From: an uncultured Sphaerobacteraceae bacterium
GTDB taxonomy: Bacteria > Chloroflexota > Chloroflexia > Thermomicrobiales > UBA6265
Direction: 5' to 3'
Assembly: GCA_964461025.1 (NCBI GenBank)
Contig: CAYWSE010000001.1
Coordinates: forward strand, 56,414-120,413
Length of the DNA stretch: 64,000 nt
Numbering within the stretch: position 1 is the first letter of the stretch; the number at the start of each line of letters is the position of its first letter. The notes below the pieces were generated by a model. That model saw only the letters and a list, made by a program, of their open reading frames with translations, searched no databases and was not told where the DNA came from. Of this stretch, positions 1-64,000 are shown in pieces. The position numbers were made by a program, and so were the translations under genes.

Positions 1-918
1 CCCATCTGGACCGGCCGTTTCAGTCAATCGGAAAAAGACGAAATCCTGTTCTATTTCCCAGGAGACGACAACTGGTGGCTCGGAGCCTTCGACGGGGCAC
101 AAATGCGTTGGAGCCTTGCAGGCAATACGGCTGGGTTTGGGGACCTGAGCGATGGGAGGCCATTCTGGATCAGTCGGCTCACACAGCAGAACTGTGACGA
201 GATAGTCTTTTACTTTGAGGGGGACGGCAATTGGTGGCTAGGCAAGCATGACGGACAGCGGATCGCCTGGTCGTCTCCGGCGAATACCGGAAGGGCTTGG
301 TCGCGTTGTGTTGTTCAGAGAGGGCAATCAATCGTAGGAATTGTTAAAGGAACCGGTTGTGGCGTATTGGGCGAAGTCGACGACGGAGAAGGAGTGCTCG
401 GCATCGCTCATCACTCCTCCGGCGTTGGCATTGTGGGACGTAACATTCGAGGCGGGAATGCCGGCTTTTTCCAGGGACACGTCACGGTGACTGGCGACTT
501 AATATTGTCCGGAGCGGATGTTGCCGAAGAGTTCGCCGTTAGCTCGGAGGCTGGTGAACTTGAGCCCGGTACTGTGGTCGTGCTCGACGAGCAGGGAAGA
601 GTCTGCAAAACATCAAGAACTTACGATAGCAGAGTCATCGGAATCGTATCGGGCGCGTGCGACCGAAAACCCGCTTTGGTGCTCGATCGGCAGGATGGAA
701 ACCGCCTGCCCCTCGCCGTTACGGGAAAATCATGGTGCTTCGCCGATGCGACACTTGAACCCATTCGAGTCGGAGATCTGCTGACCACGTCAAGTTTTGC
801 GGGTTACTCCATGCGGGCGAGCGATCCCATATCTTCGTTCGGCGCTGTGATTGGCAAAGCTCTCACTCCCTTACCAAGTGGTATAGGCAAGGTACTTGTC
901 CTCGTGGGATTGTGTTAG
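1..918 (+). CDS. hypothetical repeat protein, 5'-truncated by the window edge (FG-GAP-like repeats plus Gly-rich beta-helix-like C-terminal half)
   Basis: Frame 1 is open from nt 1 into ORF 103..918. It has two ~47-aa repeats with motif (D/E)EI(L/V)FYFxGDxNWWLG. These are followed by Gly-rich repeats (GVLGEVDDGEGVLGIAHHSSGVGIVGRN) and a tail GDLLTTSSFAGYSMRA...IGKAL like tail-fibre-type hypothetical proteins. No family could be named by eye. Confidence 0.55.
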   Translation, partial: PIWTGRFSQSEKDEILFYFPGDDNWWLGAFDGAQMRWSLAGNTAGFGDLSDGRPFWISRLTQQNCDEIVFYFEGDGNWWLGKHDGQRIAWSSPANTGRAWSRCVVQRGQSIVGIVKGTGCGVLGEVDDGEGVLGIAHHSSGVGIVGRNIRGGNAGFFQGHVTVTGDLILSGADVAEEFAVSSEAGELEPGTVVVLDEQGRVCKTSRTYDSRVIGIVSGACDRKPALVLDRQDGNRLPLAVTGKSWCFADATLEPIRVGDLLTTSSFAGYSMRASDPISSFGAVIGKALTPLPSGIGKVLVLVGLC

Positions 919-922
919 GTGT

Positions 923-2266
923 ATGTCAACAGTTTCTGTTCGTGAAGAACTCGGCGCAGGAGCCAGTCTGGAGGACATGCGCAAACTCCTCGGCCTCCAC
1001 AGACCACTAAATGTCCGCAATCTCATCAGCGCATACAACGAACCGATTATCTTGGAGGAGCCGCTTGTTACGGCCGCGGCGCTCGGCGGTCACCAGAAGA
1101 TCGTGCTCTTCAAAGACGGCCGATGGGAATGGACTGGCCATTTCAATGCCACAGGATTTCCATCATTCGAGGTTTCTCTCACAACTCAAATAGTGGCTGA
1201 GGGGGGCGCTGTATTCGTCCTCTCTGAACGTGGTTCAGTGCACGGGACTGTCGAATCTGGCTCACGCAGGCACATATGGAGTCAGAGAGGGCATGCGCCC
1301 ATTCAAATCAGACTGTGGCGCAATCTGAGGAGAGCGACGCTTTACCACGATCTGCAATATGACGCGGATTTCTTCGGAACTGTTGGAGACGTGATCTCCT
1401 TCATCGCCAAAGGCGTCGCCGCTGGTTCGCTCGGAGGGAGCACCGGACTTTGGATAGCATTGTCAACGGAAATAGTCGACGCATTGGACTGGGAGTCGAT
1501 CTCCCTTCCAAGTCTTGCTGGTCTGGTCGTTGCCGGGGGAACCATGCTAGTCATGGGACCATACGGTGGAGTTCCAGCAATCGTCGCTGGTCTGGCAGCG
1601 GGCGTCGCCATACAGGATGCACTCGAAACGCGAGAGTTTCGAGACGATGAATACGAATACTTTGATCGCATCTTTGGTGGAAAGCTGCCTGATAAGAGCC
1701 GAATCATCCTGACCAATCTGCTCGGCCTGGGGGGGCGCGCTTTCGTCTGGCCCGGACCTGGCAATGCCATCTACGTCAATGTTGGAGAGGGAGCGCGAGA
1801 TCCAGTTCACTATGAGGGAATTGGGGGAAAGGCAGTGACTCGGGTTATTAACGGCCGAACTGTTCCTTTGAACTCTCCCGGCCAATTGCTTGTCCACGAA
1901 CTGACTCACGCTTGGCAGATAGAGCACAGCGACATTATTCCAATTTGGATGTGCGAAGGACTGTATGAACAACTCGGCACTATCGGAGGCAGCATGAAAG
2001 CATACCACTATGACGATAATACAGATAAGGCGTGGTCCGAATTCAATCTGGAGCAGCAAGCATCCATCGTTGAAGATTGGTATGCAGGGAACCTGTTGCC
2101 TAACTCCATTGTGATTGATGACAGAGGAAATACTCTATCGAAGCAAGGCAAATATCTCGCTCAATCGGAACGAAGTGTTGGGGATCTATGTCTCGAAGCG
2201 CACGTTAACTGTGCAAACCCATTTTATCGATACATCCGTGACAACATCCGAGCAGGCGTCGCATAG
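923..2266 (+). CDS. putative HExxH zinc metallopeptidase-like protein with hydrophobic central segment
   Basis: ORF 896..2266. ATG 923 is chosen because it lies just past the upstream stop (916-918). Motif LLVHELTHAWQIEH is an HExxH signature in a DUF4157-like context. A Gly/Ala-rich hydrophobic stretch is present (SLAGLVVAGGTMLVMGPYGGVPAIVAGLAAGVAI). GC is lower than the window bulk. Confidence 0.55.
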   Translation: MSTVSVREELGAGASLEDMRKLLGLHRPLNVRNLISAYNEPIILEEPLVTAAALGGHQKIVLFKDGRWEWTGHFNATGFPSFEVSLTTQIVAEGGAVFVLSERGSVHGTVESGSRRHIWSQRGHAPIQIRLWRNLRRATLYHDLQYDADFFGTVGDVISFIAKGVAAGSLGGSTGLWIALSTEIVDALDWESISLPSLAGLVVAGGTMLVMGPYGGVPAIVAGLAAGVAIQDALETREFRDDEYEYFDRIFGGKLPDKSRIILTNLLGLGGRAFVWPGPGNAIYVNVGEGARDPVHYEGIGGKAVTRVINGRTVPLNSPGQLLVHELTHAWQIEHSDIIPIWMCEGLYEQLGTIGGSMKAYHYDDNTDKAWSEFNLEQQASIVEDWYAGNLLPNSIVIDDRGNTLSKQGKYLAQSERSVGDLCLEAHVNCANPFYRYIRDNIRAGVA

Positions 2267-2382
2267 CCATCTATCGCGCCGTCAACATGTTCGTCTCCCA
2301 TCATGGGTGCCAACGGGTGTACAGGCATCTAGGTCGCCGGCCGTATTTAGTAGACACTGTTCGACGAGAATGGAAATGATCC

Positions 2383-2667
2383 ATGTCTCGTTCGACCTGC
2401 GATCGGTCGGCCGAGACCGCAGTCGACAGCGACGATCGGGTATATGTATCTAACGTAGTAAACAACCGCATCGTCGTCTTCGATGCCAGCGGGAACTTCC
2501 TGACCACGTTCGGTTCCTTTGGCGCCGTCCCGGGCCAGAGCATCGGGTTTGATGAACTGGCCTGGGACAGTGACGGCAACCTTTACGTCGCGGACTACGG
2601 CAACCAGCGCATCCAGAAGTTCGCCATCTCGCTCCCACCGCTGCCGGAGGCAACTCCCATTGCCTGA
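2383..2667 (+). pseudogene. NHL-repeat gene remnant (two blades only)
   Basis: Two NHL-type repeats are present (RVYVSNVVNNRIVVFD, NLYVADYGNQRIQKF). The ORF opens directly after an in-frame TGA (2377-2379). It has no N-terminal domain or signal, and a REP cluster lies immediately downstream. Confidence 0.45.
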
Positions 2668-2705
2668 AATCCCTCACCCTGCCCTCTCCCCACGGGGCCT
2701 TCTCC

Positions 2706-2832
2706 GTAGCCATCGACCTCAATGTCGATGGCTACCCCGCTTCTCGATCCATTCATCGATTCTTGCACATCACTGTGCGCATCGACCTCCGCTCCATCGC
2801 CGTACGCATCGACCTCCGTGTCGATGCCCTAC
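2706..2832. repeat. REP-like hairpin cluster, family B (GTAGCCATCGAC-N6-GTCGATGGCTAC and GTACGCATCGACCTCCGTGTCGATGCCCTAC)
   Basis: Perfect 12-bp-stem hairpin at 2706-2735. A half-site lies at 2776-2793. A full hairpin lies at 2802-2832. The same units recur at 24205-25051. Confidence 0.85.
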
Positions 2833-2866
2833 CTCACCACTGCTTCTTCCCTGCTATCCTCCACCC

Positions 2867-3739
2867 ATGACCTCACCTCGCCTCACCATCATCGCCCCGG
2901 CCGCCGCTCATCCCGCCACCGGACTCAACGCCGCAGCGGACGCCTTCCAATCCGCCGGATTGACCGACCAGCTCGCGAACCTCGGCATCACCGTCGCCAG
3001 CACCGATCGCCCCGCCGGAACCACTCTTCCCGACCCCATTGCCGCGCTCGCAGCATCCAACGCGGCCATCGCCTCCAGCGTCGCCGCTGCTGGCAACGCA
3101 AATACGCTCCCTGTGCTCACCGGCGGCACCTGCGGTTACCTTCCAGGTATGGTCGCAGGTCTCCAGCAAACCCTCGGCCCCGGCACGACACTCGGACTCC
3201 TTTGGCTCGATGCTCATGGCGATTTCAACACGCCACGCACTACACCCTCCGGCATGCTCGGCGGTATGCCGGTTGCCGTTGTCGCCGGTCTCTGTCACGC
3301 CGAATGGCGCGAAGGCGCCGGTATGACCGCGCCCATCCCCACCAACCGGATCATGATGGTCGATGTCCGCAATCTCGACCCCGAAGAAGAGCAGCTCATC
3401 CGCGCCACTGACGTCCAGATCGTCCGCTTGCATGAATCAGACGCCCACGAGCGCATCGCCGCATTCGCCGAATCGGTCGACGCGCTCTATATCCATATCG
3501 ACGCCGACATTCTCGACGCCTCGCTCCAGCCCAATCACCCCACGGTCGAATCCGACGGACTCGATGTCGCCGAAACCCTCTCGATCGTCGAAACGGCCTG
3601 CCGTCACGGCAAGCTCGTCGCCTTCGCCGTCGTCTCGGTCAACCCCGAAGGTCCCGGCGGATCGAACTCCCTGCAAAGCGGACTCGCGCTCCTCACCGGC
3701 GGTCTCCAAATCTGGGCATCCCAAAACTTCACCGTATAA
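2867..3739 (+). CDS. arginase/agmatinase/formiminoglutamase-family ureohydrolase
   Basis: Start is ATG 2867 (MTSPRLTII). The longer 2519 ORF prefix is merely translated REP DNA. Metal-site motifs are LWLDAHGDFNTP, MMVDVRNLDPEE, YIHIDADILD and AVVSVNPE. Confidence 0.85.
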   Translation: MTSPRLTIIAPAAAHPATGLNAAADAFQSAGLTDQLANLGITVASTDRPAGTTLPDPIAALAASNAAIASSVAAAGNANTLPVLTGGTCGYLPGMVAGLQQTLGPGTTLGLLWLDAHGDFNTPRTTPSGMLGGMPVAVVAGLCHAEWREGAGMTAPIPTNRIMMVDVRNLDPEEEQLIRATDVQIVRLHESDAHERIAAFAESVDALYIHIDADILDASLQPNHPTVESDGLDVAETLSIVETACRHGKLVAFAVVSVNPEGPGGSNSLQSGLALLTGGLQIWASQNFTV

Positions 3740-3780
3740 TCCCGTTCCAGTCCTCACGCCCGATCATCCGGATCCAACCT

Positions 3781-3818
3781 CCGGACCCCGGACTGCGGAC
3801 CTCGGACTACGGACTACG
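3781..3818. repeat. degenerate heptanucleotide tandem array (NCGGACY x5; reverse orientation of the CGTAGTC family)
   Basis: The units read ccggacc ccggact gcggacc tcggact acggact acg in exact 7-nt register. Confidence 0.8.
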
Positions 3819-3832
3819 TAAAGGACACCTCG

Positions 3833-4273
3833 TTGGCCGACGATCTCGACAAGCTCTACGACTACATCGTGCGCCAGTACGTCATGAAGGACGAACTGAT
3901 CGACGTGGACCTGTCCGCCTCCGCCACCGAAGAAGGCGACGCCATCGAAAGCGAAAAGCACCAGATCGTCGTTCGCGAAACCGATCACGCCCGCCAGATG
4001 CGCGAATCATTCCGGGCTGGACTCTCCACCGCCTGGCATCTCGAACAGAATGGTTCACAAGAGCTCCGCCTCAGCGATCAGGACCCGGTCGAGAACTCCA
4101 TCGCCGATGCGCTGATCCGCTATCTCGTCAGTTTCGGTCTCGCCGGCTCCCGCACAGAAAAAGTCAGTGACGCGGCCTATACCTACTATATTTCCGTATC
4201 GTGGGACCGGTTGCAGGACATCAGCCGCAAGATTGGCGTCGATCTGCCTCAAACACTCGCCCGGGTCGCCTGA
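3833..4273 (+). CDS. hypothetical protein
   Basis: 146-aa ORF with a TTG start preceded by aaagga. Third-position GC bias matches neighbouring genes. No recognisable motif. Confidence 0.5.
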   Translation: MADDLDKLYDYIVRQYVMKDELIDVDLSASATEEGDAIESEKHQIVVRETDHARQMRESFRAGLSTAWHLEQNGSQELRLSDQDPVENSIADALIRYLVSFGLAGSRTEKVSDAAYTYYISVSWDRLQDISRKIGVDLPQTLARVA

Positions 4274-4296
4274 TCGACGATCGAAGAAAGCCAAAC

Positions 4297-5094
4297 GTGC
4301 CGCGCAAACGTCAATCCGCGCCATCGTCGAAACGCACTGCCACGCCGGCGCAATCGAACCCGGAGCGTCTTCTCGCCGCCCTGCAGATCGAAGGGCGCAA
4401 CATCGAGCTCTATCGCACCGCGCTGACTCATCGCTCCGCCGCCGGCATTGCCTTCACCGGCGACTATCCCTCCAATGAACCAAACGAGCGTCTCGAGTTT
4501 CTCGGCGATGCCCTGATCGGCGCCTATTCCGCTGACGAGCTCTATCGCCGCTTTCCGGACGAACCCGAAGGCATCCTCACCCGGCGGCGCACCGCCATCG
4601 TCCGCACCGAGCAGCTCGCCGCCTGGGCCCAGGAAATCGATCTCGATGACTACATGTATCTCGCTCCGGGCGAGCGTGCTTCCGTCAGTGGCCGCGACCG
4701 CATCCTCGCCGGCGCTTACGAAGCGTTAATCGGTGCGATCTACCTCGACCGAGGATCCCGCATCGCCAGAGCATTTTTCACCCATCAGCTTCGTCGCGAT
4801 CTCGATACGGTTCTCGCGGGGGTGGAAACATCCAACCCTAAGGGCCGCCTCCAGGAGATCACCCAGAATCTCTTCCGCCGCGCTCCCGCCTATCGCACCA
4901 TCGACGCACAAGGCCCCGCACACGCCCGAAATTTCACCGTGGAAGTCCGCTTCGACGGCGGAGTCCTCGCAACCGGCGAAGGCTCCAGCAAACGATCGGC
5001 GGAAGAAGCTGCCGCCACCGCCGCCCTCACCCTCATCGACGACCAGGGCGTCGGTGTTCTATCCCCCCGCTCCCTTCCCCGCACGCTCGATTAA
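4297..5094 (+). CDS. rnc: ribonuclease III
   Basis: RNase III signature ERLEFLGDALIG and EALIGAIYLD. C-terminal dsRBD (NPKGRLQEITQ...GEGSSKRSAEEAAA). GTG 4297 is chosen as the first in-frame start after the upstream stop. Confidence 0.9.
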   Translation: MPRKRQSAPSSKRTATPAQSNPERLLAALQIEGRNIELYRTALTHRSAAGIAFTGDYPSNEPNERLEFLGDALIGAYSADELYRRFPDEPEGILTRRRTAIVRTEQLAAWAQEIDLDDYMYLAPGERASVSGRDRILAGAYEALIGAIYLDRGSRIARAFFTHQLRRDLDTVLAGVETSNPKGRLQEITQNLFRRAPAYRTIDAQGPAHARNFTVEVRFDGGVLATGEGSSKRSAEEAAATAALTLIDDQGVGVLSPRSLPRTLD

Positions 5095-5166
5095 GAGCAA
5101 CCCGCGAACGCGTCTGCCAGCACCGAAGTCCCTCTTATCCAACGCCAAAACCATCACGAAACCGAT

Positions 5167-5196
5167 GCGTAGCCTCGCCATTTATGGCGCTTTGGC
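5167..5196. repeat. REP-like hairpin, family A variant (GTAGCCTCGCCATTTATGGCG)
   Basis: It shares the GTAGC-head and the CGCCATTTATGGCG palindrome with the copies at 16469 and 55541. Confidence 0.6.
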
Positions 5197-5379
5197 GGTC
5201 ACGTCTGCGCTGCATCTCCACTCGTTCTCGCTTTCTCCCGCGTCAACGGTCACTAAGCCCGTGATTTTCAATCGCGGGCGGATCAATTGGGCAACAGCGG
5301 CCAGCGCCAGCCCGCCGAACATGGCAGAATATGAACCCCGGCGCCGCGCCGGATTGACCAGATCAGGAGGTATGGGGAA

Positions 5380-6435
5380 GTGGCCAGACTGTTCGACCAG
5401 CTGACCATCTTCGGTGGCAATTCCAATCCTGGTCTGACCGCCGAGATTTGCGACTATCTCGGCCTCCCACAGGGCCGCGCCGAGGTCTTCAAATTCAGCA
5501 ACGACAACACCTTCGTCCGCATCGGCGAAAGCGTTCGCGATCACGACGTCTTCGTCGTCCAGTCCTTCGCTAATCCCATCAACGACTCGATCATGGAACT
5601 CCTCATCATGATCGACACCCTCAAACGAGCCTCGGCCGGCCGCATCACCGCCGTCATTCCCTATTTCGGCTACGGACGCACCGATAAGAAGGACCAGCCC
5701 CGCGTTCCGATCACCGCCCGCCTCGTCGCCAAGCTGATCGGCACATCGGGCGCCGACCGCGTCCTTTCGATCGACCTTCACGCCGGGCAGATTCAGGGCT
5801 TTTTCGACATTCCGGTCGATGAAATGACTGCCATGCCCCTCCTCTGCCGCTATTTCCAGCAACTTCGCCTCGAGCGCCCGGTGGTCGTTTCGCCCGATCT
5901 CGGCAACACCAAACGCGCCCGAAACTTCGCTGAGTTTCTCGATGCCCCCCTCGCCATCATCGAAAAACGCCGTGTCGGAAACGCCGATCGTTCCGAAATT
6001 CTCAACCTGATCGGCTCCGTCGAAGACGCGCAGGTCGTGATCATCGACGACGAAATCGACACGGCTGGATCGATCGCCCAGGCGGCGCAGGTCTGCTTCG
6101 AACAAGGCGCCGCCGAGGTCTACGCTGGTTGCACGCACGCCGTTTTCTCTGGTCCGGCCCTCGAACGCCTCGAAACCAGCCGCATTCGCGAGGTCGTCAT
6201 TTCCAACACCATCGCCCATCCACCGACTCGCCGGCTGGACAAGGTCACTGAACTTTCCGTCGCCCCCCTTCTCGCCGAAACGATCGAACGCATCCATGCC
6301 GGCGCCAGTGTCTCGGCCGCATTTCGCTCGCCCGACGCCCTACCCGACAGTTTTCAGTCCCGCTTGCCTCTCTTCTCTCGCCTCAATGGCTTCGAGAGCC
6401 CGGTCCGCGAGCCAGTCGAGCACACCGGGACCTGA
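5380..6435 (+). CDS. prs: ribose-phosphate pyrophosphokinase
   Basis: LTIFGGNSNPGLTAEI...FSNDNTFVRIGESVRDHDVFVVQS, DLHAGQIQGFF and IIDDEIDTAGS. GTG start with AGGAGG 9 nt upstream. It has a ~30-aa C-terminal extension relative to typical Prs. Confidence 0.9.
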   Translation: MARLFDQLTIFGGNSNPGLTAEICDYLGLPQGRAEVFKFSNDNTFVRIGESVRDHDVFVVQSFANPINDSIMELLIMIDTLKRASAGRITAVIPYFGYGRTDKKDQPRVPITARLVAKLIGTSGADRVLSIDLHAGQIQGFFDIPVDEMTAMPLLCRYFQQLRLERPVVVSPDLGNTKRARNFAEFLDAPLAIIEKRRVGNADRSEILNLIGSVEDAQVVIIDDEIDTAGSIAQAAQVCFEQGAAEVYAGCTHAVFSGPALERLETSRIREVVISNTIAHPPTRRLDKVTELSVAPLLAETIERIHAGASVSAAFRSPDALPDSFQSRLPLFSRLNGFESPVREPVEHTGT

Positions 6436-6468
6436 ATTCCTTCCATGTTCGAAACAAGGAGTGATCAC

Positions 6469-7659
6469 ATGCGCCTCACACGACGCCGGCTGATGCATGC
6501 TTCCGGAACGGCCCTCGCGCTCGGCGGCGCTACCTGTTTCGCCATTCCGAATGTGCGTGCCCAGACACCTGAAGCGCAACCTACATCGGCGAACGACGCT
6601 CTTCTCGACATCGCGAAGGCGATTCCTCTCTCCAGCATCTCCACCAATGCCGAAGAGGGGAGGGAGCTTCTTACCTTTGCCGATTTCGCCTGGCGACTGG
6701 AAAGCGTCGGCGCCGATCTCACTTCGCTCTCGGACGATGCCGCAGTCGACATCTGGGTCGACGCCACGCTCCCCCTTCCACCCGGCGACCTCCTCATGGC
6801 ATCGTTCCGAACCGACGATGCGCTCGGACTGTTTGGTTGGCAGACTCTCGACATCGAACGGTGCGGGAGCGTTATGTCGAGTTCGAACACATTGACAGTC
6901 TTGCAAGGTCGCTTCCAGCCAGACACCCTCGACGCCGCATGGCGGGCGCAAGGCTACGAAATGCTCGATATCAATGGCGTGCCGGTCGCATCCCTGTCCG
7001 CCGAAGCGGAAGTCGATCTCGCCTCGGAAATCGGCTTGCTTGCCCTGAGCAAAGCCAACAACGTCGCGCTGATCGACGACACGCTCCTCATCTACGCATC
7101 GACCCTCGCCGGTCTCTCCGCGATGATCGATGCCTACAACGGCGCCACCGAGTCACTCGGCGCCTATCCGCTCTTGCAGACAACGCTCGGCTCACTGCCC
7201 GATCGGCTCTCCGGCGCAATCGTCTTGCCGCCTGGCGCATTTGTCGCCGCCAATCTTCCCTTTGAAATGGGAGAAAACTCGGTCGAAATCACCGAGCCGC
7301 CCGAACCAGGCCCAATTCCACTTCTTGGTGTGGTTGGCTTCGTATCCGGCGACTCTATCCCGGCCACCGACCTGACATCCACAAGCGACGAACCTGTCCC
7401 ATCTGGCGCGCTCGCCGTCTCCTCCCGTCATTTCCTCACCGCCGCAGAAGCCGAGCTCGCCGCCCGTCGCTCCCTCCTGACCCTCGAAACGCAGCACTCC
7501 AGTCTCTCCCAACAGCCATTCACCGAAATCTTCGCCGGTTGGCACATCGACATCGATCGCGCGGAAGACAATGTCGTCACCCAAATCGAGCTCTACGCGA
7601 ACGAGGGCATCTGGGCGCAGATGATCTATGCTCGCGATGCGCTCTTCCTCTATGGATAG
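6469..7659 (+). CDS. secreted hypothetical protein (Tat signal)
   Basis: MRLTRRRLMHASGTALALGGATCFAIPNVRAQ carries a twin-arginine motif, an h-region and an AxA-like cleavage site. Confidence 0.6.
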   Translation: MRLTRRRLMHASGTALALGGATCFAIPNVRAQTPEAQPTSANDALLDIAKAIPLSSISTNAEEGRELLTFADFAWRLESVGADLTSLSDDAAVDIWVDATLPLPPGDLLMASFRTDDALGLFGWQTLDIERCGSVMSSSNTLTVLQGRFQPDTLDAAWRAQGYEMLDINGVPVASLSAEAEVDLASEIGLLALSKANNVALIDDTLLIYASTLAGLSAMIDAYNGATESLGAYPLLQTTLGSLPDRLSGAIVLPPGAFVAANLPFEMGENSVEITEPPEPGPIPLLGVVGFVSGDSIPATDLTSTSDEPVPSGALAVSSRHFLTAAEAELAARRSLLTLETQHSSLSQQPFTEIFAGWHIDIDRAEDNVVTQIELYANEGIWAQMIYARDALFLYG

Positions 7660-7755
7660 ACCAATACCCCCGGTTTGACGCTAAGGGCCGCATACCGTAC
7701 GGTTGCCCCGCCATCTCGGCAAACGCGAACGAATCTGACAAGGGACTGAATCGAC

Positions 7756-8346
7756 ATGGTGCTCTCGGACGGCGACATCATTGCGGCGCTGGAAAGCGGG
7801 CGTATTCGCATCGATCCAGCCCCCGATCTCGCCGTTCAGCTCGGCTCGGTTTCGGTCGACTTTCGTCTCGGCACCACCTTCATGGTCTTCGAACACAGCA
7901 GGTACAGCTACATCGATCCCCGTCATCCACAATCGATCGGCGACGCCATGCGGACGATCGAAGTCGCTGAAGACGAACCCTTCATTATGCAACCTGGCGA
8001 CTTCGCCCTCGCCTCGACCATCGAGACGCTGGAACTCCCGGACGATCTCCTCGGTCGCCTTGAGGGTCGCTCCTCGATCGCCCGTCTTGGCATCACCGTG
8101 CATTCGACTGCCGCGGTTTTCGAGCCCGGCTGGATCGGCACCGCAACCATGGAGCTCAGCAATCTCGGCCGAATGGCCGTGGCGCTCTATCCCGGCATGC
8201 GCATTTGCGCGTTTTCCTTCGAAACCGTCAGTTCGCCGGTGCTCACTCCCTACAGAAAAAAGGTCAACAACAAATACGCCGGTCAGCTGACCCCACGTGC
8301 AAGCCTCCTGTCCGAAGAAAACCGGCTCGCCGGCAAGAACGTATGA
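7756..8346 (+). CDS. dcd: dCTP deaminase
   Basis: MVLSDGDIIAALESGRIRIDP, GRLEGRSSIARLGITVH and FEPGWIGTATMELSN. Confidence 0.9.
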   Translation: MVLSDGDIIAALESGRIRIDPAPDLAVQLGSVSVDFRLGTTFMVFEHSRYSYIDPRHPQSIGDAMRTIEVAEDEPFIMQPGDFALASTIETLELPDDLLGRLEGRSSIARLGITVHSTAAVFEPGWIGTATMELSNLGRMAVALYPGMRICAFSFETVSSPVLTPYRKKVNNKYAGQLTPRASLLSEENRLAGKNV

Positions 8347-8349
8347 GAG

Positions 8350-8365
8350 TGTTTCACGTGAAACA
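8350..8365. promoter_or_regulatory. perfect 16-bp palindrome TGTTTCACGTGAAACA (candidate protein-binding site)
   Basis: It is exactly self-complementary and lies 4 nt after the dcd stop. A near-identical copy lies at 8928-8943. Confidence 0.4.
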
Positions 8366-8476
8366 TGGCGATCGAGTCCGTGATTGGACAGTAGGAATCA
8401 CGAGCCGCATAATCGGCGATAGCAAACCGGACCGAATGCACTCCGGACAACACAACCCGGGAAGGTATGGAAAAAC

Positions 8477-8863
8477 GTGCCAGTCGAGACTCTGACCACT
8501 GTTCGCGACCGTATGCTCCCCATGATGGAGCTCACCGCCCGGGAATACGCCCACCGAATGCCGGCGGGTTATCCGAAACTGATCGACGAGCCAAACCGCG
8601 GTACCTTCGGCCTCCTCCTCGATCCAAGTCACGCCCTCCACATCGTCTCCGACGGTACAAATCTCTATGCCGAGATGACAGCCCGCTCATCCCGCACCGA
8701 CGCCCGAGCGAGCGCCGGTCGCGAAAAGTACTCCGGCATGCCATTCAACGACCGTCGCCTGATCTCCGAGGATGTTTCCGATCAGGAGTTGCGCAATCTC
8801 CTCGGTGAGTTGGTTTCCCGATACAACATGCTTCCGCGCATCATCCACATCACCGACACCTGA
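8477..8863 (+). CDS. hypothetical protein
   Basis: 128-aa ORF with coding-like GC3, followed by a strong terminator. No recognisable motif. Confidence 0.55.
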   Translation: MPVETLTTVRDRMLPMMELTAREYAHRMPAGYPKLIDEPNRGTFGLLLDPSHALHIVSDGTNLYAEMTARSSRTDARASAGREKYSGMPFNDRRLISEDVSDQELRNLLGELVSRYNMLPRIIHITDT

Positions 8864-8886
8864 GTTCTGCGACCCTCAATAGGACG

Positions 8887-8924
8887 GAAAAAGAGGAGTT
8901 CCGAATCGGAACTCCTCTTTTCTT
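8887..8924. terminator. bidirectional rho-independent terminator
   Basis: 11-bp stem GAGGAGTTCCG-AAT-CGGAACTCCTC. It is flanked by an A-run upstream and TTTTCTT downstream. It sits between convergent genes 8477..8863(+) and ndk(-). Confidence 0.75.
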
Positions 8925-8927
8925 GCA

Positions 8928-8943
8928 TGTTTCACGTGAAACG
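8928..8943. promoter_or_regulatory. second copy of the TGTTTCACGTGAAAC palindrome (15/16 match)
   Basis: The 14-bp core GTTTCACGTGAAAC is perfect at 8929-8942. Confidence 0.4.
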
Positions 8944-8969
8944 CGCAGCCAGCGCGCCTGGAGCGGGGA

Positions 8970-9449
8970 TCAGTCGTCGAGAATCCACCGATCGATATCG
9001 CGCGTATAGCTCGCCAGCGGTGTGGCGCCGAAAAAGATCCCAACCTCGCGCTCGGCGCTGGTCGCGCTATCCGACGCGTGAATCAGGTTTCTTCCTACGG
9101 TAAGACCATAATCCGCACGGATCGTCCCCGGCGCAGCCTCAGCTGGTCGCGTCGAACCGACCGTCGAACGCGTCACCGCAATCGCATCCGGACCCTCCAG
9201 CACCAGCGTTACGGAAGGCCCCGAGGTGATATAGCTCACCAGCGACCCATAAAACCCCTTGCCTTCATGCTCGGCATAGTGCTTCTTGGCCACCGCTTCC
9301 TCGATCGTGCCGATATTCAGCCCGACAATCCGCAAGCCGCGCTGCTCGAGCCGCTTGATAATTTCCCCGATCAATCCCCGCTGCACACCATCGGGTTTGA
9401 TGATCACGAGCGTTCGCTGCACATCCGCCACGGAGTATCCCTTCCTCAT
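8970..9449 (-). CDS. ndk: nucleoside diphosphate kinase
   Basis: RTLVIIKPDGVQRGLIGEII, GPSVTLVLEG and GRNLIHASDS (active-site His context). Confidence 0.92.
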   Translation of the reverse strand: MRKGYSVADVQRTLVIIKPDGVQRGLIGEIIKRLEQRGLRIVGLNIGTIEEAVAKKHYAEHEGKGFYGSLVSYITSGPSVTLVLEGPDAIAVTRSTVGSTRPAEAAPGTIRADYGLTVGRNLIHASDSATSAEREVGIFFGATPLASYTRDIDRWILDD

Positions 9450-9493
9450 CTACGGCCTGCTTCCAGTTGCAGACCTGCTATACGAACCCAATT

Positions 9494-9685
9494 CTACGTG
9501 CCCGGCTCTTCAGGCAACACCGCCCCTTTGGCTGCCGCCTTCGCTGCTTTCGCTGCTTCCTGCTCTCGCCGGTACTTCTTGTTGCGCTTCAGGGCCTGTT
9601 CCAGTGTCCACAATGTCACGCCAGTGGCGATGATCAGTGGAATCACGATCACCAGCACCAGCAACAACCATTCCGTACCAGACAT
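9494..9685 (-). CDS. small membrane protein (hypothetical)
   Basis: MSGTEWLLLVLVIVIPLIIATGVTLW forms a single TM helix, followed by a Lys/Ala-rich tail. The start is uncertain (9685 or 9697). Confidence 0.4.
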   Translation of the reverse strand: MSGTEWLLLVLVIVIPLIIATGVTLWTLEQALKRNKKYRREQEAAKAAKAAAKGAVLPEEPGT

Positions 9686-9786
9686 CGATACTCCCACACA
9701 CCGTCACTGCATCCGCTCGCTGCCAGGCAACCAGCGGCGACTCAAGCTACCATTTGCGTTGGCACTTCGTCGACAGGATTCTCGCG

Positions 9787-10089
9787 ATGTCCACACCCCA
9801 GCCGCAACCACGACCGCTCCTCATCGAAGAAGACGAATCGCTGATGCCGTCTCGCGGCTCGGTGATCGTCTTTCTCTCGATGTTCATCGCCACCACTGCG
9901 CTCATCGTCGTGGTGCTTGTCTGGGATCATTCCGCCCGGGCCGGACTCTTCCTCGGCGTCACCTTCTGGACCTGGCTCCTCGCCGCCATCTTCCTCGCTT
10001 TCGGCCCCGTCACCCTCGCCTGGCGCCTCCATCGCACCCGCTCCAAACGCAGCGACCTCGTCCGCTCCGAATGGATGCTTCCAGATTGA
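9787..10089 (+). CDS. membrane protein (hypothetical)
   Basis: ATG 9787. Two predicted TM helices (VIVFLSMFIATTALIVVVLVW, LFLGVTFWTWLLAAIFLAFGPV). Confidence 0.45.
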   Translation: MSTPQPQPRPLLIEEDESLMPSRGSVIVFLSMFIATTALIVVVLVWDHSARAGLFLGVTFWTWLLAAIFLAFGPVTLAWRLHRTRSKRSDLVRSEWMLPD

Positions 10090-10240
10090 CTCAGCGAGTC
10101 ATATTGACATAACTCTTTCTGCGTCGCTGATTCCGGGGGTATATCGCATAGTGGATAGCGCATCGGTTGGGGAAACGCCCACCATCCGCCACCGAATCTC
10201 CACTATCCACCCCGGCTCCCCATTTCCCGACCAACGGAAA

Positions 10241-10369
10241 TGTAGGCTCCGGCGCTCTGCCGGAGCAATCGACCGGAGGTCGATAACTGCGGCCACCTGC
10301 AACCAAGGTTGTGCTGGCGATGGAGTTGGTCGTGGTTTATGGCCCTCCGGCAGAGCGCCGGGGGTTACA
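10241..10369. mobile_element. REPIN/MITE-like element copy 1 (129 bp, ~25-bp terminal inverted repeats)
   Basis: The termini are TGTAGGCTCCGGCGCTCTGCCGGAG ... CTCCGGCAGAGCGCCGGGGGTTACA. The body is near-identical to 51479-51620. Confidence 0.7.
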
Positions 10370-10652
10370 TTCGCGGAGCCCCGGCCATTAGGGACGAACT
10401 AGCGGTGCGCCTAGAATAGTGTGTGACTCGGGAATCATCCGACCATCCACTATTTACCATCTACTATCTACCGCGGCACAAATGCCGAGCCCCCTGTTGC
10501 AGCAGGGGGCTCCGCGGGGGTCTTTCGCAACGATTGGCGAGGGAAGGGGGAAGCCGCTCGCTGCGTTGCTTCCATCCTACAGTTGCCCTCCAGTCAAGAT
10601 GCGTGCTGAATGGATAGAGCATTGGGTCCGTTCGGACCTGCCTTCCTCTATG

Positions 10653-11354
10653 TCAGCGAGTACCTCCGCCTTCATCGCTCGTGGCCGTCTTCCGCCGGTC
10701 GGCTTCATACGACCGCATCATCGCCAGCAACACCTGATCGATGAAGTCATCGATACCAATGAACAACCGCGCCGCCCGTCGCGCCGGCAGATTTTCCTCT
10801 TCGATCACACCCAGCACCGCCCGCACCGTCGGATACCGAAAATAGAGAAACGCTTCGATCGTTTCTCCCGGTCCCAGGCCTGCCTGTCCACCCGACCGGC
10901 CATAGTAGTCACCGATTTCCCGGCCCTCTGTCAGCAACTGGGCGCGCTCCCGCTGATGCCCCGTCGTCGCCGCATACCGAATCGCCAGATCGACCAGTCT
11001 TCTCCCCAGTCGCCGGTGTTCTTCCTGCTTTTCCGCTCCAAACGACTGGTACCACTGACGGCTGCGCGCTTCGTTCAGATAGTCGTCTTCATATGCCGAC
11101 AGCGAACGGTCCGTCAGTCGCTGCCGGCTCACTCTCGATTTCTGCGGTTTCTTGGCATCCCCGGCCACCAGCGAGCGCAAATCTTCTTCCAGGTAACGCC
11201 GGTGACCGCCCGGCGTCAAAAAGGCCGGTACGCGTCCCTCATCGGTCCACCGTCGCAATGTCGACTGATCGACGCCCAGAAACGCGCAGGCATCGCGGAT
11301 CGTCATCCACCGAGGTCCAGAGCCGGTCGATCCTCCCTGATCGCGTTCGCTCAT
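10653..11354 (-). CDS. HTH DNA-binding protein (excisionase/MerR-type N-terminus) with C-terminal sensor-like domain
   Basis: WMTIRDACAFLGVDQSTLRRWTDEGRVPAFLTPGGHRRY is a typical excisionase-family HTH. I could not assign the C-terminal ~170 aa. Confidence 0.65.
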   Translation of the reverse strand: MSERDQGGSTGSGPRWMTIRDACAFLGVDQSTLRRWTDEGRVPAFLTPGGHRRYLEEDLRSLVAGDAKKPQKSRVSRQRLTDRSLSAYEDDYLNEARSRQWYQSFGAEKQEEHRRLGRRLVDLAIRYAATTGHQRERAQLLTEGREIGDYYGRSGGQAGLGPGETIEAFLYFRYPTVRAVLGVIEEENLPARRAARLFIGIDDFIDQVLLAMMRSYEADRRKTATSDEGGGTR

Positions 11355-11416
11355 CCTCTCGCTCCGTCCAGGCCACGGCGATTTTCGCTCTCTCCATAGC
11401 CCATCGATCGGTCTCC

Positions 11417-12859
11417 CTATCGCGATGTCTCCAGAGCCTCGCGAATCGCGATCAGCTGCGAGCGCAACACCGCGTCCTCGAGCAGCTGCGCTTCGATCTT
11501 CTCGATGCCATGCATTACCGTGGTGTGATCTCGCCCCCCGAGCGCCCGGCCGATATCCGCCAGCGACGACGCCGTTCCCTCCCGAATCATGAACATCGCG
11601 ATCTGCCGTGGAATAACGATTTCGCGCGACCTGTTCCGGCCGCTCATCGCCACCACATCGACCTGAAAATACGACGCCACCGCCTTGATGATCTCCTCAG
11701 GCGTCAGATCATCCCGCCGCATCCCTGCCTTGCCGCTCGACAATGCTTCGATAGCCAGGGAAAGAGTGATCGACCGGTTCCCCACCCGGGAGTAGGCGAT
11801 CACCCGGTTCAATGCTCCCTCCAGCTCACGCGTGTTCGTCTTGTCCCGCTGCGCGATGTACTCGATCGCGTCATCCGGCACCCGCGCACCCAGCTCCTCC
11901 GCCTTCGTGCGCAGAATCGCCATGCGCATTTCGAAATCGGGCGGTTGCACATCCGCCGTCAGGCCACCCTCGAACCGCGACCGTAGCCTGTCTTCCAGAC
12001 CCGCAATCGCGTGTGGCGGCCGGTCGCTCGAAATCACCACCTGCCGGCCACTCTGATGCAGCGTGTTGAATGTGTGGAAGAACTCCTCCTGCGTGCTGTC
12101 CTTCCCGCCGATGAACTGAATGTCATCGATCATCAACAGATCGATCGTCCGGTATCTGGCCCGGAAATCGTCCATGCGCTGCGCCCGCAATGACTCGATC
12201 AGATCGTTGGTGAACTTCTCCGACGAGACATAACAAATGCGAAGATCGGGTTTGTGCTCGAGCGCCCGGTGCCCGATCGCATGCAGCAGATGGGTTTTGC
12301 CCAGTCCCACTCCGCCATAGATGTAAAAAGGGTTGTATTGCTCGCCCGGATGCTCGGCCACCGCCAGCGACGCCGCGTGCGCGAACATGTTTGACTTGCC
12401 AACCACGTACGTCTCGTACACATACCGTTGATTCAGACCCTGGAACGGATTCGATGCGAGCTCGAGTTGCTGCGACGCCGCCAGGGGAGTGGGCTGACGC
12501 CGCACCGTCGTATCGATCTTCCGTCGCCCCACCGACACAGCACCGTTCGGGGCTGACTTCACTGGTTTCTCTTCGGTCGAAACAACCGTCTGGTTCGCCA
12601 ATTGATCGGCAGCGCCCACGGTGAACTGCACGGTCACCGGCCGTCCCACAATGTCGGAAAGTACCCGCTGGATTTCCGTGGCGTAACGAGACTCCAGCGT
12701 CGACGCGCCGAACGTGTTGGGCGCCGAAATCGTTGCGACATCATTCGCGAATGCGACCAGCGATGTCGGACGCAGCCAGTTTTCAAAAGCGTTTTTACTC
12801 AACCGCACCTGCATGTCACCAAGCACGGCTTGCCACAACTGTTTGGCCTGAAGTTGCAC
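11417..12859 (-). CDS. dnaA: chromosomal replication initiator protein DnaA
   Basis: NPFYIYGGVGLGKTHLLHAIG (Walker A), DDIQFIGGK, and C-terminal domain IV (ADIGRALGGRDHTTVMHGIEKI). Confidence 0.96.
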   Translation of the reverse strand: MQLQAKQLWQAVLGDMQVRLSKNAFENWLRPTSLVAFANDVATISAPNTFGASTLESRYATEIQRVLSDIVGRPVTVQFTVGAADQLANQTVVSTEEKPVKSAPNGAVSVGRRKIDTTVRRQPTPLAASQQLELASNPFQGLNQRYVYETYVVGKSNMFAHAASLAVAEHPGEQYNPFYIYGGVGLGKTHLLHAIGHRALEHKPDLRICYVSSEKFTNDLIESLRAQRMDDFRARYRTIDLLMIDDIQFIGGKDSTQEEFFHTFNTLHQSGRQVVISSDRPPHAIAGLEDRLRSRFEGGLTADVQPPDFEMRMAILRTKAEELGARVPDDAIEYIAQRDKTNTRELEGALNRVIAYSRVGNRSITLSLAIEALSSGKAGMRRDDLTPEEIIKAVASYFQVDVVAMSGRNRSREIVIPRQIAMFMIREGTASSLADIGRALGGRDHTTVMHGIEKIEAQLLEDAVLRSQLIAIREALETSR

Positions 12860-13094
12860 GGGAGTCAGACCTTTTTTGGGTTACCACTTTGCCAGCCAAA
12901 GTGGATGCGGGGTCCCTGACCTTAGGTCTGTCACTCTACCACGCCAGACCCCGCTTTTGGTGAGACCAAAGGTGCAATTCCTCCAGTCTCAGTCTGGCGC
13001 ATCACCGGTCCCACCCCGATCCGGGAATCTGTCACAAAACCGTTGTTTCCTGTCACTGCACATGATAGAGTACCGGCGCGACAGGTTCACCACA

Positions 13095-13300
13095 TCATCT
13101 TGATGTGATGACGCAAGTGGGAATCCGGTGAAATGCCGGAGCTGCCCCGCAACGGTAACGAGGAACGACGCCGTCATTCGCACCGGGTCAGAACCCGGCA
13201 AGCGACGGTTGGTAGGAATCCCGGCTCTCCCGCCGGTCCGCCTCGCAGCCCGAACACCGGCCTGACGCTCGCGCCGCGAGGGCGCGATGTGAACCCGGGC
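13095..13300 (+). promoter_or_regulatory. cobalamin (B12) riboswitch in the nrdA leader
   Basis: The core GGGAATCCGGTGAAATGCCGGAGCTGCCCCGCAACGGTAA matches the conserved GGGAA..GGTGAAA..CC..GCCCCGCAAC.GTAA segment. A B12-box-like GCACCGGG...CCCGGCAAGCG follows. Boundaries are approximate. Confidence 0.78.
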
Positions 13301-13535
13301 TTCCGCGGGGAGGCCGGCGGGAATTGGTCCGGCGCACCCCCGGATTGCTTCTCTACCTTCCCCGGAAATATCGGCGCACACACGAGGGTGTGAGGGTTCC
13401 GCTCTGACGCTTCCCGCTGCGCGGCAGTCGAAGCGCTTTGACAGAACATGCCTCACCCCTCGACCTCGCAGTCGAACGCATCAGACACCCGCGTCGCGGC
13501 AATGTCATTGAAGTGGGGAGGTGGGAGGCGATTCC

Positions 13536-16385
13536 ATGGAAATCCGCGAACTCGGTACCGGCGACGCCGTGTCCGGAACACTCGACGAATCACCATTCGT
13601 GCTGAAAGCCGGAAATGTCACCAAGCGCGACGGACGCTCCGTCTCGCCCGACATCACCCGCATCGCCAACGCGATCGAAATGGCCTTTCGAGCCGAAGTC
13701 GGTGTGCCCTTTCCTGACCCGCTGCCCTCCGCCATTCACGACCGCACGCTGTCCATCACCAATCAGGTCGTCGAATCGCTGAACTGCCAGTTCGATTCCG
13801 CCCAACCACTTCATGTCGAAACGATTCAGGACGAAGTCGAACAGCAACTGATGGCTGCGGGCGCTTTCGGCGTTGCCAAACGCTACATTCTCTATCGACA
13901 GGCCCGCTCCCAGCTCCGCCAGGAAGCCGCGATCCGCGTCATCGACGATCGTGGCCAGGAATTGCAGCTGCACCGAGCCGTTATCCGCTCCTGGGTCGAT
14001 GAGGTCTGCGCCGGTGTCGACGAAGCCGTCTCGGCCCCCGCCATCGTCGAAGATGTCCTGAACGGCATCTATCCCGGTATCGCCCTCGCCGAGGTGCAGC
14101 AGCTCGTTCTTTACGCTGCCCGCACCCGCATCGAGCAGGACCCCGCCTGGTCGAGCGTCGCCGCTCGCGCTTTGTTGAGCACCCTCTACGCCGAAGTCTT
14201 CGGCCGCCGCGTCGCCATCGCCGACGCTCCCGGTCTCTATGCCGGCGCCTTTTCGTTCTATCTCCGCGACGCCGTCGCCGCCGAGCTCCTCAGCGAAGAG
14301 CTTCTCTCCTACGATCTCGATCTACTCGGCGCCGCGCTGCATCCGGAGCGCGATCTCGATTTCGCCTACCTCGGACTCCAGACCCTTTACGACCGCTACC
14401 TGATCCGCAACGGCGACCGGCGCATCGAGCTCCCCCAGATGCTCTGGATGCGCGTCGCCATGGGATTGGCCATGAATGAAGACGACGCCAACCAGCGCGC
14501 AATCGAGTTCTACGAGCTCCTCTCATCCCTTCGCTTCTGTTCTTCGACGCCGACGCTTTTCAACGCCGGCACCCGTCATCCGCAACTCTCCTCCTGTTAC
14601 CTCACGACCATCGGCGACGACCTCGACCAGATCTTCTCCGGCTTGCGTGACAACGCCCTCCTCTCCAAGTGGAGTGGGGGACTCGGCAACGACTGGACCC
14701 GCGTTCGCGCTCTCGGTAGTGGCATCAAGGGCACCAATGGCCGCAGCCAGGGCGTCGTTCCCTTCCTGAAGGTCGCCAACGACGCCGCGGTCGCGGTCAA
14801 CCAGGGCGGCAAACGCAAGGGCGCGGTCTGCGCCTATCTCGAGACCTGGCATCTCGATATCGAAGAGTTCCTCGAACTGCGCAAGAACACCGGCGACGAC
14901 CGCCGCCGCACCCACGATATGAACACCGCCAACTGGGTGCCCGATCTCTTTATGCAACGAGTCAAGGAGGACGGACCGTGGACCCTCTTCAGCCCCGACG
15001 ACGTCCCCGACCTGCACGATCTCTATGGCAAGGCCTTCGCCGCCCGCTACCAGGCCTGCGAAGCCGCAGCGGCTCGCGGTGAAATCCGTCTCAGCCGAAC
15101 GGTGCGCGCCGTCGATCTCTGGCGCAAGATGCTCACCGCTCTCTTCGAAACCGGACACCCCTGGATCACCTTCAAGGACCCCTCGAACGTCCGCACCCCG
15201 CAGGATCACACCGGCGTCGTCCACAGCTCGAATCTCTGCACCGAGATCCTTCTCAACACCAGCGACGACGAAGTTGCCGTCTGCAATCTCGGTTCGGTCA
15301 ATCTCGCTGCCCACATCGTTGATGGCCGCCTCGATCTCGAATCGCTGCACACCACCATCCGCACCGCCGTGCGCATGCTCGACAACGTCATCGACATCAA
15401 CTTCTACCCGATCCCGGAAGCGCGCAACGCCAACCTTCGCCACCGGCCAGTCGGACTTGGCCTCATGGGCTTCCAGGACACCCTTTACGCGCTTGGGTAT
15501 TCCTATGCCTCGGAGGAAGCAGTTGCCTTTGCCGGCCAAAGCATGGAAGCGATTGCCTGGTCCGCACTCCTCGCCTCATCCGAGCTCGCTGCCGAGCGTG
15601 GCGCCTATGAGTCCTATCGCGAATCGAAATGGGACCGCGGCCTTCTCCCTCAGGACACCATCCAGCTCCTCAGCGACGAGCGCGGCTCGCCAATCGACGT
15701 TCCCATCGAACCAACTCTCGATTGGGAGGTTGTGCGCCGTTCGATCCAGCGACATGGCATGCGCAACAGCAACGTCATGGCCATCGCCCCCACCGCGACG
15801 ATTTCCAACATCACCGGCGTCAGTCAGTCGATCGAACCCGCCTTCTCCAATCTCTACGTCAAGAGCAATCTCTCCGGCGAGTTCACCGTCGTCAACTAAT
15901 TCCTCGTCCGCGATTTGAAGGAGCGCGGTCTCTGGGACGCCGAGATGCTCGACGATCTCAAGCATCACGACGGCTCCCTTCAGGAGATCGACCGCATCCC
16001 GCAAGACCTCCGCGACCGCTACCTCACTGCCTTCGAAATCGACTCATCCTGGCTGCTCGCCGCCGCGGCCCGCCGCCAGGTCTGGATCGACATGGGCCAG
16101 TCGCTCAACCTCTATTCCGCCGGCGCCAGTGGTCGCAAGCTCAACGACATGTACCTCTCCGCCTGGGAACAGGGGCTGAAAACCACCTACTACCTGCGCA
16201 GCAACGGCGCGACCCAGGCCGAGAAGTCGACATTGGACATCAACGCCCGCGGTCTTCAACCCCGCTGGATGAAGTCCCGCAGCGCCTCCGCCGACGTCGT
16301 CATCGACCGCGAACCGACCATCGACGACTACCCCATCGGCGCCTCCTGCTCCCTCGACGGCAGCGACTGCGAGGCCTGCCAATGA
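13536..16385 (+). pseudogene. nrdA: class Ia ribonucleotide reductase alpha subunit interrupted by one in-frame TAA (15897-15899)
   Basis: ATP-cone-like N-terminus (VTKRDGRSVSPDITRIANAIE) and catalytic core (SSCYLTT, SNLCTEI, AIAPTATISNI). The sequence reads ...GEFTVVN-TAA-FLVRDLKERGLWD... and continues in the same frame to TTYYLRS and the C-terminal Cys-rich tail CSLDGSDCEAC. ATG 13536 has GGAGG 7 nt upstream. Confidence 0.88.
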
Positions 16386-16468
16386 ACGCTCTCAGCCGTA
16401 CCGGCAGACCTCCGCGCCCGCCCCATGCCTTCGTACCGGCGGACCTCCGCGTCCGCCTACCATCATCC

Positions 16469-16492
16469 CGTAGCGTCGCCATAAATGGCGAC
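16469..16492. repeat. REP-like hairpin, family A (CGTAGCGTCGCCATAAATGGCGAC)
   Basis: The same sequence occurs three times inside the RAYT gene at 55472-55639. This copy lies in the nrdA-nrdB spacer. Confidence 0.8.
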
Positions 16493-16533
16493 TTCCCACC
16501 GAAACGATGCTCTATCAACGAGGAATCCAATCA

Positions 16534-17562
16534 ATGACCGCGACAATTACACCTAATCCCGCCCAGGAAAAACGGCTCATCAACTGCAGCGCCGTCGACG
16601 TCAACCAGCTCATGCCCCTCAAATACGACTGGGCCTGGGAGCACTACCTCAACGGCTGCGCCAACCACTGGATGCCCACCGAGGTCCCTATGGCCGCCGA
16701 CATCGCCCTCTGGAAGAGCAACAACCTCACCCCGGACGAGCGCCTCGTCATCATGCGCAACCTTGGCTTCTTCGCCACTGCCGAGAGCCTCGTCGCCAAT
16801 AACCTCACCCTGGCCATCTTCCGGCACGTCACCAACGCTGAATGCCGCCAGTACCTCCTTCGGCAAGCGTTCGAAGAGGCGATCCACACCCACACCTTCC
16901 ATTACATCGTGGAAAGTCTCGGCCTCGATGAAAACGAAGTCTTCACCATGTATCACAACATCCCCTCCATCGCGGCCAAGGACGCTCTGGAGATGGAGCT
17001 CACCGCCGCTCTGATCGATCCCAACGCCACCACCGCCACCACGGAAGGAGCCCAGCGCTTTCTCGAGAACCTCATCGGCTACTACGTGATCATGGAAGGC
17101 ATCTTCTTCTATGCCGGTTTCGCCATGATCCTCTCCTTCCACCGTCAAAACCGCATGACCGGCATCGGCGAGCAGTTTCAGTACATCCTCCGCGATGAAA
17201 CAGTCCATCTCAACTTCGGCATCGACCTGATCAACGGCATAAAGCAGGAACAGCCCGAGCTCTGGACGAGTGATTTCCAGAACAACGCCGTCGAGCGCGT
17301 TCGCGAAGCCGTCGAGCTCGAAATTGCTTACGCTGCCGACTGCCTGCCACGCGGCGTCATGGGTCTCACCGCCGATCTCTTCCGCGACTACGTCCAGTAC
17401 ATCGCCAACCGCCGCCTCGAGCGCATCGGCTTGCCCCGTCAGTACAACAGCCGCAACCCCTTTTCCTGGATGAGCGAAACGATCGATCTCCGCAAGGAGA
17501 AGAACTTCTTCGAGAGTCGCGTCACCGACTATCGCTCCGGATCCTCCCTGACATGGGACTGA
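16534..17562 (+). CDS. nrdB: class Ia ribonucleotide reductase beta subunit
   Basis: Ferritin-like di-iron motifs [17 protein letters not shown] and [12 protein letters not shown] 16534. Confidence 0.92.
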
Positions 17563-17951
17563 TCGTGTACGAAAAACTGAACCGTCATCCTGAACGGCAC
17601 GGAGCATCAGCGGAGTGCAGTGAAGGATCTCGTGCCGCGGCAACCGCCGCAGCGGCACGCTCCCCACAGCGCCCCTCGAATCACCGAAGCGATGCTCAAG
17701 GCGAGGCCTTCGGACAGAGTGGTTCGCGGCAACCTCTGCGCATCAACTGCCCCGAATGCGGCACACTCTCCACCGCCATCCGTTCCCGACCAGACGGCGT
17801 CCCTCGCTTCGTCTGCACGGAAGGCCACATTCTGACCCTCCACTCCGCCTCCGGCCTCGCCGAGATCACCGGCTTTCTCGCCGACCTCGCCGATTCCGTC
17901 GGGCGCATCCGAAGCGCCAATACAGAACCTGTCCAACCCACACAAGACTGA
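17553..17951 (+). CDS. hypothetical small protein with zinc-ribbon-like CPEC...C..H motif
   Basis: The ATG overlaps the last 10 nt of nrdB. The C-terminal two thirds have strong GC3 bias. Motif [29 protein letters not shown]. The N-terminal third looks low-complexity, so the true start is uncertain. Confidence 0.4.
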
Positions 17952-17963
17952 GGACCTCTCTCC

Positions 17964-20255
17964 ATGGCACAAGCAACAATCGCCGGATATCCACGCATCG
18001 GCCGAAACCGCGAACTCAAATGGGCCACCGAGAAATACTGGTCAGGCAACATCGACGCCGCCACACTGCTCGAGACTGCCCGCGCTGTCCGCCACGACAA
18101 CTGGGCGATCCAATCCCGGGCCGGCATCGATCTCATTCCCATCAACGATTTCTCCCATTACGACCAGATGCTCGATATGGCCGCCCTCGTCGGCGCCGGT
18201 CTCGAGGACTACGTGGCGCCGGGCGCCATGGTCGACCTCGATGCCTATTTCCAGATGGCGCGCGGCAACGATGCCGGCGGACCTCCTCCCCTCGACATGA
18301 CAAAGTGGTTCGACACCAACTATCACTACCTGACACCGGTGATCGACGCCAACCAGCCCTTCCGGATCGCTTCTGAGAAACCCTTCACCGAGCTTTCCGA
18401 AGCAACTACCGCGGGTCATCGCGCCAAGGTCGTCCTGATTGGGCCAATCACCTTCCTGAAGCTGTCGAAAACCCGGCAGGAATCCGATCCCCTGGATCTC
18501 CTCGACGCCCTCCTGCCGGTCTATGCGGAGGTCATCGCCCGTCTCGCCGCCGGTGGCGCAGAGTGGATCGAGCTGCAGGAGCCGTCGCTCATTGCCGGAC
18601 ATGGCGCCGGACTCGAACCGCAAACCGAACGCGCCTACACCGCCATTGCCGCGGCAAAGGACGCTGCAAAACTGCTGCTTCACCTCCCGTTCGGCGACCC
18701 CGGCGACCTCCTCGACACCCTGATCGGACTACCGGTCGATGGGCTCGGCTTTGACTTCACCCGCAGCGACAATCTTGCCGCGCGAATTGCCGCGACCTCC
18801 TGGCCAGCAGACAAAACTCTTGCCGCCGGCGTCGTCGACGGTCGCAACATCTGGATCAACGATCTCGACAGCTCGTTCGCAACACTGCAACAGCTTACCT
18901 CCGTCACCGGCACTGACCAGCTGATAGTCACCTCGTCCTGTTCACTTCTCCACGTGCCGCATGACGTTCGTCTGGAGACCGGACTCGATCCAGAGCTGCT
19001 CTCCTGGTTGGCGTTTGCCGATCAGAAGCTCAACGAAATCTCCGCCCTCACCGCGGCGCTCAACAGTTCCCTCGAATCGGTTCCCGGATCAGATGCATAC
19101 CGCCGGGCGCGTGCATCCATGGCCAGTTCGCAGCGACGCCGCAACCCTGCCGTCCGCGAACGCATCAGCGCAGTTCACGACCAGCAGCGCCGCCGGTCGT
19201 CGCCATATGCGGCGCGACAGGCGATTCAGGCGACAGAACTCGGTCTGCCCCTGTTGCCAACCACGACCATCGGCTCCTTCCCACAAACAAACGATCTCCG
19301 CAAGGCACGTCGCCAGCTCGACGCCGGGACTCTCGGCCAGTCCGCCTACGACGAAATCATCGCCGCGTCGATCGCCACCACGATCGCCGAGCAGGAGAGC
19401 CTTGGTCTCGATGTCCTCGTTCATGGCGAACCCGAGCGCAACGACATGGTTCAGTACTTCGCCGAGCAGATGGAAGGATTCGCCTTCACCCGGAACGGCT
19501 GGGTACAGAGCTACGGCACGCGATGCGTCCGCCCGCCCATCATCTTCGGCGACGTCTCCCGTCCTGCCGCCATCTCGGTCCATTGGTCGCGATATGCCCA
19601 ATCGCTGACCAGCAAACCGGTCAAGGGCATGCTCACCGGTCCGGTCACCATGCTCAACTGGTCCTTCGTCCGCGACGATCAACCCCGCGCCGAAACCTGC
19701 GCGCAGATCGCTCTCGCCATCCGCGACGAAGTCGACGATCTCGTCGCCGCCGGTCTCAAAATCGTCCAGATCGACGAACCAGCCCTGCGCGAAGGGCTTC
19801 CGATCGACCACGCTCATTGGACGGCCTACCTCGAATGGGCAACCGCCTGCTTCCGGCTCGCCTCATCCAGCGCGCCAGACCTTGTCCAGATTCATACGCA
19901 TATGTGCTACAGCGATTTCGGCGACATCATCGCGGCAATCGACAACCTCGATGCCGATGTCCTCTCGATCGAAAACACCCGCTCCGGCGACGAGATGCTT
20001 GCCGTCTTCAGTGACTTCGGCTACGAACGAGGCGTTGGACCGGGCGTCTACGATGTCCACTCGCCACATGTTCCGTCAGTGGATGAAGTCACAACATCGA
20101 TTCAGTCACTGACCCACCAGCTCGATGCTCGCCAGATCTGGGTCAATCCCGATTGTGGCCTCAAAACCCGCAAACCGGAAGAAGCGCACGCGTCGCTCCG
20201 CAACATGGTCACCGCCGCCAACGCGCTCCGCCCAACCATCACGACTGATTCGTAG
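17964..20255 (+). CDS. metE: cobalamin-independent methionine synthase (5-methyltetrahydropteroyltriglutamate-homocysteine methyltransferase)
   Basis: MAQATIAGYPRIGRNRELKWATEKYW, GSFPQTNDLRKARR, HTHMCYSDF and WVNPDCGLKTR. Confidence 0.96.
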   Translation: MAQATIAGYPRIGRNRELKWATEKYWSGNIDAATLLETARAVRHDNWAIQSRAGIDLIPINDFSHYDQMLDMAALVGAGLEDYVAPGAMVDLDAYFQMARGNDAGGPPPLDMTKWFDTNYHYLTPVIDANQPFRIASEKPFTELSEATTAGHRAKVVLIGPITFLKLSKTRQESDPLDLLDALLPVYAEVIARLAAGGAEWIELQEPSLIAGHGAGLEPQTERAYTAIAAAKDAAKLLLHLPFGDPGDLLDTLIGLPVDGLGFDFTRSDNLAARIAATSWPADKTLAAGVVDGRNIWINDLDSSFATLQQLTSVTGTDQLIVTSSCSLLHVPHDVRLETGLDPELLSWLAFADQKLNEISALTAALNSSLESVPGSDAYRRARASMASSQRRRNPAVRERISAVHDQQRRRSSPYAARQAIQATELGLPLLPTTTIGSFPQTNDLRKARRQLDAGTLGQSAYDEIIAASIATTIAEQESLGLDVLVHGEPERNDMVQYFAEQMEGFAFTRNGWVQSYGTRCVRPPIIFGDVSRPAAISVHWSRYAQSLTSKPVKGMLTGPVTMLNWSFVRDDQPRAETCAQIALAIRDEVDDLVAAGLKIVQIDEPALREGLPIDHAHWTAYLEWATACFRLASSSAPDLVQIHTHMCYSDFGDIIAAIDNLDADVLSIENTRSGDEMLAVFSDFGYERGVGPGVYDVHSPHVPSVDEVTTSIQSLTHQLDARQIWVNPDCGLKTRKPEEAHASLRNMVTAANALRPTITTDS

Positions 20256-20338
20256 ACCGAGAGTCGTAGATCGTGGTTCGCAGTCCGAGGTCCGGAGTTC
20301 GTGGGTCATGAGTCGTGGGCCGGTGTTCGTTGCTCGCG
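20248..20338. repeat. degenerate heptanucleotide tandem array, 13 units (consensus GNYCGNR)
   Basis: The triplet TCG/CCG recurs every 7 nt: atTCGta gaCCGag agTCGta gaTCGtg gtTCGca gtCCGag gtCCGga gtTCGtg ggTCAtg agTCGtg ggCCGgt gtTCGtt gcTCGcg. The array begins 5 nt before the metE stop. Confidence 0.8.
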
Positions 20339-20347
20339 ACGGTCGGA

Positions 20348-20445
20348 TGTAGCTCCCGGCGCTCTGCCGGGGGATGGCCCGCAGGGCCATAGACTTCCAG
20401 GGGCATAGCGACCCATGCGAGGCCACCAAGGTCGTAGGTGGCATC
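20348..20445. repeat. degenerate relative of the REPIN-like element plus ATGGCCC-GCA-GGGCCAT palindrome
   Basis: TGTAGCTCCCGGCGCTCTGCCGGG matches the left terminus of the 10241 and 51479 elements. The remainder has diverged. Confidence 0.5.
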
Positions 20446-20466
20446 TTGTTATCGCCCTGAGGTTGT

Positions 20467-20515
20467 CGTAGTTAGTAATCCGTAGTCAACAGATCACCAT
20501 CCACCATCCACCAAA
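20467..20515. repeat. composite heptamer array (CGTAGTY-type then CACCATC-type units)
   Basis: The units read cgtagtt agtaatc cgtagtc aacagat caccatc caccatc caccaaa. The array at 28685-28747 has the same architecture. Confidence 0.75.
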
Positions 20516-20521
20516 AATACA

Positions 20522-20548
20522 TTGACCCGGCCATGATGGCCGGGTCAA
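20522..20548 (-). terminator. hairpin, probable terminator for the TerC-family gene
   Basis: 11-bp stem TTGACCCGGCC-ATGAT-GGCCGGGTCAA. On the minus strand it is followed by ATGTATTTTT. Confidence 0.45.
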
Positions 20549-20674
20549 TGCGGGAAGGGGAGGGTGGAGCGTGTGCGGCGCTCCACTGGGCTTGGGAGAG
20601 AGATCAGTATGTACTGATGCTCTCGACCCTATATACGCCGCCCCTTTCAGTTTGGTTTTATGACTGGATTTGCG

Positions 20675-21370
20675 TCAGAGTGGCGCGGTTTCACCGGTAT
20701 TAAAACCTGCTTCGTGGAGCGCCTGCCGGTGCAGCCGCCACCCATACAGGCACACCAGAGCCGCCAGCGTCAATGCGACGACCGCCACCACACCCGGCGG
20801 AGCCGCATAGATCTCATGTACGCGTTTGTCGTGGAAGAACATCCTCACCGCCGTCACCACCAGAATACTCGCCCCCACATAGACGAGAATCGGCAACCGG
20901 CCCATCAACCGCGCCACAATCGAGCTGCCGAACAGCAGTATCGGTATCGAGAGCCCCAGCCCAAAGAGCAGCAACCACAAATCCCCATGCGCGGCCCCTC
21001 CCACGGCGAGGATATTGTCCAGACTCATCACCACGTCGGCCAGAATGATCGTTTGAATCGCCTCCCTCAGGTTCGAGGCTTCCGTCACATGCTCATCATG
21101 CGAAATCGGTCGCACCAGCTTGAAGGCAATGTAGAGCAGCAGGAATGCTCCGACCGCCTGCAAAAGCGGAATGTCGAGCAACAGCGCTGCGAGAACTGTA
21201 AAAAGTACCCGCAGCGCCACCGCGCCGACGCCGCCCAGCACGATCGCCCGTCTCCGGGCTTCAGGTGGCAACGACCGCGACGCCATACCGATGACCACCG
21301 CGTTGTCCCCCGACAACACGAGATCGATCACGATAATCGCGCCAAGTTTGGTAAGAAGATCAAGATCCAT
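20675..21370 (-). CDS. TerC-family integral membrane protein
   Basis: Duplicated motifs DLVLSGDNAVVIG and DVVMSLDNILAVG, with multiple TM helices. Confidence 0.85.
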   Translation of the reverse strand: MDLDLLTKLGAIIVIDLVLSGDNAVVIGMASRSLPPEARRRAIVLGGVGAVALRVLFTVLAALLLDIPLLQAVGAFLLLYIAFKLVRPISHDEHVTEASNLREAIQTIILADVVMSLDNILAVGGAAHGDLWLLLFGLGLSIPILLFGSSIVARLMGRLPILVYVGASILVVTAVRMFFHDKRVHEIYAAPPGVVAVVALTLAALVCLYGWRLHRQALHEAGFNTGETAPL

Positions 21371-21377
21371 AGTTACT

Positions 21378-21398
21378 TAGGCAATAGGCAATAGGCAG
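21378..21398. repeat. heptamer array TAGGCAA x3
   Basis: The units read taggcaa taggcaa taggcag. The array lies 7 nt upstream of the TerC start codon and is the inverse complement of the 21485-21554 array. Confidence 0.85.
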
Positions 21399-21484
21399 AA
21401 GTAATCGATATCTGTCAGCTGCCAACTGGATCGACATCTCCCACCTCCGGACCTCAGTCTGGGATGACCAGTACCCGGGTACTT

Positions 21485-21554
21485 TTGCCTATTGCCCATT
21501 GCCTATTGCCTATTGCCTATTGCCTATTGCCTATTGCCTATTGCCCAGTGCCTA
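21485..21554. repeat. heptamer array TTGCCTA x10
   Basis: There are 8 TTGCCTA/TTGCCCA-type units plus GTGCCTA in perfect register. The last unit contains the ctaB stop codon (cta at 21552-21554, minus strand). Confidence 0.9.
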
Positions 21555-22523
21555 GCCCCCCAACACCATCCGGTCAACCACCATCGCCGCGAATATGAGG
21601 GCCAGGTACCAGAGTGAATAGAAGAAGGTCAAACGCGCAAAATGCTTCGAGCCGGTCCGGTAGAGCTGAACGACCAGCAGCAGAAAAATCGCGTTCAGCA
21701 CGATCGCTGACACGAAGTAAATCTCGCCCAGCCCAAACGGTGTCAGGAGAAACGACACCGCTACCATCAGCAACGTGTACAACAGAATCTGTCGCCGTGT
21801 TTCCATCTCGCCGGCGACGACTGGCAACATCGGAACATCCGCCCGCCCGTAGTCACCTCGTTTCAACAGCGCCAGAGCCCACGAATGCGGGGGCGTCCAG
21901 TAATAGATCAGCGCGAACATCAATACCGGAGCAATCCCCACACTCCCCGACACCGCAGCCCACCCGACCACTGGCGGCATTGCCCCTGCGGCGCCGCCGA
22001 TGACGATATTCTGCGTGGTGCGGCGTTTCAGATAATAGGTGTACACAACGACGTAGTAGAAGCACCCCACCAGCGCCAGCGCCGCAGCCAGCCAGTTCGT
22101 GAAGATCCCCAGAATCAGCGTCGACAGAATTGTCAGGACGATGCCAAAAATCAGGACATTCTGGGCTGGAATCTTGCCGGACGCCGATGGCCGGTGCTTG
22201 GTGCGCGCCATCAGCTTATCGATATCCCGGTCGATGTAGCAGTTCAGCACATTCGCGCCGCCCGCTGAAAGGACACCGCCGATCAGCCCCCAGAAGACGA
22301 TCGAGAAGTCCGGGAACCCCTTCGCAGCGCACATCATCCCGGCCAGCATCGTCACCAGCAGCAGGCTGAGAATGCCCGGCTTGGTTAACGTAACATAATC
22401 TGAAATCGTTTCGAGAACGCCACTCCGCTGCACAAGCGCCGTTTCGGCAGGAGGAGCCTGCTCAGGAACCGCTGCCTGTTGCACCGGTCTCTCGAACGCT
22501 GGTGCCGAACTGTTCGATGTCAT
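21552..22523 (-). CDS. ctaB: protoheme IX farnesyltransferase (heme O synthase)
   Basis: [36 protein letters not shown] and [13 protein letters not shown]. The start is taken at MTSNSS (22523). The longer ORF to 22661 is unlikely. Confidence 0.85.
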
Positions 22524-22666
22524 TGAGCGAATCCGGAATCGATCGGGGAGCAGGATCAGCAATCGCTTCTTCATCTCGACAGAGAAACGATCGCCCCTCA
22601 TTCTAACCCGCCCCACGCCATCCGGCGAAATCCACCACCAGCCGTTCCCTCCGACCCGCAATCCTT

Positions 22667-22698
22667 GCCGACTTGCCGCCTCGCCGACTTGCCGCCTC
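22667..22698. repeat. perfect 16-bp tandem duplication GCCGACTTGCCGCCTC x2
   Basis: The two units are identical and adjacent, ending 16 nt upstream of ATG 22715. Confidence 0.9.
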
Positions 22699-22714
22699 GT
22701 ACTATCCTGATCCC

Positions 22715-24190
22715 ATGCCTGAGCTCTACCCCGGTCGCGTCCGCGCTCCAGACTTCCCGCCCGGTCTGCAATGGGTCAACTCGCCGCCCCTGTCCATCAC
22801 CGCCCTGCGCGGCAAACTCGTCGTCCTCGATTTCTGGACCACCTGCTGCATCAACTGCATCCACATCCTGCCCCACATGCACCGTCTCGCCGAAGAACTC
22901 GGCCCCGAGGTCGTGGTCGTCGGCGTCCATTCCCCCAAATTCCCTGCCGAAACCGACCCAGCCTTCCTCGAGCAGTCAGTTCGCCTCAATCACGTCACCC
23001 ATCCTGTCGTCAACGACCACGACATGGACATCTGGCAACAGTTCGGCGTCAATGCCTGGCCGACCCTCATCTTCATCGACCCTGCCGGCTACGTCTTCGC
23101 CCGCCACGCCGGCGAGTTCGAATACGAACCGATGCGCGATGCCGTCGCCGCCCTCGTCGAGCAGTACCGGCAGTCCGGACTCATCTCGGACAAACCGCTC
23201 CCAGCCCTGCCAACCGCGACACAAACGACAGGACCGCTCGCCTTTCCCGGAAAACTCCTGGCGCACCCTGAATCTGACCGTCTCTTCGTTGCCGATTCCG
23301 GGCACAACCAGATCGTCGTCGCCACACTCGACGGCACCATCCTTCACCGCATCGGCTCTGGAGAACCCGGGTTCACCGACGGTTCCGCCAACGATGCCCA
23401 ATTTCAGAATCCGCAGGGAGTCGCGCTCGACCCAACCGGCGACACACTCTACGTCGCCGATCCAGGCAACCACGCCCTCCGCACCATCGACCTCGCTTCC
23501 GGCGATGTCACCACACTCGCCGGAACCGGAAAGAGGGGAGCAGACGACACTGCGGGGCCCGGTCGCGACATCTTTCTCGCTTCACCCTGGGATCTTGTCT
23601 GGCACGACGACCGACTCTGGATCGCCATGGCCGGCATGCACCAGATCTGGACCTGTGATCCCGCCACCGGCATCGTCACCCCGGCCGCCGGCACCGGCGC
23701 CGAGTCGATCCACGATGGACCGCTTGCCGAAGCGACCTTCGCTCAGCCGATGGGCATCACCTCGGATGGCGACGTCCTCTACGTCGCCGACAGCGAATCG
23801 AGCGCCGTCCGCCGCATCGATCCCCGAAACGACCGAGTCCGCCGTCTCGTCGGTCGCGGTCTCTTCCATTTCGGCGATCTCGACGCCCGTGGCGACAGCG
23901 TCCGCCTGCAACACGTCCAGGCCGTCGTCTCTCTCGGCGACGCCGTCTACCTCGCCGACACTTACAACAACAAGATCAAACGCCTCGACCCGCTCACTCG
24001 CGCCGTCACCACCATCGCCGGAACCGGAGAACCAGAATTACTCGATGGTCCCGCCGACGATGCCGCCTTCTCCCTCCCCAGCGGCCTCGCCGCCACCCCA
24101 GCCGCCATCTACATCGCCGACACCAACAACCACGCCATCCGCCGCCTCGACCTCGCCACCCTTCAGGTCGAAGCCCTCATCCCTCACTAG
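22715..24190 (+). CDS. thioredoxin-like domain plus NHL-repeat beta-propeller protein
   Basis: N-terminal redoxin fold (GKLVVLDFWTTCCINCIHILP). At least five NHL blades follow (LFVADSGHNQIVV, LYVADPGNHALRTIDL, LYVADSESSAVRRIDP, VYLADTYNNKIKRLDP, IYIADTNNHAIRRLDL). Confidence 0.82.
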   Translation: MPELYPGRVRAPDFPPGLQWVNSPPLSITALRGKLVVLDFWTTCCINCIHILPHMHRLAEELGPEVVVVGVHSPKFPAETDPAFLEQSVRLNHVTHPVVNDHDMDIWQQFGVNAWPTLIFIDPAGYVFARHAGEFEYEPMRDAVAALVEQYRQSGLISDKPLPALPTATQTTGPLAFPGKLLAHPESDRLFVADSGHNQIVVATLDGTILHRIGSGEPGFTDGSANDAQFQNPQGVALDPTGDTLYVADPGNHALRTIDLASGDVTTLAGTGKRGADDTAGPGRDIFLASPWDLVWHDDRLWIAMAGMHQIWTCDPATGIVTPAAGTGAESIHDGPLAEATFAQPMGITSDGDVLYVADSESSAVRRIDPRNDRVRRLVGRGLFHFGDLDARGDSVRLQHVQAVVSLGDAVYLADTYNNKIKRLDPLTRAVTTIAGTGEPELLDGPADDAAFSLPSGLAATPAAIYIADTNNHAIRRLDLATLQVEALIPH

Positions 24191-24204
24191 TCCATTCGCA
24201 CCGT

Positions 24205-24389
24205 AAACCGTACACATCGACCCTCAACTGCCCAACCGTACGCATCGACCTCATCCGCCAACCGTACGCATCGACCTCCGTGTCGATGCCCTACCACCCG
24301 AGGCCATACGCATTGACCCTCACCAGCCCAACGTGCGCATCGATCTCATCCGCCAACCGTACGCATCGACCTCCGTGTCGATGCCCTAC
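24205..24389. repeat. REP-like array, family B (two full hairpins plus four half-sites)
   Basis: Full GTACGCATCGACCTCCGTGTCGATGCCCTAC hairpins lie at 24264-24294 and 24359-24389. CGTACGCATCGACCTC-type half-sites lie between them. Confidence 0.88.
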
Positions 24390-24412
24390 CACCCAGTCCA
24401 TAATCCCCCTCT

Positions 24413-24891
24413 ATGGACGACCTCCTCAACCACCCCCGCGACAAGCGCCGCCTCCCCGACTGTGCATACGCGGTCCCCGGCTCCGCCTGGCACATCACCA
24501 TCGGCACACACGATCCAGGCTCCCGCCCGCTCTCCGAACCTAATCTCGCGCTTCACCTGGGCAGTTCACTCGCCGAATCCGCACGCTATCACAGCGCCAT
24601 CCTGCACCTGTGGTGCGTCATGCCCACGCACGCCCACGTCATCATCGAAGTCCGCGAGATCGATCTCCGCACCCTCGTCAAATCAATGAAAATGTGGTCA
24701 ACGCGTGTCTGGTGGAAACTCGGTGGGGAGGGGTACTCTGGCACAAGAGCTTCTACGATCACGGCATCCGGGGACAACGCGACTTCGACGCCACGATCCG
24801 CTACATCCTCGAAAATCCCGTCAAAGAGGGACTCGTCGAAACATGGGAAGATTTTCCCGCTCTGGGTGGCGCGATCCTGTCAGGTGAGTAA
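24413..24891 (+). pseudogene. IS200-like/REP-associated tyrosine transposase (RAYT-like), -1 frameshift in a G-run near 24730-24733
   Basis: The N-terminal frame carries the HUH motif (CVMPTHAHVIIEV). The C-terminal part continues in another frame (VLWHKSFYDHGIRGQRDFDATIRYILENPVKEGLV) with the catalytic-Tyr context. The junction lies in GGTGGGGAGGGG. Confidence 0.72.
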
Positions 24892-24909
24892 CCGCAGCAA
24901 GCGGCAGCT

Positions 24910-25051
24910 ATGGCCCTGCGGGGCCATCCATCGACACGGAGGTCGATGGCTACGGAGAAAACGCGCGTACGCATCGACCTCCGCCGTCTCACCGTACGCA
25001 TCGACCTCCGCCGCCTGACCGTACGCATCGACCTCCGTGTCGATGCCCTAC
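24910..25051. repeat. REP-like array, family B, downstream flank of the RAYT pseudogene
   Basis: ATGGCCC-TGCG-GGGCCAT palindrome at 24910-24927. Inverted-orientation hairpin at 24928-24953. Two half-sites. A full hairpin at 25021-25051. Confidence 0.85.
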
Positions 25052-25060
25052 GCCTGGGTT

Positions 25061-25429
25061 CTATGGCGCTCTCAGGATCTTCTCCATCTTCTTCCCCTTT
25101 GCCAGCTCATCGATCAGCTTGTCCAGGTAGCGAATCTCCTGCATCAACGGTTCCTCGATCTCCTCGACCCGCACCCCACAAATCACCCCCTTGATCAGAT
25201 CGCGGTTCGGATTCATCGCCGGCGCCTCAGTGAAAAACGCCTCGAAGCTCGTCCCATCTTCCAGCTTCGTCTCGAGCTCCTTCTGGCTGTACCCCGTCAG
25301 CCACCGGAAAATCTCGTCGACCTCGTCCTTCGTGCGACCCTTCTTCTCCGCCTTGGTGATGTAATGCGGATACACCCCTCCCACACTCATCGCATACACC
25401 CGCTTTAGCGTCTTTTCATCGGTCTTCAC
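25061..25429 (-). CDS. DUF2200-family protein
   Basis: [35 protein letters not shown]...[37 protein letters not shown] matches the DUF2200 pattern as I remember it. Confidence 0.75.
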
Positions 25430-25514
25430 TGCATCCTCCTTCGCTCAATACTGACTGGAACGACGATCCGTAGTGGACAGCACCTCTCACCCCGAAGGGG
25501 TTTTGTGGCCTCAG

Positions 25515-25537
25515 CCCGGTGTTTCAACACCGGATGC
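25515..25537. repeat. REP-like hairpin, family C (CCCGGTGTTTCAACACCGGATGC)
   Basis: 6-bp stem CCGGTG/CACCGG. A second copy with similar flanks lies at 26083-26105. Confidence 0.7.
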
Positions 25538-25557
25538 CACGTCCACGAACACCCGGC

Positions 25558-26004
25558 CTACTCGCTCGCCGCCGACCCGTCCCACAACGTCGTCCGCTCC
25601 GTGATCTCCACCACGTTCCCGTCCGGATCGTCCACATAAATCGCCCGGTTCCCCTTACCGAACTCCCAGCCGGACTCGACCTCGTGACCCATCATCTCCA
25701 GCCGCGCCTGCATCTGGTCGAGCGTCCCCACTGGCACCCTGATCGCAAAATGCACGTGCGCGCCACCCCGGCCCCGGTGAATCGCCTTCTCTCCGCCCGT
25801 TTCCACCGGCCACAGCCCGAGAAATCCCTCGCGACCAAGGGACAAGAACACCGCTTCCCGCTCCTCATCCCAGCGATCCGCCACTCGCAACCCCAGCGCC
25901 TCGGTATAGAACGCCTCCGACGCCGCCAGATCGCTCACCTCCAACACCATCTCGAACAAACCGATAGCCGGTGGCGAAGCAGGTAGATCGAATGGTGTGC
26001 GCAT
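25558..26004 (-). CDS. VOC/glyoxalase-family protein
   Basis: FEMVLEVSDLAASEAFYTEALGL, HVHFAIRVP and IYVDDPDGNVVEI. Confidence 0.75.
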   Translation of the reverse strand: MRTPFDLPASPPAIGLFEMVLEVSDLAASEAFYTEALGLRVADRWDEEREAVFLSLGREGFLGLWPVETGGEKAIHRGRGGAHVHFAIRVPVGTLDQMQARLEMMGHEVESGWEFGKGNRAIYVDDPDGNVVEITERTTLWDGSAASE

Positions 26005-26078
26005 GTTGCTCCTCACGTTGATCAAACGGAATCCTGATGGAATCACCACGACATCGGCCCGGCAAGGGCTTTGTGCCG

Positions 26079-26918
26079 TTAACCCGGTGATTCAACACCG
26101 GATGCGCTGCCCGACTTCAGGTCCAGACGAATCCCGAACCATTCCTCCAGCGCCCCCAACAGCGCCGCCGGGCCCTCCAGCGCCGTCTCCTCCCGCTCGC
26201 CGTCTCGCGTCAGAATCAGCGACTCACTCGTCACCGATACTCTCCCGCCTGGCACCAGCTTCGAACAGATCACCCCTTGTGTGAAATGCGAATCCGCCGA
26301 CGTCTGATGAAACTGGCTCCGCTCTTCATAATCCACCATCGATCTTGCCCGCAAATCGAGGTCGTAGTGCATTACCCAATCCGTATCCAAAGCGCTTCGC
26401 CGTGCAATCGACCACTGCAAATCCGGATCATCCAGCCGTTCGATCCGGTACGCAATCCCCGATCGCCCATCGGCCGCGAGCTCACCCTCTGCCAGCGGCA
26501 ATGGTCCTGCTGGCGTCTCCCGGCCAAACCCCACGTCGGCCAGCCATTCGCTCCCATCCTCCGGCGCGACCACCTTCAACACCAGATGATCGAACGGCAC
26601 GATGCGCTCTCCAGCCTCCGGCATCCAGGTCGCATACCCCATCGTCACCGCGAACCCCAGTGCCTCGAGCACCGTCGCCAACAATCCGTTCTGCTCGAAA
26701 CAGAACCCGCCCCGACTCTGCCGCACCAACTTCTCAAGAATCGCCTCAGGCGTCAGCACGATCGGGCGCTTCAACAACGCGATATCGAGGTTCTCGAACG
26801 GTATCGCCAGCTGATGCAACCAGCTGATCTCCCGCAACACCGCCACACGTGGCACCAGCGGACCTGCATATCCAATACGCTCGGCATACGCCCGCAGCTC
26901 ATCCGCCCGCATCATCAT
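26079..26918 (-). CDS. arylamine N-acetyltransferase
   Basis: LHQLAIPFENLDI and RGGFCFEQNGLL (catalytic Cys context). The last 8 codons and the stop are encoded by a family C REP. Confidence 0.85.
   Translation of the reverse strand: MMMRADELRAYAERIGYAGPLVPRVAVLREISWLHQLAIPFENLDIALLKRPIVLTPEAILEKLVRQSRGGFCFEQNGLLATVLEALGFAVTMGYATWMPEAGERIVPFDHLVLKVVAPEDGSEWLADVGFGRETPAGPLPLAEGELAADGRSGIAYRIERLDDPDLQWSIARRSALDTDWVMHYDLDLRARSMVDYEERSQFHQTSADSHFTQGVICSKLVPGGRVSVTSESLILTRDGEREETALEGPAALLGALEEWFGIRLDLKSGSASGVESPG
26083..26105. repeat. REP-like hairpin, family C, copy 2 (inside the NAT 3' end)
   Basis: CCCGGTGATTCAACACCGGATGC, with one mismatch to copy 1. Confidence 0.7.
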
Positions 26919-27369
26919 TCCCGCGATCGTCGATCCACTCGCCGCGCTCCATGATCACTCGATCCTTCAGCTCCGCGACATTCCGCCATGCTTGTATCCG
27001 CACCGGCGTCAACAACCCGAACACATACGCTTCCGGTTCCGCACATGGATCGAATCCCGCTACCATGCAAAACTGACGATGTGTCGCGGCGTCGATTTCC
27101 AGCGCGCTGACAACGCGCGCCACAGCCTCGATGATCACGACATCATCCGTGGAGGGCAGGGAGATGCGGACCCGGTTCGAACGCCTCAGCGACTTGACCG
27201 TTATCGCATCCGCCCGCGTCGCGATGACAAATCGCTCGCCATCCCAGCAGAACGAAAGCGGTATCAAGTGAGCGTCGCCACTTTCTCGGCCAGTCGCCAC
27301 CCAGCAATCACGCTCCCGGTCAAACGCGGCAAGACTGTCGGCAATCCTTGCTGCACGTGTCCTGATCAT
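26899..27369 (-). CDS. pyridoxamine 5'-phosphate oxidase-family protein
   Basis: CWVATGRESGDAHLIPLSFCWDGERFVIAT...VRISLP is a PPOX-like split-barrel pattern. It overlaps the NAT start by 20 nt. Confidence 0.65.
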   Translation of the reverse strand: MIRTRAARIADSLAAFDRERDCWVATGRESGDAHLIPLSFCWDGERFVIATRADAITVKSLRRSNRVRISLPSTDDVVIIEAVARVVSALEIDAATHRQFCMVAGFDPCAEPEAYVFGLLTPVRIQAWRNVAELKDRVIMERGEWIDDRGNDDAGG

Positions 27370-27461
27370 CAGGCTCTCCTGTCCGAACGTTCGACCGTAG
27401 CCACGATGCCAGCGATTGTCCTCCTCCATACCCGCTATGCACAACCCGCGAACCAGGGACT

Positions 27462-28703
27462 ATGAGCGGCCGTTCTTCCTTCTATGGCTGGAAGATCGTC
27501 GCCGCCCTGGCCATCACAGAACCAGTCACCTGGGGCATCCTCTACTACGCCTTTTCAGTTTTCATCGAACCGACAAGCGCCGAGTTCGGCTGGAGCCGCA
27601 ATCAGCTCACCGCCGCATTCTCGATCGCTCTTGTCGCGTCCGGCATTGCAGCCGTCCCGGTCGGAAGATGGCTCGACGCCCACGGCCCACGATCGCTCAT
27701 GACGGTCGGCTCAGTCGCTGCGTCACTCCTCGTCGTCGCCTGGTCTCGGGTCGAAAGCTACCCAGTCTTCGTCCTCGTCTGGATCGGACTCGGGCTCTGT
27801 ATGGCCGCCACGTTCTACGAACCCGCCTTCGCCGCCATCACTACCTGGTTCCAAAGATATCGTTCCCGAGCTCTCACCGTCGTCACTTTCGGCGGCGGTT
27901 TCGCCAGTGTCATCTTTATCCCGCTCGCCGCCTGGCTTGTCGACCAACAGGGGTGGCGCGACGCTCTCCTCATTCTCGCCGTCATCCTCGCTGTCACCAC
28001 CATCCCCATCCACGCCATCCTGCTCCGGCGCGACCCCGCTCAGTTCGGCCAATGCCCGGATGGCGAATGCACAAGCAACGAACGAACCGCCCGTCGACGC
28101 TCAAGGGAGCCAATCGACTTCCGATCCGCCCTCCGCAGCCGCTCTTTTCGGTGGCTCTCACTCGCCTTCGGGCTCACCATGTTCGTCAATGTCGCCACCA
28201 CAGTCCTCCTGATCCCGCTCCTCATCGATCGTGGTGAATCGGCCCGATTCGCTGCGTCCGCTGCCGCTGCTATCGGACTCCTCGCGCTCCCGGGCCGTCT
28301 CATCTTCACCCCACTGGGCGACTGGCTCCCGCCCTGGACCGTTCCCGCCGCGATCTTCGTCACCCAGGCGATCGCCCTCGCCGTTCTCGCGGTCACGACA
28401 TCGCACGCCGGCGTCTGGATCTTTGTCGTCCTCTTCGGCGCTGGATTTGGAGCGATCACACCGGCACGGGCCACACTCGTTGCCGATCTCTACGGCACCG
28501 TCGCGTTCGCCTCGATCAGCGGCGTTCTCGCCCTCATCGTCGCCTTTTCGCGCGCTGCTGGTCCCATTGGCGGCAGTCTCATCGAATCGGCCACCACCGG
28601 TGACCGCCCATTCCTCCTGATCCTCGCCACGCTTTCCCTCGCCGCCGCTGCCGCTGTCTACCTCGCGACACGCGACCCGGACCTCGTAGTCCGTAGTCCG
28701 TAG
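27462..28703 (+). CDS. MFS transporter
   Basis: About 12 hydrophobic helices and the loop motif PVGRWLDAHGPR. Confidence 0.85.
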   Translation: MSGRSSFYGWKIVAALAITEPVTWGILYYAFSVFIEPTSAEFGWSRNQLTAAFSIALVASGIAAVPVGRWLDAHGPRSLMTVGSVAASLLVVAWSRVESYPVFVLVWIGLGLCMAATFYEPAFAAITTWFQRYRSRALTVVTFGGGFASVIFIPLAAWLVDQQGWRDALLILAVILAVTTIPIHAILLRRDPAQFGQCPDGECTSNERTARRRSREPIDFRSALRSRSFRWLSLAFGLTMFVNVATTVLLIPLLIDRGESARFAASAAAAIGLLALPGRLIFTPLGDWLPPWTVPAAIFVTQAIALAVLAVTTSHAGVWIFVVLFGAGFGAITPARATLVADLYGTVAFASISGVLALIVAFSRAAGPIGGSLIESATTGDRPFLLILATLSLAAAAAVYLATRDPDLVVRSP

Positions 28704-28747
28704 TCCTTCATTAACCATTAACCATCTACCACCCACCATCCACAAAT
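28685..28747. repeat. composite heptamer array, 9 units (CGTAGTC x3 then CACCATC-type)
   Basis: The units read cgtagtc cgtagtc cgtagtc cttcatt aaccatt aaccatc taccacc caccatc cacaaat. The first units encode the last MFS codons and its TAG stop. Confidence 0.85.
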
Positions 28748-28816
28748 AAGTGAATAATGGACACGACCAGCAGCAGCGATGCCGCCGGTCCATCGAAAGC
28801 GGAACTGGAGGTCTCG

Positions 28817-29623
28817 ATGACTTTGCACTATGGACGTTTCGGGTGGCACGATCTGAACACGAACGACATCGACAGCAGCGCTTCCTTCTATTCACAACTC
28901 TTTGGCTGGACTGTCGATCGGGAACCACGACCCAACAACTACCGTGGTCTTGGCAATGACCAGAGCGAATTCGGCGGCATCTTTCCCTGGCCGCCCGACG
29001 TGCAAGGCATGCCAACCCAATGGACCGGCTATGTGTTGGTCGAGAGCGTCGTCCAATCTGCCAGGCGCGCCCGTGAGCTGGGCGGACAAACGCCCTTCGA
29101 CTCGATGCCCATTCCCGGCATTGGCACGCTGGGCGTCGTCTTCGATCCCACCGGTGCCCCGGTCACGATTTTCACTCCACTCGAGATCACCGACGACTGG
29201 AATCTGGGATCAGGCGGAACGGGATCCGCAGTCCTCTGGAACGAGCTGATCACCACCGACCTTGCCGCCTCCGTTGCTTTCCACGCCGAGCTGTTCGGTT
29301 GGGAAGTCGATCAGGCCACGGTCGACGCCGGCGGCTATGTCGTCACCTTCCGCGGAGACCAGCCCGCTGCGGCGATCTTTGCGCCACCCTCGAGCCCTCC
29401 CGTCAGCGCCTGGATCACGTATTTCGACACACTCGACATCCGCGCCACGGTCTCCCTCGCCGAATCACTTGGCGCTACAGTCATTCATCCGGTCACCGAG
29501 ATCAGCGGCGTCGGTCTCACCGCCTGGGTCAACGACCCACTCGGCGCCACATTCGGCCTCATGCAACCCGAGACGGGCTGGTACAGTCGTCTCCTCACGC
29601 ACGATCAGAAAGGGAAATCATGA
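28817..29623 (+). CDS. two-domain VOC/glyoxalase-family protein
   Basis: Repeated FGWHDL...FYSQLFGW and ELITTD...FHAELFGW modules. ATG 28817 has GGAGG 6 nt upstream. ATG 28757 is an alternative start. Confidence 0.7.
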   Translation: MTLHYGRFGWHDLNTNDIDSSASFYSQLFGWTVDREPRPNNYRGLGNDQSEFGGIFPWPPDVQGMPTQWTGYVLVESVVQSARRARELGGQTPFDSMPIPGIGTLGVVFDPTGAPVTIFTPLEITDDWNLGSGGTGSAVLWNELITTDLAASVAFHAELFGWEVDQATVDAGGYVVTFRGDQPAAAIFAPPSSPPVSAWITYFDTLDIRATVSLAESLGATVIHPVTEISGVGLTAWVNDPLGATFGLMQPETGWYSRLLTHDQKGKS

Positions 29624-30051
29624 TCACCATCGACACAACCACAGCATTCGGCGCCCGCGTACAGCAGCACCTCGATGCCGATCAGGTCATCTGGCTCGTC
29701 ACAGTCGATGGCGCCGGCACGCCCCAACCAAGTCCTGTCTGGTTTCTGCCCTACACCAGCGGCATTCTCATCTACAGCCAGCCAAACACGGCCAAACTCC
29801 GCAACATCGAGCGAAATGCCCGAGTCGCACTCCATTTCGACAGCGATGAATACGGCAACGATGTCGTCATCATCACCGGCGTCGCCTCGATCGATCGTTC
29901 GCTGCCCGCTGCAGTGGAAATACCCGCCTACCTCGAAAAGTACGGAGACGGCATCAAGAGCATCGACATGACGAATCAGTCTTTCTCCGACGAATTCAGT
30001 GTAGCGATTCTGGTCGACCTGCAGACGCTGCGCGGCCACTACTCCACGTAG
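29620..30051 (+). CDS. PPOX-class (possibly F420-dependent) oxidoreductase-family protein
   Basis: ATGA overlap with the upstream stop. VIWLVTVDGAGTPQPSPVWFL...ARVALHFD. Confidence 0.72.
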   Translation: MITIDTTTAFGARVQQHLDADQVIWLVTVDGAGTPQPSPVWFLPYTSGILIYSQPNTAKLRNIERNARVALHFDSDEYGNDVVIITGVASIDRSLPAAVEIPAYLEKYGDGIKSIDMTNQSFSDEFSVAILVDLQTLRGHYST

Positions 30052-30214
30052 CAACGAACTCTCGAGAAGGCGGATCGTGCACTTGCGCGAATCGGGAGAA
30101 GCGCGGCATCAGCACGTCCTCGTCCGAATTGCGTTTCCATAATCACCATTCATGGTGCGCCGTGATTCCTCATGTGGGATACTGTCTGGCTGTGTTTTGG
30201 ATTGCATCGTGACA

Positions 30215-31135
30215 ATGCCGTCCACCTGCAGAGGAAACGTGACGAATCAACTCGCCTACACACCGCTTCCCGAAGACATCGAGCTCGCCGACCTGATGAT
30301 CCAGCTTCAGCAATGCCGGCATCAGCTCGCACGGCGCGAACAGGAGCGTTCCGAGCTGGAGCTCGCGCTTGGCCAATTCGCCAATCAGGTCAAATCCCGC
30401 GTCGGCGACATGAAAGACGAAATCCGCGCCCACCGGACTCACCTCGAACAGATTCGCGAACGTCTCCAGCGACTCAAGGATGACCCGGAAGCGGCGCCGG
30501 CAGATGTCGAAAAAAGCCTGGACGAAGAAGCAGAGGAGTTTGCTGAACCCGAACCCGAGACCGGTTTCCGCGGCCGTCCCGATGGCCCTCCGGGCGGTTC
30601 GTTTCAGAATGGCTCGAGCATTTCACGCTCTGCCATGGACGAAATCATTCGGATATACCGGCTGCTCGCCAAGCGTCATCATCCCGATCTCGCCACCACA
30701 CCGGAAGAACGCGAGCGTCGCACCGAACTCATGTTGCGCATCAACATGGCCTACCGCGACCACAATCTCGCTGTCCTGCAATCGCTCCTCCTCGAAGTGC
30801 ACAACGATCTCCCCCTGACCCAAATCGATCTGACCCGCCAGCGCATCTCCTGGACTCGCCATGAGATCACCCGCGTGCAGAAGGAGGTCCGCCTCACCGA
30901 ACGGCGCATCAACGCCCTGCTGATGTCGGAGACCTACACACTCTGGCGAGCGGAAGTCGAAAGCCAGACGGCGCTCGACGATCTCGAACGCCGCACCCGC
31001 GAACGACTGCAGCGAGAACGCGCCCGCCTCGACGAAGCGTCGTCGCAATACGCTCGCGTTGCCGCCCGCCGCCAGGTCATGCTGCGCCGCGCCGCTTCGC
31101 GGACCACGGCAGGCTCAGCCGCCGGAAGCGACTGA
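30215..31135 (+). CDS. J-domain protein with coiled-coil regions
   Basis: IYRLLAKRHHPDLATTPEERERRTELMLRINMAY is a J-domain with an HPD motif. It is flanked by heptad-like charged segments. The start is uncertain (30152, 30215 or later). Confidence 0.62.
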   Translation: MPSTCRGNVTNQLAYTPLPEDIELADLMIQLQQCRHQLARREQERSELELALGQFANQVKSRVGDMKDEIRAHRTHLEQIRERLQRLKDDPEAAPADVEKSLDEEAEEFAEPEPETGFRGRPDGPPGGSFQNGSSISRSAMDEIIRIYRLLAKRHHPDLATTPEERERRTELMLRINMAYRDHNLAVLQSLLLEVHNDLPLTQIDLTRQRISWTRHEITRVQKEVRLTERRINALLMSETYTLWRAEVESQTALDDLERRTRERLQRERARLDEASSQYARVAARRQVMLRRAASRTTAGSAAGSD

Positions 31136-31168
31136 CGACAATCCATTTGGCAAGAGGATGCTGGCACG

Positions 31169-31912
31169 ATGACATCACATGAACTGCTCTTGCTCAGCAG
31201 CTCCGTTGTTCATGGCGGGTCTTACCTCGAATACGCGAAGAACGAAATCTCCGAATTCTTCGTTTCTCATCGAAGCCTGATCTTCGTGCCGTTCGCCAGC
31301 CACGATCATTCCGCGTATACGACGCGTGTCGCCGCTGCCTTTGCGGACATGAATATCGCTGTTGCTGGCCTGCACACGTTCGACGATCCCCTGGCGGCAA
31401 TTGAGCATGCGGGTGCGCTCTTCGTTGGGGGAGGGAATACCTTTCGGCTCCTCGACTCGATGCAGAAACTGCGGCTCAACGCGCCGATTCGGCAACGCGT
31501 CGAATCTGGCCAGTTACGGTATATGGGCGCCAGCGCCGGTTCGAATCTTGCCTGCCCGACGATCCGGACGACAAACGACATGCCGATTGTGCAGCCGCCT
31601 ACCTTCGATGCGCTCGGTCTCGTTCCATTCCAGATAAATCCTCATTACGTTGATCCGGATCCTGACACAACGCACATGGGAGAAACGCGCGAGATGCGAT
31701 TGACCGAGTTCCTGCAGGAAAATGACGTCTCCGTTCTCGGTCTGCGCGAAGGCGCCTGGCTTCGCCGTACAGGGAATCAACTGATGCTGGGCGGCACAAC
31801 CGGCGCCCGGCTCTTGCAGCGAGGCCGGGAACCGGTCGAGTACGACAAAGGAGCCGACCTTTCGCATCTGCTTGCAACCGCACCCAAGTTCGACTCGCCA
31901 ATCAGCGCATAA
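31169..31912 (+). CDS. pepE: dipeptidase E (peptidase S51)
   Basis: LFVGGGNTFRLL, YMGASAGSNLACP and QINPHY. Confidence 0.85.
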   Translation: MTSHELLLLSSSVVHGGSYLEYAKNEISEFFVSHRSLIFVPFASHDHSAYTTRVAAAFADMNIAVAGLHTFDDPLAAIEHAGALFVGGGNTFRLLDSMQKLRLNAPIRQRVESGQLRYMGASAGSNLACPTIRTTNDMPIVQPPTFDALGLVPFQINPHYVDPDPDTTHMGETREMRLTEFLQENDVSVLGLREGAWLRRTGNQLMLGGTTGARLLQRGREPVEYDKGADLSHLLATAPKFDSPISA

Positions 31913-31932
31913 TCGATGACCTTCGCACGTCC

Positions 31933-32262
31933 TCACTTCGGCGGAAGAGCGCTGGCATACGAAACACCCTGGTTCACCCAGCTTGTCAGGTCGCCGTCGT
32001 CGAGCACGGCCTCGTCGACCCATACCCATCCCCACATCTGCCGTCTGCTGTTTTCCATGATCCGCACGCCAGGACGGGCGAGCGCGGCGTCGCAACCGTC
32101 CGGGCCAACGCGGACGAGCAGCCGCCCCGTCGGCGAGCCAATCGCCAGATTCCCGTTGATCAGAAAGGCGTCGCCGCCAAACATGCGGCGCTCGTCGAGA
32201 CCAGGGACGTCGCTGATGATCTCGCGGACGCGTTCGGTGAGATTGCTCGACGTCGCCGCCAT
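31933..32262 (-). CDS. TfoX N-terminal domain protein
   Basis: ERRMFGGDAFLINGNLAIG. Confidence 0.62.
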   Translation of the reverse strand: MAATSSNLTERVREIISDVPGLDERRMFGGDAFLINGNLAIGSPTGRLLVRVGPDGCDAALARPGVRIMENSRRQMWGWVWVDEAVLDDGDLTSWVNQGVSYASALPPK

Positions 32263-32353
32263 GGGCGTAGCCTCTTCTTCACCTATCGGCATGCCACACG
32301 CTTCCATGGCGCCCCTGCTGGCTCCCCGTGGTCGCGCGCGCCGTCGACCGCCG

Positions 32354-33151
32354 TCACTCCCAACGCTTCTGGAATCTCTCGGTGACCGTCATGTTCAGCT
32401 GCCGAGCGGTCAATCCACCATCGACTACCATGGCATGCCCGGTCATGAACGTCGACTCGTCACTGGCCAGAAAGACCGCTGCCGCGGCGATGTCGGCCAC
32501 CCGGCCAAGACGGTTGACGGCGGTGTGAGAGCGAAGCAATGTGAGCGATTCGTTGTCCGGATCGTCGTACTCACCACCACTCAGAATCGTGCCGGGGCAG
32601 AGCGCGTTCACCCGAATCCCATGGACTCCCAGTTCCAGCGCCGCGGATTTCGACAGATTGATGACACCCGCCTTCGCCGCGCCGTAGGGAGAGAGTCCGG
32701 CCTGGCCACGCAGTCCGTTCGTCGATCCGATATTGATGATCGACCCTCCTTCTCCCTGCGCCATCATCAACCTCGCGGCAATCTGAGCACAATAGAAGGT
32801 GCCGGTCAGATTCAGCCTGATCTCCTGATCCCACAGTCCCTCGGAAATATCGAGAAATGCTGCTCCCTGCCCGCCACCTGCATTGTTCACCACAACATCG
32901 ACCCGGCCCCATCGCTCCACCACCTGATCGAACATCGCCTGGCATGCGGCAAAAGAGGTAACGTCCGTGGTGCTGCCACCGGCGCAATCTGGCTGACCGA
33001 ACTGCTCGAGCGTGGCGGCGACGCTCGCCGCCGCGATGTCGCATATCCAGACTCGGGCGCCCTCTGCCAGAAACCGTTCCGCGATTCCTCTTCCGATTCC
33101 CCGCCCGGCGCCGGTAACAACGCACACACGGTCCTGCAGTGCCGCCATCAA
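32354..33151 (-). CDS. SDR-family oxidoreductase
   Basis: VCVVTGAGRGIGRGIA, NNAG and SPYGAAKAG (YxxxK). Confidence 0.87.
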   Translation of the reverse strand: MMAALQDRVCVVTGAGRGIGRGIAERFLAEGARVWICDIAAASVAATLEQFGQPDCAGGSTTDVTSFAACQAMFDQVVERWGRVDVVVNNAGGGQGAAFLDISEGLWDQEIRLNLTGTFYCAQIAARLMMAQGEGGSIINIGSTNGLRGQAGLSPYGAAKAGVINLSKSAALELGVHGIRVNALCPGTILSGGEYDDPDNESLTLLRSHTAVNRLGRVADIAAAAVFLASDESTFMTGHAMVVDGGLTARQLNMTVTERFQKRWE

Positions 33152-33179
33152 TCCCTCCCAAATGCAAAAAAGACAACTG

Positions 33180-34118
33180 CTAGAACATGGCCGTGCGGCC
33201 CGAGTACAGATAGTCTCGGGGCATCATGACACGCATCACGTGCGGACCGGGAGTGTTCGGCAAGACCTGGCACGCGCGGCCATCGGCGACCTGGGTTGCC
33301 ACGAAAAATGCCTCGGTCAGATCGGCGTACCCGAACTCGTCACAGAGCCAATAGCAGAGATCACGCACAGCGAGATTGAGTGCATCCTCCAAGTGTGTTG
33401 ACGACGCGATCACACCGATTGAATCTGGCGCCTCGATTCGCGGCCAGGTCATCCGCTCCGGCTTTCCCTTTCGGAGCGTCAGCGTCAGCGTCGTCTCTGC
33501 CCGGATTTCGATTCCGCCACCGCAGAACTCGCCATCCGCCTGTGCTGCATGAGCATCACCGATGTAAAAGTGCGCCCCCGTCACCCCAACCGGAAAGAGA
33601 AGCGTGTTCCCAGGCTTCGACTCGGGACAATCCATGTTTCCGCCCCACGGACTCGGATCGCCATGGCGTCCCGACTCCAGCGGAGGCGTGCACCCAAGGC
33701 AACCGATCATTGGGCGAACGGGAAACCGAATCCGGTCGTTGTAGTGAACCCACCCATCCCGGATATCGACAAACGTCGTCACCGGCTCGTCGAACCAATC
33801 GGGCTGCAGAAATGGCCACGTTCCAGTGAAGCCGGTCGAATCAGGAACGATCTCGTGAATGGTCACCGCCAGCACATCGCCCGGCTCGGCGCCGACCACT
33901 TCGATCGGGCCAGTCAGAGGCCCCGGAAACTTGCCCGCGTCCCGGTTCCGCCGAAACTCCGTGAGTCCAGCCGGCGTTGCCTGATCGGGATTCCGGACCT
34001 GCCCGGAGCGCGTATCCTCGGTTTCGATTACGATCGTCTCGCCCGATGCGATCGTCAAAATCGGCGCCGAAGGTTTCCGCAGGTCGTAGCCAAACTCTTC
34101 CAGTCTGATCCGTTTCAC
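33180..34118 (-). CDS. acetamidase/formamidase-family protein
   Basis: LTIASGETIVIETED, LTGPIEVVGAEPGDVLAV and GGNMDC. GTG 34118 is preceded by GGGGGA. Confidence 0.75.
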   Translation of the reverse strand: MKRIRLEEFGYDLRKPSAPILTIASGETIVIETEDTRSGQVRNPDQATPAGLTEFRRNRDAGKFPGPLTGPIEVVGAEPGDVLAVTIHEIVPDSTGFTGTWPFLQPDWFDEPVTTFVDIRDGWVHYNDRIRFPVRPMIGCLGCTPPLESGRHGDPSPWGGNMDCPESKPGNTLLFPVGVTGAHFYIGDAHAAQADGEFCGGGIEIRAETTLTLTLRKGKPERMTWPRIEAPDSIGVIASSTHLEDALNLAVRDLCYWLCDEFGYADLTEAFFVATQVADGRACQVLPNTPGPHVMRVMMPRDYLYSGRTAMF

Positions 34119-34162
34119 ATCTTTCCCCCAGGACTTTGTCGACTGATCGCCGAATTCGCCGA

Positions 34163-35074
34163 TCAATGAACCTCCCCGAGCGCGTTCCTCAGGTAGTCCA
34201 CCGAGAGCCGCTCCGGATCGTCTCCCTCCCATCTCGGTTCACCAAAGTGTTCCGGCCCGACCACACCTGCGTATCCGGCGGCGTCCAGGGCAGCCAGCGC
34301 CGCGATCAGATCGACTTCCCCATCGCCCGGCAAGACCTCTTCCGCCCTGGGCCACCGACCCGTCACATCTCGTAGCTGGGCGTGATGGACTCGCCCACGG
34401 AACTCGCTCGCCGCGGCTCGCACATCAGCTCCCATAATGTGCATGCCTGTGCAGAAGCACAGACCGTTGTGCGTGCTCGGGACCGCTTCCAGCAATCGCC
34501 GCGCATCATCGAGAGACGACAGGAGATACGGCCCATCCCACGCATCGCGCCGAAATGCGTGGTACTCCTCCATCCGCAACCCTTCTTTGAGAGCAGGGGT
34601 TCTCACCGCAGGTGGCAGACACCGCCATACAGGGTGACTGGCAATCCGTACATCAGTCGCCTCAGCCTCGTTCGCCATTTCACGCATAAACGCGAATAGC
34701 CCCTCCCAGTACCGGACCACATCGTCAGCATCCTCCGGATGGGGGAAATGCTGGTAATACAGCAACGTCCCAATCCCCGCCGTGCCCAGGGCCTCAAGTG
34801 TCTGGAGCTGCGCGTCAATCGCCTTCCGGTGACCAGCGGGATCGATCAGCAATCCGGGATTTCTCCCCGTCGCCCCATTTGCTGAATCGATCGCAATCCC
34901 TTCCGCCGCCAATGCGGAGCGCATCTCGCGAAGCACCGCCAGAGACGGCACACCCTCCTCCTGATAGCCGGGGATCGAATCGAGAAGGATGCAGACGTTC
35001 TGTAGATTGAGATTCCGGCAGCGCTCGATAATTGCGGGGACATCAGTGTCGTACACATAGAGCACGATCTTCAT
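34163..35074 (-). CDS. sugar phosphate isomerase/epimerase (xylose isomerase-like TIM barrel)
   Basis: The length, the alternating beta/alpha pattern and the C-terminal GPEH/E motif are typical of the family. This assignment comes from overall resemblance only. Confidence 0.65.
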   Translation of the reverse strand: MKIVLYVYDTDVPAIIERCRNLNLQNVCILLDSIPGYQEEGVPSLAVLREMRSALAAEGIAIDSANGATGRNPGLLIDPAGHRKAIDAQLQTLEALGTAGIGTLLYYQHFPHPEDADDVVRYWEGLFAFMREMANEAEATDVRIASHPVWRCLPPAVRTPALKEGLRMEEYHAFRRDAWDGPYLLSSLDDARRLLEAVPSTHNGLCFCTGMHIMGADVRAAASEFRGRVHHAQLRDVTGRWPRAEEVLPGDGEVDLIAALAALDAAGYAGVVGPEHFGEPRWEGDDPERLSVDYLRNALGEVH

Positions 35075-35108
35075 AAACTGCCGTTCCTTCCCAAGCTCTC
35101 CACGAATC

Positions 35109-37493
35109 TCATGCCTGCGGCGCGATCCTCACGAATCCCGATGCGGACCCATCCAGCCGTCCCCGATCACCAACAATCTCGTGATATTCCCCGGCAATCC
35201 ACGAGCGGAACTGATCCTCGTAATGCGGACTTCCTGGCTGTCCCGATTGGCCGAGGTTCTGGCAAACGGATAGAGCAAACTCCTCGCCCATATCCGCGAC
35301 CACCTGAAGCTCGGCGCCACTCGTCGATTCGAAAGTCGCTCCGAGTCCGGTATTCCGGACCGTCGAGACTCCTCCCGAAACACCCTCCGGTCCAACGTCG
35401 AACAATGCAGCGGTCACGCCATTCGACAAGGGATGACGAAAGTGCGCCGCGTGGATATCCCCCCATCGCCAACCCTTCGATTCTGGTCCGTATCGCTCCT
35501 GGACAGCCGCGAACGACTCTTTCACACACCGCTCCAGAATCGCCCTGGCGTCCTCCGCGAACCAGCCAAGCGACGGGTCTTCCAGAACCGCCGTCGCCGC
35601 CGATCCCATTCCCGTCACCACCGGCAGCAGATGCTCTGGAAAACGCTCGGCATAGACACACGTGAACCACCGCTGCCGAAACATCTCGAACACGACCGGT
35701 GGTCTCGAGTCGCGCTCATAATGGAAGTCCCAACCATTGAGAATCTCCAGAAACGCCGCCACGTCCGGGTCAGCAGACCCCGCCAGAGCAGACGCCACCA
35801 GCTTCGTCAGTCGTTCCGCGAATGGCGAAAAGGTATCGAGCTGGAGTCGCCTGCACGCCGCGCGATCAAACGCATCTACCTCCGCGAGCATCTCCCGGAT
35901 ACGCCTGGCCCGGTCTCCAGCGGCAAATGCGCCGTAGATTGGCACCGGAAAATCAACCGGCGCGGTTCGATTGTTCGCGGAGATTACATACCCAGTTGCT
36001 GGATTGTCCACCCGGGGCATCGCATCGAATGCGGCAAACCCGGTCCAGGCATCGTTCGGCTCGTTTGCCTTGCGGTACCCACGTGTCACCCGCCCCCGAA
36101 CCGGAATTGCGGCGGTGCATTGATACCTTGCCGAGCCATTCTCTCCCGCGACAATCCAGTTGAATGTCGGCAGTACCCACGATCTCAGCGCCGACCGGAA
36201 CTCCTCCCAATCGCCCGCCCGGTTCATCGCAATCAGCGCTCCCACACTGTCGATCGGCTGTTGTCCCACCCAACGCATCGAGAGCGGTGGATCACCATTC
36301 GGGTCCACCGGCGACAGCAGGTGATTAACGATCGGCCCCCGGCTGCTCTCCCGTATCACCAGACGCTCCGGCTCGCGACCCGCTACGGAAATATCAACCG
36401 TCCGCGTGGCGAATGGCGTCCACCTGTCCCCATCCAGATACGCATCGCCGCTCGCGTCCACCTCTTCGATGTAGAGGTCGCGCAGCGACGTGTTGTTGTT
36501 CGTGAATCCCCAGGCGAGAGTGCGGTTGCGACCCAGGATGACTCCAGGCGCGCCGGCGAAAATCGCCCCCATCACGTCATCGTCGGGACCAACGAGATGA
36601 CACTCGTACCAAGTCGATGGCAACCCGAAGGGCAAGTGCGGGTCGCTGCCCATCACCCCACCACCTGATGCGGTCAACGCGCCGCTGACTGCCCAGTTGT
36701 TGCTCCCGGTTAGTCCGGAATCGCTACCAGCCTGGAGATTGCTCGCGATCGATGCGCCACCAGGAACGATCGTCTCCTCAGGAAACTCTGGCGTCATCGC
36801 GACATCCAGCAGCCGGCTCTCCTGAAGCGTGCGCAGGCAAGCCTCACCCGCCACAATACTGGCCAGACGCCCATTCAACTGCCACCAGAATCCCCGCACC
36901 GCGGCAAGTACATCGATAGGTCGCCACGGTTCGGGTTCATAGCCAAGCAGGTCGAATTCGATCGGCAGATTGCCAATCTGCAATTCCACCAGGCGATTGA
37001 TGCCCGCGGTGAACGCTTCCAGCACGTCGTGCGCTGTCTCGCTCATTGCGGCAGCATCGGCCTCCGCATGCCGGTCTGAGCCAATCGTCCGATGCTGGAC
37101 ATCGGAGCTCAGTGACCCCGCGCCCGCCACCTCGGACAACCGTCCAAGTCCTCGCCGCCGGAGCATATCCATCTGCCACAGACGGTCCTGGGCCAGGGCA
37201 AATCCCAGCCCGAAAAAGAGATCGGCGCTGCTCTGCGCGGAAATGCGAGGAATGCCAAGAGGGTCGCGGAGAATCTCGACCGGCCCCGTCACCGCCCCCC
37301 GGATCGACAACTCTTGCTTCGGCAATCGTTCAGCCAGGTCCCGGCGGATCGCCTCCCGGACGTCAGCGACTGGTGCGGCGCCCAATTCTCCCGAGCGCAT
37401 GATCTCCAGCAATGCGCTTCTGCCGAACTCCATCGTTGCTCCCCCGCCACCAGGTGTTGCCGGCCCTGAAGAGGCCGCGGCATCAATCGCCAA
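35109..37493 (-). CDS. penicillin acylase-family (peptidase S45, Ntn hydrolase) protein
   Basis: DLFFGLGFALAQDRLWQMDMLRR and TGSNNWAVSG (nucleophile Ser of the beta chain). Confidence 0.87.
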   Translation of the reverse strand: MAIDAAASSGPATPGGGGATMEFGRSALLEIMRSGELGAAPVADVREAIRRDLAERLPKQELSIRGAVTGPVEILRDPLGIPRISAQSSADLFFGLGFALAQDRLWQMDMLRRRGLGRLSEVAGAGSLSSDVQHRTIGSDRHAEADAAAMSETAHDVLEAFTAGINRLVELQIGNLPIEFDLLGYEPEPWRPIDVLAAVRGFWWQLNGRLASIVAGEACLRTLQESRLLDVAMTPEFPEETIVPGGASIASNLQAGSDSGLTGSNNWAVSGALTASGGGVMGSDPHLPFGLPSTWYECHLVGPDDDVMGAIFAGAPGVILGRNRTLAWGFTNNNTSLRDLYIEEVDASGDAYLDGDRWTPFATRTVDISVAGREPERLVIRESSRGPIVNHLLSPVDPNGDPPLSMRWVGQQPIDSVGALIAMNRAGDWEEFRSALRSWVLPTFNWIVAGENGSARYQCTAAIPVRGRVTRGYRKANEPNDAWTGFAAFDAMPRVDNPATGYVISANNRTAPVDFPVPIYGAFAAGDRARRIREMLAEVDAFDRAACRRLQLDTFSPFAERLTKLVASALAGSADPDVAAFLEILNGWDFHYERDSRPPVVFEMFRQRWFTCVYAERFPEHLLPVVTGMGSAATAVLEDPSLGWFAEDARAILERCVKESFAAVQERYGPESKGWRWGDIHAAHFRHPLSNGVTAALFDVGPEGVSGGVSTVRNTGLGATFESTSGAELQVVADMGEEFALSVCQNLGQSGQPGSPHYEDQFRSWIAGEYHEIVGDRGRLDGSASGFVRIAPQA

Positions 37494-38559
37494 ACCGGAA
37501 CAATCGTTTCAGATTTCCGCCCAGAATGGCGTCCATCTCTTCTGGTGCAATGAATCCAGCGTGTCGCCGCAGATACTCCAGCGACTGGGCATAAGTGCAA
37601 TGCCGGAGCACATTCGGAATGTCTGATCCCCACGCAAACGCCCTCGCACCGCACGAGTGGAAAATGATGCGAATCTCTTCCAGGGCCTCGTGATAGGGGT
37701 ACTCCTGATGCCCACCCACGGAAATGGGATAGAGCAGCTCGAAACAGACCTGACCAGTACTCGCCAGCTCCACAATCACCGCGGGAAGCTGTTTCACATC
37801 GTGATCGACAACCGATCCGGCCAGCCCGCCGGGAACGACCATGTTCAGGTTCGGGCAACGTTCCAGCAACCGCTGCCACCGACGGAACTGCCCGAGGTAG
37901 CCTTCATTCCCTGAACCGATCGCCGCGCCCGGCACCCAGTACGTGACCAGTCCCAGCTGCTCGACAGTCCGCCAGAAGGGGAGCTGTTCGTCACTGTCCA
38001 CCTCGTTCGCGTTCGTGCCCGTCCAATACGTCCTGCTATCGAAGAAAATCCCCCGCAGCCCAAGCTGGCCGGCAGCCGCGTGCAGGTCATCGATCATCGA
38101 TTGCTCACCGACTCGCGTTTCGTCGACGTGGGCCGTGCCGATCAAGCGACCAGGATACCGGGCGACCGCCTCAGCGAACATCGCATCGAGCGCTCCGTAG
38201 AAATGATCGTTCTGAAGAATCGCCAGGTCGATGCCCGCATAGTCCATTTCCGCAATGAGGTAATCCGCATCGCAGGCATTGTCGACGAGCGACGGAGGCA
38301 TGAACTGCTTGTAATACTCGACCCCGTCTATGCTCCATTCAAACCGGCCAAAACGCCCGACATGGAAACCAATCTCCTGCATTCCCGCGGGAGAAAAGTC
38401 GTCCGGGTCCCAAATCTGATGAGGTACGATGGCATTATCCGACGTCCGCCGGACAGGTTGCCGGTTTCCGTTCAAACCTCGCTGCAGAAACGCGAGATGG
38501 CGTTCCCCGGGGGCATGCTGCAGGAACGGAAAAACATGCGCGTGCGCGTCGATGATCAT
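37483..38559 (-). CDS. amidohydrolase-2-family metal-dependent hydrolase
   Basis: MIIDAHAHVF N-terminus. It overlaps the acylase start by 11 nt. Confidence 0.78.
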   Translation of the reverse strand: MIIDAHAHVFPFLQHAPGERHLAFLQRGLNGNRQPVRRTSDNAIVPHQIWDPDDFSPAGMQEIGFHVGRFGRFEWSIDGVEYYKQFMPPSLVDNACDADYLIAEMDYAGIDLAILQNDHFYGALDAMFAEAVARYPGRLIGTAHVDETRVGEQSMIDDLHAAAGQLGLRGIFFDSRTYWTGTNANEVDSDEQLPFWRTVEQLGLVTYWVPGAAIGSGNEGYLGQFRRWQRLLERCPNLNMVVPGGLAGSVVDHDVKQLPAVIVELASTGQVCFELLYPISVGGHQEYPYHEALEEIRIIFHSCGARAFAWGSDIPNVLRHCTYAQSLEYLRRHAGFIAPEEMDAILGGNLKRLFRFGD

Positions 38560-38660
38560 CGGTGTCGCCAGTTTTCCTCACGATGAGAACAAATCACTTG
38601 ACGATCACCCGAAAGCGCTTGCGCAGACAAGAGTGAAGATATGATATAGAATAAAATGCA

Positions 38661-38675
38661 GACGATACAATCGTC
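38661..38675. promoter_or_regulatory. candidate operator palindrome GACGAT-ACA-ATCGTC in a divergent promoter region
   Basis: Perfect 6+3+6 palindrome in the AT-rich spacer between the divergent operons. A third TTGACGAT half-site lies at 38598-38605. The link to the GntR regulator is an assumption. Confidence 0.3.
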
Positions 38676-38758
38676 AAGAATGGTTGTGTGGGCACCCCCG
38701 GATCGTGCTGATCCTGACTCGTCCACACGTTCGTTGGGCACGTGGAGGTCATGTACTG

Positions 38759-40384
38759 ATGGCATCGAAAAGCATCATTCCGGCCGGAACGCTTCCGTTG
38801 AATCAGTCACTCAGCAGACGTGAGCTCGGTCGCCGGGCTGCCGCGGCAGGATTGGCCATTCCCGCAGTTTCCTCGTTGACCGGCGTGCACACGCTTCTTC
38901 CACGAGGCGCTGCCGCTCAGACCGCCGGCGGCACGACAGTCTGGGCGGCAGAGTCCGACCCCGTCAGCCTCGATCCCATTGTCGATAGTGGCTTTGCGGC
39001 AACACAGGCATTCGAGCATTCATACGAAAGCCTGACCGGCTATGACGAGAACCTCAACATCGTCCCCGCCCTCGCCGAAAGCTGGGAAACGCCGGACGAT
39101 CTGACCTACATCTTCCACCTTCGTCAGGGTGTGAAGTTCCACGACGGCAGCGACTTCACCGCCGAGGATGTGAAGTACACCTTCGACTTCGTCATCGATC
39201 AGGACGGCCCCGCCGGTTGGCGCGTCAACTTCAGTCAGGTCGAGTCTGTCGAGATCATCGATTCGCACACGGTGCAATTCAACAACAACTCTCCTTTCCC
39301 CGGTCTCCTCGGAGCCATGGCCATTCTGCGAAGCTCGATGGTGGTCAAGCAAGGAGCGTTCGAGTCTCCGGACCTGGCCACGTCGATCAATGGGACCGGT
39401 CCATTCAAGCTCATCGAATACGTTCCCAAGGACTACATCCTTTATCAGCGCAATCCCGACTACTGGGGCGCACCGTTGCCAAACATCGAGGAAGTCACCT
39501 TCAAAATCCTCGAGGATGAAGAAACACGCATAGCCGGCTTGCGCGGCGGATCACTCGACTACGCCGCGCTATCCACGGACGGCATGCTCCGCCTGGAGGG
39601 CGATGACAGTTTCGTGATCACCAGCGCCCCCCGTTGTTATCTCTACATACTTCAGCTCAACCCCCGGCGTCCCCACTGGTACCACCCGAGCGTTCGCAAG
39701 GCGATTGCCCTGGCGGTCAACCGGCAAGAGATCAGTGAAAAGGTCTTTTCCGGTGGTTTGCACTTGTCGGGCCCCATTCCTGAAGGCTTCGGCGACTGGG
39801 CTCTGCCCAGAGCGGAGCTTGAGGCGGTCTATACGGATGATCTCGACCAGGCGAGAGCGTTGCTGGCCGAAGGAGGCATTGAGGAGGGCGCCGAGCTTGA
39901 CTTCGTCGTCACCGCGTTCAATCAGTTCTTCCCGGGATTGGCTGTCGTCGTCGCCGATCAGCTAAGCCGAGTCGGAATCAATGTCAATATTCGGCAGCTC
40001 GAAACCGGCGTTTTCATCACGGAAACCGGGCCGGACGGCGGCTACAACTTTGACATGCAACCCAACGCGTTCTCTCCGCGTCACGATCCTGACGGGTTTG
40101 TTTTCCGCTTCCACTCCGATCAGATGCTGGCCAGCTCGGAAACATCGCTCGAAAGCCCCGAACTCGATGAACTGCTCGTTCAGGGGCGCACCACGATCGA
40201 TCCCGCGCTCCGCAAGGAGTACTACGACAGCGCCCAGCGCCTGCTGCTGGATCTGGCGCCGATGGTCTGGATCGGTAACGACAGCGTGATCGAGGCGGTC
40301 CGCACCAACATTCAGGGGTACACGCAGAGCCCATTCTCACGGAGAGACTGGGGTCTCAAGCACGCCTCGATCGAATCGGACTAG
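38759..40384 (+). CDS. ABC transporter substrate-binding protein, family 5 (peptide/nickel/opine type), Tat signal
   Basis: SRRELGRRAAAAGLAIPAV signal. YIFHLRQGVKFHDGSDFTAEDVKYTFD. Confidence 0.87.
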   Translation: MASKSIIPAGTLPLNQSLSRRELGRRAAAAGLAIPAVSSLTGVHTLLPRGAAAQTAGGTTVWAAESDPVSLDPIVDSGFAATQAFEHSYESLTGYDENLNIVPALAESWETPDDLTYIFHLRQGVKFHDGSDFTAEDVKYTFDFVIDQDGPAGWRVNFSQVESVEIIDSHTVQFNNNSPFPGLLGAMAILRSSMVVKQGAFESPDLATSINGTGPFKLIEYVPKDYILYQRNPDYWGAPLPNIEEVTFKILEDEETRIAGLRGGSLDYAALSTDGMLRLEGDDSFVITSAPRCYLYILQLNPRRPHWYHPSVRKAIALAVNRQEISEKVFSGGLHLSGPIPEGFGDWALPRAELEAVYTDDLDQARALLAEGGIEEGAELDFVVTAFNQFFPGLAVVVADQLSRVGINVNIRQLETGVFITETGPDGGYNFDMQPNAFSPRHDPDGFVFRFHSDQMLASSETSLESPELDELLVQGRTTIDPALRKEYYDSAQRLLLDLAPMVWIGNDSVIEAVRTNIQGYTQSPFSRRDWGLKHASIESD

Positions 40385-40413
40385 CCCGGAGTAGGGAATT
40401 TCTGCCAGAACGG

Positions 40414-40457
40414 GGCAGGCGCGCCGCACGCCATGTTGCGCGCCGTGCCTCCTTTTT
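40414..40457 (+). terminator. hairpin plus T-run between the SBP and permease genes (attenuator/terminator)
   Basis: GGCAGGCGCGC...GCGCGCCGTGCC forms a stem with one bulge, followed by TCCTTTTT. Confidence 0.5.
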
Positions 40458-40477
40458 GAAGGTGGGGCTCCACTGAC

Positions 40478-41428
40478 ATGAGCACATATCTCCTTCGTCG
40501 GCTGGCGCAAATGATTCCGACCATCATCGGGATTTCGATCCTCGTGTTCGGTCTCATGCGCCTCCTTCCTGGCGATATCGTGTCCCTCATGACGAATCCG
40601 GACAACCCCATGCCGGAGGATCAGCGCGAAACGCTCCGCCGGATGTTCGGGCTCAATGACCCCATTTACGTCCAATATGCAAAATGGGCCGGTGGCGTGC
40701 TTCAGGGTGATCTGGGAATCTCACTTCGGATGTCGACACCAGTCACAAGTTTGCTCTTCCAGCGGCTCGGCGTCACCCTGGAGCTCGCAATGCTCTCAGT
40801 CGCCCTTTCCACGATGGTGGCCGTGCCACTCGGTGTGATCGCTGCAATGCGGCCAAACGGCCTCATGGCCACAGTCGTCCAGATTCTCGGTCTCGTCGGA
40901 TTGTCGTTTCCAAGCTTCTGGATAGCGACCATGCTGCTCCTGGTGACGTCGCTGTATCTGGGCTGGCAACCACAGATGGTCTGGGTCAGCCCATTTGAGG
41001 ACCTGCGTGGCAATCTGGAGCAAATGCTCCTTCCTGTCCTCTCGCTCAGCCTTGGGCTGATTGCCGTTGTCATGCGCATGACACGTTCGACCATGCTTGA
41101 CACATTGAGTCAGGACTATGTCCGCACGGCCCGGGCCAAGGGAAACCGCGAACGCATCGTCATTTGGCGGCACGCCTTCAAGAACGCCTTGATTCCAATC
41201 ATTACCGTCGTTGGGCTGCAAATCGGCGGGCTTCTTGGCGGCGCGGTGGTGATCGAGCAGATTTTCGGGCTCCCCGGAATCGGCTGGCTGATCCTCAACG
41301 CGATCTATCAGCGCGACTACCCGGTGGTTCAGGGAGGCGTGCTCTTTGTTGCTCTTGGATTCCTCTTTGTCAATCTGATTGTCGATTTGCTGTACGCGGC
41401 GGTCAATCCCCGCATTCGATACACGTGA
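40478..41428 (+). CDS. ABC transporter permease (DppB/OppB type)
   Basis: MSTYLLRRLAQMIPTIIGISILVF N-terminus, DYVRTARAKG and an EAA-loop region. Confidence 0.9.
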   Translation: MSTYLLRRLAQMIPTIIGISILVFGLMRLLPGDIVSLMTNPDNPMPEDQRETLRRMFGLNDPIYVQYAKWAGGVLQGDLGISLRMSTPVTSLLFQRLGVTLELAMLSVALSTMVAVPLGVIAAMRPNGLMATVVQILGLVGLSFPSFWIATMLLLVTSLYLGWQPQMVWVSPFEDLRGNLEQMLLPVLSLSLGLIAVVMRMTRSTMLDTLSQDYVRTARAKGNRERIVIWRHAFKNALIPIITVVGLQIGGLLGGAVVIEQIFGLPGIGWLILNAIYQRDYPVVQGGVLFVALGFLFVNLIVDLLYAAVNPRIRYT

Positions 41429-41468
41429 GGGTTCCTCAGCGAATGGTTCGGAATCGATGTGAGCAGCC

Positions 41469-42368
41469 ATGGCCGCAACGATGACATCCGTCGAATCCGT
41501 CCGTCTTGGCGGAGCCTCCGATCGTGCTCAGGGCATCGTGCGCACGACACTCCGCGGAATCGTTCGAACGCCAGTCGGCGCGATCGGCATGGGAATCGTT
41601 CTGCTGCTGATTGTCAGCGCACTCTTCGCACCTTGGCTGGCGCCATTCGATCCCATTGCCCAACCTGCCACTCGGCTCCTGCCTCCTGGAAACCCGTACT
41701 GGCTCGGCACTGATCAGTTCGGCCGTGACACTCTGAGCCGCATCATTTACGGAGCGCGTGTGGCGCTGATGGTCGGCGTGATCTCCGTCACCATCGCCCT
41801 GGCCATCGGGGGCACACTCGGACTCATCTCAGGCTTCTACCTTGGCGTCGTCGATAGCCTGATTCAGCGCGTCGTCGACACGATGTTGGCCTTTCCGGGA
41901 CTGATTCTGATCATTGCGATTTCCAGTGTGCTCGGCCCCAGTATGGCCACGGCGATGCTGGCGATCGGCATCGTTCAATCCTCCGGCTTCGCCCGAATCG
42001 TTCGCGGTTCGGTGCTTGTCGTCATGCAGGAGCAATATGTGGAAAGCGCCCGTTCGGTCGGAGTCAGACCCGTCCGGATCATGGCTCGCTACCTGTTGCC
42101 GAATATCTCCGCGCCGCTCATCGTCCAGACAACGCTTGCCTTCTCGACTGCAATTCTGGCTGAAGCAGGACTGTCTTTTCTCGGTCTCGGAACGCAGCCT
42201 CCCGACCCATCCTGGGGAACGATGCTGGGAGACGGGAGAAGGTACATGGAACTGGCGCCGGCTGTGGCGATCTTCCCTGGACTGGCAATCTCGATAGCCG
42301 TACTCGGATTTAACCTGCTCGGCGACGCGCTGCGCGATCAACTCGATCCAACCATGCGAACCCGCTGA
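41469..42368 (+). CDS. ABC transporter permease (DppC/OppC type)
   Basis: WLGTDQFGRDTLSRIIYG and the AEAGLSFLGLG...PSWG motif. Confidence 0.9.
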   Translation: MAATMTSVESVRLGGASDRAQGIVRTTLRGIVRTPVGAIGMGIVLLLIVSALFAPWLAPFDPIAQPATRLLPPGNPYWLGTDQFGRDTLSRIIYGARVALMVGVISVTIALAIGGTLGLISGFYLGVVDSLIQRVVDTMLAFPGLILIIAISSVLGPSMATAMLAIGIVQSSGFARIVRGSVLVVMQEQYVESARSVGVRPVRIMARYLLPNISAPLIVQTTLAFSTAILAEAGLSFLGLGTQPPDPSWGTMLGDGRRYMELAPAVAIFPGLAISIAVLGFNLLGDALRDQLDPTMRTR

Positions 42369-43025
42369 TCAGGTGTTACCCGCAACCCAGTCATTGAGCA
42401 ACCTGTCGCGAGAGTGGTTGAGATGCGAGACGATCGAATTCGACACCTCCTCGGCATCGCCAAGCTTGCACGCCGCGATGATCTCGACGTGATCCTGCCC
42501 GATCGCAGTTTCTGCTCCCGCCATCGCGGTGCTGGCGAACATGTACCTGCTGCACCGGCGCCAGAGCATATCGACGCTGTCCAACCACCGCTGTGACCCG
42601 GCCGCTCGGTAGAGAATGGTGTGAAACTGTTTGTCCTGTTCGAGAAACGCGACCCAGTCTCCCTTGCGCTCGTTCATCTGGCAAACAGCATCTTCCATCT
42701 TTGCCAGGTCGTCATCAGTCAACCGTCGGACCGCTCGCGCCGCCACCATCGCTTCGAGCCCGGATCGCATGGCATACAGTTCGAGGATCTCTTCGAGATC
42801 CATGGCCGTAACCACAGCGCCTTTGTGCGCGATCTGCACAACGAGGCCCTCCGCCTCGAGTGCACGGAGTGCTTCGCGAACCGGCGTCATGCTCAAACCA
42901 AATTGCTTTGAGATATCTTCCAGGATCAGACGTGATCCTGGTGCGATCTCCTGCGTGATGATCGACTCTCGAAGCATATCCAGTGCAACCGCGCGTTTTG
43001 TCCTGAACTCGGCAACGGCCTGCAT
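42369..43025 (-). CDS. GntR-family transcriptional regulator (FCD/FadR type)
   Basis: LILEDISKQFGLSMTPVREALRALEAEGLV is a winged HTH. The C-terminal domain is helical. Confidence 0.82.
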   Translation of the reverse strand: MQAVAEFRTKRAVALDMLRESIITQEIAPGSRLILEDISKQFGLSMTPVREALRALEAEGLVVQIAHKGAVVTAMDLEEILELYAMRSGLEAMVAARAVRRLTDDDLAKMEDAVCQMNERKGDWVAFLEQDKQFHTILYRAAGSQRWLDSVDMLWRRCSRYMFASTAMAGAETAIGQDHVEIIAACKLGDAEEVSNSIVSHLNHSRDRLLNDWVAGNT

Positions 43026-43233
43026 GGCGCTAACCTCTTGCAGCGAGACGCTGCTTCTGTAAAGGATCGGCCGCTCGATGAGCGCTCGGTCCACGAACCA
43101 CACGACAATTCGTCAGGGACAGTCTCTTCGATTCGATGAGTCTGTATCTGATATGGTACCGAATATCAAATATCGAGTTCAACGTCGTTCATCCAGCGTC
43201 ATGTTGAGGGCACCATCCCAGGAGAAACAGACC

Positions 43234-44001
43234 ATGTCGAACAGGGCGCCTGAGAAACGCGGCCAGGTCGTTCTCATCACCGGAGGGGGAAAAGGCATCG
43301 GACGACTCCTGGCGACGGAGTTCGCCCGGAGTGGTTCGCGTGTCGCAATTGCCAGCCGCACGAAGTCTGATCTTGATGCCGTGCTTGAAGAACTTGCCAC
43401 GATCGCCCCGGGGCAAGCACACGGATTCGCCGCCGACGTGCGCTCGGATTCCAGTGTCGACGCACTGTTTGACTCTGTTACTGACGTGTTTGGCAGGGTC
43501 GATGTGCTAGTCAACAATGCCGGCGTCTACATCAACCGACCCGCTCATGAGACGTCCGAAGAAGAATGGGACATCATGATTGACACGAACCTCAAGGGAG
43601 TTTTCCTCTGCTCGCGCCGTGCCGCACAGGAGATGTCTGGTTCCGGCGGTGGACGCATCGTCTCGATTTCATCAGTGCTTTCACACGTCGCTCAGCATGG
43701 CTACGCAGCATACGGAGCCTCGAAAGCCGGGGTCGAACAATTGACACGCGTCCTTGCGCTGGAGTTTGCCCACCTGCAAATTACTGTGAACGCCGTCGCC
43801 CCGACAAGTACCATCACCCGCGAAACGGCCGAGCGACTCTCGACTCCCGAGTCACTGGCCCGCGCTGAGTCTGTTATTCCGCTCGGGAGGTTCTGCGATG
43901 CCAGCGACGTGATTGGCGCAGTCATGTATTTTGCCGGCCCCGACGCCAGTTTCGTAACCGGGCAGACGCTCTACGTCGATGGTGGCTTCAGCCTACCTTG
44001 A
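43234..44001 (+). CDS. SDR-family oxidoreductase
   Basis: VVLITGGGKGIGR, NNAG and YGASKAG. ATG 43234 has GGAGAA upstream. Confidence 0.87.
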   Translation: MSNRAPEKRGQVVLITGGGKGIGRLLATEFARSGSRVAIASRTKSDLDAVLEELATIAPGQAHGFAADVRSDSSVDALFDSVTDVFGRVDVLVNNAGVYINRPAHETSEEEWDIMIDTNLKGVFLCSRRAAQEMSGSGGGRIVSISSVLSHVAQHGYAAYGASKAGVEQLTRVLALEFAHLQITVNAVAPTSTITRETAERLSTPESLARAESVIPLGRFCDASDVIGAVMYFAGPDASFVTGQTLYVDGGFSLP

Positions 44002-44058
44002 TTGCTGTCCATTCGCTCGAGCAGGAACGCCCACGCCGGTCCGCCAAGCGCGACCAAC

Positions 44059-44796
44059 CTACGCCAGCTCCTGAAGCGCCGCAAGAGCGCCAACAGCTCC
44101 CGTGATGATCAGCAGGATCAGCACCACGCGGCGAAAGGTCGCCTGCGAGATGCGCCGGGTCAGGTGCTGCCCGGCCCAGGTGCCGAGCAGGGCAGCCGGA
44201 AGCATTGCCATCGAAATTGTCAGCTCGCGCCGGTTGACGAGTCCTTCGTTCACCAGCGCGATGAAACCCGTGATGCTGATCAGATAGAAAAACGCGGTGA
44301 GGCTCCCCCGAAAAACCTGCGTGGCGTATTCACGTGCCGAGAAGAGCAGCACGGCGGGCGGACCCGCCATCCCGGTGGCGGTATTCAGAAACCCGCTGCA
44401 GAACCCAGCGATCGGTCCCGAAATGGGAGCATGAGCGCCAGGAAAGGCGCGACCGCGCAAAAGCAGAATGGCCGACGTGATCACCACCGCGCTGGCCATC
44501 AGCTTGATATAGGAGGCATCCAGCTCCGAGAGTATCCACGCGCCCGCGAACGAACCGATGAACCCGGTTGGCGCCATCACCGCCACCGCGCTCCAGCGAA
44601 TACTTCCCCAGGCGTCGATCAACACCAACCAGCGCGTCACAAGCGTGAGTACGATCACCACCGTCGTGATCGTCACCGGGTCAAACACGAGCAGCAGCGG
44701 CGGCACGATCACCAGCGAAAATCCGAACGCTGCCATGCCGGAAACAGCTGCCCCGACGGCGATCATGACGAAGGCGAAGACGTACTGCAACTCCAT
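44059..44796 (-). CDS. TauE/SafE (TSUP) family anion exporter
   Basis: GFGFSLVIVPPLLLVF and GFLNTATGMAGPPAVL. The start is taken at MELQYV. Confidence 0.8.
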   Translation of the reverse strand: MELQYVFAFVMIAVGAAVSGMAAFGFSLVIVPPLLLVFDPVTITTVVIVLTLVTRWLVLIDAWGSIRWSAVAVMAPTGFIGSFAGAWILSELDASYIKLMASAVVITSAILLLRGRAFPGAHAPISGPIAGFCSGFLNTATGMAGPPAVLLFSAREYATQVFRGSLTAFFYLISITGFIALVNEGLVNRRELTISMAMLPAALLGTWAGQHLTRRISQATFRRVVLILLIITGAVGALAALQELA

Positions 44797-44801
44797 ACGG
44801 A

Positions 44802-45596
44802 TTACCAGAGATCCCGAATCGCGCTGACCACACCCACCAGCCCGGCGCACATCAGTATCGCAACGACGGCTTGCCAGAATTGCGCGTCCGTGGCTCGTCT
44901 GACAACCCTCCGACCAACAACCGTGCCGGCCATCGCGGCGGGCAGCAGGGTGGCGACGACGCGCATTTCGCTCCAGCCGACATGCCCCTGCTGAATCAGC
45001 ACAGCCATCGCCAGGAGATCGACCACGTAGAAGTAGGCGACGATGCTGGAGCGAAACTGATTGGGCGAGTACTTTCGCGCCGCGAAAAGGAGCGCCACCG
45101 GCGGGCCAGCCATCCCGGTGGCGACGTTCAGCATCCCGCTGAAGAATCCGGCCACAGACGGCGCCGCTGCGGATTGAGCTCCAGGCAGCACCCAGCCGCG
45201 AAAGGTCGCGACGGTGAACGAGAGCACGACAACGCCGGCCAGGAGCTTGATCCACGCTTCTGAGACGGTTTCGATCAACACGGCGCCGGCGCCGAGGCCA
45301 ACGATCGCCCCGGGGAGAAGCATCTTCACCGTCGAGCGCTCGATCATCCGCCAGGTATCGAGCAGCACTACCCAGCCGGTCACAAGCGTAAGGGAAATGG
45401 CGACCGCCGTTACAGTGGGGGCGGAGTAGAGGAGTAGCAGCGGCGGCACGATCACCAGGGCAAAGCCGAACCCGGCGATGCCCGTGACAATTCCCCCACC
45501 AAATACGATCCCCAGCGCAATCAGCAGCTCAGGCGCCACACGTCTATGTCCTCCCCGCCTATTCTCGCAGGGAACGACAGTTGACGATTGAGTCAT
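44802..45596 (-). CDS. TauE/SafE (TSUP) family anion exporter, tandem paralogue
   Basis: GFGFALVIVPPLLLLY and GMLNVATGMAGPPVAL. Confidence 0.8.
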   Translation of the reverse strand: MTQSSTVVPCENRRGGHRRVAPELLIALGIVFGGGIVTGIAGFGFALVIVPPLLLLYSAPTVTAVAISLTLVTGWVVLLDTWRMIERSTVKMLLPGAIVGLGAGAVLIETVSEAWIKLLAGVVVLSFTVATFRGWVLPGAQSAAAPSVAGFFSGMLNVATGMAGPPVALLFAARKYSPNQFRSSIVAYFYVVDLLAMAVLIQQGHVGWSEMRVVATLLPAAMAGTVVGRRVVRRATDAQFWQAVVAILMCAGLVGVVSAIRDLW

Positions 45597-45693
45597 TCTC
45601 GATATATCCCCAATCCACCGGTTGGGTCATACTGTGTTCTCAGCGGTTCCGAATCGGCGGGGCTTGGGTGACCTTAATGCGAGGAGATAGTCG

Positions 45694-46710
45694 GTGTTTC
45701 GACGATTGATCCATATCGCGTTGCTTCTGACATTGATTGCGACGTCCAGTCTCATCACGCTGGCTCCGCTTGCAGCTCAGGAGAATCCCGACTGCCTCGG
45801 CGTCGATGATTACGTGCTCTCCGTCCGCACCGCGCAACTTGCCTATCTGACCGCCATCACAGGAATCGACCCGGCCAACGTCGAAAAATGGACACCGGAG
45901 GAACTTGATGTGTCCATTCGGGCCACCAACACGCTGACCACCACGCTCGCGGCGATCGCGCCCCCGCCGGCCGCTGACGAAGTTCATTCCGCGATCATCG
46001 AAACATTCAACACTTGGACGCTGCTGCTGGTCGCGGTACAGGAAAACGGCATACTCGGTGCGCTGAGCTTTCTCGATGCATTCACTGAGGTGAGCGCAAG
46101 GATGGACGCCAGCGGAATCACCTTCGAAGAGACATGCCAGATCGCCTTTCTCGACAACGACGATGACGGAACACCTGAGATCGGCGCCGGCGTTCAACCG
46201 GCGCAGCCAACATCGGCCGAAATCGACCCCAGCCAGCCGCTCGGCTCCTTCGAGAATCCGGTCCCGGTCGGTCAAACGCAAAACGTCGGTGGCGGCTGGG
46301 AGATCACCGTCGTCGCGGTGCGCCCCGACGACACCCAGGCTGTCCTCGACCGAAATCAGTTCAATGTGCCGCCCATCGAGGGCCGCCAGTTCTTTGTCGC
46401 CGATGTGATGGTCGAAAACACCGGCTCCCAGCCAGCCAGCTACGATGGCAACTACCGGCTGCGAGCCACGGGTTTGAATGGCGACTACACATCCTTTGCG
46501 CCCGACGACCGCTGTGGCGTGGTCGACAACGAATGGGACGAAACCGAAATCCAGCCGGGTGAGCAAGTCACGCGAGCGATCTGCTGGTCGATCCCGCTTG
46601 AAGAGGTCAACGCCATTCGCCTTTATGATCACGAAGCCGTCACCGAGTCGCGTGTCTACTTCGCCCTCGTGTCAGGCGAATCGTCGGCAACGCCAACTGC
46701 AGGCAACTAG
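45694..46710 (+). CDS. secreted protein with DUF4352-like C-terminal domain
   Basis: Signal peptide MFRRLIHIALLLTLIATSSLITLAPLAAQ. C-terminal Ig-like pattern WEITVVAV...FFVADVMVENTG. Confidence 0.62.
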   Translation: MFRRLIHIALLLTLIATSSLITLAPLAAQENPDCLGVDDYVLSVRTAQLAYLTAITGIDPANVEKWTPEELDVSIRATNTLTTTLAAIAPPPAADEVHSAIIETFNTWTLLLVAVQENGILGALSFLDAFTEVSARMDASGITFEETCQIAFLDNDDDGTPEIGAGVQPAQPTSAEIDPSQPLGSFENPVPVGQTQNVGGGWEITVVAVRPDDTQAVLDRNQFNVPPIEGRQFFVADVMVENTGSQPASYDGNYRLRATGLNGDYTSFAPDDRCGVVDNEWDETEIQPGEQVTRAICWSIPLEEVNAIRLYDHEAVTESRVYFALVSGESSATPTAGN

Positions 46711-46725
46711 GCCCCTCGCGACACC

Positions 46726-48342
46726 ATGCCTGCACCTGATCGCGCCATCGTTGGCGCACGCATACGAACCCTGGATGACGAGCAGCCGTTTGCCACAGCG
46801 GTAGCGATGCGCGGCGGCATCATCACGGCAGTCGGAGACGACGCCACGGTTCGCGCCGCATGCGATGGTTCGACCGAGCTGCTCGACGGGTCAGGCTTGC
46901 ATATCGTTCCCGGTCTGACTGACTCGCACGTGCATCCCTTCTGGGGAGCCGAAGCGACGCAGGGCATCGACCTCTCCGATGTCTGGTCCCTTGCCGAGCT
47001 CAACGCGATCCTCGCCGCCGCGTGGGAGCGACAGCGGGGCGAGGGTTGGATCACCGGGTGGGGACTCCATTTCGAACCATTCCTCGCCGGCGGCATTCGC
47101 GGCGACGCGTTCGCTGATGCCGTAGGTTCGGCTCCCGCCTTCCTGCGCTTTTTCGATGGGCACACTGCGGTGGCGAACCACGCCGCCCTGGAGCGGGCCG
47201 GAATCGACGGGGCACGCCAGTTCAGCGAGTTTGCCGCGATCGTCTGCGACAGCGACGGCAGGCCCACAGGTGAGCTGCAGGAATCAGCCACAATGGACCT
47301 GATCGCCGAGGTGATGCCGCAAGCAACAGACGACGATCGTTACCGTTGGTACGTCGAAGCAATGCAGGGATTCAACCGGGTTGGATTGACGGCGATCCAC
47401 GGCATGGATGGCGAACCGGCCCGATTCGATCTCCTGCGTGAGCTCGAGGCAAATGGCGATCTGACGGTGCGGATGACCTCACCCCTCTGGCAAAGACCGG
47501 AAACCACCTTCGAGGAAATGCGTGCACAGCTCCAGTTGGTCAATGAAAAGGGGAGACACTGGAAAGCGGGATCGGCGAAGTTCTTCATCGACGGCGTCAT
47601 CGAATCGGGAACGGCATGGCTGGTCGAGCCAGACCTCAGAGGTGAAGGACTTCACCCCTTCTGGCCCAATCCAGAGAAATACCAGAAAGCCGTAAAGCTC
47701 TTTGCGGAAGCGGGATTCCAGTGCATCACCCATGCCGTGGGCGACATGGCGGTGCGCTATGCGCTCGACGCTTATGCGGCATTTGGCGCGTCCCCCGGCG
47801 TCCGCCACCGCATCGAGCATATCGAACAGCTGACCGATTCCGATCTGCCACGATTTGCCGAACTGGGCGTAGTGGCATCGATGCAGCCGTTGCACATGCA
47901 TGCTTTTGAACCGGACAAGTCCGACGGTTGGTCCTGTCGGTTCGAACCAGAACGTCAACAGCGGGCATTCCGCAGCGGCGATTTGAAACGCGCGGGCGCT
48001 GTCGTTGCGTTGGGATCGGATTGGATGGTGGCGCCATTCGACCCGCGGCTCGGCATGGCCTGGGCGCGATTGCGGCGCCGGCCGGGCCACCCGGAACGAC
48101 CATCGATTCTGCCGGAACAGAGGTTGACGCCGCTGGAAGCCCTGCATGGCTACACGACGCTGGCCGCCTACACGATCTCCGAGGAATCGATTTCCGGTCG
48201 CATCAAACCAGGTTATCGGGCCGACCTCACCGCCTTCGCCGCCGACCCGGTAGACATCGATGCCGACGCCCTTCTCGATCTGCCGGTGCTGATGACGGTG
48301 GTGGATGGCGACATTGTCTATCGAGACGAGAATGCAGCATGA
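46726..48342 (+). CDS. amidohydrolase-3-family metal-dependent hydrolase (YtcJ-like)
   Basis: HIVPGLTDSHVHPFWG, HAVGD and VALGSDW. Confidence 0.8.
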   Translation: MPAPDRAIVGARIRTLDDEQPFATAVAMRGGIITAVGDDATVRAACDGSTELLDGSGLHIVPGLTDSHVHPFWGAEATQGIDLSDVWSLAELNAILAAAWERQRGEGWITGWGLHFEPFLAGGIRGDAFADAVGSAPAFLRFFDGHTAVANHAALERAGIDGARQFSEFAAIVCDSDGRPTGELQESATMDLIAEVMPQATDDDRYRWYVEAMQGFNRVGLTAIHGMDGEPARFDLLRELEANGDLTVRMTSPLWQRPETTFEEMRAQLQLVNEKGRHWKAGSAKFFIDGVIESGTAWLVEPDLRGEGLHPFWPNPEKYQKAVKLFAEAGFQCITHAVGDMAVRYALDAYAAFGASPGVRHRIEHIEQLTDSDLPRFAELGVVASMQPLHMHAFEPDKSDGWSCRFEPERQQRAFRSGDLKRAGAVVALGSDWMVAPFDPRLGMAWARLRRRPGHPERPSILPEQRLTPLEALHGYTTLAAYTISEESISGRIKPGYRADLTAFAADPVDIDADALLDLPVLMTVVDGDIVYRDENAA

Positions 48343-48812
48343 CCTGCATTAGCGTTCCAGCGGCAACCCACCCGGCATTGCCGCCGGACATGCCCGTGGA
48401 GGTTCGTGCCGCATTTGCGCGGTATGCCGAACCCGACCAGGAGCAATTGCTGAATCTCCGCGATCTGATTTTCGCGGTCGCGGCTGAGACCGAAGGCGTC
48501 GGAGCCCTGGAAGAGACGCTGAAGTGGGGGCAGATAAGCTATCTCACGCCCCGGACCAAAAGCGGCACGACGATCCGAATCGATGTGGCTGGCGACGGTT
48601 CGGACCAGCTGGCCTTGTTCGTCAATTGCCAAACGAGTCTGGTCGGGCAGTACAGAGCGCTGTACGGAACGGTCCTCGCCGTCGAAGGCAATCGCTGCGT
48701 GAGATTCAACATGAGTGATCAGGCATCCATTGAGGCGCTGGAGCATTGCATCGAGCTGGCATTGACCTATCACCTCGCCAGGAAGAGAAAGACATCGACC
48801 CGCCGCGCGTAG
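48339..48812 (+). CDS. DUF1801-domain protein
   Basis: ATGA overlap with the upstream stop. EETLKWGQISYL motif. Confidence 0.68.
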   Translation: MTCISVPAATHPALPPDMPVEVRAAFARYAEPDQEQLLNLRDLIFAVAAETEGVGALEETLKWGQISYLTPRTKSGTTIRIDVAGDGSDQLALFVNCQTSLVGQYRALYGTVLAVEGNRCVRFNMSDQASIEALEHCIELALTYHLARKRKTSTRRA

Positions 48813-48881
48813 GAGCGCTGCATGCGTGGGAGTCGCGCCAAAAGAAAAGGGGCGCGCCCCCCACTATTCGCAACCGCTGCG

Positions 48882-50243
48882 TCAGTTGCTGGTGAGGACG
48901 AGGGATTTTGCCCGGTCGAAGTCCTCGTCGGTAAGCAGTCCCTGCGTTTTCAGATCGGCAAGCTGCTGGAGACTCTGACTGACTGATTGGCCGGTCCCCG
49001 GCCGTGGCGATGCCGGTGCCGCTGACGCCGCGGCGAGAAAATCGGCCGGTACCGTCTTGGCCCGGAAAATCAGAATGAGACCGGCTGCTCCCGCCACCAG
49101 CAGCACGATCACCCAGCCGAAGTCGGTCCAGTCCAGAAGGAAGATGACTGCGCAAATGAAGGCGGCCCAGATGCCCGCGGCCGCCATTCGATTGACAGCA
49201 ACGGCATTCTCGATCCTGCCTAGCACCGGATTTCGTTCGTAGAGCGATCGGCGAGCCTCGTCGTCAGATTCAAAGCTGACTCGCCCACGGAGAGCAAGGA
49301 GGTAAGTCGCACCGGCAACAGCGAGACCGATCAAACCAATGATGCGTAGCCCGGCTCGCAGATAGTTGGTGAGTGTGTCGAAAAAGTAGCGCGCAGCATC
49401 CTTATCGACGGTGTCGCTGAGGTTGTTCATATAGAGCCAGCGCATCAGCACCACAAAAAGCAGGACTGCCAGCATCGAAATGGCCAGCCCAAGACCAGCA
49501 GCGACGATCGCGCCCCACCACCGGTTCGGAGCAATCAGCACGTATCCGAAGAGCGACGCCAGGGCAACGATCGTGAGGATGATCGAGAGATTGTCGAGTT
49601 CGCTGGAAATGTTCTGCAGATCGGCAAGCTGCGAAGACTCGAAAACGACAAAGGTAAGATCGCTCGTGGGCGCGGGGATGGATATTCCCCTTGCCGAGAT
49701 ATCGTCGAATACTGCCTGCACCACGGGTGTAAGGTCAACCGAGACCTGACCATTCTGGGTGTCGAAGAGGGGTGAATCGCCCCCTTCGAGAAGAGCGACG
49801 AAGCCGGTGTGGGCGAGACGGGCCGACTCATCCCAAACGGCGGGAAACTCTGGTGAGCTGACGAAGGAATGCGTGATCGAATTGACAGCGGCGTGCGTGA
49901 CGGCCGGCAACAACGTCGCGGCGATGCCATCATTCTCAGAGACAATGTCGGTGGAGGAGACTTCGGCGGTGATGATGCTCGTCACACGGTTGGCGATGGA
50001 ATCCTGAAACCCCGCGTTGTCGCCCAACGGGGAGACTGTGCGCACAAAACGGTCGGTGTCGAGCATCTGGTTTCTGGCCCAAACGGCGGGAACGGCGAGG
50101 CCCGCGCTGACCATGAAGAGCACAAGGAGCAGGGTGGCCAGCGGTCCTCTCCAGCGATCGAATGTCGATACCGGAGATTCGGGAGTTGTGGACGCTGGGG
50201 GTCGATCCAGTATGAAGTCGTCGGGCATGCTCGGATTGGCCAC
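48882..50243 (-). CDS. multi-pass membrane protein with C-terminal SHOCT domain
   Basis: Several TM helices. The tail LQQLADLKTQGLLTDEDFDRAKSLVL is a SHOCT signature. Confidence 0.7.
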   Translation of the reverse strand: MANPSMPDDFILDRPPASTTPESPVSTFDRWRGPLATLLLVLFMVSAGLAVPAVWARNQMLDTDRFVRTVSPLGDNAGFQDSIANRVTSIITAEVSSTDIVSENDGIAATLLPAVTHAAVNSITHSFVSSPEFPAVWDESARLAHTGFVALLEGGDSPLFDTQNGQVSVDLTPVVQAVFDDISARGISIPAPTSDLTFVVFESSQLADLQNISSELDNLSIILTIVALASLFGYVLIAPNRWWGAIVAAGLGLAISMLAVLLFVVLMRWLYMNNLSDTVDKDAARYFFDTLTNYLRAGLRIIGLIGLAVAGATYLLALRGRVSFESDDEARRSLYERNPVLGRIENAVAVNRMAAAGIWAAFICAVIFLLDWTDFGWVIVLLVAGAAGLILIFRAKTVPADFLAAASAAPASPRPGTGQSVSQSLQQLADLKTQGLLTDEDFDRAKSLVLTSN

Positions 50244-50415
50244 TGCGCACTCCCTCCCTCTGGTTTCAGAACGCTATCGAGATTATCGATGGTCAACGAT
50301 GGCATCGACGCCATACCTACTGGATTCGATGTCCAGTGTATCAGCGAACGTTCGCCTGCAGAATGGTCCATTTGGTGCAATCGAGGGCAAATAGCCCGAT
50401 TTGGAGCAAAGTCTG

Positions 50416-51438
50416 ATGTCTCACGGGTCCAAGAATCGGCAGACGCGGGTGCTGGTCACCGACTACGCATGGCCGTCACCTGACATCGAACGGGGAATTC
50501 TCGATGCCGCCGGTATCGACATGCTCCTGGCCGAACGCGGCGACGCCGGCGAGCTTGCCAGGCTGGCGCCGGGTGTCGATGCCATCCTCTCCTGCTGGAA
50601 ACCGATTCCAGCTTCGGTTCTGGATGAAGCTGATGCCTGCGTCCTCATCTCAAAATTCGGCACCGGAGTCGACAATATCGATCTCGCCCGCGCGACCGAG
50701 CTTGGCATCATCGTCTGCAACATTCCCGACTTCTGCCTGGACGAAGTCTCTGACCATGCCATGGCGCTCCTGCTGGCCGCGGCGCGGCGTATCGTGCCAT
50801 TCGATCGGGAAGTCCGGCAGGGTGAATGGCAACCGCGCAAAGGCCAGGCGTTGCAGCGATTGCGGGGCCGCACCCTCGGCATCGTCGGATATGGCGGAAT
50901 CGCGAAAACGCTGATCCCGAAAGCGCGGGCGTTCGGGCTCGACGTCGTGGTCTATTCGCCGAGACTGTCCGCTGGGTCGATCGAACCAGGAGTCGTGGCG
51001 ACGAACACCCTGCACGACATGCTCGCCGACGCCGATTTCGTCTCGATTCATGCTCCCGCCAACGCGGAAACGCGAGGGATGTTCGATGCGTCGGCGTTTG
51101 CCACGATGAAATCCGGCGCCTGGCTGATCAACACCTCGCGCGGCGCGCTGGTCGATGAAGAAGCGCTGATCGCGGCATTGCAGGAGGGCAAGCTGGGAGG
51201 AGCGGCGCTCGACGTCCTCGCTCAGGAACCTCCCGACCCCGCCAGTCCCCTCCTGACAATGCAGAACGTGATCCTCACGCCACACGCCGCCTTCGCCTCG
51301 CAACAGGCGATCGAAGACCTCCAGCGTCGCGCGGCCATGGCCGTCGTCCAGACCCTCGGCGGCGAACTGCCGAACAACATCGTCAACCCCGCGGTCCTGC
51401 ACTCACCATCCTTGCGCTTTCCCAAGATTTTGGTGTGA
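50416..51438 (+). CDS. D-isomer-specific 2-hydroxyacid dehydrogenase-family protein
   Basis: GRTLGIVGYGGIAK (NAD site), LINTSRGALVDE and LTPHAAF. Confidence 0.86.
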   Translation: MSHGSKNRQTRVLVTDYAWPSPDIERGILDAAGIDMLLAERGDAGELARLAPGVDAILSCWKPIPASVLDEADACVLISKFGTGVDNIDLARATELGIIVCNIPDFCLDEVSDHAMALLLAAARRIVPFDREVRQGEWQPRKGQALQRLRGRTLGIVGYGGIAKTLIPKARAFGLDVVVYSPRLSAGSIEPGVVATNTLHDMLADADFVSIHAPANAETRGMFDASAFATMKSGAWLINTSRGALVDEEALIAALQEGKLGGAALDVLAQEPPDPASPLLTMQNVILTPHAAFASQQAIEDLQRRAAMAVVQTLGGELPNNIVNPAVLHSPSLRFPKILV

Positions 51439-51478
51439 ACGCTACCTTCCCGTCGCTCTGCCTGAAAAGTCAATGGGA

Positions 51479-51620
51479 TGTAGGCTCCGGCGCTCTGCCG
51501 GAGCAATCGACCGGAGGTCGATAACTGCGGCCACCTGCAGCCGCGGTTGTACTGTCGATGGAGGTGGTCGTGGATTAAGGCCCTCCTGGCCATTCCTCCG
51601 GCAGAGAGCCGGAGGCTACA
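51479..51620. mobile_element. REPIN/MITE-like element copy 2 (142 bp)
   Basis: The termini are TGTAGGCTCCGGCGCTCTGCCGGAG ... CTCCGGCAGAGAGCCGGAGGCTACA. The body is collinear with copy 1 apart from a few substitutions and a ~13-nt insertion. Confidence 0.7.
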
Positions 51621-51648
51621 TCGATGTGTCGCGCCATGGCTCCGCAAC

Positions 51649-52281
51649 CTACTGAATTGAGGCAAACACCCGACGAGCCCGTTTCGCTTGCGGCGGTGTG
51701 AGATCGGGGAGTCGTCGATTCGCCAGAAGTTGGGCATCCAGAGCGAGAACGTCATCGAGTAGCAGAAGCGGCACCATCGACTCCAGATGTCTCGGAAACT
51801 CGCTGTCTTTGCAACGCTCGAGGATACCGAAGAGAAAGGCCGCTACGTCTTGACGCGTAGCGGGGAGTGCGACCGCAACCGACGTCAGCGTCCGAACACC
51901 CCAGTCACGCGTGATGACCGAGCCGGTGTCCGTGGCGTGCATCACCGCCTCGAGATGCGGAAGCAATGAGCCTGGCGCAACCCCGGCAATCGCCGCGAGC
52001 GCCTCCATGCCTCCCCACACCATCCGATTGTGACGATCCGAAAGCAGCAGGGCGAAGCGATCGGCATGTGCGGCAATCAGCGAAGGTTCGATCTTGCCCG
52101 CTTCGTAGAGCACTTTGAGCGCGTCGCTGCGAATAGCCTGATTGCGGTTATCCAGCAATGAGATCAGCTCGGCAATCGCCTCGGTGTCTTTCCCGGCAGC
52201 GATCGTCTGGGCGAGCGCGATGTTTGGCTCCTCGTCATTGCGACCGAGCGAGACTGCGAGCTGATCGAGTATTGACCTCAT
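51649..52281 (-). CDS. hypothetical protein (HEAT/ARM-like helical repeats)
   Basis: Repeated ~30-aa helical units (AIAELISLLDNRNQAIRSDALKVL...). The start is taken at MRSILDQL. Confidence 0.5.
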   Translation of the reverse strand: MRSILDQLAVSLGRNDEEPNIALAQTIAAGKDTEAIAELISLLDNRNQAIRSDALKVLYEAGKIEPSLIAAHADRFALLLSDRHNRMVWGGMEALAAIAGVAPGSLLPHLEAVMHATDTGSVITRDWGVRTLTSVAVALPATRQDVAAFLFGILERCKDSEFPRHLESMVPLLLLDDVLALDAQLLANRRLPDLTPPQAKRARRVFASIQ

Positions 52282-52366
52282 GACGCCTCTCCTGAGCGCA
52301 TCCCCGGTCCGGGAGATTTCCAAATCAGTTCAACTACAATGTCTCCATACGTTCTACGCAGAGGTT

Positions 52367-52579
52367 ATGACGATGAGACAAGTTTTGCTCTATCAGGACG
52401 AAGAAGGTTGGTGGGTTGCGGAAGTGCCGAGCCTGCCAGGCTGTGCGACGCAAGGGCGGACGCGCGACGAGGCACTTATCAACATCAGCGAGGCGATACA
52501 GGGATACATCGCTACGCTTATCGACCGCGGTGATCCTGTTCCAGAAGATATCCCCAGTGCCTCTCTTGTTGCAGTATGA
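52367..52579 (+). CDS. hicB: HicB-family antitoxin (UPF0150)
   Basis: YQDEEGWWVAEVPSLPGCATQGRTRDEALINISEAIQGYI. Confidence 0.8.
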   Translation: MTMRQVLLYQDEEGWWVAEVPSLPGCATQGRTRDEALINISEAIQGYIATLIDRGDPVPEDIPSASLVAV

Positions 52580-52800
52580 CCAAACTTCCCAGGATATCGG
52601 GAAAGGAGTGAATCGCCGCATTAGGTCGAGCTGGATTTCAGAAGGACCGACAAACAGGCAGTCACGTCATTCTCACCAGACAGGATCCGTATGCGATGAC
52701 CGTGGTGCCTCTCCACAAAGAACTTGGGCCAGGGCTGCTGCGGACCATCGTCCGCCAGTCAGGTATGTCAGTTGAAGAATTCGTCGAACTCCTGAAGTGA
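52576..52800 (+). pseudogene. hicA: HicA-family mRNA interferase toxin with in-frame TGA at codon 12 (52609-52611)
   Basis: ATGA overlap with the hicB stop. The translation is MTKLPRISGKE-TGA-IAALGRAGFQKDRQTGSHVILTRQDPYAMTVVPLHKELGPGLLRTIVRQSGMSVEEFVELLK. This is a full-length HicA pattern (GSH...PxH) apart from the stop. Confidence 0.72.
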
Positions 52801-52882
52801 GCGAAACGCTCTGACTTCTTCTCACCAAATTGAAGAGAACGCAGTCCCCGCGGAATCTCTGGACATCGAGCAGGCTGACCTC

Positions 52883-53875
52883 TTGATCCGCTATCTTCTT
52901 GAACGGAAGCGGATCGATCCCGCGGAATCGCCTGCTATTCACGTGCTCGGCGGCGGCGTCTCCAATCGCACCGTGCTCGTCGAACGGCAGACCGGCGAAG
53001 CATGGGTGCTTAAGCAGGCCCTGGCCAAGCTGCGCGTGCAGGTCGACTGGTTCTCCCCGCCGGAACGCGTCCATCGCGAAGCCGATGGGTTGCGCTGGCT
53101 TGCCCAGCTGGCGCCGCCGGGTACGATCACGCCACTGATCTTCGAAGATTTCGGCCATCACCTGATCGCCATGCAGGCGGTGCCGCGACCGCACCAGAAC
53201 TGGAAGTCGATGTTACTGGCAGGCGATGTTCGCCCGGAGCATGTCGAGCAATTCGCCACGCTCCTGGGAACCATCCACACCCGCAGCAACGAGCGCCTGG
53301 AGGAACTGCGTCCCGTCTTCAGCGATCGCGGATACTTTGAGTCACTGCGACTCGAACCCTATTACGGCTACACCGCCACCCAGGTTCCGGAAGCAGAACG
53401 GTTCCTGCGTGATCTCATGGAAACGAGATCGCATGCCGTAACCATCGTCCACGGCGACTATAGCCCCAAAAATGTCCTCGTCCACGACGGTCGTCTGATC
53501 CTGCTCGACCATGAAGTGATCCACGTCGGCGATCCCTGTTTCGATCTTGGGTTCTCGATGACCCATTTGCTGAGCAAAGCCCATCACCTCAGAGAGTGGA
53601 GAGCGGCATTCACACAAGCGACCTTCGCTTATTGGAATACGTACTGGAATATCGTAAGAACGAGTTCCTGGGCGGAAAATCTCGAATCACGAGCTGTGCG
53701 GCACACCCTTGGCTGCCTGCTGGCCCGGGCGCGGGGACGGTCGCCGCTGGAATACCTGGATGAGGACGAGCGCGCCCGGCAGGCGAGTGTTGTCGTGGCG
53801 CTGATGGCCGACCCTCCGGCGACGATCGAGGACCTGACCGATCGCTTCATCACCGGTGTCGCGGAAAAGGAGTAA
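52883..53875 (+). CDS. phosphotransferase-family kinase (APH/ChoK-like, MtnK-like)
   Basis: GGGVSNRTVLV, IVHGDYSPKNVLV and DHEVIHVGDPCFDLGF. The start is TTG. The frame is open upstream to 52796, so the start is uncertain. Confidence 0.72.
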   Translation: MIRYLLERKRIDPAESPAIHVLGGGVSNRTVLVERQTGEAWVLKQALAKLRVQVDWFSPPERVHREADGLRWLAQLAPPGTITPLIFEDFGHHLIAMQAVPRPHQNWKSMLLAGDVRPEHVEQFATLLGTIHTRSNERLEELRPVFSDRGYFESLRLEPYYGYTATQVPEAERFLRDLMETRSHAVTIVHGDYSPKNVLVHDGRLILLDHEVIHVGDPCFDLGFSMTHLLSKAHHLREWRAAFTQATFAYWNTYWNIVRTSSWAENLESRAVRHTLGCLLARARGRSPLEYLDEDERARQASVVVALMADPPATIEDLTDRFITGVAEKE

Positions 53876-53879
53876 CGAC

Positions 53880-55169
53880 GTGCCTGCGATTTCGCGGCTC
53901 ACCGCACTGGAAATCCTCGATAGCCGCGGCCGGCCGACCGTGCAAACGACCTGCCGGCTGGCGAGCGGCGCGGCAAAAACAGTGTCGGTGCCGTCTGGCG
54001 CGTCGACCGGACTGGCCGAAGCGCACGAGCTCCGCGACGGCGACCCCGGCCGCTATGGCGGGCTGGGATGTCGTCAGGCCGTCAATCATGTCGAAGTCGA
54101 GTTGAACGATGCCTTGCAGGGCCGGCAATTCGACACCCAGCATCAGCTCGATGAGGCGATGATCGCGCTGGATGGAACGGAAAATCTCTCTCGCCTGGGC
54201 GCCAACGCGGTGCTATCGGTGTCTCTGGCATTCGCTCGGGCAACGGCTGCCGAGCGAGAGGTACCGTTATACGAGCATTTTCGCGAATTGACGGGGCAGA
54301 CACAGGGGTCCGCAGCGACACACAGATCAACCCTCCCTCGACCAACGGTCAATCTCTTCAGCGGCGGCAAGCACGCAGGTGGCCAGATGGAGCTGCAGGA
54401 CGTGCTCATCGTCGCCAACGGCGCTGGTTCGGTCGACGACGCCATGGCCATGACCTACGCCGTCTACCAGGCCGCCGCGCGGCTCATCCGCAAGCAATAC
54501 GGCATGCGGTTGCTGGTGGCGGACGAGGGAGGTCTGGCTCCCGATTTTGGGTCGGTCGAAGCAGCGCTCGATCTGGCGGTCGAAGCAATCGGCGCGGCCG
54601 GTTACGAACCGGGCGCCGACGTGTCGCTCTGCATCGACGTTGCGGCAAGCCTCTTCCAGCAGGACGGCATGTACGCAATTGGCGGACGGACGTTTGACGC
54701 GATGGGGATGGTGGCGCTGATCGCGCAGTGGGTCGAGGAGTTCCCGATCGTCAGCGTCGAGGATGGTCTGGGAGAAGATGACTGGCACGCCTGGCCCGAG
54801 CTGCGTTCGGCCCTGGCGGGCAAGGCGCTCACGCTCGGCGATGACCTGCTGACCACAAACCCGGCGCGGATCGAGCGGGCGATCGAATCACGGGCAGCCG
54901 ATGCCTTGTTGTTGAAAGTCAATCAGATCGGCACGCTGACCCAAGCGGCCCAGGCTCTTTCGCTGGCGCGAGAGGCGGGCTGGAAGGTGGTCGTCAGCGC
55001 CCGCTCGGGCGAAACTGAGGACGACTGGCTGAGTGACCTGGCCGTTGGCTGGAGCGGCGACGCCCTCAAAGTCGGCTCGATCACCCGCAGCGAACGCCTC
55101 GCCAAATGGAACCGCCTGCTCGCCATCGAAAAAGAAACCGCCCTGCCACTAACCACCTGGCCAGCGTGA
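53880..55169 (+). CDS. eno: enolase-family protein
   Basis: ILDSRGRPTVQT, SGASTGLAEAHELRD, ADEGGLAP, KVNQIGTLTQ and SARSGETED. GTG 53880 has AAGGAG upstream and lies 5 nt after the kinase stop. Confidence 0.85.
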   Translation: MPAISRLTALEILDSRGRPTVQTTCRLASGAAKTVSVPSGASTGLAEAHELRDGDPGRYGGLGCRQAVNHVEVELNDALQGRQFDTQHQLDEAMIALDGTENLSRLGANAVLSVSLAFARATAAEREVPLYEHFRELTGQTQGSAATHRSTLPRPTVNLFSGGKHAGGQMELQDVLIVANGAGSVDDAMAMTYAVYQAAARLIRKQYGMRLLVADEGGLAPDFGSVEAALDLAVEAIGAAGYEPGADVSLCIDVAASLFQQDGMYAIGGRTFDAMGMVALIAQWVEEFPIVSVEDGLGEDDWHAWPELRSALAGKALTLGDDLLTTNPARIERAIESRAADALLLKVNQIGTLTQAAQALSLAREAGWKVVVSARSGETEDDWLSDLAVGWSGDALKVGSITRSERLAKWNRLLAIEKETALPLTTWPA

Positions 55170-55907
55170 ATGCGCCAGAATCGGGAGTCGCTCCGGTACA
55201 GGGGATACGACTACACACATCCGAGCGCGTATGCGTTCACGGTTGTTGTCCGTGATCGTGCATGTCGTCTTGGACGAATACATGAGATGGTGTTCAAGGC
55301 AACTCTCGCAGGAGCAACCGTGCTCAACGTATGGGAGTCGCTGCCGAAGAGATTTCCACGCATCCTGCTGGATGCGTTCGTAGTCATGCCCAACCATATC
55401 CATGGGATTGTGTTTCTGGGAGGCACACCGATCGATAATCTGGACGATCTCGTCGACACAACGACCCCATCCGTAGCGTCGCCATTTGTGGCCATCGGCG
55501 CATCTGAGCAGAACGAATCCCAGACTCCACGAACACCGTCCGTAGCGTCGCCATTTATGGCGACTGATGCGTTGGCGATGAACGTTCCTCGAACCTTAGC
55601 GCCGTCTGGCGAGACAGTCGCCATAAATGGCGACGCTACAAAATCGGCTGCGGTACGCGGGCGACGACCTCCAGTTCCACCGGTCCGTGATCAGGCCATG
55701 CCAGCGCTCGGTGAGATCGTTCGTTCGTTGAAGGCCGCGTCAACGACAAGGATTCGCAAGGAAATCGATCCTCAGTTTGCATGGCAGGAAGGGTACTGGG
55801 ACCGCATCATCCGCAATGATGCCGAACTGGAGCGGTATCGGGCATACATCGAAAACAATCCTGCGCGTTGGGAAGAAGACAGGGAATACCTAAAGGGGGA
55901 TTGGTAG
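55170..55907 (+). CDS. REP-associated tyrosine transposase (RAYT, IS200-like) with extended linker
   Basis: YAFTVVVRDRACRLG N-terminus. HUH motif VVMPNHIHGIVFL. Tyr motif FAWQEGYWDRIIRNDAELERYRAYIENNP. An ~85-aa linker contains three family A REP sequences. Confidence 0.82.
   Translation: MRQNRESLRYRGYDYTHPSAYAFTVVVRDRACRLGRIHEMVFKATLAGATVLNVWESLPKRFPRILLDAFVVMPNHIHGIVFLGGTPIDNLDDLVDTTTPSVASPFVAIGASEQNESQTPRTPSVASPFMATDALAMNVPRTLAPSGETVAINGDATKSAAVRGRRPPVPPVRDQAMPALGEIVRSLKAASTTRIRKEIDPQFAWQEGYWDRIIRNDAELERYRAYIENNPARWEEDREYLKGDW
55472..55639. repeat. three family A REP units inside the RAYT coding sequence
   Basis: CGTAGCGTCGCCATTTGTGGCC at 55472-55493. CGTAGCGTCGCCATTTATGGCGAC at 55541-55564. 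The inverted copy GTCGCCATAAATGGCGACGCTAC at 55617-55639. Confidence 0.85.
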
Positions 55908-55935
55908 GAGATACCAACGGTCGATTGCGGGGTCA

Positions 55936-55953
55936 AGCGCCATTAATGGCGCT
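55936..55953. repeat. perfect 18-bp palindrome AGCGCCATTAATGGCGCT (family A-related)
   Basis: It is self-complementary, lies 29 nt after the RAYT stop, and shares the CGCCAT..ATGGCG core. Confidence 0.7.
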
Positions 55954-56035
55954 CGCTGCGGCTCACATACATTCCAAATACCCACCGACGGAATCGCACC
56001 ACTCGGCCCGACTACTCTAGTGAGGAGTAGGACGA

Positions 56036-56584
56036 GTGGCGATTGCGATTCGGGACGTGACGAAGAGACAGGATCTTGCCGATCCGCAGGTGTTCAGCGC
56101 CTTTTACGACGAGGCTTTGCCGATCGTCTACGGGTATTTTCTCCGCCGCACCGGCGGAATGCCCGCACTGGCCGAGGACCTGACGCAGGAAACCTTTCTG
56201 GCCGCTATGCGCCAGATCCGCAGGAACGCATCGGTGGACGCGCCGATGCCCTGGCTGATCGGCATCGCCCGCCATCGCCTGATCGACCATTACCGAGCCA
56301 CATCCGGTTCAGCCAACCGGGTTGTGGCCCTCGGCGACTGGCTGGATGATCAGCCTGACGACACTGACGACTTTGCGCCAATTCACGATCGCGAAGATGC
56401 GATCGCGGCACTCGATGCGCTGCCTCCTTCACAGCGATTGGCGATCGTACTCAGGTATCTCGACGGCATGTCCGTGCCCGAAATCGCCAGCCAGACCGGC
56501 AAGTCGGTGCATGCCGTTGAGTCTCTCCTCGCGCGCGGCCGCGCAACGTTCAAACGTCACTACCGGGAGCACGGTCATGAGTGA
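56036..56584 (+). CDS. ECF-type RNA polymerase sigma factor
   Basis: Region 2 (EDLTQETFLAAMRQI) and region 4 (LPPSQRLAIVLRYLDGMSVPEIASQTGKSVHAVESLLARGR). Confidence 0.86.
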   Translation: MAIAIRDVTKRQDLADPQVFSAFYDEALPIVYGYFLRRTGGMPALAEDLTQETFLAAMRQIRRNASVDAPMPWLIGIARHRLIDHYRATSGSANRVVALGDWLDDQPDDTDDFAPIHDREDAIAALDALPPSQRLAIVLRYLDGMSVPEIASQTGKSVHAVESLLARGRATFKRHYREHGHE

Positions 56585-58157
56585 GCGAGACCCCTTCGAC
56601 CACCTCGGAGAGCTGATCGATCAACCGGTCGCGCCGAATCCGCGATTCGCCGCCGACCTGAAAACGCAACTCATGAGCGGCTTGTCCGCAGGCAGTCGCC
56701 TGCAGGAAGAGGAGCACTTTTCCATGGAAGCTGTATTGCGACGACCGGTCGTACTCGAACCGGAGCGTCGTCAAAGATTCAGACCTGCCGTGCTGCTGGG
56801 CGCCGCAGCCCTTCTGGCGCTGGTCATTGGCATCGCCGCGGTGTGGGCGATCGGCGACTTCAGGTCCAGTCCAGATTCCCCGACGATCATTCCGGCGGCC
56901 TCCTTTCAGGAGAATACCGAAGGAACCCCCATCGCCAGCACATCGCCGGAAGACAGTCTCGCGACGCCGGTTGTCACGTTGAACGACCCGACAGATGTGT
57001 ACGCAGGCTGGCAGATGGAGCTGCCGCCAGACGAGAGTCTCGACTACGGCGGTATGGCGGCCGCCGGGGGCGCGGTCTACCGGCTGCTGGCGACGCCTTC
57101 CTTCGTTGGTGTCGAGGCCGTGGATGGCCCAACAGCGACAGTGCTCTGGCGCTCGGAGAAATCGTGGCGCAATTTCGGCATCGTGGCGGACGACGGGGTC
57201 TTCTTCTTCTCAGCACCGAGTGAGCTCACCGCGCTGGAGCCTGAAAACGGCGAGGAGCGATGGGTCGTCGGATGGGAGGAGGAGCGGCAAGCTGTCTCCC
57301 TGGCAATGAGCGAAGGTCTGCTCTATGTGTGGGACGCGACCGGCTCCCTGGCGGCGATCGACGCGGCGACTGGCGCCATCCTTTGGACGACGCCGACCGG
57401 AGACGACAGCTCCGCGCAGGTGAGGGGGTCCGAAACAACGACACCTGTCGTCGGAGGCGACTGGGTCGCGGTGGTGACAGGAGCCGGCAATCTGACAGTC
57501 TTCGAACGAACCACGGGCCAAATCCTTCAGGCAATTCCGGGTTTTGATCCCATCAATAGCCGGCTTACCGCGCAGTTTCCGGTTGTCTTCGTGCTCGGCG
57601 ACCAACAGAATCCTGGTGCCGATGGGGCGAATCTGCACGGCACAGGCGTGAATGTCGAAACAGGCGAAATCATTTGGGAGCTCGAAATCTCCGGACCCCT
57701 CTTCCCGCCAATCGCCACGAATGAAGAGAACTTCTATTTCATCGCCAATGACGTCGAAGCAGGCGAGGGCGCCGCGGTCGGCACGCCGATCGTCATTTCG
57801 GATGACTCGGCGCCCTGGTCTGGCGAGACGCCGGAAGAGTTGACTGGCGGCGAATGGGTCTACGGCATTGATGCCTTCACGGGCGAGGTCGTCTGGCAGC
57901 AAATCACCCGAAGCGACGGCTTCATCGGTCTCGTGACGATCTTCCCGAATTCCGGGGCGCTTTCGGCGTACACGGCAGACGGACATGTTGTCGGTCTGGC
58001 GCGTGACTACGGCGGAATCTCTCACGATCCAAAGGATCTCGACCGGGCGTTGCTCGACGTCGTCTCCGGAGGTTCGCCAGCATTCGGGTATTTCGCAACG
58101 GCCCTCGATGGCACGTTGATCTGGTTCGGCGCTGTTCCCGCCGACCAGCAGGGATGA
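56577..58157 (+). CDS. putative anti-sigma factor with single TM helix and PQQ-like beta-propeller ectodomain
   Basis: It overlaps the sigma gene by 8 nt. TM helix AVLLGAAALLALVIGIAAVWAI. Repeated blades xxGExxW (ENGEERWVV, ATGAILWTT, ETGEIIWEL, FTGEVVWQQ). Confidence 0.68.
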   Translation: MSERDPFDHLGELIDQPVAPNPRFAADLKTQLMSGLSAGSRLQEEEHFSMEAVLRRPVVLEPERRQRFRPAVLLGAAALLALVIGIAAVWAIGDFRSSPDSPTIIPAASFQENTEGTPIASTSPEDSLATPVVTLNDPTDVYAGWQMELPPDESLDYGGMAAAGGAVYRLLATPSFVGVEAVDGPTATVLWRSEKSWRNFGIVADDGVFFFSAPSELTALEPENGEERWVVGWEEERQAVSLAMSEGLLYVWDATGSLAAIDAATGAILWTTPTGDDSSAQVRGSETTTPVVGGDWVAVVTGAGNLTVFERTTGQILQAIPGFDPINSRLTAQFPVVFVLGDQQNPGADGANLHGTGVNVETGEIIWELEISGPLFPPIATNEENFYFIANDVEAGEGAAVGTPIVISDDSAPWSGETPEELTGGEWVYGIDAFTGEVVWQQITRSDGFIGLVTIFPNSGALSAYTADGHVVGLARDYGGISHDPKDLDRALLDVVSGGSPAFGYFATALDGTLIWFGAVPADQQG

Positions 58158-58381
58158 CCGAGCTGCTTCCGTTTGCGCAACCTCTCTAGCGACAACTGAA
58201 CGGGGAGACCAAGCCTGGCTCCTCTCCCTCCCTTCCCCCAAAGCATCCCTTTCTGGTCCCAGCCAACCGGAGAGGGGTGCTTCTTCGTACAGTGGAAGGA
58301 GCCGGAACCTGCCTTGACGTTCCGGGCGATCTGCCGCAGAGTCAGGGCGATCGATTGGAGCTTCGGCAGGACCCTCGAACA

Positions 58382-59266
58382 ATGAACCGAATTCGGATTT
58401 CACGCAGAGTTTTCACCAGCGGTCTGACAGCGACCGCGGTATCGTCGCTGTCTGGTCATCGTGCGACCTCCGCCCAGACACCGGGTGCGACGCCCCCGTC
58501 TGGCGAGCCGGAAACGCTCTTCGATGTCACGTTCCTGCGCGACTGGCAACCGGAAGGCAAAGCGCAGGGAGCGTTCTACCGGATCATCCTGCAACCCGGC
58601 GACGAGCTGACCTATCTTCCCGGGCCCTACTGCGGTTGCAGTGGCGAAACAATCAAGGAAGGAACAGCAGTAGAGGCGGTCTTGTCCGGCGTTTACACGA
58701 TCCGGCTCGACCGGCCGTTTCTCGTTCGTCATCCCGGCGAAGACGATCGAGAGATCACCGCCGAAACTGATTTCGCTCTGACCGCCGGCGACGTGGCCAT
58801 CTACCCGGATGCCCTGGCGTTCGGGTCGCTGCGCAACACCGGCAACGAACCCGTCGTTCTCTTCGGCGCCTCGATCACCAGCATCGAGGTCGAAGCCGGG
58901 ACCTTCACTCCCCCATTGCCCGAAGACATGAGCGCACGCCTCAGCGTGGCGGTCTACGACGCCTGGCAAACGCTCGGCGACGGCGATATCCCTGCGCGGC
59001 TGACCCGTCAGATATTGCCCGCCGGCGGCACACTCGGTCCCTGGCCGATCGTCGGACTGGAAGCAATCCACGCCCAGACCGGGGAATTCCATTCATCGAT
59101 CATCCAGCCGGGCGCCTCGACGCCACAAGGCGAGCCACTCTTCGTTCGCGAAGGTGGCACAGCGGCATTCCGAAAAGTGACTCCCGGCGCACAGCGGCTC
59201 CTTGCCAATCCCTCCGACGTCGACACAACCCTTCTGATGCTGAACTTCCTTCCTGCCGGTGGTTGA
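58382..59266 (+). CDS. secreted hypothetical protein (Tat signal)
   Basis: MNRIRISRRVFTSGLTATAVSSLSGHRATSAQ. Confidence 0.55.
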   Translation: MNRIRISRRVFTSGLTATAVSSLSGHRATSAQTPGATPPSGEPETLFDVTFLRDWQPEGKAQGAFYRIILQPGDELTYLPGPYCGCSGETIKEGTAVEAVLSGVYTIRLDRPFLVRHPGEDDREITAETDFALTAGDVAIYPDALAFGSLRNTGNEPVVLFGASITSIEVEAGTFTPPLPEDMSARLSVAVYDAWQTLGDGDIPARLTRQILPAGGTLGPWPIVGLEAIHAQTGEFHSSIIQPGASTPQGEPLFVREGGTAAFRKVTPGAQRLLANPSDVDTTLLMLNFLPAGG

Positions 59267-59356
59267 TGCAGGGTCCGGCCTCGTGCCTGCGCTGTTTCGC
59301 CGGACTGCGCTTGTCCAGCACTTCTGCACCCCGGCGCCAATCCCCAACTCACATCC

Positions 59357-59398
59357 CCGGACCTCGGACTATAGGCCCCCGACTCCGGACTCCCTCAT
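59357..59398. repeat. degenerate heptamer array (CCGGACY family)
   Basis: The units read ccggacc tcggact ataggcc cccgact ccggact ccctcat. Confidence 0.7.
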
Positions 59399-59511
59399 CC
59401 ATACGGAGTAATTTTCGCCGGGACCTACCCATTCTCACTGGAATCTCGTTAGACTCAGCATTGAACACCACGCTCCACCCATGCCGGGAGCGAACGTTGA
59501 TCAGTGAGAGG

Positions 59512-59955
59512 ATGCACGATATGGCGTATGGTCCTGTCGAGTTTGTTGTCATCAAGTTCCCCGGAAATCAATTCTCCGGTGAAATCGTGCCGGCGCTGGC
59601 CGAGCTCATCGAGAGTGGCACTATCCGGCTCATCGATCTCATCTTTGTCACCAAGGATGCTGATAGCGTCGTCACGGTCGTCGAGCTGGACGGGCTCGGC
59701 GATGCGCTCATCGCCGAGTTCGAGCCAATTGCGCAGACAGACGAAGAGCTGCTGTCGCAGTCGGATGGCGAATACATTGGTGAGCTGCTCGAGCCGAATT
59801 CGTCGGCCGGGTTGCTGCTCTTCGAGAATGCCTGGGCAGCGAAATTCGTCCAGGCCGTGCGCAATGCGAATGGCGAGGTCATCCTGAATGAGCGCATTCC
59901 TCGCATCGTTATAGAGGAAGTGCTGGCGGAGATCGAAAACGAACTGACGTCCTGA
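59512..59955 (+). CDS. DUF6325-like protein
   Basis: YGPVEFVVIKFPGNQFSGEIVPALAELIESGTIRLIDLIFVTKD. The family name comes from memory of similar actinobacterial proteins that pair with SHOCT proteins. Confidence 0.6.
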   Translation: MHDMAYGPVEFVVIKFPGNQFSGEIVPALAELIESGTIRLIDLIFVTKDADSVVTVVELDGLGDALIAEFEPIAQTDEELLSQSDGEYIGELLEPNSSAGLLLFENAWAAKFVQAVRNANGEVILNERIPRIVIEEVLAEIENELTS

Positions 59956-59982
59956 CGAGCGTGGAATAAAGGAGAAACGACC

Positions 59983-60318
59983 ATGATGAGGCGACGAGGT
60001 GGACGCGGAATCGTCGGAACGATGGCGACTACCGCCGTTGTAGCGGGAACAGCGGGTGCGGTTTCCCATCACCAGCAGCAGAAATACGCAAACAAAGCAG
60101 CGCAGCAACAGGCAACCGCCGCCGAGCAGTCTCAGGTTGCCGAGCTGGAAGCGCAAATGCAGGCAATGCAGGCCCAGCAGGCAACAGCCGCATCAGCACC
60201 GGCAGCGGGAGGGGCAGACGTGATGGCCCAACTTCAACAACTCTCCCAGATGCAGCAGCAGGGACTCCTCACCCCCGAGCAGTTCGAAGCCGCCAAGTCC
60301 AAGTTGCTCGGCGTCTAG
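59983..60318 (+). CDS. SHOCT-domain protein
   Basis: Gln/Ala-rich middle region. C-terminal LQQLSQMQQQGLLTPEQFEAAKSKLLG. Confidence 0.75.
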   Translation: MMRRRGGRGIVGTMATTAVVAGTAGAVSHHQQQKYANKAAQQQATAAEQSQVAELEAQMQAMQAQQATAASAPAAGGADVMAQLQQLSQMQQQGLLTPEQFEAAKSKLLGV

Positions 60319-60343
60319 AGCAAACGAGAGTATCTCTCGACCT

Positions 60344-60369
60344 GCCCTCTCCCGCGGTCGGGAGAGGGC
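60344..60369. repeat. REP-like hairpin, family D (GCCCTCTCCC-GCGGTC-GGGAGAGGGC); may act as a terminator
   Basis: 10-bp perfect stem. The second copy lies at 62388-62413. A half copy lies near 2671-2696. Confidence 0.75.
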
Positions 60370-60378
60370 GCTAACTCC

Positions 60379-60420
60379 CTTTGCCTTTTGCCCATTGCCC
60401 ATTGCCCATTGCCCATTGCC
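60379..60420. repeat. heptamer array (YWTTGCC x6, core CATTGCC x4)
   Basis: The units read ctttgcc ttttgcc cattgcc cattgcc cattgcc cattgcc. Confidence 0.85.
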
Positions 60421-60429
60421 TCCCACGCC

Positions 60430-61359
60430 CTACCGCCGCGCATGCGGATCCAGCGCATCACGCAACCCATCCCCGACGAAGTTGATCGCCATCACCGTCA
60501 GGAAGATCATCATCCCCGGGGCAATGCCGTAGATCGGCAGCGTCGACATATGCGCCTTGGCCCCTTCCAGCATATTCCCCCACGTCGACGTCGGTGGCTG
60601 CACGCCAAACCCGAGGTAACTCAACCCTGACTCGACCAGAATCGTCGCCGCGATGAGCAGTGTCGCTTGCACCACGATCGGCCCCACCGCTCCCGGCAGC
60701 ACATGCCGCAACATGATCCGGGTGTTTCCTGCGCCACTCGCCCTGGCCGCATCGACGAACTCCAGTTCCCGCAGCGCCAGAAACGTAGCGCGCACGATTC
60801 TGGCCAGACTCATCCACGACAACACACCAATAATCAGCGCAATCGGCGCAATGCTCCCCTGCAAAGCCCGCAAGTCTGTCGTTCGCATCAAGGTCGCGAA
60901 CACGATCAGCACAAACAACTGCGGAAAACAGAGAAATGCATCGGTGAGTCGCATCATCAGCGCGTCGATTTTGCCGCCGAAGAAACCGGACACCGCCCCG
61001 ATCAGCGTACCGATCAACAACGACACCGCTGTCGCCGCCAGACCAATCGTCAGCGACACTCGGCCCCCGTAGAGCGTCCGCGCAAAGATGTCCCGACCCG
61101 CTTCATCCGTTCCGAACCAGTGCTCCCGCGAGGGACCCTCTTTGCGTTCCGAAACCGAGAGCGCGTTCGGATCCTGCGTGATGTACGGCGCAAGGACGGC
61201 AGAGAGACAGACGACGACCAGCACAACCACACCCGCCACAGCCAGTTTGTGACGCATGAACCGCCGCAACGTCAGTCCGGCCATCGATTCATGCCGTCGC
61301 GCAACGACCTGATCGTCATAGACCGATTGCCCGACCGGCGTACCGAAGGTGGCGCTCAT
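60430..61359 (-). CDS. ABC transporter permease (DppC/OppC type)
   Basis: WFGTDEAGRDIFARTLYG and VESGLSYLGFG...STWG. Confidence 0.9.
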   Translation of the reverse strand: MSATFGTPVGQSVYDDQVVARRHESMAGLTLRRFMRHKLAVAGVVVLVVVCLSAVLAPYITQDPNALSVSERKEGPSREHWFGTDEAGRDIFARTLYGGRVSLTIGLAATAVSLLIGTLIGAVSGFFGGKIDALMMRLTDAFLCFPQLFVLIVFATLMRTTDLRALQGSIAPIALIIGVLSWMSLARIVRATFLALRELEFVDAARASGAGNTRIMLRHVLPGAVGPIVVQATLLIAATILVESGLSYLGFGVQPPTSTWGNMLEGAKAHMSTLPIYGIAPGMMIFLTVMAINFVGDGLRDALDPHARR

Positions 61360-62345
61360 GAGACCCGTATCCTCGGATCGAGCCAGCTGTACACCATGTC
61401 GGCAATGATGTTCGCCACCACGATCAGCACCGACGTGATCATGATGATCGCCATCAGCAATCCGTAGTCACGCCGTTCTGCCGCCTGATAGAAGAGGCGC
61501 CCCATCCCTGGCCAGGAAAACACAACTTCAGCAAAGAGTGCCCCGGTAAACAGAAACGGCAGGTCGAGCGCCATCAGGGTGATCAATGGGATCGCAGCGT
61601 TGCGAAACGCGTGCCGGATCACCACCCACGATTCACGAACGCCCTTGGCTCGCGCCGTCCGCACATAATCAGCATGAATCACCTCCAGCATCGACGCGCG
61701 TAAGAATCGCGAGTACCAGGCGATCCAGCCCATGGCCAGCATTGTCACCGGCAAAACGAGATGCAATAGCCGGTCCTTGATCGCCGCCCAGCCAGAAAGA
61801 TCTTCACCGATCGTCCGCACACCACCAGCGGGAAGGAGCGGAGAGCCGGTAAAGGGATTGTCCAGAGTTGAGTAAAAAATGAGGATCAGAATCAGGCCGA
61901 ACCAGAAGGTTGGAATGCTCTGACCGACGAAGGTGAAGGTCGTCACCGCATGGTCGAATTTGGAGTACTGACGGATCGCCGAGTAGATGCCGATCGGAAT
62001 GGCGATGATCAAAGTCACTGCCCACGCCGAACCCATGAGGTACAGGGTGTTCGGCAACCGCTCCATAATCGCGTCCGTCACCGGTTGCGAGGAGGTCACC
62101 GCCATTCCGAAATCACCGCGCAACACGCGACCCAGCCAGCGGAAATACTGCACCAGAAAGGGATCGTTGACGCCGAGCCGTTCCTCGAGGCGAGCGAGGT
62201 CCTCGCCGCTCATCCCGGCCCCGCGTCGCAGATACATTCCGGTCGGACCGCCCGGCGCAAGATAGAGCAAACCGTAGACCACGATGCTGACGATGAACAG
62301 CAGCGGTATCGATCCGATCAAGCGTCTGACGAAATATGCGCCCAT
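61356..62345 (-). CDS. ABC transporter permease (DppB/OppB type)
   Basis: MGAYFVRRLIGSIPLLFIVSIVVY and DYVRTARAKG. 4-nt overlap with the downstream permease. Confidence 0.9.
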   Translation of the reverse strand: MGAYFVRRLIGSIPLLFIVSIVVYGLLYLAPGGPTGMYLRRGAGMSGEDLARLEERLGVNDPFLVQYFRWLGRVLRGDFGMAVTSSQPVTDAIMERLPNTLYLMGSAWAVTLIIAIPIGIYSAIRQYSKFDHAVTTFTFVGQSIPTFWFGLILILIFYSTLDNPFTGSPLLPAGGVRTIGEDLSGWAAIKDRLLHLVLPVTMLAMGWIAWYSRFLRASMLEVIHADYVRTARAKGVRESWVVIRHAFRNAAIPLITLMALDLPFLFTGALFAEVVFSWPGMGRLFYQAAERRDYGLLMAIIMITSVLIVVANIIADMVYSWLDPRIRVS

Positions 62346-62387
62346 GCTTCAGCAGTCAGTAGTTGGCGGTTTGTCCCTCACCCCCGG

Positions 62388-62413
62388 CCCCTCTCCCACG
62401 GTCGGGAGAGGGG
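62388..62413. repeat. REP-like hairpin, family D, copy 2
   Basis: CCCCTCTCCC-ACGGTC-GGGAGAGGGG, between the SBP and permease genes. Confidence 0.75.
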
Positions 62414-62462
62414 AGCATTGCGTTTCCTATCCGCCTTTCCGCCCCTTCACCTTCCCGCCTCG

Positions 62463-64000
62463 CTACTCCTCCATCCACCAGTTCTCGGAATCCCAGGTCG
62501 CATATTCCCAGGTGCTCACGGTGAATCCGTGCATCTTCAGGGAATACACACTGCCTTCCGCGAATTGCAGGATCGGGAAGACCACGACATCCTCACGAAG
62601 CGCGGTGGCGACGTTGCAGTAGTTCTCCCGGCGCACTTCGATGTCGGGTGACGAGTTGCCGGCTTCCAACCATTCGCCGACGTCTTCACGCACCCACCGA
62701 AGGAAGTTGTCACCACCGGGCAGATCAGCGCTCGGCACGTTGTCCGGGTGATAGGCGTTGGTAATGTCCTTGCCCGGCTCGGCAAACCATCCGCCATCGT
62801 AGATCAGAATGTCGTAATCGCCGTGCAGCCGGGGAGAGTTGTCCGCCCAGGTCCCGAAGATCACCGCAAATTCCTGATTCTCGATGCGCACGTCGATTCC
62901 GACGTTCATCAGGTCTTCCTGGACCGCCAGCTCGATGAGATCGAGTACGTCGAATCCGGTGTAGCCGTTCATCGCCATGCTGAGTTTGGTGCCGTCGTCG
63001 ACGCCTTCCACGCCATGCGCTTCGCGGACGCCGTCGCCATCCTCATCCCGCCACCCGGCTTCGTCGAGCAGTGCCATCGCGGCTTCCGGATCATGAGTGA
63101 ACGGCTCGACCTCGCACGCCATCCAGCCAACGGCAAGTGGTGAGTCGATATCGAACACAGTCGTGCCAGAGAGAAGCTCGTCGTTGATGCGGTCACGATT
63201 CACGGCCAGGGTGATCGCTTCGCGAACACGAATGTCGCCAAGCATCGGGTGTGGCGGCGCGACGCCGGGGTCGCCGTCGTATGGCATCGACAGATTGAAG
63301 CGCATCTGGACAACCCAGATGCCAGGCGCCGTGCGAGAAGCGCCGGTGCCGGCGGCGATGATCTGCTCTTCCGCTTCCTGTCCGGCCCAGAGCATGACCT
63401 CAGCGCCCTCTTCGATCATCAGCTGGGTGCGCACGGTCTCGTCTGGAATAACCAGGAAGGTCAAGCCATCGAGCGCCGGTTTGCCTTCTTCCCGGTAGTT
63501 CTCGTTGCGGGTGAGCGAGAGAAACTCACCGGAAGACCACTCGGCGAGTTTGAAGGGTCCGGTGCCGATGGGATTGCGGTTGAAGTCCCAGTTAAGCATG
63601 TCGGCCGGTTCGCCAGTAGCATGCTGCGGCAGAATCCACGGAAACTGATCGAGATACCCGGCATTGAATTCGGCATAGTGGACCACGACAGTCAGCGGAT
63701 CGGGCGTTTCGATCGATTCGATTCCCAGGTAGTCAGTGGCCAGCGCCGACCCGCTATCCGGGTGAACGGCCGCATCCCACGTGAACTTCACATCCTCGCT
63801 GGTGAACGGTTCTCCATCCGACCAGAGGACACCTTCCTTTAATTTCCAGGTGATCGTCAGGAGGTCTTCGGAAACGCCGCCATTCTCTGTCGACGGCAGT
63901 TCGGCCGCGAGAACCGGCACATAGTTGCCGTCAGGATCGTTCTCGGTCAGTCCTTCCGTGATCGACGTAATCACCTGATACGCGATGGTTGTCGCTCCCG
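62463..64000 (-). CDS. ABC transporter substrate-binding protein, family 5, N-terminus beyond the window edge
   Basis: ITWKLKEGVLWSDGEPFTSEDVKFTWD. No signal peptide lies within the window and the frame is open to nt 64000. Confidence 0.85.
   Translation of the reverse strand, partial: GATTIAYQVITSITEGLTENDPDGNYVPVLAAELPSTENGGVSEDLLTITWKLKEGVLWSDGEPFTSEDVKFTWDAAVHPDSGSALATDYLGIESIETPDPLTVVVHYAEFNAGYLDQFPWILPQHATGEPADMLNWDFNRNPIGTGPFKLAEWSSGEFLSLTRNENYREEGKPALDGLTFLVIPDETVRTQLMIEEGAEVMLWAGQEAEEQIIAAGTGASRTAPGIWVVQMRFNLSMPYDGDPGVAPPHPMLGDIRVREAITLAVNRDRINDELLSGTTVFDIDSPLAVGWMACEVEPFTHDPEAAMALLDEAGWRDEDGDGVREAHGVEGVDDGTKLSMAMNGYTGFDVLDLIELAVQEDLMNVGIDVRIENQEFAVIFGTWADNSPRLHGDYDILIYDGGWFAEPGKDITNAYHPDNVPSADLPGGDNFLRWVREDVGEWLEAGNSSPDIEVRRENYCNVATALREDVVVFPILQFAEGSVYSLKMHGFTVSTWEYATWDSENWWMEE

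Follow-up and report, generated by a model that had tools for sequence, protein, structure and literature searches.

Convergent heptamer arrays as the arms of a predicted hairpin in the ctaB–TerC spacer of a Thermomicrobiales bacterium

The gap between ctaB and the downstream TerC-family gene in the window analyzed here, a 64-kb stretch of DNA from a bacterium of the Thermomicrobiales, is filled by two runs of heptamers in opposite orientation on the minus strand. Are these arrays parts of a dedicated leader that controls TerC, as a sequence-only reading had suggested with a manganese riboswitch in mind, or are they repeats that happen to be able to pair? Among long simple repeats, heptamers show the greatest over-representation in many genomes. 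Bacterial tandem heptamers have been on record since 1990, and we know of no function shown for intergenic ones. We consider it probable that the arrays belong to the STRR/long SSR class, were generated by slippage, and constitute the arms of a dispensable long-range hairpin. Its effect, if any, would be modulatory and dependent on copy number, with no ligand sensed.

Architecture of the ctaB–TerC spacer

Read on the minus strand, the spacer runs from the ctaB stop codon through a 10-unit TAGGCAA array, an 87-nt core, 2.9 TTGCCTA units and 7 nt to the ATG of TerC (Table 1). The sequence-only reading had placed the ctaB stop inside the first of ten TAGGCAA-type units, and both TRF and the ORF table agree; its 7-nt gap and its ATG at 21370 also hold, while its 86-nt core and three-unit second array had to be corrected to 87 nt and 2.9 units. 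The upstream product matches Pfam UbiA (PF01040, E 5e-67), the NCBIfam heme o synthase model NF003349 (372 bits, cutoff 246) and TIGR01473 cyoE_ctaB. The downstream protein matches Pfam TerC (PF03741, E 7e-44) and TIGR03717 R_switched_YjbE (211 bits, cutoff 134.8), and its N-terminus aligns with relatives from residue 1.

Table 1. Coordinates of the ctaB–TerC spacer and of other heptamer arrays in the window
Feature	Position	Strand	Remarks
ctaB (heme o synthase) CDS	21552..22523	-	start uncertain; open frame extends to 22661; ORF table
ctaB stop codon TAG	21552..21554	-	first three bases of heptamer unit 1
5′ arm, 10 TAGGCAA-type units	21485..21554	-	TRF and unit parse
Part of 5′ arm plus AAAGTA	21480..21505	-	26 nt, 92%; pairs with 21378-21403 in the MFE register
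Unique core, loop of the long hairpin	21398..21484	-	87 nt
Palindrome GTACCCGGGTAC in core	21471-21482	-	
GGAGGTGGGAG in core	21438-21448	-	
3′ arm, TGCCTAT TGCCTAT TGCCTA	21378..21397	-	2.9 units of TTGCCTA; TRF 100% matches
Gap AGTAACT, 3′ arm to TerC ATG	21371..21377	-	7 nt
TerC-family (YjbE subfamily) membrane protein CDS	20675..21370	-	ATG at 21370
GGTGGAT x2.7	20495..20513	-	immediately past the terminator downstream of TerC and a candidate sRNA
Three adjacent heptamer arrays (CGTAGTC, CATTAAC, CCACCAT type)	28685..28743	+	fill a gene spacer
CGGACTA-type array	3781..3818	+	reverse complement of the 28685 unit family; ends 14 nt before ORF 3833..4273
TGGGCAA array, about 6 units	60377..60420	-	same unit family as the TAGGCAA arm

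TRF scored the 5′ arm at 119, with 10.0 copies and 92% matches. Its units follow one another as TAGGCAC, TGGGCAA, six TAGGCAA, TGGGCAA and TAGGCAA, and positions 21498-21545 form a 48-nt exact period-7 run that points to a recent, presumably slippage-driven expansion. The copy number of 10 derives from a single assembly. Heptamer arrays break short-read assemblies: in L081, an independent assembly of the same organism, the 3′ arm is identical and the end of the core is confirmed, and the contig stops inside the core. The unit of the 3′ arm, TTGCCTA, is the reverse complement of the 5′ unit. As anticipated, the TAG-bearing units of the 5′ arm close all three frames, at offsets of 0, 14 and 28 nt; the TTGCCTA orientation contains no stops.

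The sequence following the 3′ arm is AGUAACUAUGG, and the expected lack of a Shine-Dalgarno sequence in the 7 nt before the TerC ATG was borne out. Scanning of 21371-21554 found no intrinsic terminator, the loop being 76–87 nt long, and neither a terminator nor a promoter consensus was detected on the gene strand of the spacer. The palindrome GTACCCGGGTAC is unremarkable in a window that has 25 perfect palindromes of 12 nt. The 14-mer TAGGCAATAGGCAA, with one mismatch allowed, had 10 matches in the window and none in 100 shuffles. A 40-codon minus-strand ORF (21377..21499), whose ATG is made by a TGGGCAA variant unit and which ends in the last TTGCCTA unit, was dismissed as spurious; the counterpart frames in the related loci L203 and L202 are short and unrelated.

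Predicted pairing of the arms in read-through RNA

The two arrays had been described as exact inverse complements able to pair over up to 21 bp. Exact complementarity was found over 20 nt, at 100% in five registers that leave the arms 76–137 nt apart; in the register nearest the loop, 26 nt pair at 92%, the helix reaching 5–6 nt past the arrays (AAGTA/TACTT). Stem energies range from -35.5 to -40.5 kcal/mol, the latter value belonging to the duplex in the MFE register. Folding with and without the 5′ array, a comparison that the sequence-only reading had called for, gave these values: the probability that the 3′ arm is unpaired was 0.01 with both arms present, 0.49 if the RNA starts in the core, and 0.38 ± 0.11 when the 5′ array was shuffled. 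The models thus predict that the arms would pair almost always when both are on one RNA.

In read-through RNA the stem is predicted to mask only TerC positions -8 to -27, within the region just 5′ of the start codon for which sequestration had been proposed; no sequestration is predicted for the AUG itself (0.43 vs 0.41–0.48). Accessibility of the region -20 to +15 shows a small predicted drop, from 0.40 ± 0.04 to 0.32.

These values bear on a possible but doubtful explanation, namely that the element is a dedicated post-transcriptional regulator of TerC. Selected pairing of the arms would then set translation through occlusion of the ribosome loading zone of an mRNA that has no Shine-Dalgarno sequence, RNase III release of a short-leader mRNA, or coupling to ctaB translation, and changes in the number of repeats would tune the output heritably. 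The predicted full pairing of the 3′ arm in read-through RNA speaks for it, and a stem length of 17–26 bp suits RNase III. A precedent is found in Haemophilus influenzae, where a heptamer SSR reportedly acts with a 5′-UTR element targeted by RNase III (PMC12721329). Against such a regulator stand the unchanged predicted accessibility of the AUG and the position of the best stem register, 49 nt from the ctaB stop. Since the favored register lies at that distance, a ribosome terminating at the ctaB stop would not open the stem, and coupling by this route is unlikely in the window.

The TerC leader and the manganese riboswitch

The expectation of a yybP-ykoY riboswitch was reasonable beforehand: the protein falls into TIGR03717, 'R_switched_YjbE', a subfamily named after its riboswitch association. 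The core also contains G-rich strings, and the arrays could in principle serve as the sequestering helix of an expression platform. Nevertheless, the covariance-model check with RF00080 gave no match on the two strands of 21000-21900, even at E<=10, nor did any other noteworthy Rfam family. No RF00080 hit reached the gathering threshold in the whole window or in 22 loci of the same TerC subfamily (8 from Thermomicrobiales and 14 other YjbE-family loci), in scans that did detect cobalamin and SAM riboswitches as controls, none of them RF00080-positive.

The core is not conserved even among the closest relatives, being unalignable with L001, L202 and L203, and it folds no better than shuffled sequences (z -0.6); no aptamer is being conserved. 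The likeness to yybP-ykoY is one of gene context only, the leader of a TerC/YjbE-family gene, with no covariance-model match, conserved core or four-way-junction structure at this locus. We regard a ligand-sensing riboswitch in the core, for Mn or another ligand and with the arrays as its expression platform, as extremely improbable. In annotation, this TerC leader should not be labelled a Mn riboswitch.

Persistence and decay of the arms in relatives

The ctaB stop occupies a homologous position in L001 (TAG), L203 (TAA), L206 (TAG) and L019 (TAG). The window, L203, L202 and L206 have paired arms at two shared positions, with diverging loops between them. The numbers of units (5′/3′) are 10/3 in the window, about 4/5 in L203 and about 3/4 in L202, while L206 uses a different unit. 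In L203 complementarity of the 17-nt arms is 100% and the variant units follow a mirrored order; the MFE structure contains the stem, and so does the centroid (z -2.4). The 17-nt arms of L206 match at 94%; L202 retains 12 perfect base pairs, and its MFE structure pairs with other partners. The 3′ arm always ends 7–12 nt upstream of the ATG and is followed by a conserved A[AG]TAAC[TC]ATG, the gap being conserved as A[AG]TAAC[TC] in L203, L209 and L202.

Elsewhere the arms have decayed. Only a degenerate 5′ array is left in L001 and L210, vestiges in L209 and L205, and no arms were found in L211 or in distant relatives; altogether, six loci with intact ctaB and TerC have lost the arms or keep vestiges of them (L001, L204, L205, L209, L210 and L211). 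The comparison of arms rests on pairing and positions, as the registers of the repeats slip and an alignment would be fitted to the pairing.

A dedicated TerC regulator would account for the arms keeping their two positions despite diverged loops, for the mirrored units of L203, and for the constant placement of the 3′ arm ahead of the conserved start sequence. It is harder to reconcile with intact genes in the six loci that have lost the arms or keep vestiges, and with the 12 bp of L202. Paired, order-mirrored arms persist in species whose TerC is only 79–87% identical, and this persistence could mean stronger selection and a function more specific than a modulatory one, judging from these comparisons. 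Conversely, sister lineages that have lost the arms, and the weakly paired arms of L202, would fit pure neutrality. Together, the series (window, L203, L202, L206, L001, L209 and L205) shows, at a single gene junction, arms that are retained or decaying around a loop whose sequence is replaced.

Heptamer arrays elsewhere in the window and in other loci

Short intergenic spacers of this Thermomicrobiales organism often contain heptamer arrays. The window has six exact period-7 arrays, all in gene spacers, against 0–3 for periods 5, 6, 8 and 9. Period-7 arrays number 57 in 465 kb of Chloroflexota sequence and 16 in 468 kb of other loci. That the ctaB–TerC arrays abut both a stop and a start codon, a feature stressed in the sequence-only reading, is true but not special to TerC: three other window arrays have a stop or start codon no more than 14 nt away. 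The first of the three arrays at 28685..28743 contains the stop of ORF 27462..28703, and the last ends 13 nt before the ATG at 28757; the array at 60377..60420 begins 10 nt past the stop of the minus-strand ORF 60430..61359. No inverted partner was found for either of these sites.

Overall, inverted same-unit pairs far exceed the level expected by chance. A partner within 400 nt was found for 36 of the 256 arrays, compared with 2 for reverse-only and 1 for complement-only control units. Inverted pairs of other units occur in L004, L015, L021, L031, L142 and L194. At the position orthologous to 20495..20513, L004 and L015 carry inverted AGCTATC or AGCCGTC pairs, the unit having been switched in both arms together. 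The same architecture recurs at unrelated gene pairs (L021, L031, L004, L015 and L160), which weighs further against a regulator dedicated to TerC. The TAGGCAA orientation relative to the upstream ORF was counted at 73 vs 14, a biased figure because the unit itself creates stops; the unbiased count is 36 vs 28 (p 0.38), and we make no claim from it.

We also considered insertion of a MITE- or REPIN-like mobile element between ctaB and TerC, with the arrays as terminal inverted repeats, and judge it very improbable. Such an element would explain why the TAGGCAA...TTGCCTA arrangement is strongly preferred over the reverse (11 loci vs 1, p 0.006), why a different TAGGCAA/TTGCCTA-flanked element is present twice, its cores homologous, on one metagenome contig (L112), and why TAGGCAA arrays occur in contigs ranging from 31% to 73% GC. 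Yet blastn found no second copy of the present core in the 64-kb window or in 211 loci, and the cores of other TAGGCAA/TTGCCTA pairs, 10 to 399 nt long, are unrelated except for the two copies of L112. Visual inspection of the array borders showed no target-site duplication. Finally, the 5′ array begins precisely with the native ctaB stop, whose position is conserved, and degenerate versions of the array occur there in relatives, so that growth in situ fits better than insertion.

As a separate observation, the cores of L112 and of the window resemble one another by eye (ATCCAG..TTGG..ATATC).

A promoter-like motif next to the 5′ array

Relatives share a conserved GAAGTACCATT motif 86–94 nt upstream of TerC; the corresponding site in the window reads AAAGTACCCGGG. 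We also considered the possibility, which we hold to be very improbable, that the arrays function at the DNA level, as protein-binding sites, parts of the TerC promoter, or a cruciform affecting transcription or replication. In its favor, the 5′ array adjoins AAAGTACC, the counterpart of the relatives' GAAGTACCATT with its -10-like TACCAT, and TAGGCA matches the -35 hexamer at 4 of 6 positions. The lineage-preferred unit families xGGCAA and AGTCCGN are also common to the window and L001, at non-orthologous sites. On the other hand, the scan for consensus promoters was empty on the gene strand, and the window motif, TACCCG, is without the key final T. The units vary by locus and species while complementarity is kept, which argues against sequence-specific protein binding, and spacers of 76–100 nt are unfavorable for cruciform extrusion. 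AAGTACC is enriched (6 sites vs about 1 expected), yet its sites elsewhere in the window lie mostly inside genes, and we rejected it as a general promoter motif. If the TerC promoter does lie inside the core, the arms would never be together on the TerC mRNA.

Relation to known repeat systems

The ctaB–TerC element shows the tandem copies, period-7 excess and rapid turnover of heptanucleotide SSRs. Short intergenic repeats of another kind, the REP/BIME/REPIN sequences of Proteobacteria, often occur as inverted pairs that form hairpins at the 3′ ends of genes; they can stabilize the 3′ end of an mRNA and, when near the stop codon of the preceding gene, affect its translation. A REP is an imperfect palindrome of about 20–40 nt from a single sequence family with hundreds of copies, mobilized by RAYT transposases. 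The present arms are set apart from them in being tandem 7-mers whose unit sequence differs by locus.

Further parallels are found among heptamer repeats. The cyanobacterial STRR heptamers described by Mazel and colleagues in 1990 reportedly comprise several unit families per genome and are mainly non-coding, and in the work of Vioque in 1997 they are said to occur in helix P12 of RNase P RNA, where inverted arrays lengthen both strands of the helix. The ctaB–TerC arrays resemble them in their tandem heptamers, their mainly non-coding location, and the different units found at the same site in close relatives; they differ in phylum and units, and the rnpB arrays lie inside a structured RNA gene, not between protein genes.

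The convergent pairs of Xanthomonas are another counterpart, and the element described here has the form by which such pairs are defined (Rehm et al. 2015, PMC4692102). Each genome contains 70–75 convergent pairs, intergenic, about 28 nt after the upstream ORF and mostly between co-directional genes; the arrays have 2–26 units, and the pairs are able to form stem-loops (PMC4692102). They vary between species and are mostly transcribed, and no regulatory role was found for them, a further point against a dedicated regulator at TerC (PMC4692102). The ctaB–TerC arrays are likewise intergenic, inverted and close to the upstream ORF. The heptamers of that study were GGGAATC in Xanthomonas and, in Nostoc, GGGGA(C/T)T (PMC4692102). 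One G-rich, G-quadruplex-capable unit dominates in Xanthomonas, whereas several unrelated non-G4 units share a genome here. In addition, the present pair opens with a 5′ arm that starts in a stop codon, and only 7 nt separate its 3′ arm from the next start codon, so that the stem bridges the whole spacer; the host belongs to the Chloroflexota. The locus extends the convergent-pair form to that phylum (Thermomicrobiales), with many different units shown to behave alike.

TAACTGA repeats of marine Beggiatoaceae, Cyanobacteria and Bacteroidetes also carry three-frame stops (MacGregor 2015, PMC4679880). In 14 sets the repeats run into the 3′ end of the preceding ORF, and for most sets the distance to the following start codon, which has no Shine-Dalgarno sequence, is one to a few nt; a translational role was proposed, and the same unit occurs in distant phyla (PMC4679880). 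The window heptamer shares the three-frame stops, the overlap with an upstream stop and the position ahead of a start without a Shine-Dalgarno sequence. TAACTGA repeats, in contrast, are nearly all direct sets (1 inverted in 170) of 2–6 copies, with a single dominant unit and no predicted hairpin. Within the Chloroflexota, (GATAGRA)n repeats have been reported from Chloroflexus (Subirana & Messeguer 2019, PMC6749651).

Origin and possible role of the hairpin

In the reading we favor, slippage-generated arrays forming a dispensable hairpin, the 5′ array would have grown by replication slippage from the native ctaB stop sequence (TAGGC.A), and its six identical central units would be the mark of recent expansion. 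The likeness of the arms may be kept by inverted duplication or template switching between them, or by weak selection for pairing. On RNA read through from ctaB, a stem of 20–26 bp would loop out the 76–87 nt core and mask the TerC positions given above, and this masking would dampen TerC translation from such RNA. We infer that the stem may also be a double-stranded substrate for RNase III-type processing, and it could act as a 3′ protective hairpin for ctaB.

A bolder version, which we put forward as speculative and rather unlikely, is that inverted heptamer-array pairs are a widespread class of self-expanding RNA hairpins whose arms co-evolve under selection for pairing, in keeping with the joint switching of units and the mirrored variant units, and which serve as length-tunable insulators or processing sites between genes. 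Here the ctaB stop and the TerC start would be linked by the stem, which would determine the level of TerC made from read-through RNA, with copy number as a heritable rheostat. The comparative series at the ctaB–TerC junction, together with the switched units of L004 and L015, offers a starting point for deciding if arm complementarity is selected or is a product of slippage and template switching.

The other side of TerC holds a further small feature. Just downstream of the gene, at approximately 20515-20625 on the minus strand, lies a conserved candidate sRNA of about 110 nt with a CCCUCCCCUUCCC stretch.

Anatomy of the heptamer arrays between ctaB and TerC

The spacer between ctaB and the TerC gene consists of two heptamer arrays in opposite orientation around a unique core (Table). 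The upstream protein was identified as heme o synthase CtaB (NF003349, 372 bits) and the downstream one as belonging to the TerC family (PF03741, E 7e-44), YjbE subfamily (TIGR03717, 211 bits). The layout proposed in the sequence-only reading, with the ctaB stop inside the first of ten units, a core, a TTGCCTA array and 7 nt before the ATG, is present on the minus strand of 21200–21750; the core is unique as claimed but measures 87 rather than 86 nt. The arrays are also exact inverse complements, as had been claimed, with 20 nt perfect in five registers; in the loop-proximal register the match covers 26 nt at 92%, and pairing extends 5–6 nt past the repeats. The two-unit 14-mer has 10 matches in the window vs. 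none in 100 shuffles. The predicted three-frame stops after ctaB were found as well, each frame being closed within 28 nt by the 5′ array, with none in the opposite orientation. The 3′ arm is confirmed by a second, independently made short-read assembly from this organism (L081), but the contig there ends within the core, and the figure of ten units therefore comes from a single assembly.

A 40-codon ORF covers the entire core; its ATG arises from the variant unit TGGGCAA (..CAATGGGC..), and the final TTGCCTA unit supplies its TAA stop, leaving 6 nt to the TerC ATG. As a gene it is probably spurious, being without conservation in the related loci L203 or L202.

Coordinates and composition of the features in the window and in comparison loci (L numbers)
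Feature	Locus	Position	Strand	Composition or remark
ctaB stop TAG	window	21554–21552	minus	opens heptamer unit 1
5′ array, ten units	window	21554–21485	minus	TAGGCAC, TGGGCAA, TAGGCAA ×6, TGGGCAA, TAGGCAA (TRF and unit parse)
Unique core	window	21484–21398	minus	87 nt (sequence reading)
3′ array	window	21397–21378	minus	TGCCTAT TGCCTAT TGCCTA (sequence reading)
Gap, 3′ array to TerC start	window	21377–21371	minus	AGTAACT, seven bases (sequence reading)
TerC ATG	window	21370	minus	sequence reading
40-codon ORF	window	21377–21499	minus	
TerC stop	window	20675		
Candidate small RNA	window	~20515–20625	minus	
Terminator	window	20519–20545		
Candidate small RNA homologues	L001; L203; L019	6710–6860; 2410–2557; 11653–11802		
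Unit family xGGCAA/TTGCCx	window	21378, 21485, 60377		
Unit family AGTCCGN	window	3781, 28685		
Unit family CCACCAT	window	20495, 28721		
Unit family CATTAAC	window	28709		
CGTACGCATCGACCTC repeat family	window	2778–2816; 24206–24402; 24966–25053	plus	
Inverted pair	L004	7083–7302		AGCTATC/GATAGCT
Inverted pair	L015	7672–7908		AGCCGTC/GACGGCT
Inverted pair	L021			AGTTCAA/TTGAACT
Inverted pair	L031			AGTCGTC/GACGACC
Composite element, two copies	L112	5333–5499; 10081–10259		
GAAGTACCATT	L001; L204; L205; L211	5897–5907; 155–165; 2404–2414; 2399–2409		
Spacer, TerC identity 79%	L203			5′ arm from ctaB stop AGGCAA AAGGCAA TGGGCAA TAGG; 3′ arm CCTA TTGCCCA TTGCCT, ending 7 nt before ATG; arms 17 nt, 100% complementary, variant units mirrored in order; stem in MFE and centroid structures (z −2.4)
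Spacer, TerC identity 87%	L202			degenerate arms, 12 perfect pairs; MFE structure pairs with other partners
Spacer, TerC identity 75%	L206			17-nt arms, 94% complementary, other unit (GGAGACG type), starting at stop
Spacer, TerC identity 79%; 78%	L001; L210			degenerate 5′ array only
Spacer, TerC identity 79%; 84%	L209; L205			one-unit vestiges
Spacer, TerC identity 72%	L211			without arrays
dnaA	L203; L211	2768–4231; 3429–4949		

Heptamer arrays in the window, in Chloroflexota and in the literature

In the intergenic DNA of this Thermomicrobiales bacterium, heptamer arrays are widespread. The window holds six exact period-7 arrays, compared with 0–3 for periods 5, 6, 8 and 9. The other arrays behave like those at TerC, as judged from stop- and start-adjacent positions at 28685, 3781 and 60377: the stop of the ORF 27462..28703 sits within a CGTAGTC array, and three arrays occupy the spacer after it, leaving 13 nt to the following ATG; the array at 3781–3818 ends 14 nt short of a start codon; and the one at 60377–60420 begins 10 nt past a minus-strand stop. 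TRF detected 57 period-7 arrays in 465 kb of Chloroflexota loci; loci from outside the phylum, fetched with the same protein, gave 16 in 468 kb.

STRR heptamers occur in Cyanobacteria, and heptamer repeats have been described in several other groups. As summarised in PMC4679880, Mrazek 2007 found that, among long simple repeats, those of heptanucleotides are the most abundant in many bacteria, and attributed their origin to polymerase slippage; (GATAGRA)n is present in Chloroflexus aurantiacus (PMC6749651). The Beggiatoaceae TAACTGA heptamer carries three-frame stops and overlaps the ends of upstream ORFs, and its arrays mostly end just before starts lacking a Shine-Dalgarno sequence (PMC4679880); the window arrays resemble this class in overlapping a stop, closing three frames and ending near starts. 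The inverted-pair form has likewise been described: Rehm et al. counted ~185 GGGAATC arrays in two Xanthomonas genomes, with 70 and 75 pairs that they, too, call “convergent” (PMC4692102). These pairs are intergenic, ~28 nt past the upstream ORF and mostly between co-directional genes; they differ between species and are mostly transcribed, and a regulatory role could not be identified (PMC4692102). The ctaB–TerC element belongs to this known, functionally unexplained class; the phylum and the units are new.

Two opposite-orientation arrays of one unit around a variable core were found at several related loci, and in L021 and L031 the window's order recurs, from the stop codon through the array, the core and the inverted array to a Shine-Dalgarno sequence and the start. 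Three TAGGCAA units occur in at least 120 metagenome contigs of 31% to 73% GC, so the unit is not lineage-specific. Across all sequence examined, an inverted partner within 400 nt was found for 36 of the 256 exact arrays, against 2 for the unit reversed without complementing and 1 for the unit complemented without reversing; for another 64 the partner is in direct orientation, and in many of these cases a single array continues in degenerate form. Cores of the TAGGCAA/TTGCCTA pairs measure between 10 and 399 nt; only the two copies in L112 are related to each other. Over metagenome loci L091–L193 and window 21378–21554, the order 5′-(TAGGCAA)n-core-(TTGCCTA)m-3′ was counted at 11 loci vs. 1 reversed (L187; p 0.006). 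L004 and L015 carry orthologous elements downstream of a TerC-associated terminator: flanks and preceding terminator are nearly identical, AGCTATC is expanded in one and AGCCGTC in the other, both arms switched unit together, and the inner edges keep relic units of the other type.

L112 (metagenome contig ODAI013905682.1) contains a composite element in two copies, each adjoining an intrinsic terminator. TAGGCAA/TTGCCTA arrays make up its outer arms and, nested within them, CAGAGTN/NACTCTG heptamer arrays the inner ones; the two copies have homologous centres (ATCCAGACTTGGAA...AATATCTGAACTCTG). This points to duplication or mobility of some array-flanked elements.

The same spacer in relatives

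The nearest TerC loci are from Thermomicrobiales (Chloroflexota) MAGs, and ctaB followed by TerC is kept in about 17 Thermomicrobiales loci. Distant members have spacers of 98–180 nt without arrays, with a conserved −10-like GTGGTACGCT or TACTAT motif. Within the window's sub-clade, the state of the spacer is graded (Table). From this gradation, the arms predate the window's recent six-unit expansion and tend to remain complementary; the loop is not conserved and the structure as a whole is dispensable.

L001, L204, L205 and L211 each have a single GAAGTACCATT, always 86–94 nt upstream of the TerC start. Its window equivalent, AAAGTACCCGGG (21473–21484), lies directly after the 5′ array. The motif is a candidate promoter −10 or leader element; a consensus promoter scan of the window spacer gave no match on the gene strand. 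If the TerC promoter is at AAAGTACCCGGG, TerC-specific transcripts would be without the 5′ arm.

Riboswitch or paired arms

Because the TerC protein is assigned to NCBIfam subfamily R_switched_YjbE, the earlier suggestion of a Mn-sensing yybP-ykoY riboswitch (RF00080) in its leader had a fair prior. The idea is not supported. Rfam, scanned permissively over 21000–21900 (E ≤ 10, both strands), returned only a chance-level ribosomal-leader match inside the TerC coding region, and the sole match at gathering threshold in the whole window is a cobalamin riboswitch aptamer (RF00174, 13066–13279, plus strand, 77 bits, E 3e-17). The 22 loci examined that encode TerC proteins of this subfamily, close or distant (8 from Thermomicrobiales, 14 from Bacillota and others), gave no yybP-ykoY match either; the same scans did detect a SAM riboswitch, tRNAs and rRNAs. 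Taken by itself, the core is no more stably folded than its shuffled versions (z −0.6); it has no second copy in the window or any fetched locus, and it is not alignable with the equivalent stretch in the closest relatives.

Pairing of the arms is thermodynamically sound in the folding models, with comparative echoes. The predicted stem reaches −35.5 (20 bp) to −40.5 kcal/mol (26-nt register). In partition-function folding, the unpaired probability of the 3′ arm is 0.01 with the 5′ array, 0.49 for RNA beginning within the core and 0.38 ± 0.11 with the 5′ array shuffled. The proposed sequestration of the region 5′ of the start codon is predicted for the arm itself; the unpaired probability of the −20..+15 zone falls only from about 0.40–0.45 to 0.32, and that of the AUG is unchanged. 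The stem does not qualify as an intrinsic terminator, as no U run lies 3′ of it and a terminator scan of the spacer gave no site.

We propose that slippage would generate the arrays, and that inverted duplication/template switching or weak selection could maintain the likeness of the arms. In ctaB read-through RNA, both arms would then form the stem, which would be long enough to hinder 30S loading on a TerC mRNA without a Shine-Dalgarno sequence and to act as a double-strand processing or 3′-protective structure. Its effect would presumably be modulatory and non-essential.

A candidate small RNA downstream of TerC and other elements

A stretch of ~110 nt from the TerC stop to the terminator is conserved, with 81–96% nucleotide identity in about 28 Thermomicrobiales loci; the neighbouring TerC proteins share 55–87%. 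At three loci (L005, L019, L023) it lies 3–5 kb away from TerC. It carries a −10-like CGTATATA, two hairpins, an intrinsic terminator and an invariant C-rich single strand, CCCUCCCCUUCCCGC, resembling an anti-Shine-Dalgarno sequence. RNAalifold on 24 aligned copies predicted three helices, with compensatory double changes in 13 of 31 pairs, and no Rfam family matched at E ≤ 10. The element looks like an undescribed small RNA gene.

By eye, GGGAAGGGG was noticed in the TerC leader of L202, within its G-rich core (395–410); it is the perfect complement of CCCCUUCCC, which is part of the conserved C-rich stretch of the neighbouring candidate (window ~20545–20560). This complementarity may be meaningless, G-rich targets being common.

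A second repeat family, unit CGTACGCATCGACCTC, recurs every 26–27 nt at three window loci, always on the plus strand. The clusters at 24206–24402 and 24966–25053 each end in a hairpin GCATCGAC-CTCCGT-GTCGATGC, and CGCATCGACCTC (1 mismatch allowed) has 14 matches in the window vs. 1.4 expected.

Directly downstream of TerC and the candidate small RNA, L203 and L211 encode dnaA, so that in these two relatives the neighbourhood lies near the replication origin region; the window has a convergent metE there instead.

Follow-up and report, generated by a model that had tools for sequence, protein, structure and literature searches.

The window, by which we mean the whole 64-kb stretch of DNA that was analysed, contains a single copy of a RAYT (TnpA_REP) gene, a domesticated transposase gene, with an intact ORF of 245 aa of the subclass 2.4 type at 55170–55907 on the forward strand. 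Its start codon abuts the stop codon of the enolase gene (53856–55169, forward strand; Pfam Enolase_N and Enolase_C), a neighbour conserved on the upstream side in this RAYT clade. The three motifs expected of such an enzyme were found on the same strand. The HUH motif H76-I77-H78 (55395–55403) lies in PNHIHGIV, with NHIH at residues 75–78, and was placed on strand beta3 by the structural model; H76 and H78 were invariant in an alignment of 119 sequences. In the WQ motif (W205-Q206, 55782–55787), W205 was invariant and Q206 nearly so in the same alignment, and the profile alignment with E. coli TnpA_REP (PDB 4ER8) paired the two residues with W94-Q95, which are reported to be among the GTAG guide-binding residues of the E. 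coli enzyme (Quentin 2018, Fig. S11, PMC6006769). The Y motif YIENNP (55845–55862) aligned with Y115-I-Y-I-N-P of 4ER8, and Y226 (codon 55845–55847), the counterpart of Y115, is presumably the catalytic tyrosine. Only 14 residues follow YIENNP, and there is no conserved C-terminal tail.

Pfam Y1_Tnp scored 23.9 bits on the window RAYT (cutoff 23), and 29.7 bits when the loop described below was removed. The best NCBIfam match was REP_Tyr_transpos (NF047646) with 49.4 bits, under its equivalog cutoff of 80, and the loop-removed sequence, with 59.7 bits, was still below it. REP-free relatives also stayed under this cutoff (56–66 bits), which indicates that the REP_Tyr_transpos model does not extend to this RAYT clade. 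No further Pfam or NCBIfam domain was found in the 245 residues. A PDB search with the single RAYT sequence gave no match, a profile search gave 4ER8 TnpA_REP as the sole sequence relative in the PDB, and Foldseek returned 4ER8_A as the best match for the RAYT model (E = 1.9e-5). The Y1/HUH, WQ, YIENNP and 4ER8 matches agree with the original prediction, which had read the 245-aa ORF as a RAYT with an HUH motif. An IS200/IS605 transposase (TnpA_IS200, subclass 1.1) was rejected: the Y motif here is YIENNP and not Y---Q, NCBIfam transpos_IS200 reached 18 bits against a cutoff of 55, and the gene is syntenic and present once in the window, unlike a multicopy element. The identical 245-aa protein was encoded in two independent Logan assemblies, so an assembly artefact is unlikely.

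Three GTAG-headed REP units of 23 nt lie inside the RAYT ORF, all of them stop-free and in frame 0. Unit 1 (GTAGCGTCGCCATTTGTGGCCAT, 55473–55495, forward strand) is degenerate, with three mismatches to the family consensus, and encodes VASPFVAI. Unit 2 (GTAGCGTCGCCATTTATGGCGAC, 55542–55564, forward strand) matches the consensus exactly and encodes VASPFMAT, and unit 3 (55617–55639), an exact match as well, is inverted on the reverse strand, so that its coding strand reads GTCGCCATAAATGGCGACGCTAC and encodes VAINGDAT. Across the whole window there were five matches to this family, family A, with at most three mismatches, compared to 0.00 expected from 100 shuffles. A family-A REP consists of a 7-bp stem starting with G-C, T-A and C-G, a 4-nt loop, and a GTAG head set off from the stem by one base; variants of some lineages (GCCGCC, GGCGCC) start with three G:C pairs. 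Together, units 2 and 3 make up a REPIN-like doublet whose GTAG heads face outward. Its arms are a perfect inverted repeat of 25 nt (55542–55566 and 55615–55639) separated by 48 nt, and the 23-nt units are 52 nt apart. The region 55460–55650 folded as a single long hairpin, with z = -4.85 for RNA and -5.0 for DNA, and the mRNA fold over the region reached -78 kcal/mol. The individual hairpins of units 2 and 3 and of the extragenic copy at 16470 were intact (z from -3.2 to -4.8, the 7-bp hairpin of unit 2 having z = -3.2), and unit 1 had lost its own (z = 0.12). The original prediction had described three units translated without a stop, the last two forming an inverted doublet with a 52-nt spacer, and had proposed folding the mRNA across them; the matches at 55473, 55542 and 55617 (reverse strand), the common frame, the perfect inverted repeat and the long hairpin bear this out. 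It went too far in calling the linker largely REP DNA, since the units make up 69 of the ~290 nt of the loop (residues 84–179). Units and doublet spacer together account for ~55 of its ~96 residues.

The host loop is the variable beta3-alphaC loop (55419–55706, forward strand), situated between strand 76–83 and helix 180–198 in the AF2 model. Residues 91–160 had no secondary structure and block-mean pLDDT values of 41–58, while most of the core exceeded 90; this model was built from the 119-sequence alignment, an earlier run with 17 sequences having been too poor (pLDDT 48). According to the model, the surface loop is probably disordered. Its length ranged from 10 to 151 aa among 184 relatives, and the window loop is ~40 residues longer than that of the orthologues. 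The variation in loop length, the relatives with REP-free loops and the model show that the loop is dispensable and that stop-free, in-frame REP DNA there leaves the enzyme unbroken. Of the two possibilities raised at the outset, self-targeting or autoregulation on the one hand and a linker that tolerates REP invasion on the other, the latter is the better supported, by the low pLDDT, by the range of lengths and by relatives such as L171 that keep a REP-flanked gene with a REP-free loop; Quentin et al. (2018) concur. In related RAYT ORFs, GTAG was never in the frame that reads TAG and several other frames were used, suggesting independent insertions on which selection then acted as a filter. 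A REP-tail peptide abutting the following helix (...APT/LGEIVR) in 49 of 184 linkers was considered as a sign of a targeted insertion site and was set aside as not independent evidence, because one related clade (VGAQFIAP...GAMNRAPT) dominates the count.

Two extragenic family-A copies were found in the window, both on the forward strand and both at the places originally predicted. The first (GTAGCGTCGCCATAAATGGCGAC, 16470–16492; hairpin z = -3.96) lies in the nrdA-nrdB spacer, nrdA ending at 16385 and nrdB beginning at 16507. The second is a variant (GTAGCCTCGCCATTTATGGCGCT, 5169–5191; expected near 5167) with a weaker 5-bp hairpin in the spacer between rnc (4201–5094) and prs (5380–6435). 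In addition, a palindrome (AGCGCCATTAATGGCGCT, 55936–55953; hairpin z = -2.45) begins 29 nt past the RAYT stop codon, where the orthologues have a flanking REP or REP doublet with family-A copies. It had been predicted as a related perfect palindrome; it is present and perfect, but the GTAG head is missing. No REP was found upstream of the window RAYT gene, and the downstream flank holds this headless palindrome only. A contig scan with GTAGCGNCGCCATNNATGGCGNC gave 3–17 exact copies in each of the related MAGs, to which these counts refer, compared with ~1e-5 expected by chance, and found no locus with a +/- pair 75 nt apart. Such a copy number is low for a classical REP family. Matches to the same 23-nt pattern in Pantoea and Erwinia were taken as an unrelated look-alike.

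The order enolase then RAYT was found in 12 of the 12 orthologous contexts examined, in support of vertical inheritance of the window RAYT. The orthologues, at ~50% identity, all lie directly downstream of enolase, and since the gene overlaps or abuts enolase in this clade, flanking REPs have no space on the upstream side. In the orthologues, too, the loop that follows the HUH strand contains a pair of REPs, usually arranged (-)(+); clear downstream REPs are present, and unit 2 of the window aligned with their (+) unit VASPFMAT. In 66 of the 73 distinct related RAYT ORFs, the loop contained a perfect hairpin of 7 bp or longer. The density of GTAG/CTAC-tagged hairpins was 5.72 per kb in the loop and 0.18 per kb elsewhere in the ORF, and 4.3% of the loop 12-mers recurred outside the ORF, compared to 0.52% of those from the rest (odds ratio 8.5). 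Certain relatives (P0026, P0036, P0038 and P0076/L171) have a REP-free loop and are still classic REPtrons, L171 having classic flanking REP doublets. The original prediction had singled out orthologues with the same linker and no REP-like palindromes in it as evidence against it; the orthologues do carry REP palindromes there. In-gene REPs are thus not peculiar to the window gene, and they are a published hallmark of TnpA_REP subclass 2.4.

The in-gene units were then compared at the DNA level, leaving out P0003, P0017 and P0036. At residues with 4- or 6-fold degenerate codons, codon identity was 0.96 in the unit columns (n = 7) compared to 0.30 elsewhere (n = 50, maximum 0.58; p = 1e-5). This synonymous freezing went no further than the REP itself: the base that follows ..GCTAC was free. 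GTAG was invariant in 23 of 23 in-gene units. The in-gene hairpin was 91% paired, and two of its pairs showed compensatory substitution despite amino-acid change; changes in the stem altered S to P, D to G, P to R and M to I. The in-gene units differed from extragenic copies on their own contig by 1.6 mismatches and from those on other contigs by 3.2 (p = 0.0014), and the two units of one gene were 1.4 mismatches apart, compared to 3.1 from the units of other genomes (p = 1e-4). Lineage-specific variants were common to the in-gene units and the REPs beside the gene. The conserved protein blocks, for their part, varied at synonymous sites, as expected when purifying selection acts on the protein. 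The synonymous freezing, the compensatory stem changes and the variants held in common with flanking REPs show that the in-gene units behave as live members of the local REP population whose sequence and hairpin are maintained. These three kinds of evidence, namely synonymous freezing, compensatory changes and concerted evolution, were not found in the text of Quentin 2018, which was not searched specifically for them.

By its motifs, its insert and its missing tail, the window RAYT is classified from sequence as TnpA_REP subclass 2.4 (Quentin, Siguier, Chandler and Fichant, 2018, PMC6006769), which is equivalent to RAYT Group 4 (Bertels et al., 2017). The signature of this subclass is NH[IFV]H, WQ and YIxNNP (Table 1 of Quentin 2018, PMC6006769), and in-frame REPs in the RAYT gene are typical of it (Quentin et al., 2018, BMC Genomics 19:475, PMC6006769). 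The window gene shares with it NHIH, WQ, YIENNP, the absence of a C-terminal tail, the variable beta3-alphaC insert and the in-frame REPs, while its flanks are weaker, with the headless palindrome at 55936 and nothing upstream. It differs from the subclass in several further respects. Family A is short, neither a "long" REP (three G-C pairs at the stem base) nor a "double foot" one, a difference in the REPs and not in the protein; the host is Chloroflexota/Thermomicrobia-like, and both this taxon and the REP sequence are absent from the REP table of Quentin 2018; the gene is tightly coupled to the upstream enolase, with no upstream REP; and the HuH-Y distance is 148 aa, compared to the subclass median of 88.

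Other described systems resemble the locus in part. The E. coli REPtron (TnpA_REP, YafM/RayT, 4ER8, with flanking REP/BIME; Nunvar 2010; Ton-Hoang 2012; Messing 2012; Corneloup 2021) has the same Y1 HUH fold, the tyrosine in a YIxxNP helix, WQ (which contacts the GTAG guide in E. coli) and GTAG-headed hairpins near the gene, which in the window are presumed substrates. However, the enzyme of E. coli, of subclass 2.2 (Group 2), combines a short beta3-alphaC link with a C-terminal extension, and its REPs are long and bulged, with none inside the coding sequence. The GTAG REP family of Di Nocera 2013 is likewise defined by a GTAG tag at the 5' end and a GC-rich stem-loop behind it. GTAG REPs and REP dimers have been reported in frame in other genes, where they add 20–80 residues to proteins that are probably functional (Di Nocera et al., 2013, PMC3733652). 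Those cases and the Rickettsia palindromic elements (RPEs) share in-frame insertion with the window gene, but they concern unrelated genes (uvrA, recB, dnaE and others) at non-conserved sites, whereas here the REPs sit in the gene of the enzyme presumed to act on them, at a site conserved in the clade; no transposase was among the intragenic REP hosts in those supplementary files of Di Nocera 2013 (PMC3733652) that were searched. Units 2 and 3 resemble REPINs (Bertels and Rainey, 2011) in being inverted, separated by a short variable spacer and foldable into one long hairpin, but they lie within a coding sequence and their spacer is unrelated to the extragenic doublets of related MAGs. No mention of in-gene REPs of RAYT was found in Nunvar 2010, Di Nocera 2013, Bertels 2017, Corneloup 2021 or Bertels-Rainey.

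The reading we favour, and consider fairly probable, is that the gene encodes a subclass 2.4 RAYT whose loop REPs are live, tolerated and homogenised with their neighbours, and need no dedicated function. REP DNA landing in the loop in a stop-free frame would leave the enzyme intact, and the resident units would then evolve in step with the REPs immediately outside it. We infer that this homogenisation may proceed by REP-for-REP exchange, either with the RAYT itself cleaving and transferring single-stranded DNA in cis, or through short-tract gene conversion. Both routes preserve length, so that the reading frame is kept. The 23-nt unit is, however, short for RecA-dependent gene conversion. In the window, the usual (-)(+) pair appears to have been remodelled: unit 2 would correspond to the ancestral (+) unit with which it aligned, unit 3 would be a newer perfect inverted partner, and unit 1 a decaying extra. 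A 'TPRT' spacer common with P0002/L164 likewise favours unit 2 as the ancestral (+) unit and would place a decayed (-) unit before it. There is also a 69-nt direct repeat that hints at a duplication, although outside the REP it is just ~55% identical.

A passive passenger would need continuous homogenisation, given that the units sit at orthologous positions in proteins of ~50% amino-acid identity with nearly unchanged DNA. Selection for a function in cis would explain the nearly unchanged unit DNA equally well. Nucleotide conservation and concerted evolution fit self-targeting or autoregulation as well as they fit plain homogenisation with neighbouring REPs. It is possible, though the less expected outcome, that the in-gene REPs are selected, either as a site of autoregulation or a roadblock on the RAYT's gene or transcript, or as a protected template. 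If true, functional in-gene REPs would account for their persistence, synonymous freezing and co-variation at ~50% identity.

The regulatory form of this idea, which we hold only tentatively, takes the in-gene REPs as selected cis-regulatory elements that tie the level of the RAYT, a potentially toxic nuclease, to its substrate. The RAYT could bind its own hairpins on single-stranded DNA, or a 25-bp mRNA hairpin could impede transcription, translation or RNA decay. The conservation of the units at orthologous positions across deep orthologues, the compensatory changes that keep the hairpin at the cost of amino-acid changes, the very stable mRNA hairpin (-78 kcal/mol, z = -4.85) and the junction with enolase, which leaves no space for upstream flanking REPs, are all consistent with such a role. 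Yet the four relatives with REP-free loops still form classic REPtrons, the units vary freely in how many there are and in their order, orientation and spacing, as the window and its orthologues already show, and unit 1 of the window and both L164 units are decaying.

It is improbable that the in-gene doublet serves as a master or seed, protected and co-inherited with the enzyme, from which extragenic REPINs are copied. The downstream doublet of L164 and L165 does repeat the (-)(+) architecture of the in-gene doublet with 32–33-nt spacing, and in-gene and flanking copies have lineage-specific variants in common. However, the direction of copying is not readable from these data, the spacers of in-gene and extragenic doublets are unrelated, that of the (+,-) doublet of the window included, which has no similarity to the extragenic doublets in related MAGs, and the in-gene units of L164 look more decayed than its flanking ones. 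We would give slightly less credit still to a decaying RAYT, inactivated by REP insertions and open in frame by chance only. The ORF of L039 is truncated right after the first unit, that of L017 is frameshifted, and the window loop is unusually long, as its HuH-Y distance indicates; against this, the catalytic and near-invariant residues are all intact, the core has pLDDT > 90, the three units are in frame and stop-free, the conserved protein blocks bear the mark of purifying selection, and the identical sequence was found in two independent assemblies. The proposal that VASPFMAT and VAINGDAT, peptides conserved among orthologues, are a functional protein motif and that the extragenic copies are gene fragments and not REPs has almost no probability left and is effectively refuted by the synonymous-site and compensatory-change data. 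The conservation includes synonymous positions and ends precisely where the REP ends, every change in the stem brings an amino-acid change with it, and the model predicts no structure for the loop. The extragenic copies measure just 23 nt, occur in both orientations, lie in unrelated spacers (rnc-prs, nrdA-nrdB), and have GTAG heads and hairpins.

The basic phenomenon was already published in 2018, and the window is its confirmation in a new lineage. The comparison with orthologues indicates that the embedded REPs are actively maintained and are not decaying relics. For subclass 2.4, the cognate REP can be read from the coding sequence of the enzyme, even on a metagenomic contig of 1–2 kb. Furthermore, the Chloroflexota clade, with its fixed site beside enolase, is a natural series for the cis action of RAYTs on REPs at their own locus, and the same enolase-linked series makes the question of whether embedded hairpins regulate the enzyme tractable.

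The RAYT (TnpA_REP) gene of the window (55170-55907, + strand) is present there in one copy and encodes 245 residues, and the identical protein is encoded by two independent assemblies. As originally predicted, the ORF is intact; it carries the HUH motif PNHIHGIV (H76 and H78), the WQ motif (W205-Q206) and the Y motif YIENNP, in which Y226 aligned with the catalytic Y115 of the E. coli TnpA_REP. The NCBI and Logan gene calls begin at an internal GTG (55320-55907, 195 aa; protein P0001). This deposited annotation is probably too short, because the 50 N-terminal residues which it omits align well with all homologues. The NCBIfam RAYT model was the best match of the protein, yet the score stayed below the cutoff whether or not the beta3-alphaC linker (residues 84-179, hereafter the loop) was removed, and REP-free relatives were likewise under it. 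In an AlphaFold model built from a 119-sequence alignment, the core was confident (pLDDT >90 over most of residues 20-85 and 180-235), and the best PDB fold match was 4ER8, TnpA_REP with a bound REP hairpin, followed by the ISDra2 and IS608 transposases. The loop, positioned between the HUH strand and the following helix, had no predicted secondary structure (pLDDT 41-58 over residues 91-160).

The REP sequence GTAGCGTCGCCATTTATGGCGAC occurred five times in the window at ≤3 mismatches and never in shuffled sequence. Three copies lie inside the RAYT ORF, all in frame and free of stops. Unit 1 (55473, +) is a degenerate match that has lost its own hairpin and is decaying, while unit 2 (55542, +) and unit 3 (55617, -) are exact matches. 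The REPIN-like doublet proposed for units 2 and 3 proved to be a perfect 25-nt inverted repeat, and these units dominate how the region folds, whether as RNA or as DNA (z ~ -5). The other two copies are intergenic, at 5169 (rnc-prs) and 16470 (nrdA-nrdB). The palindrome noted 3' of the gene at 55936 is genuine and lacks the GTAG head. The description of the linker as largely REP DNA was too strong, since the units make up 69 of the ~290 nt of loop DNA. Separately, nrdA (13521-16385; ribonucleotide reductase large subunit) contains an in-frame TAA at 15897-15899, past which the homology to the RNR barrel domain resumes in the same frame (profile positions 1-423 before and 431-523 after); the gene may be split or a pseudogene, or the TAA may be a sequencing error.

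The same loop of the closest homologues (~50% identity; metagenomes and MAGs) encodes VAINGDAT ... VASPFMAT, which is the REP of the window as a (-)(+) pair, so the orthologues also carry REP palindromes there. Their GTAG heads point inward, ~13 residues past the HUH motif. The window has a (+)(+)(-) layout with ~40 extra residues, and its unit 2 aligns with the (+) unit of the orthologues. Unit 3 complements unit 2 perfectly, even at two bases outside the family consensus, which suggests that it arose by a recent event. The window arrangement is the derived one. The (+,-) layout of units 2 and 3 was also found in extragenic doublets of related MAGs, with unrelated spacers. In more distant relatives, other peptides derived from palindromes occupy the same site (VGAQFIAP...GAMNRAPT, VGAGLKPAPT, VGATPRGRP...GQPRGVAPT, VGAKNFSPL). 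Of the 73 distinct related ORFs for which DNA was available, a perfect loop hairpin of at least 7 bp was present in 66 and a GTAG/CTAC-tagged one in 55, and the density of tagged hairpins was 5.72 per kb in the loop versus 0.18 per kb in the rest of the ORF. Loop 12-mers also reappeared on the same contig beyond the ORF, 8.5 times more often than 12-mers drawn from its other parts, and the recurring segments were GTAG-headed palindromes. What has been inserted in the loop is the GTAG REP of the host genome itself.

Many metagenomic relatives have tandem short-unit arrays of up to ~180 residues in the loop instead of a simple pair (GGRPDA x6 in L128 and L140, RRNIASP x4 in L153 and L158; also L142, L111, L116 and L150), which look like BIME-like REP arrays expanding inside coding sequence.

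An enolase gene lies directly upstream of RAYT in 12 of 12 contexts, as in the window (orthologue DNA L164-L170, L084, L017, L020 and L039). The two genes abut in the window (TGAATG, 55167-55172), and their stop and start codons frequently overlap among orthologues, by 8 nt in L166 (2189-2196) and 4 nt in L168 (3478-3481). The order kinase-like (APH), enolase, RAYT was kept wherever the upstream flank was visible. This arrangement suggests that RAYT is co-transcribed with enolase, with no space for upstream flanking REPs. In L039 (2497-2940) the RAYT orthologue is truncated right after its first in-gene unit and followed by an ABC-transporter gene, which hints at a REP-mediated deletion; the L017 orthologue (5418-6258) is frameshifted past the alphaC helix, which may be a sequencing error.

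Codons of 4- and 6-fold degenerate residues were compared across nine aligned orthologues. The mean pairwise codon identity was 0.96 in unit columns (n=7) compared to 0.30 at equally conserved residues elsewhere (n=50, maximum 0.58; Mann-Whitney p = 1e-5). Nucleotide conservation ended exactly at the REP border, and the loop outside the units, spacers included, varied freely in length and sequence. The 7-bp stem was paired in 91% of cells, and two stem pairs showed compensatory switches (U-A to C-G and C-G to G-C) that altered the encoded amino acids. Lineage-specific variants were common to in-gene units and the REPs just 3' of the same gene: a CCGCC/GGCGG stem in L166 (3/3 copies), a GTAGTC head in L164, and two different variants in L167, each both in and outside the gene. 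In-gene units differed from copies on their own contig by 1.6 mismatches and from those on other contigs by 3.2 (permutation p = 0.0014), and two units of one gene by 1.4, versus 3.1 to the units of other genomes (permutation p = 1e-4). The in-gene units are thus kept up both as nucleotide sequence and as hairpins, and they evolve in concert with neighbouring REPs.

The loop spans 10 to 151 residues among 184 relatives, showing that it tolerates large variable insertions. In a few relatives the loop is short and free of REPs, and one of these (L171) is still a classic REPtron with GTAGGGGCGGGTTTGAAACCCGCCC doublets flanking the gene on both sides, so in-gene REPs are not required. Adjoining this gene, 3' of an epimerase-like gene, is a separate, unrelated perfect 25-nt inverted repeat of GTTCAAAGTTC units (L171, 2230-2304). 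It is rather unlikely that the in-gene REPs serve a dedicated regulatory function or act as a "seed copy", given that some relatives have a REP-free loop, that units vary freely in number, order and spacing, and that some copies are visibly decaying. Between self-targeting or autoregulation and a linker tolerating REP invasion, both raised originally, the tolerant linker is favoured. REPs would land in or near the RAYT gene since the enzyme may prefer to act close to its own locus. Only stop-free loop insertions would survive; in the related ORFs GTAG never uses the TAG frame, and several frames are in use. Either REP-for-REP exchange or short-tract conversion could then keep resident units in step with local REPs, each leaving length and frame intact.

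In-gene REPs are already described by Quentin et al. (2018; PMC6006769) in TnpA_REP subclass 2.4. The window RAYT fits the subclass 2.4 (Bertels Group 4) signature of their Table 1: NH[IFV]H, WQ, YIxNNP, no tail domain, a highly variable beta3-alphaC insertion, and REPs "inserted in tnpAREP". They regard this insertion as a peripheral extension that hardly affects activity. Their REP table has no Chloroflexi/Thermomicrobia entry and lacks the window REP, whose length falls short of their "long" and "double foot" types. Several Pantoea and Erwinia genomes carry the same 23-nt pattern, GTAGCGNCGCCATNNATGGCGNC, in multiple copies (L004, L011, L021, L035, L045, L050, L065, L066, L068, L071, L074, L081); these genomes are unrelated to the Chloroflexota hosts, and the match may reflect REP sequence convergence or a common RAYT specificity. 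We did not find in the text of the 2018 paper, though without a dedicated search there, either the evidence that the in-gene units are maintained and evolve in concert with their neighbours or the enolase-linked Chloroflexota clade; both add to its description. In this clade RAYT is a vertically inherited gene, and in-gene REPs are a property of the clade, not particular to the gene of the window.
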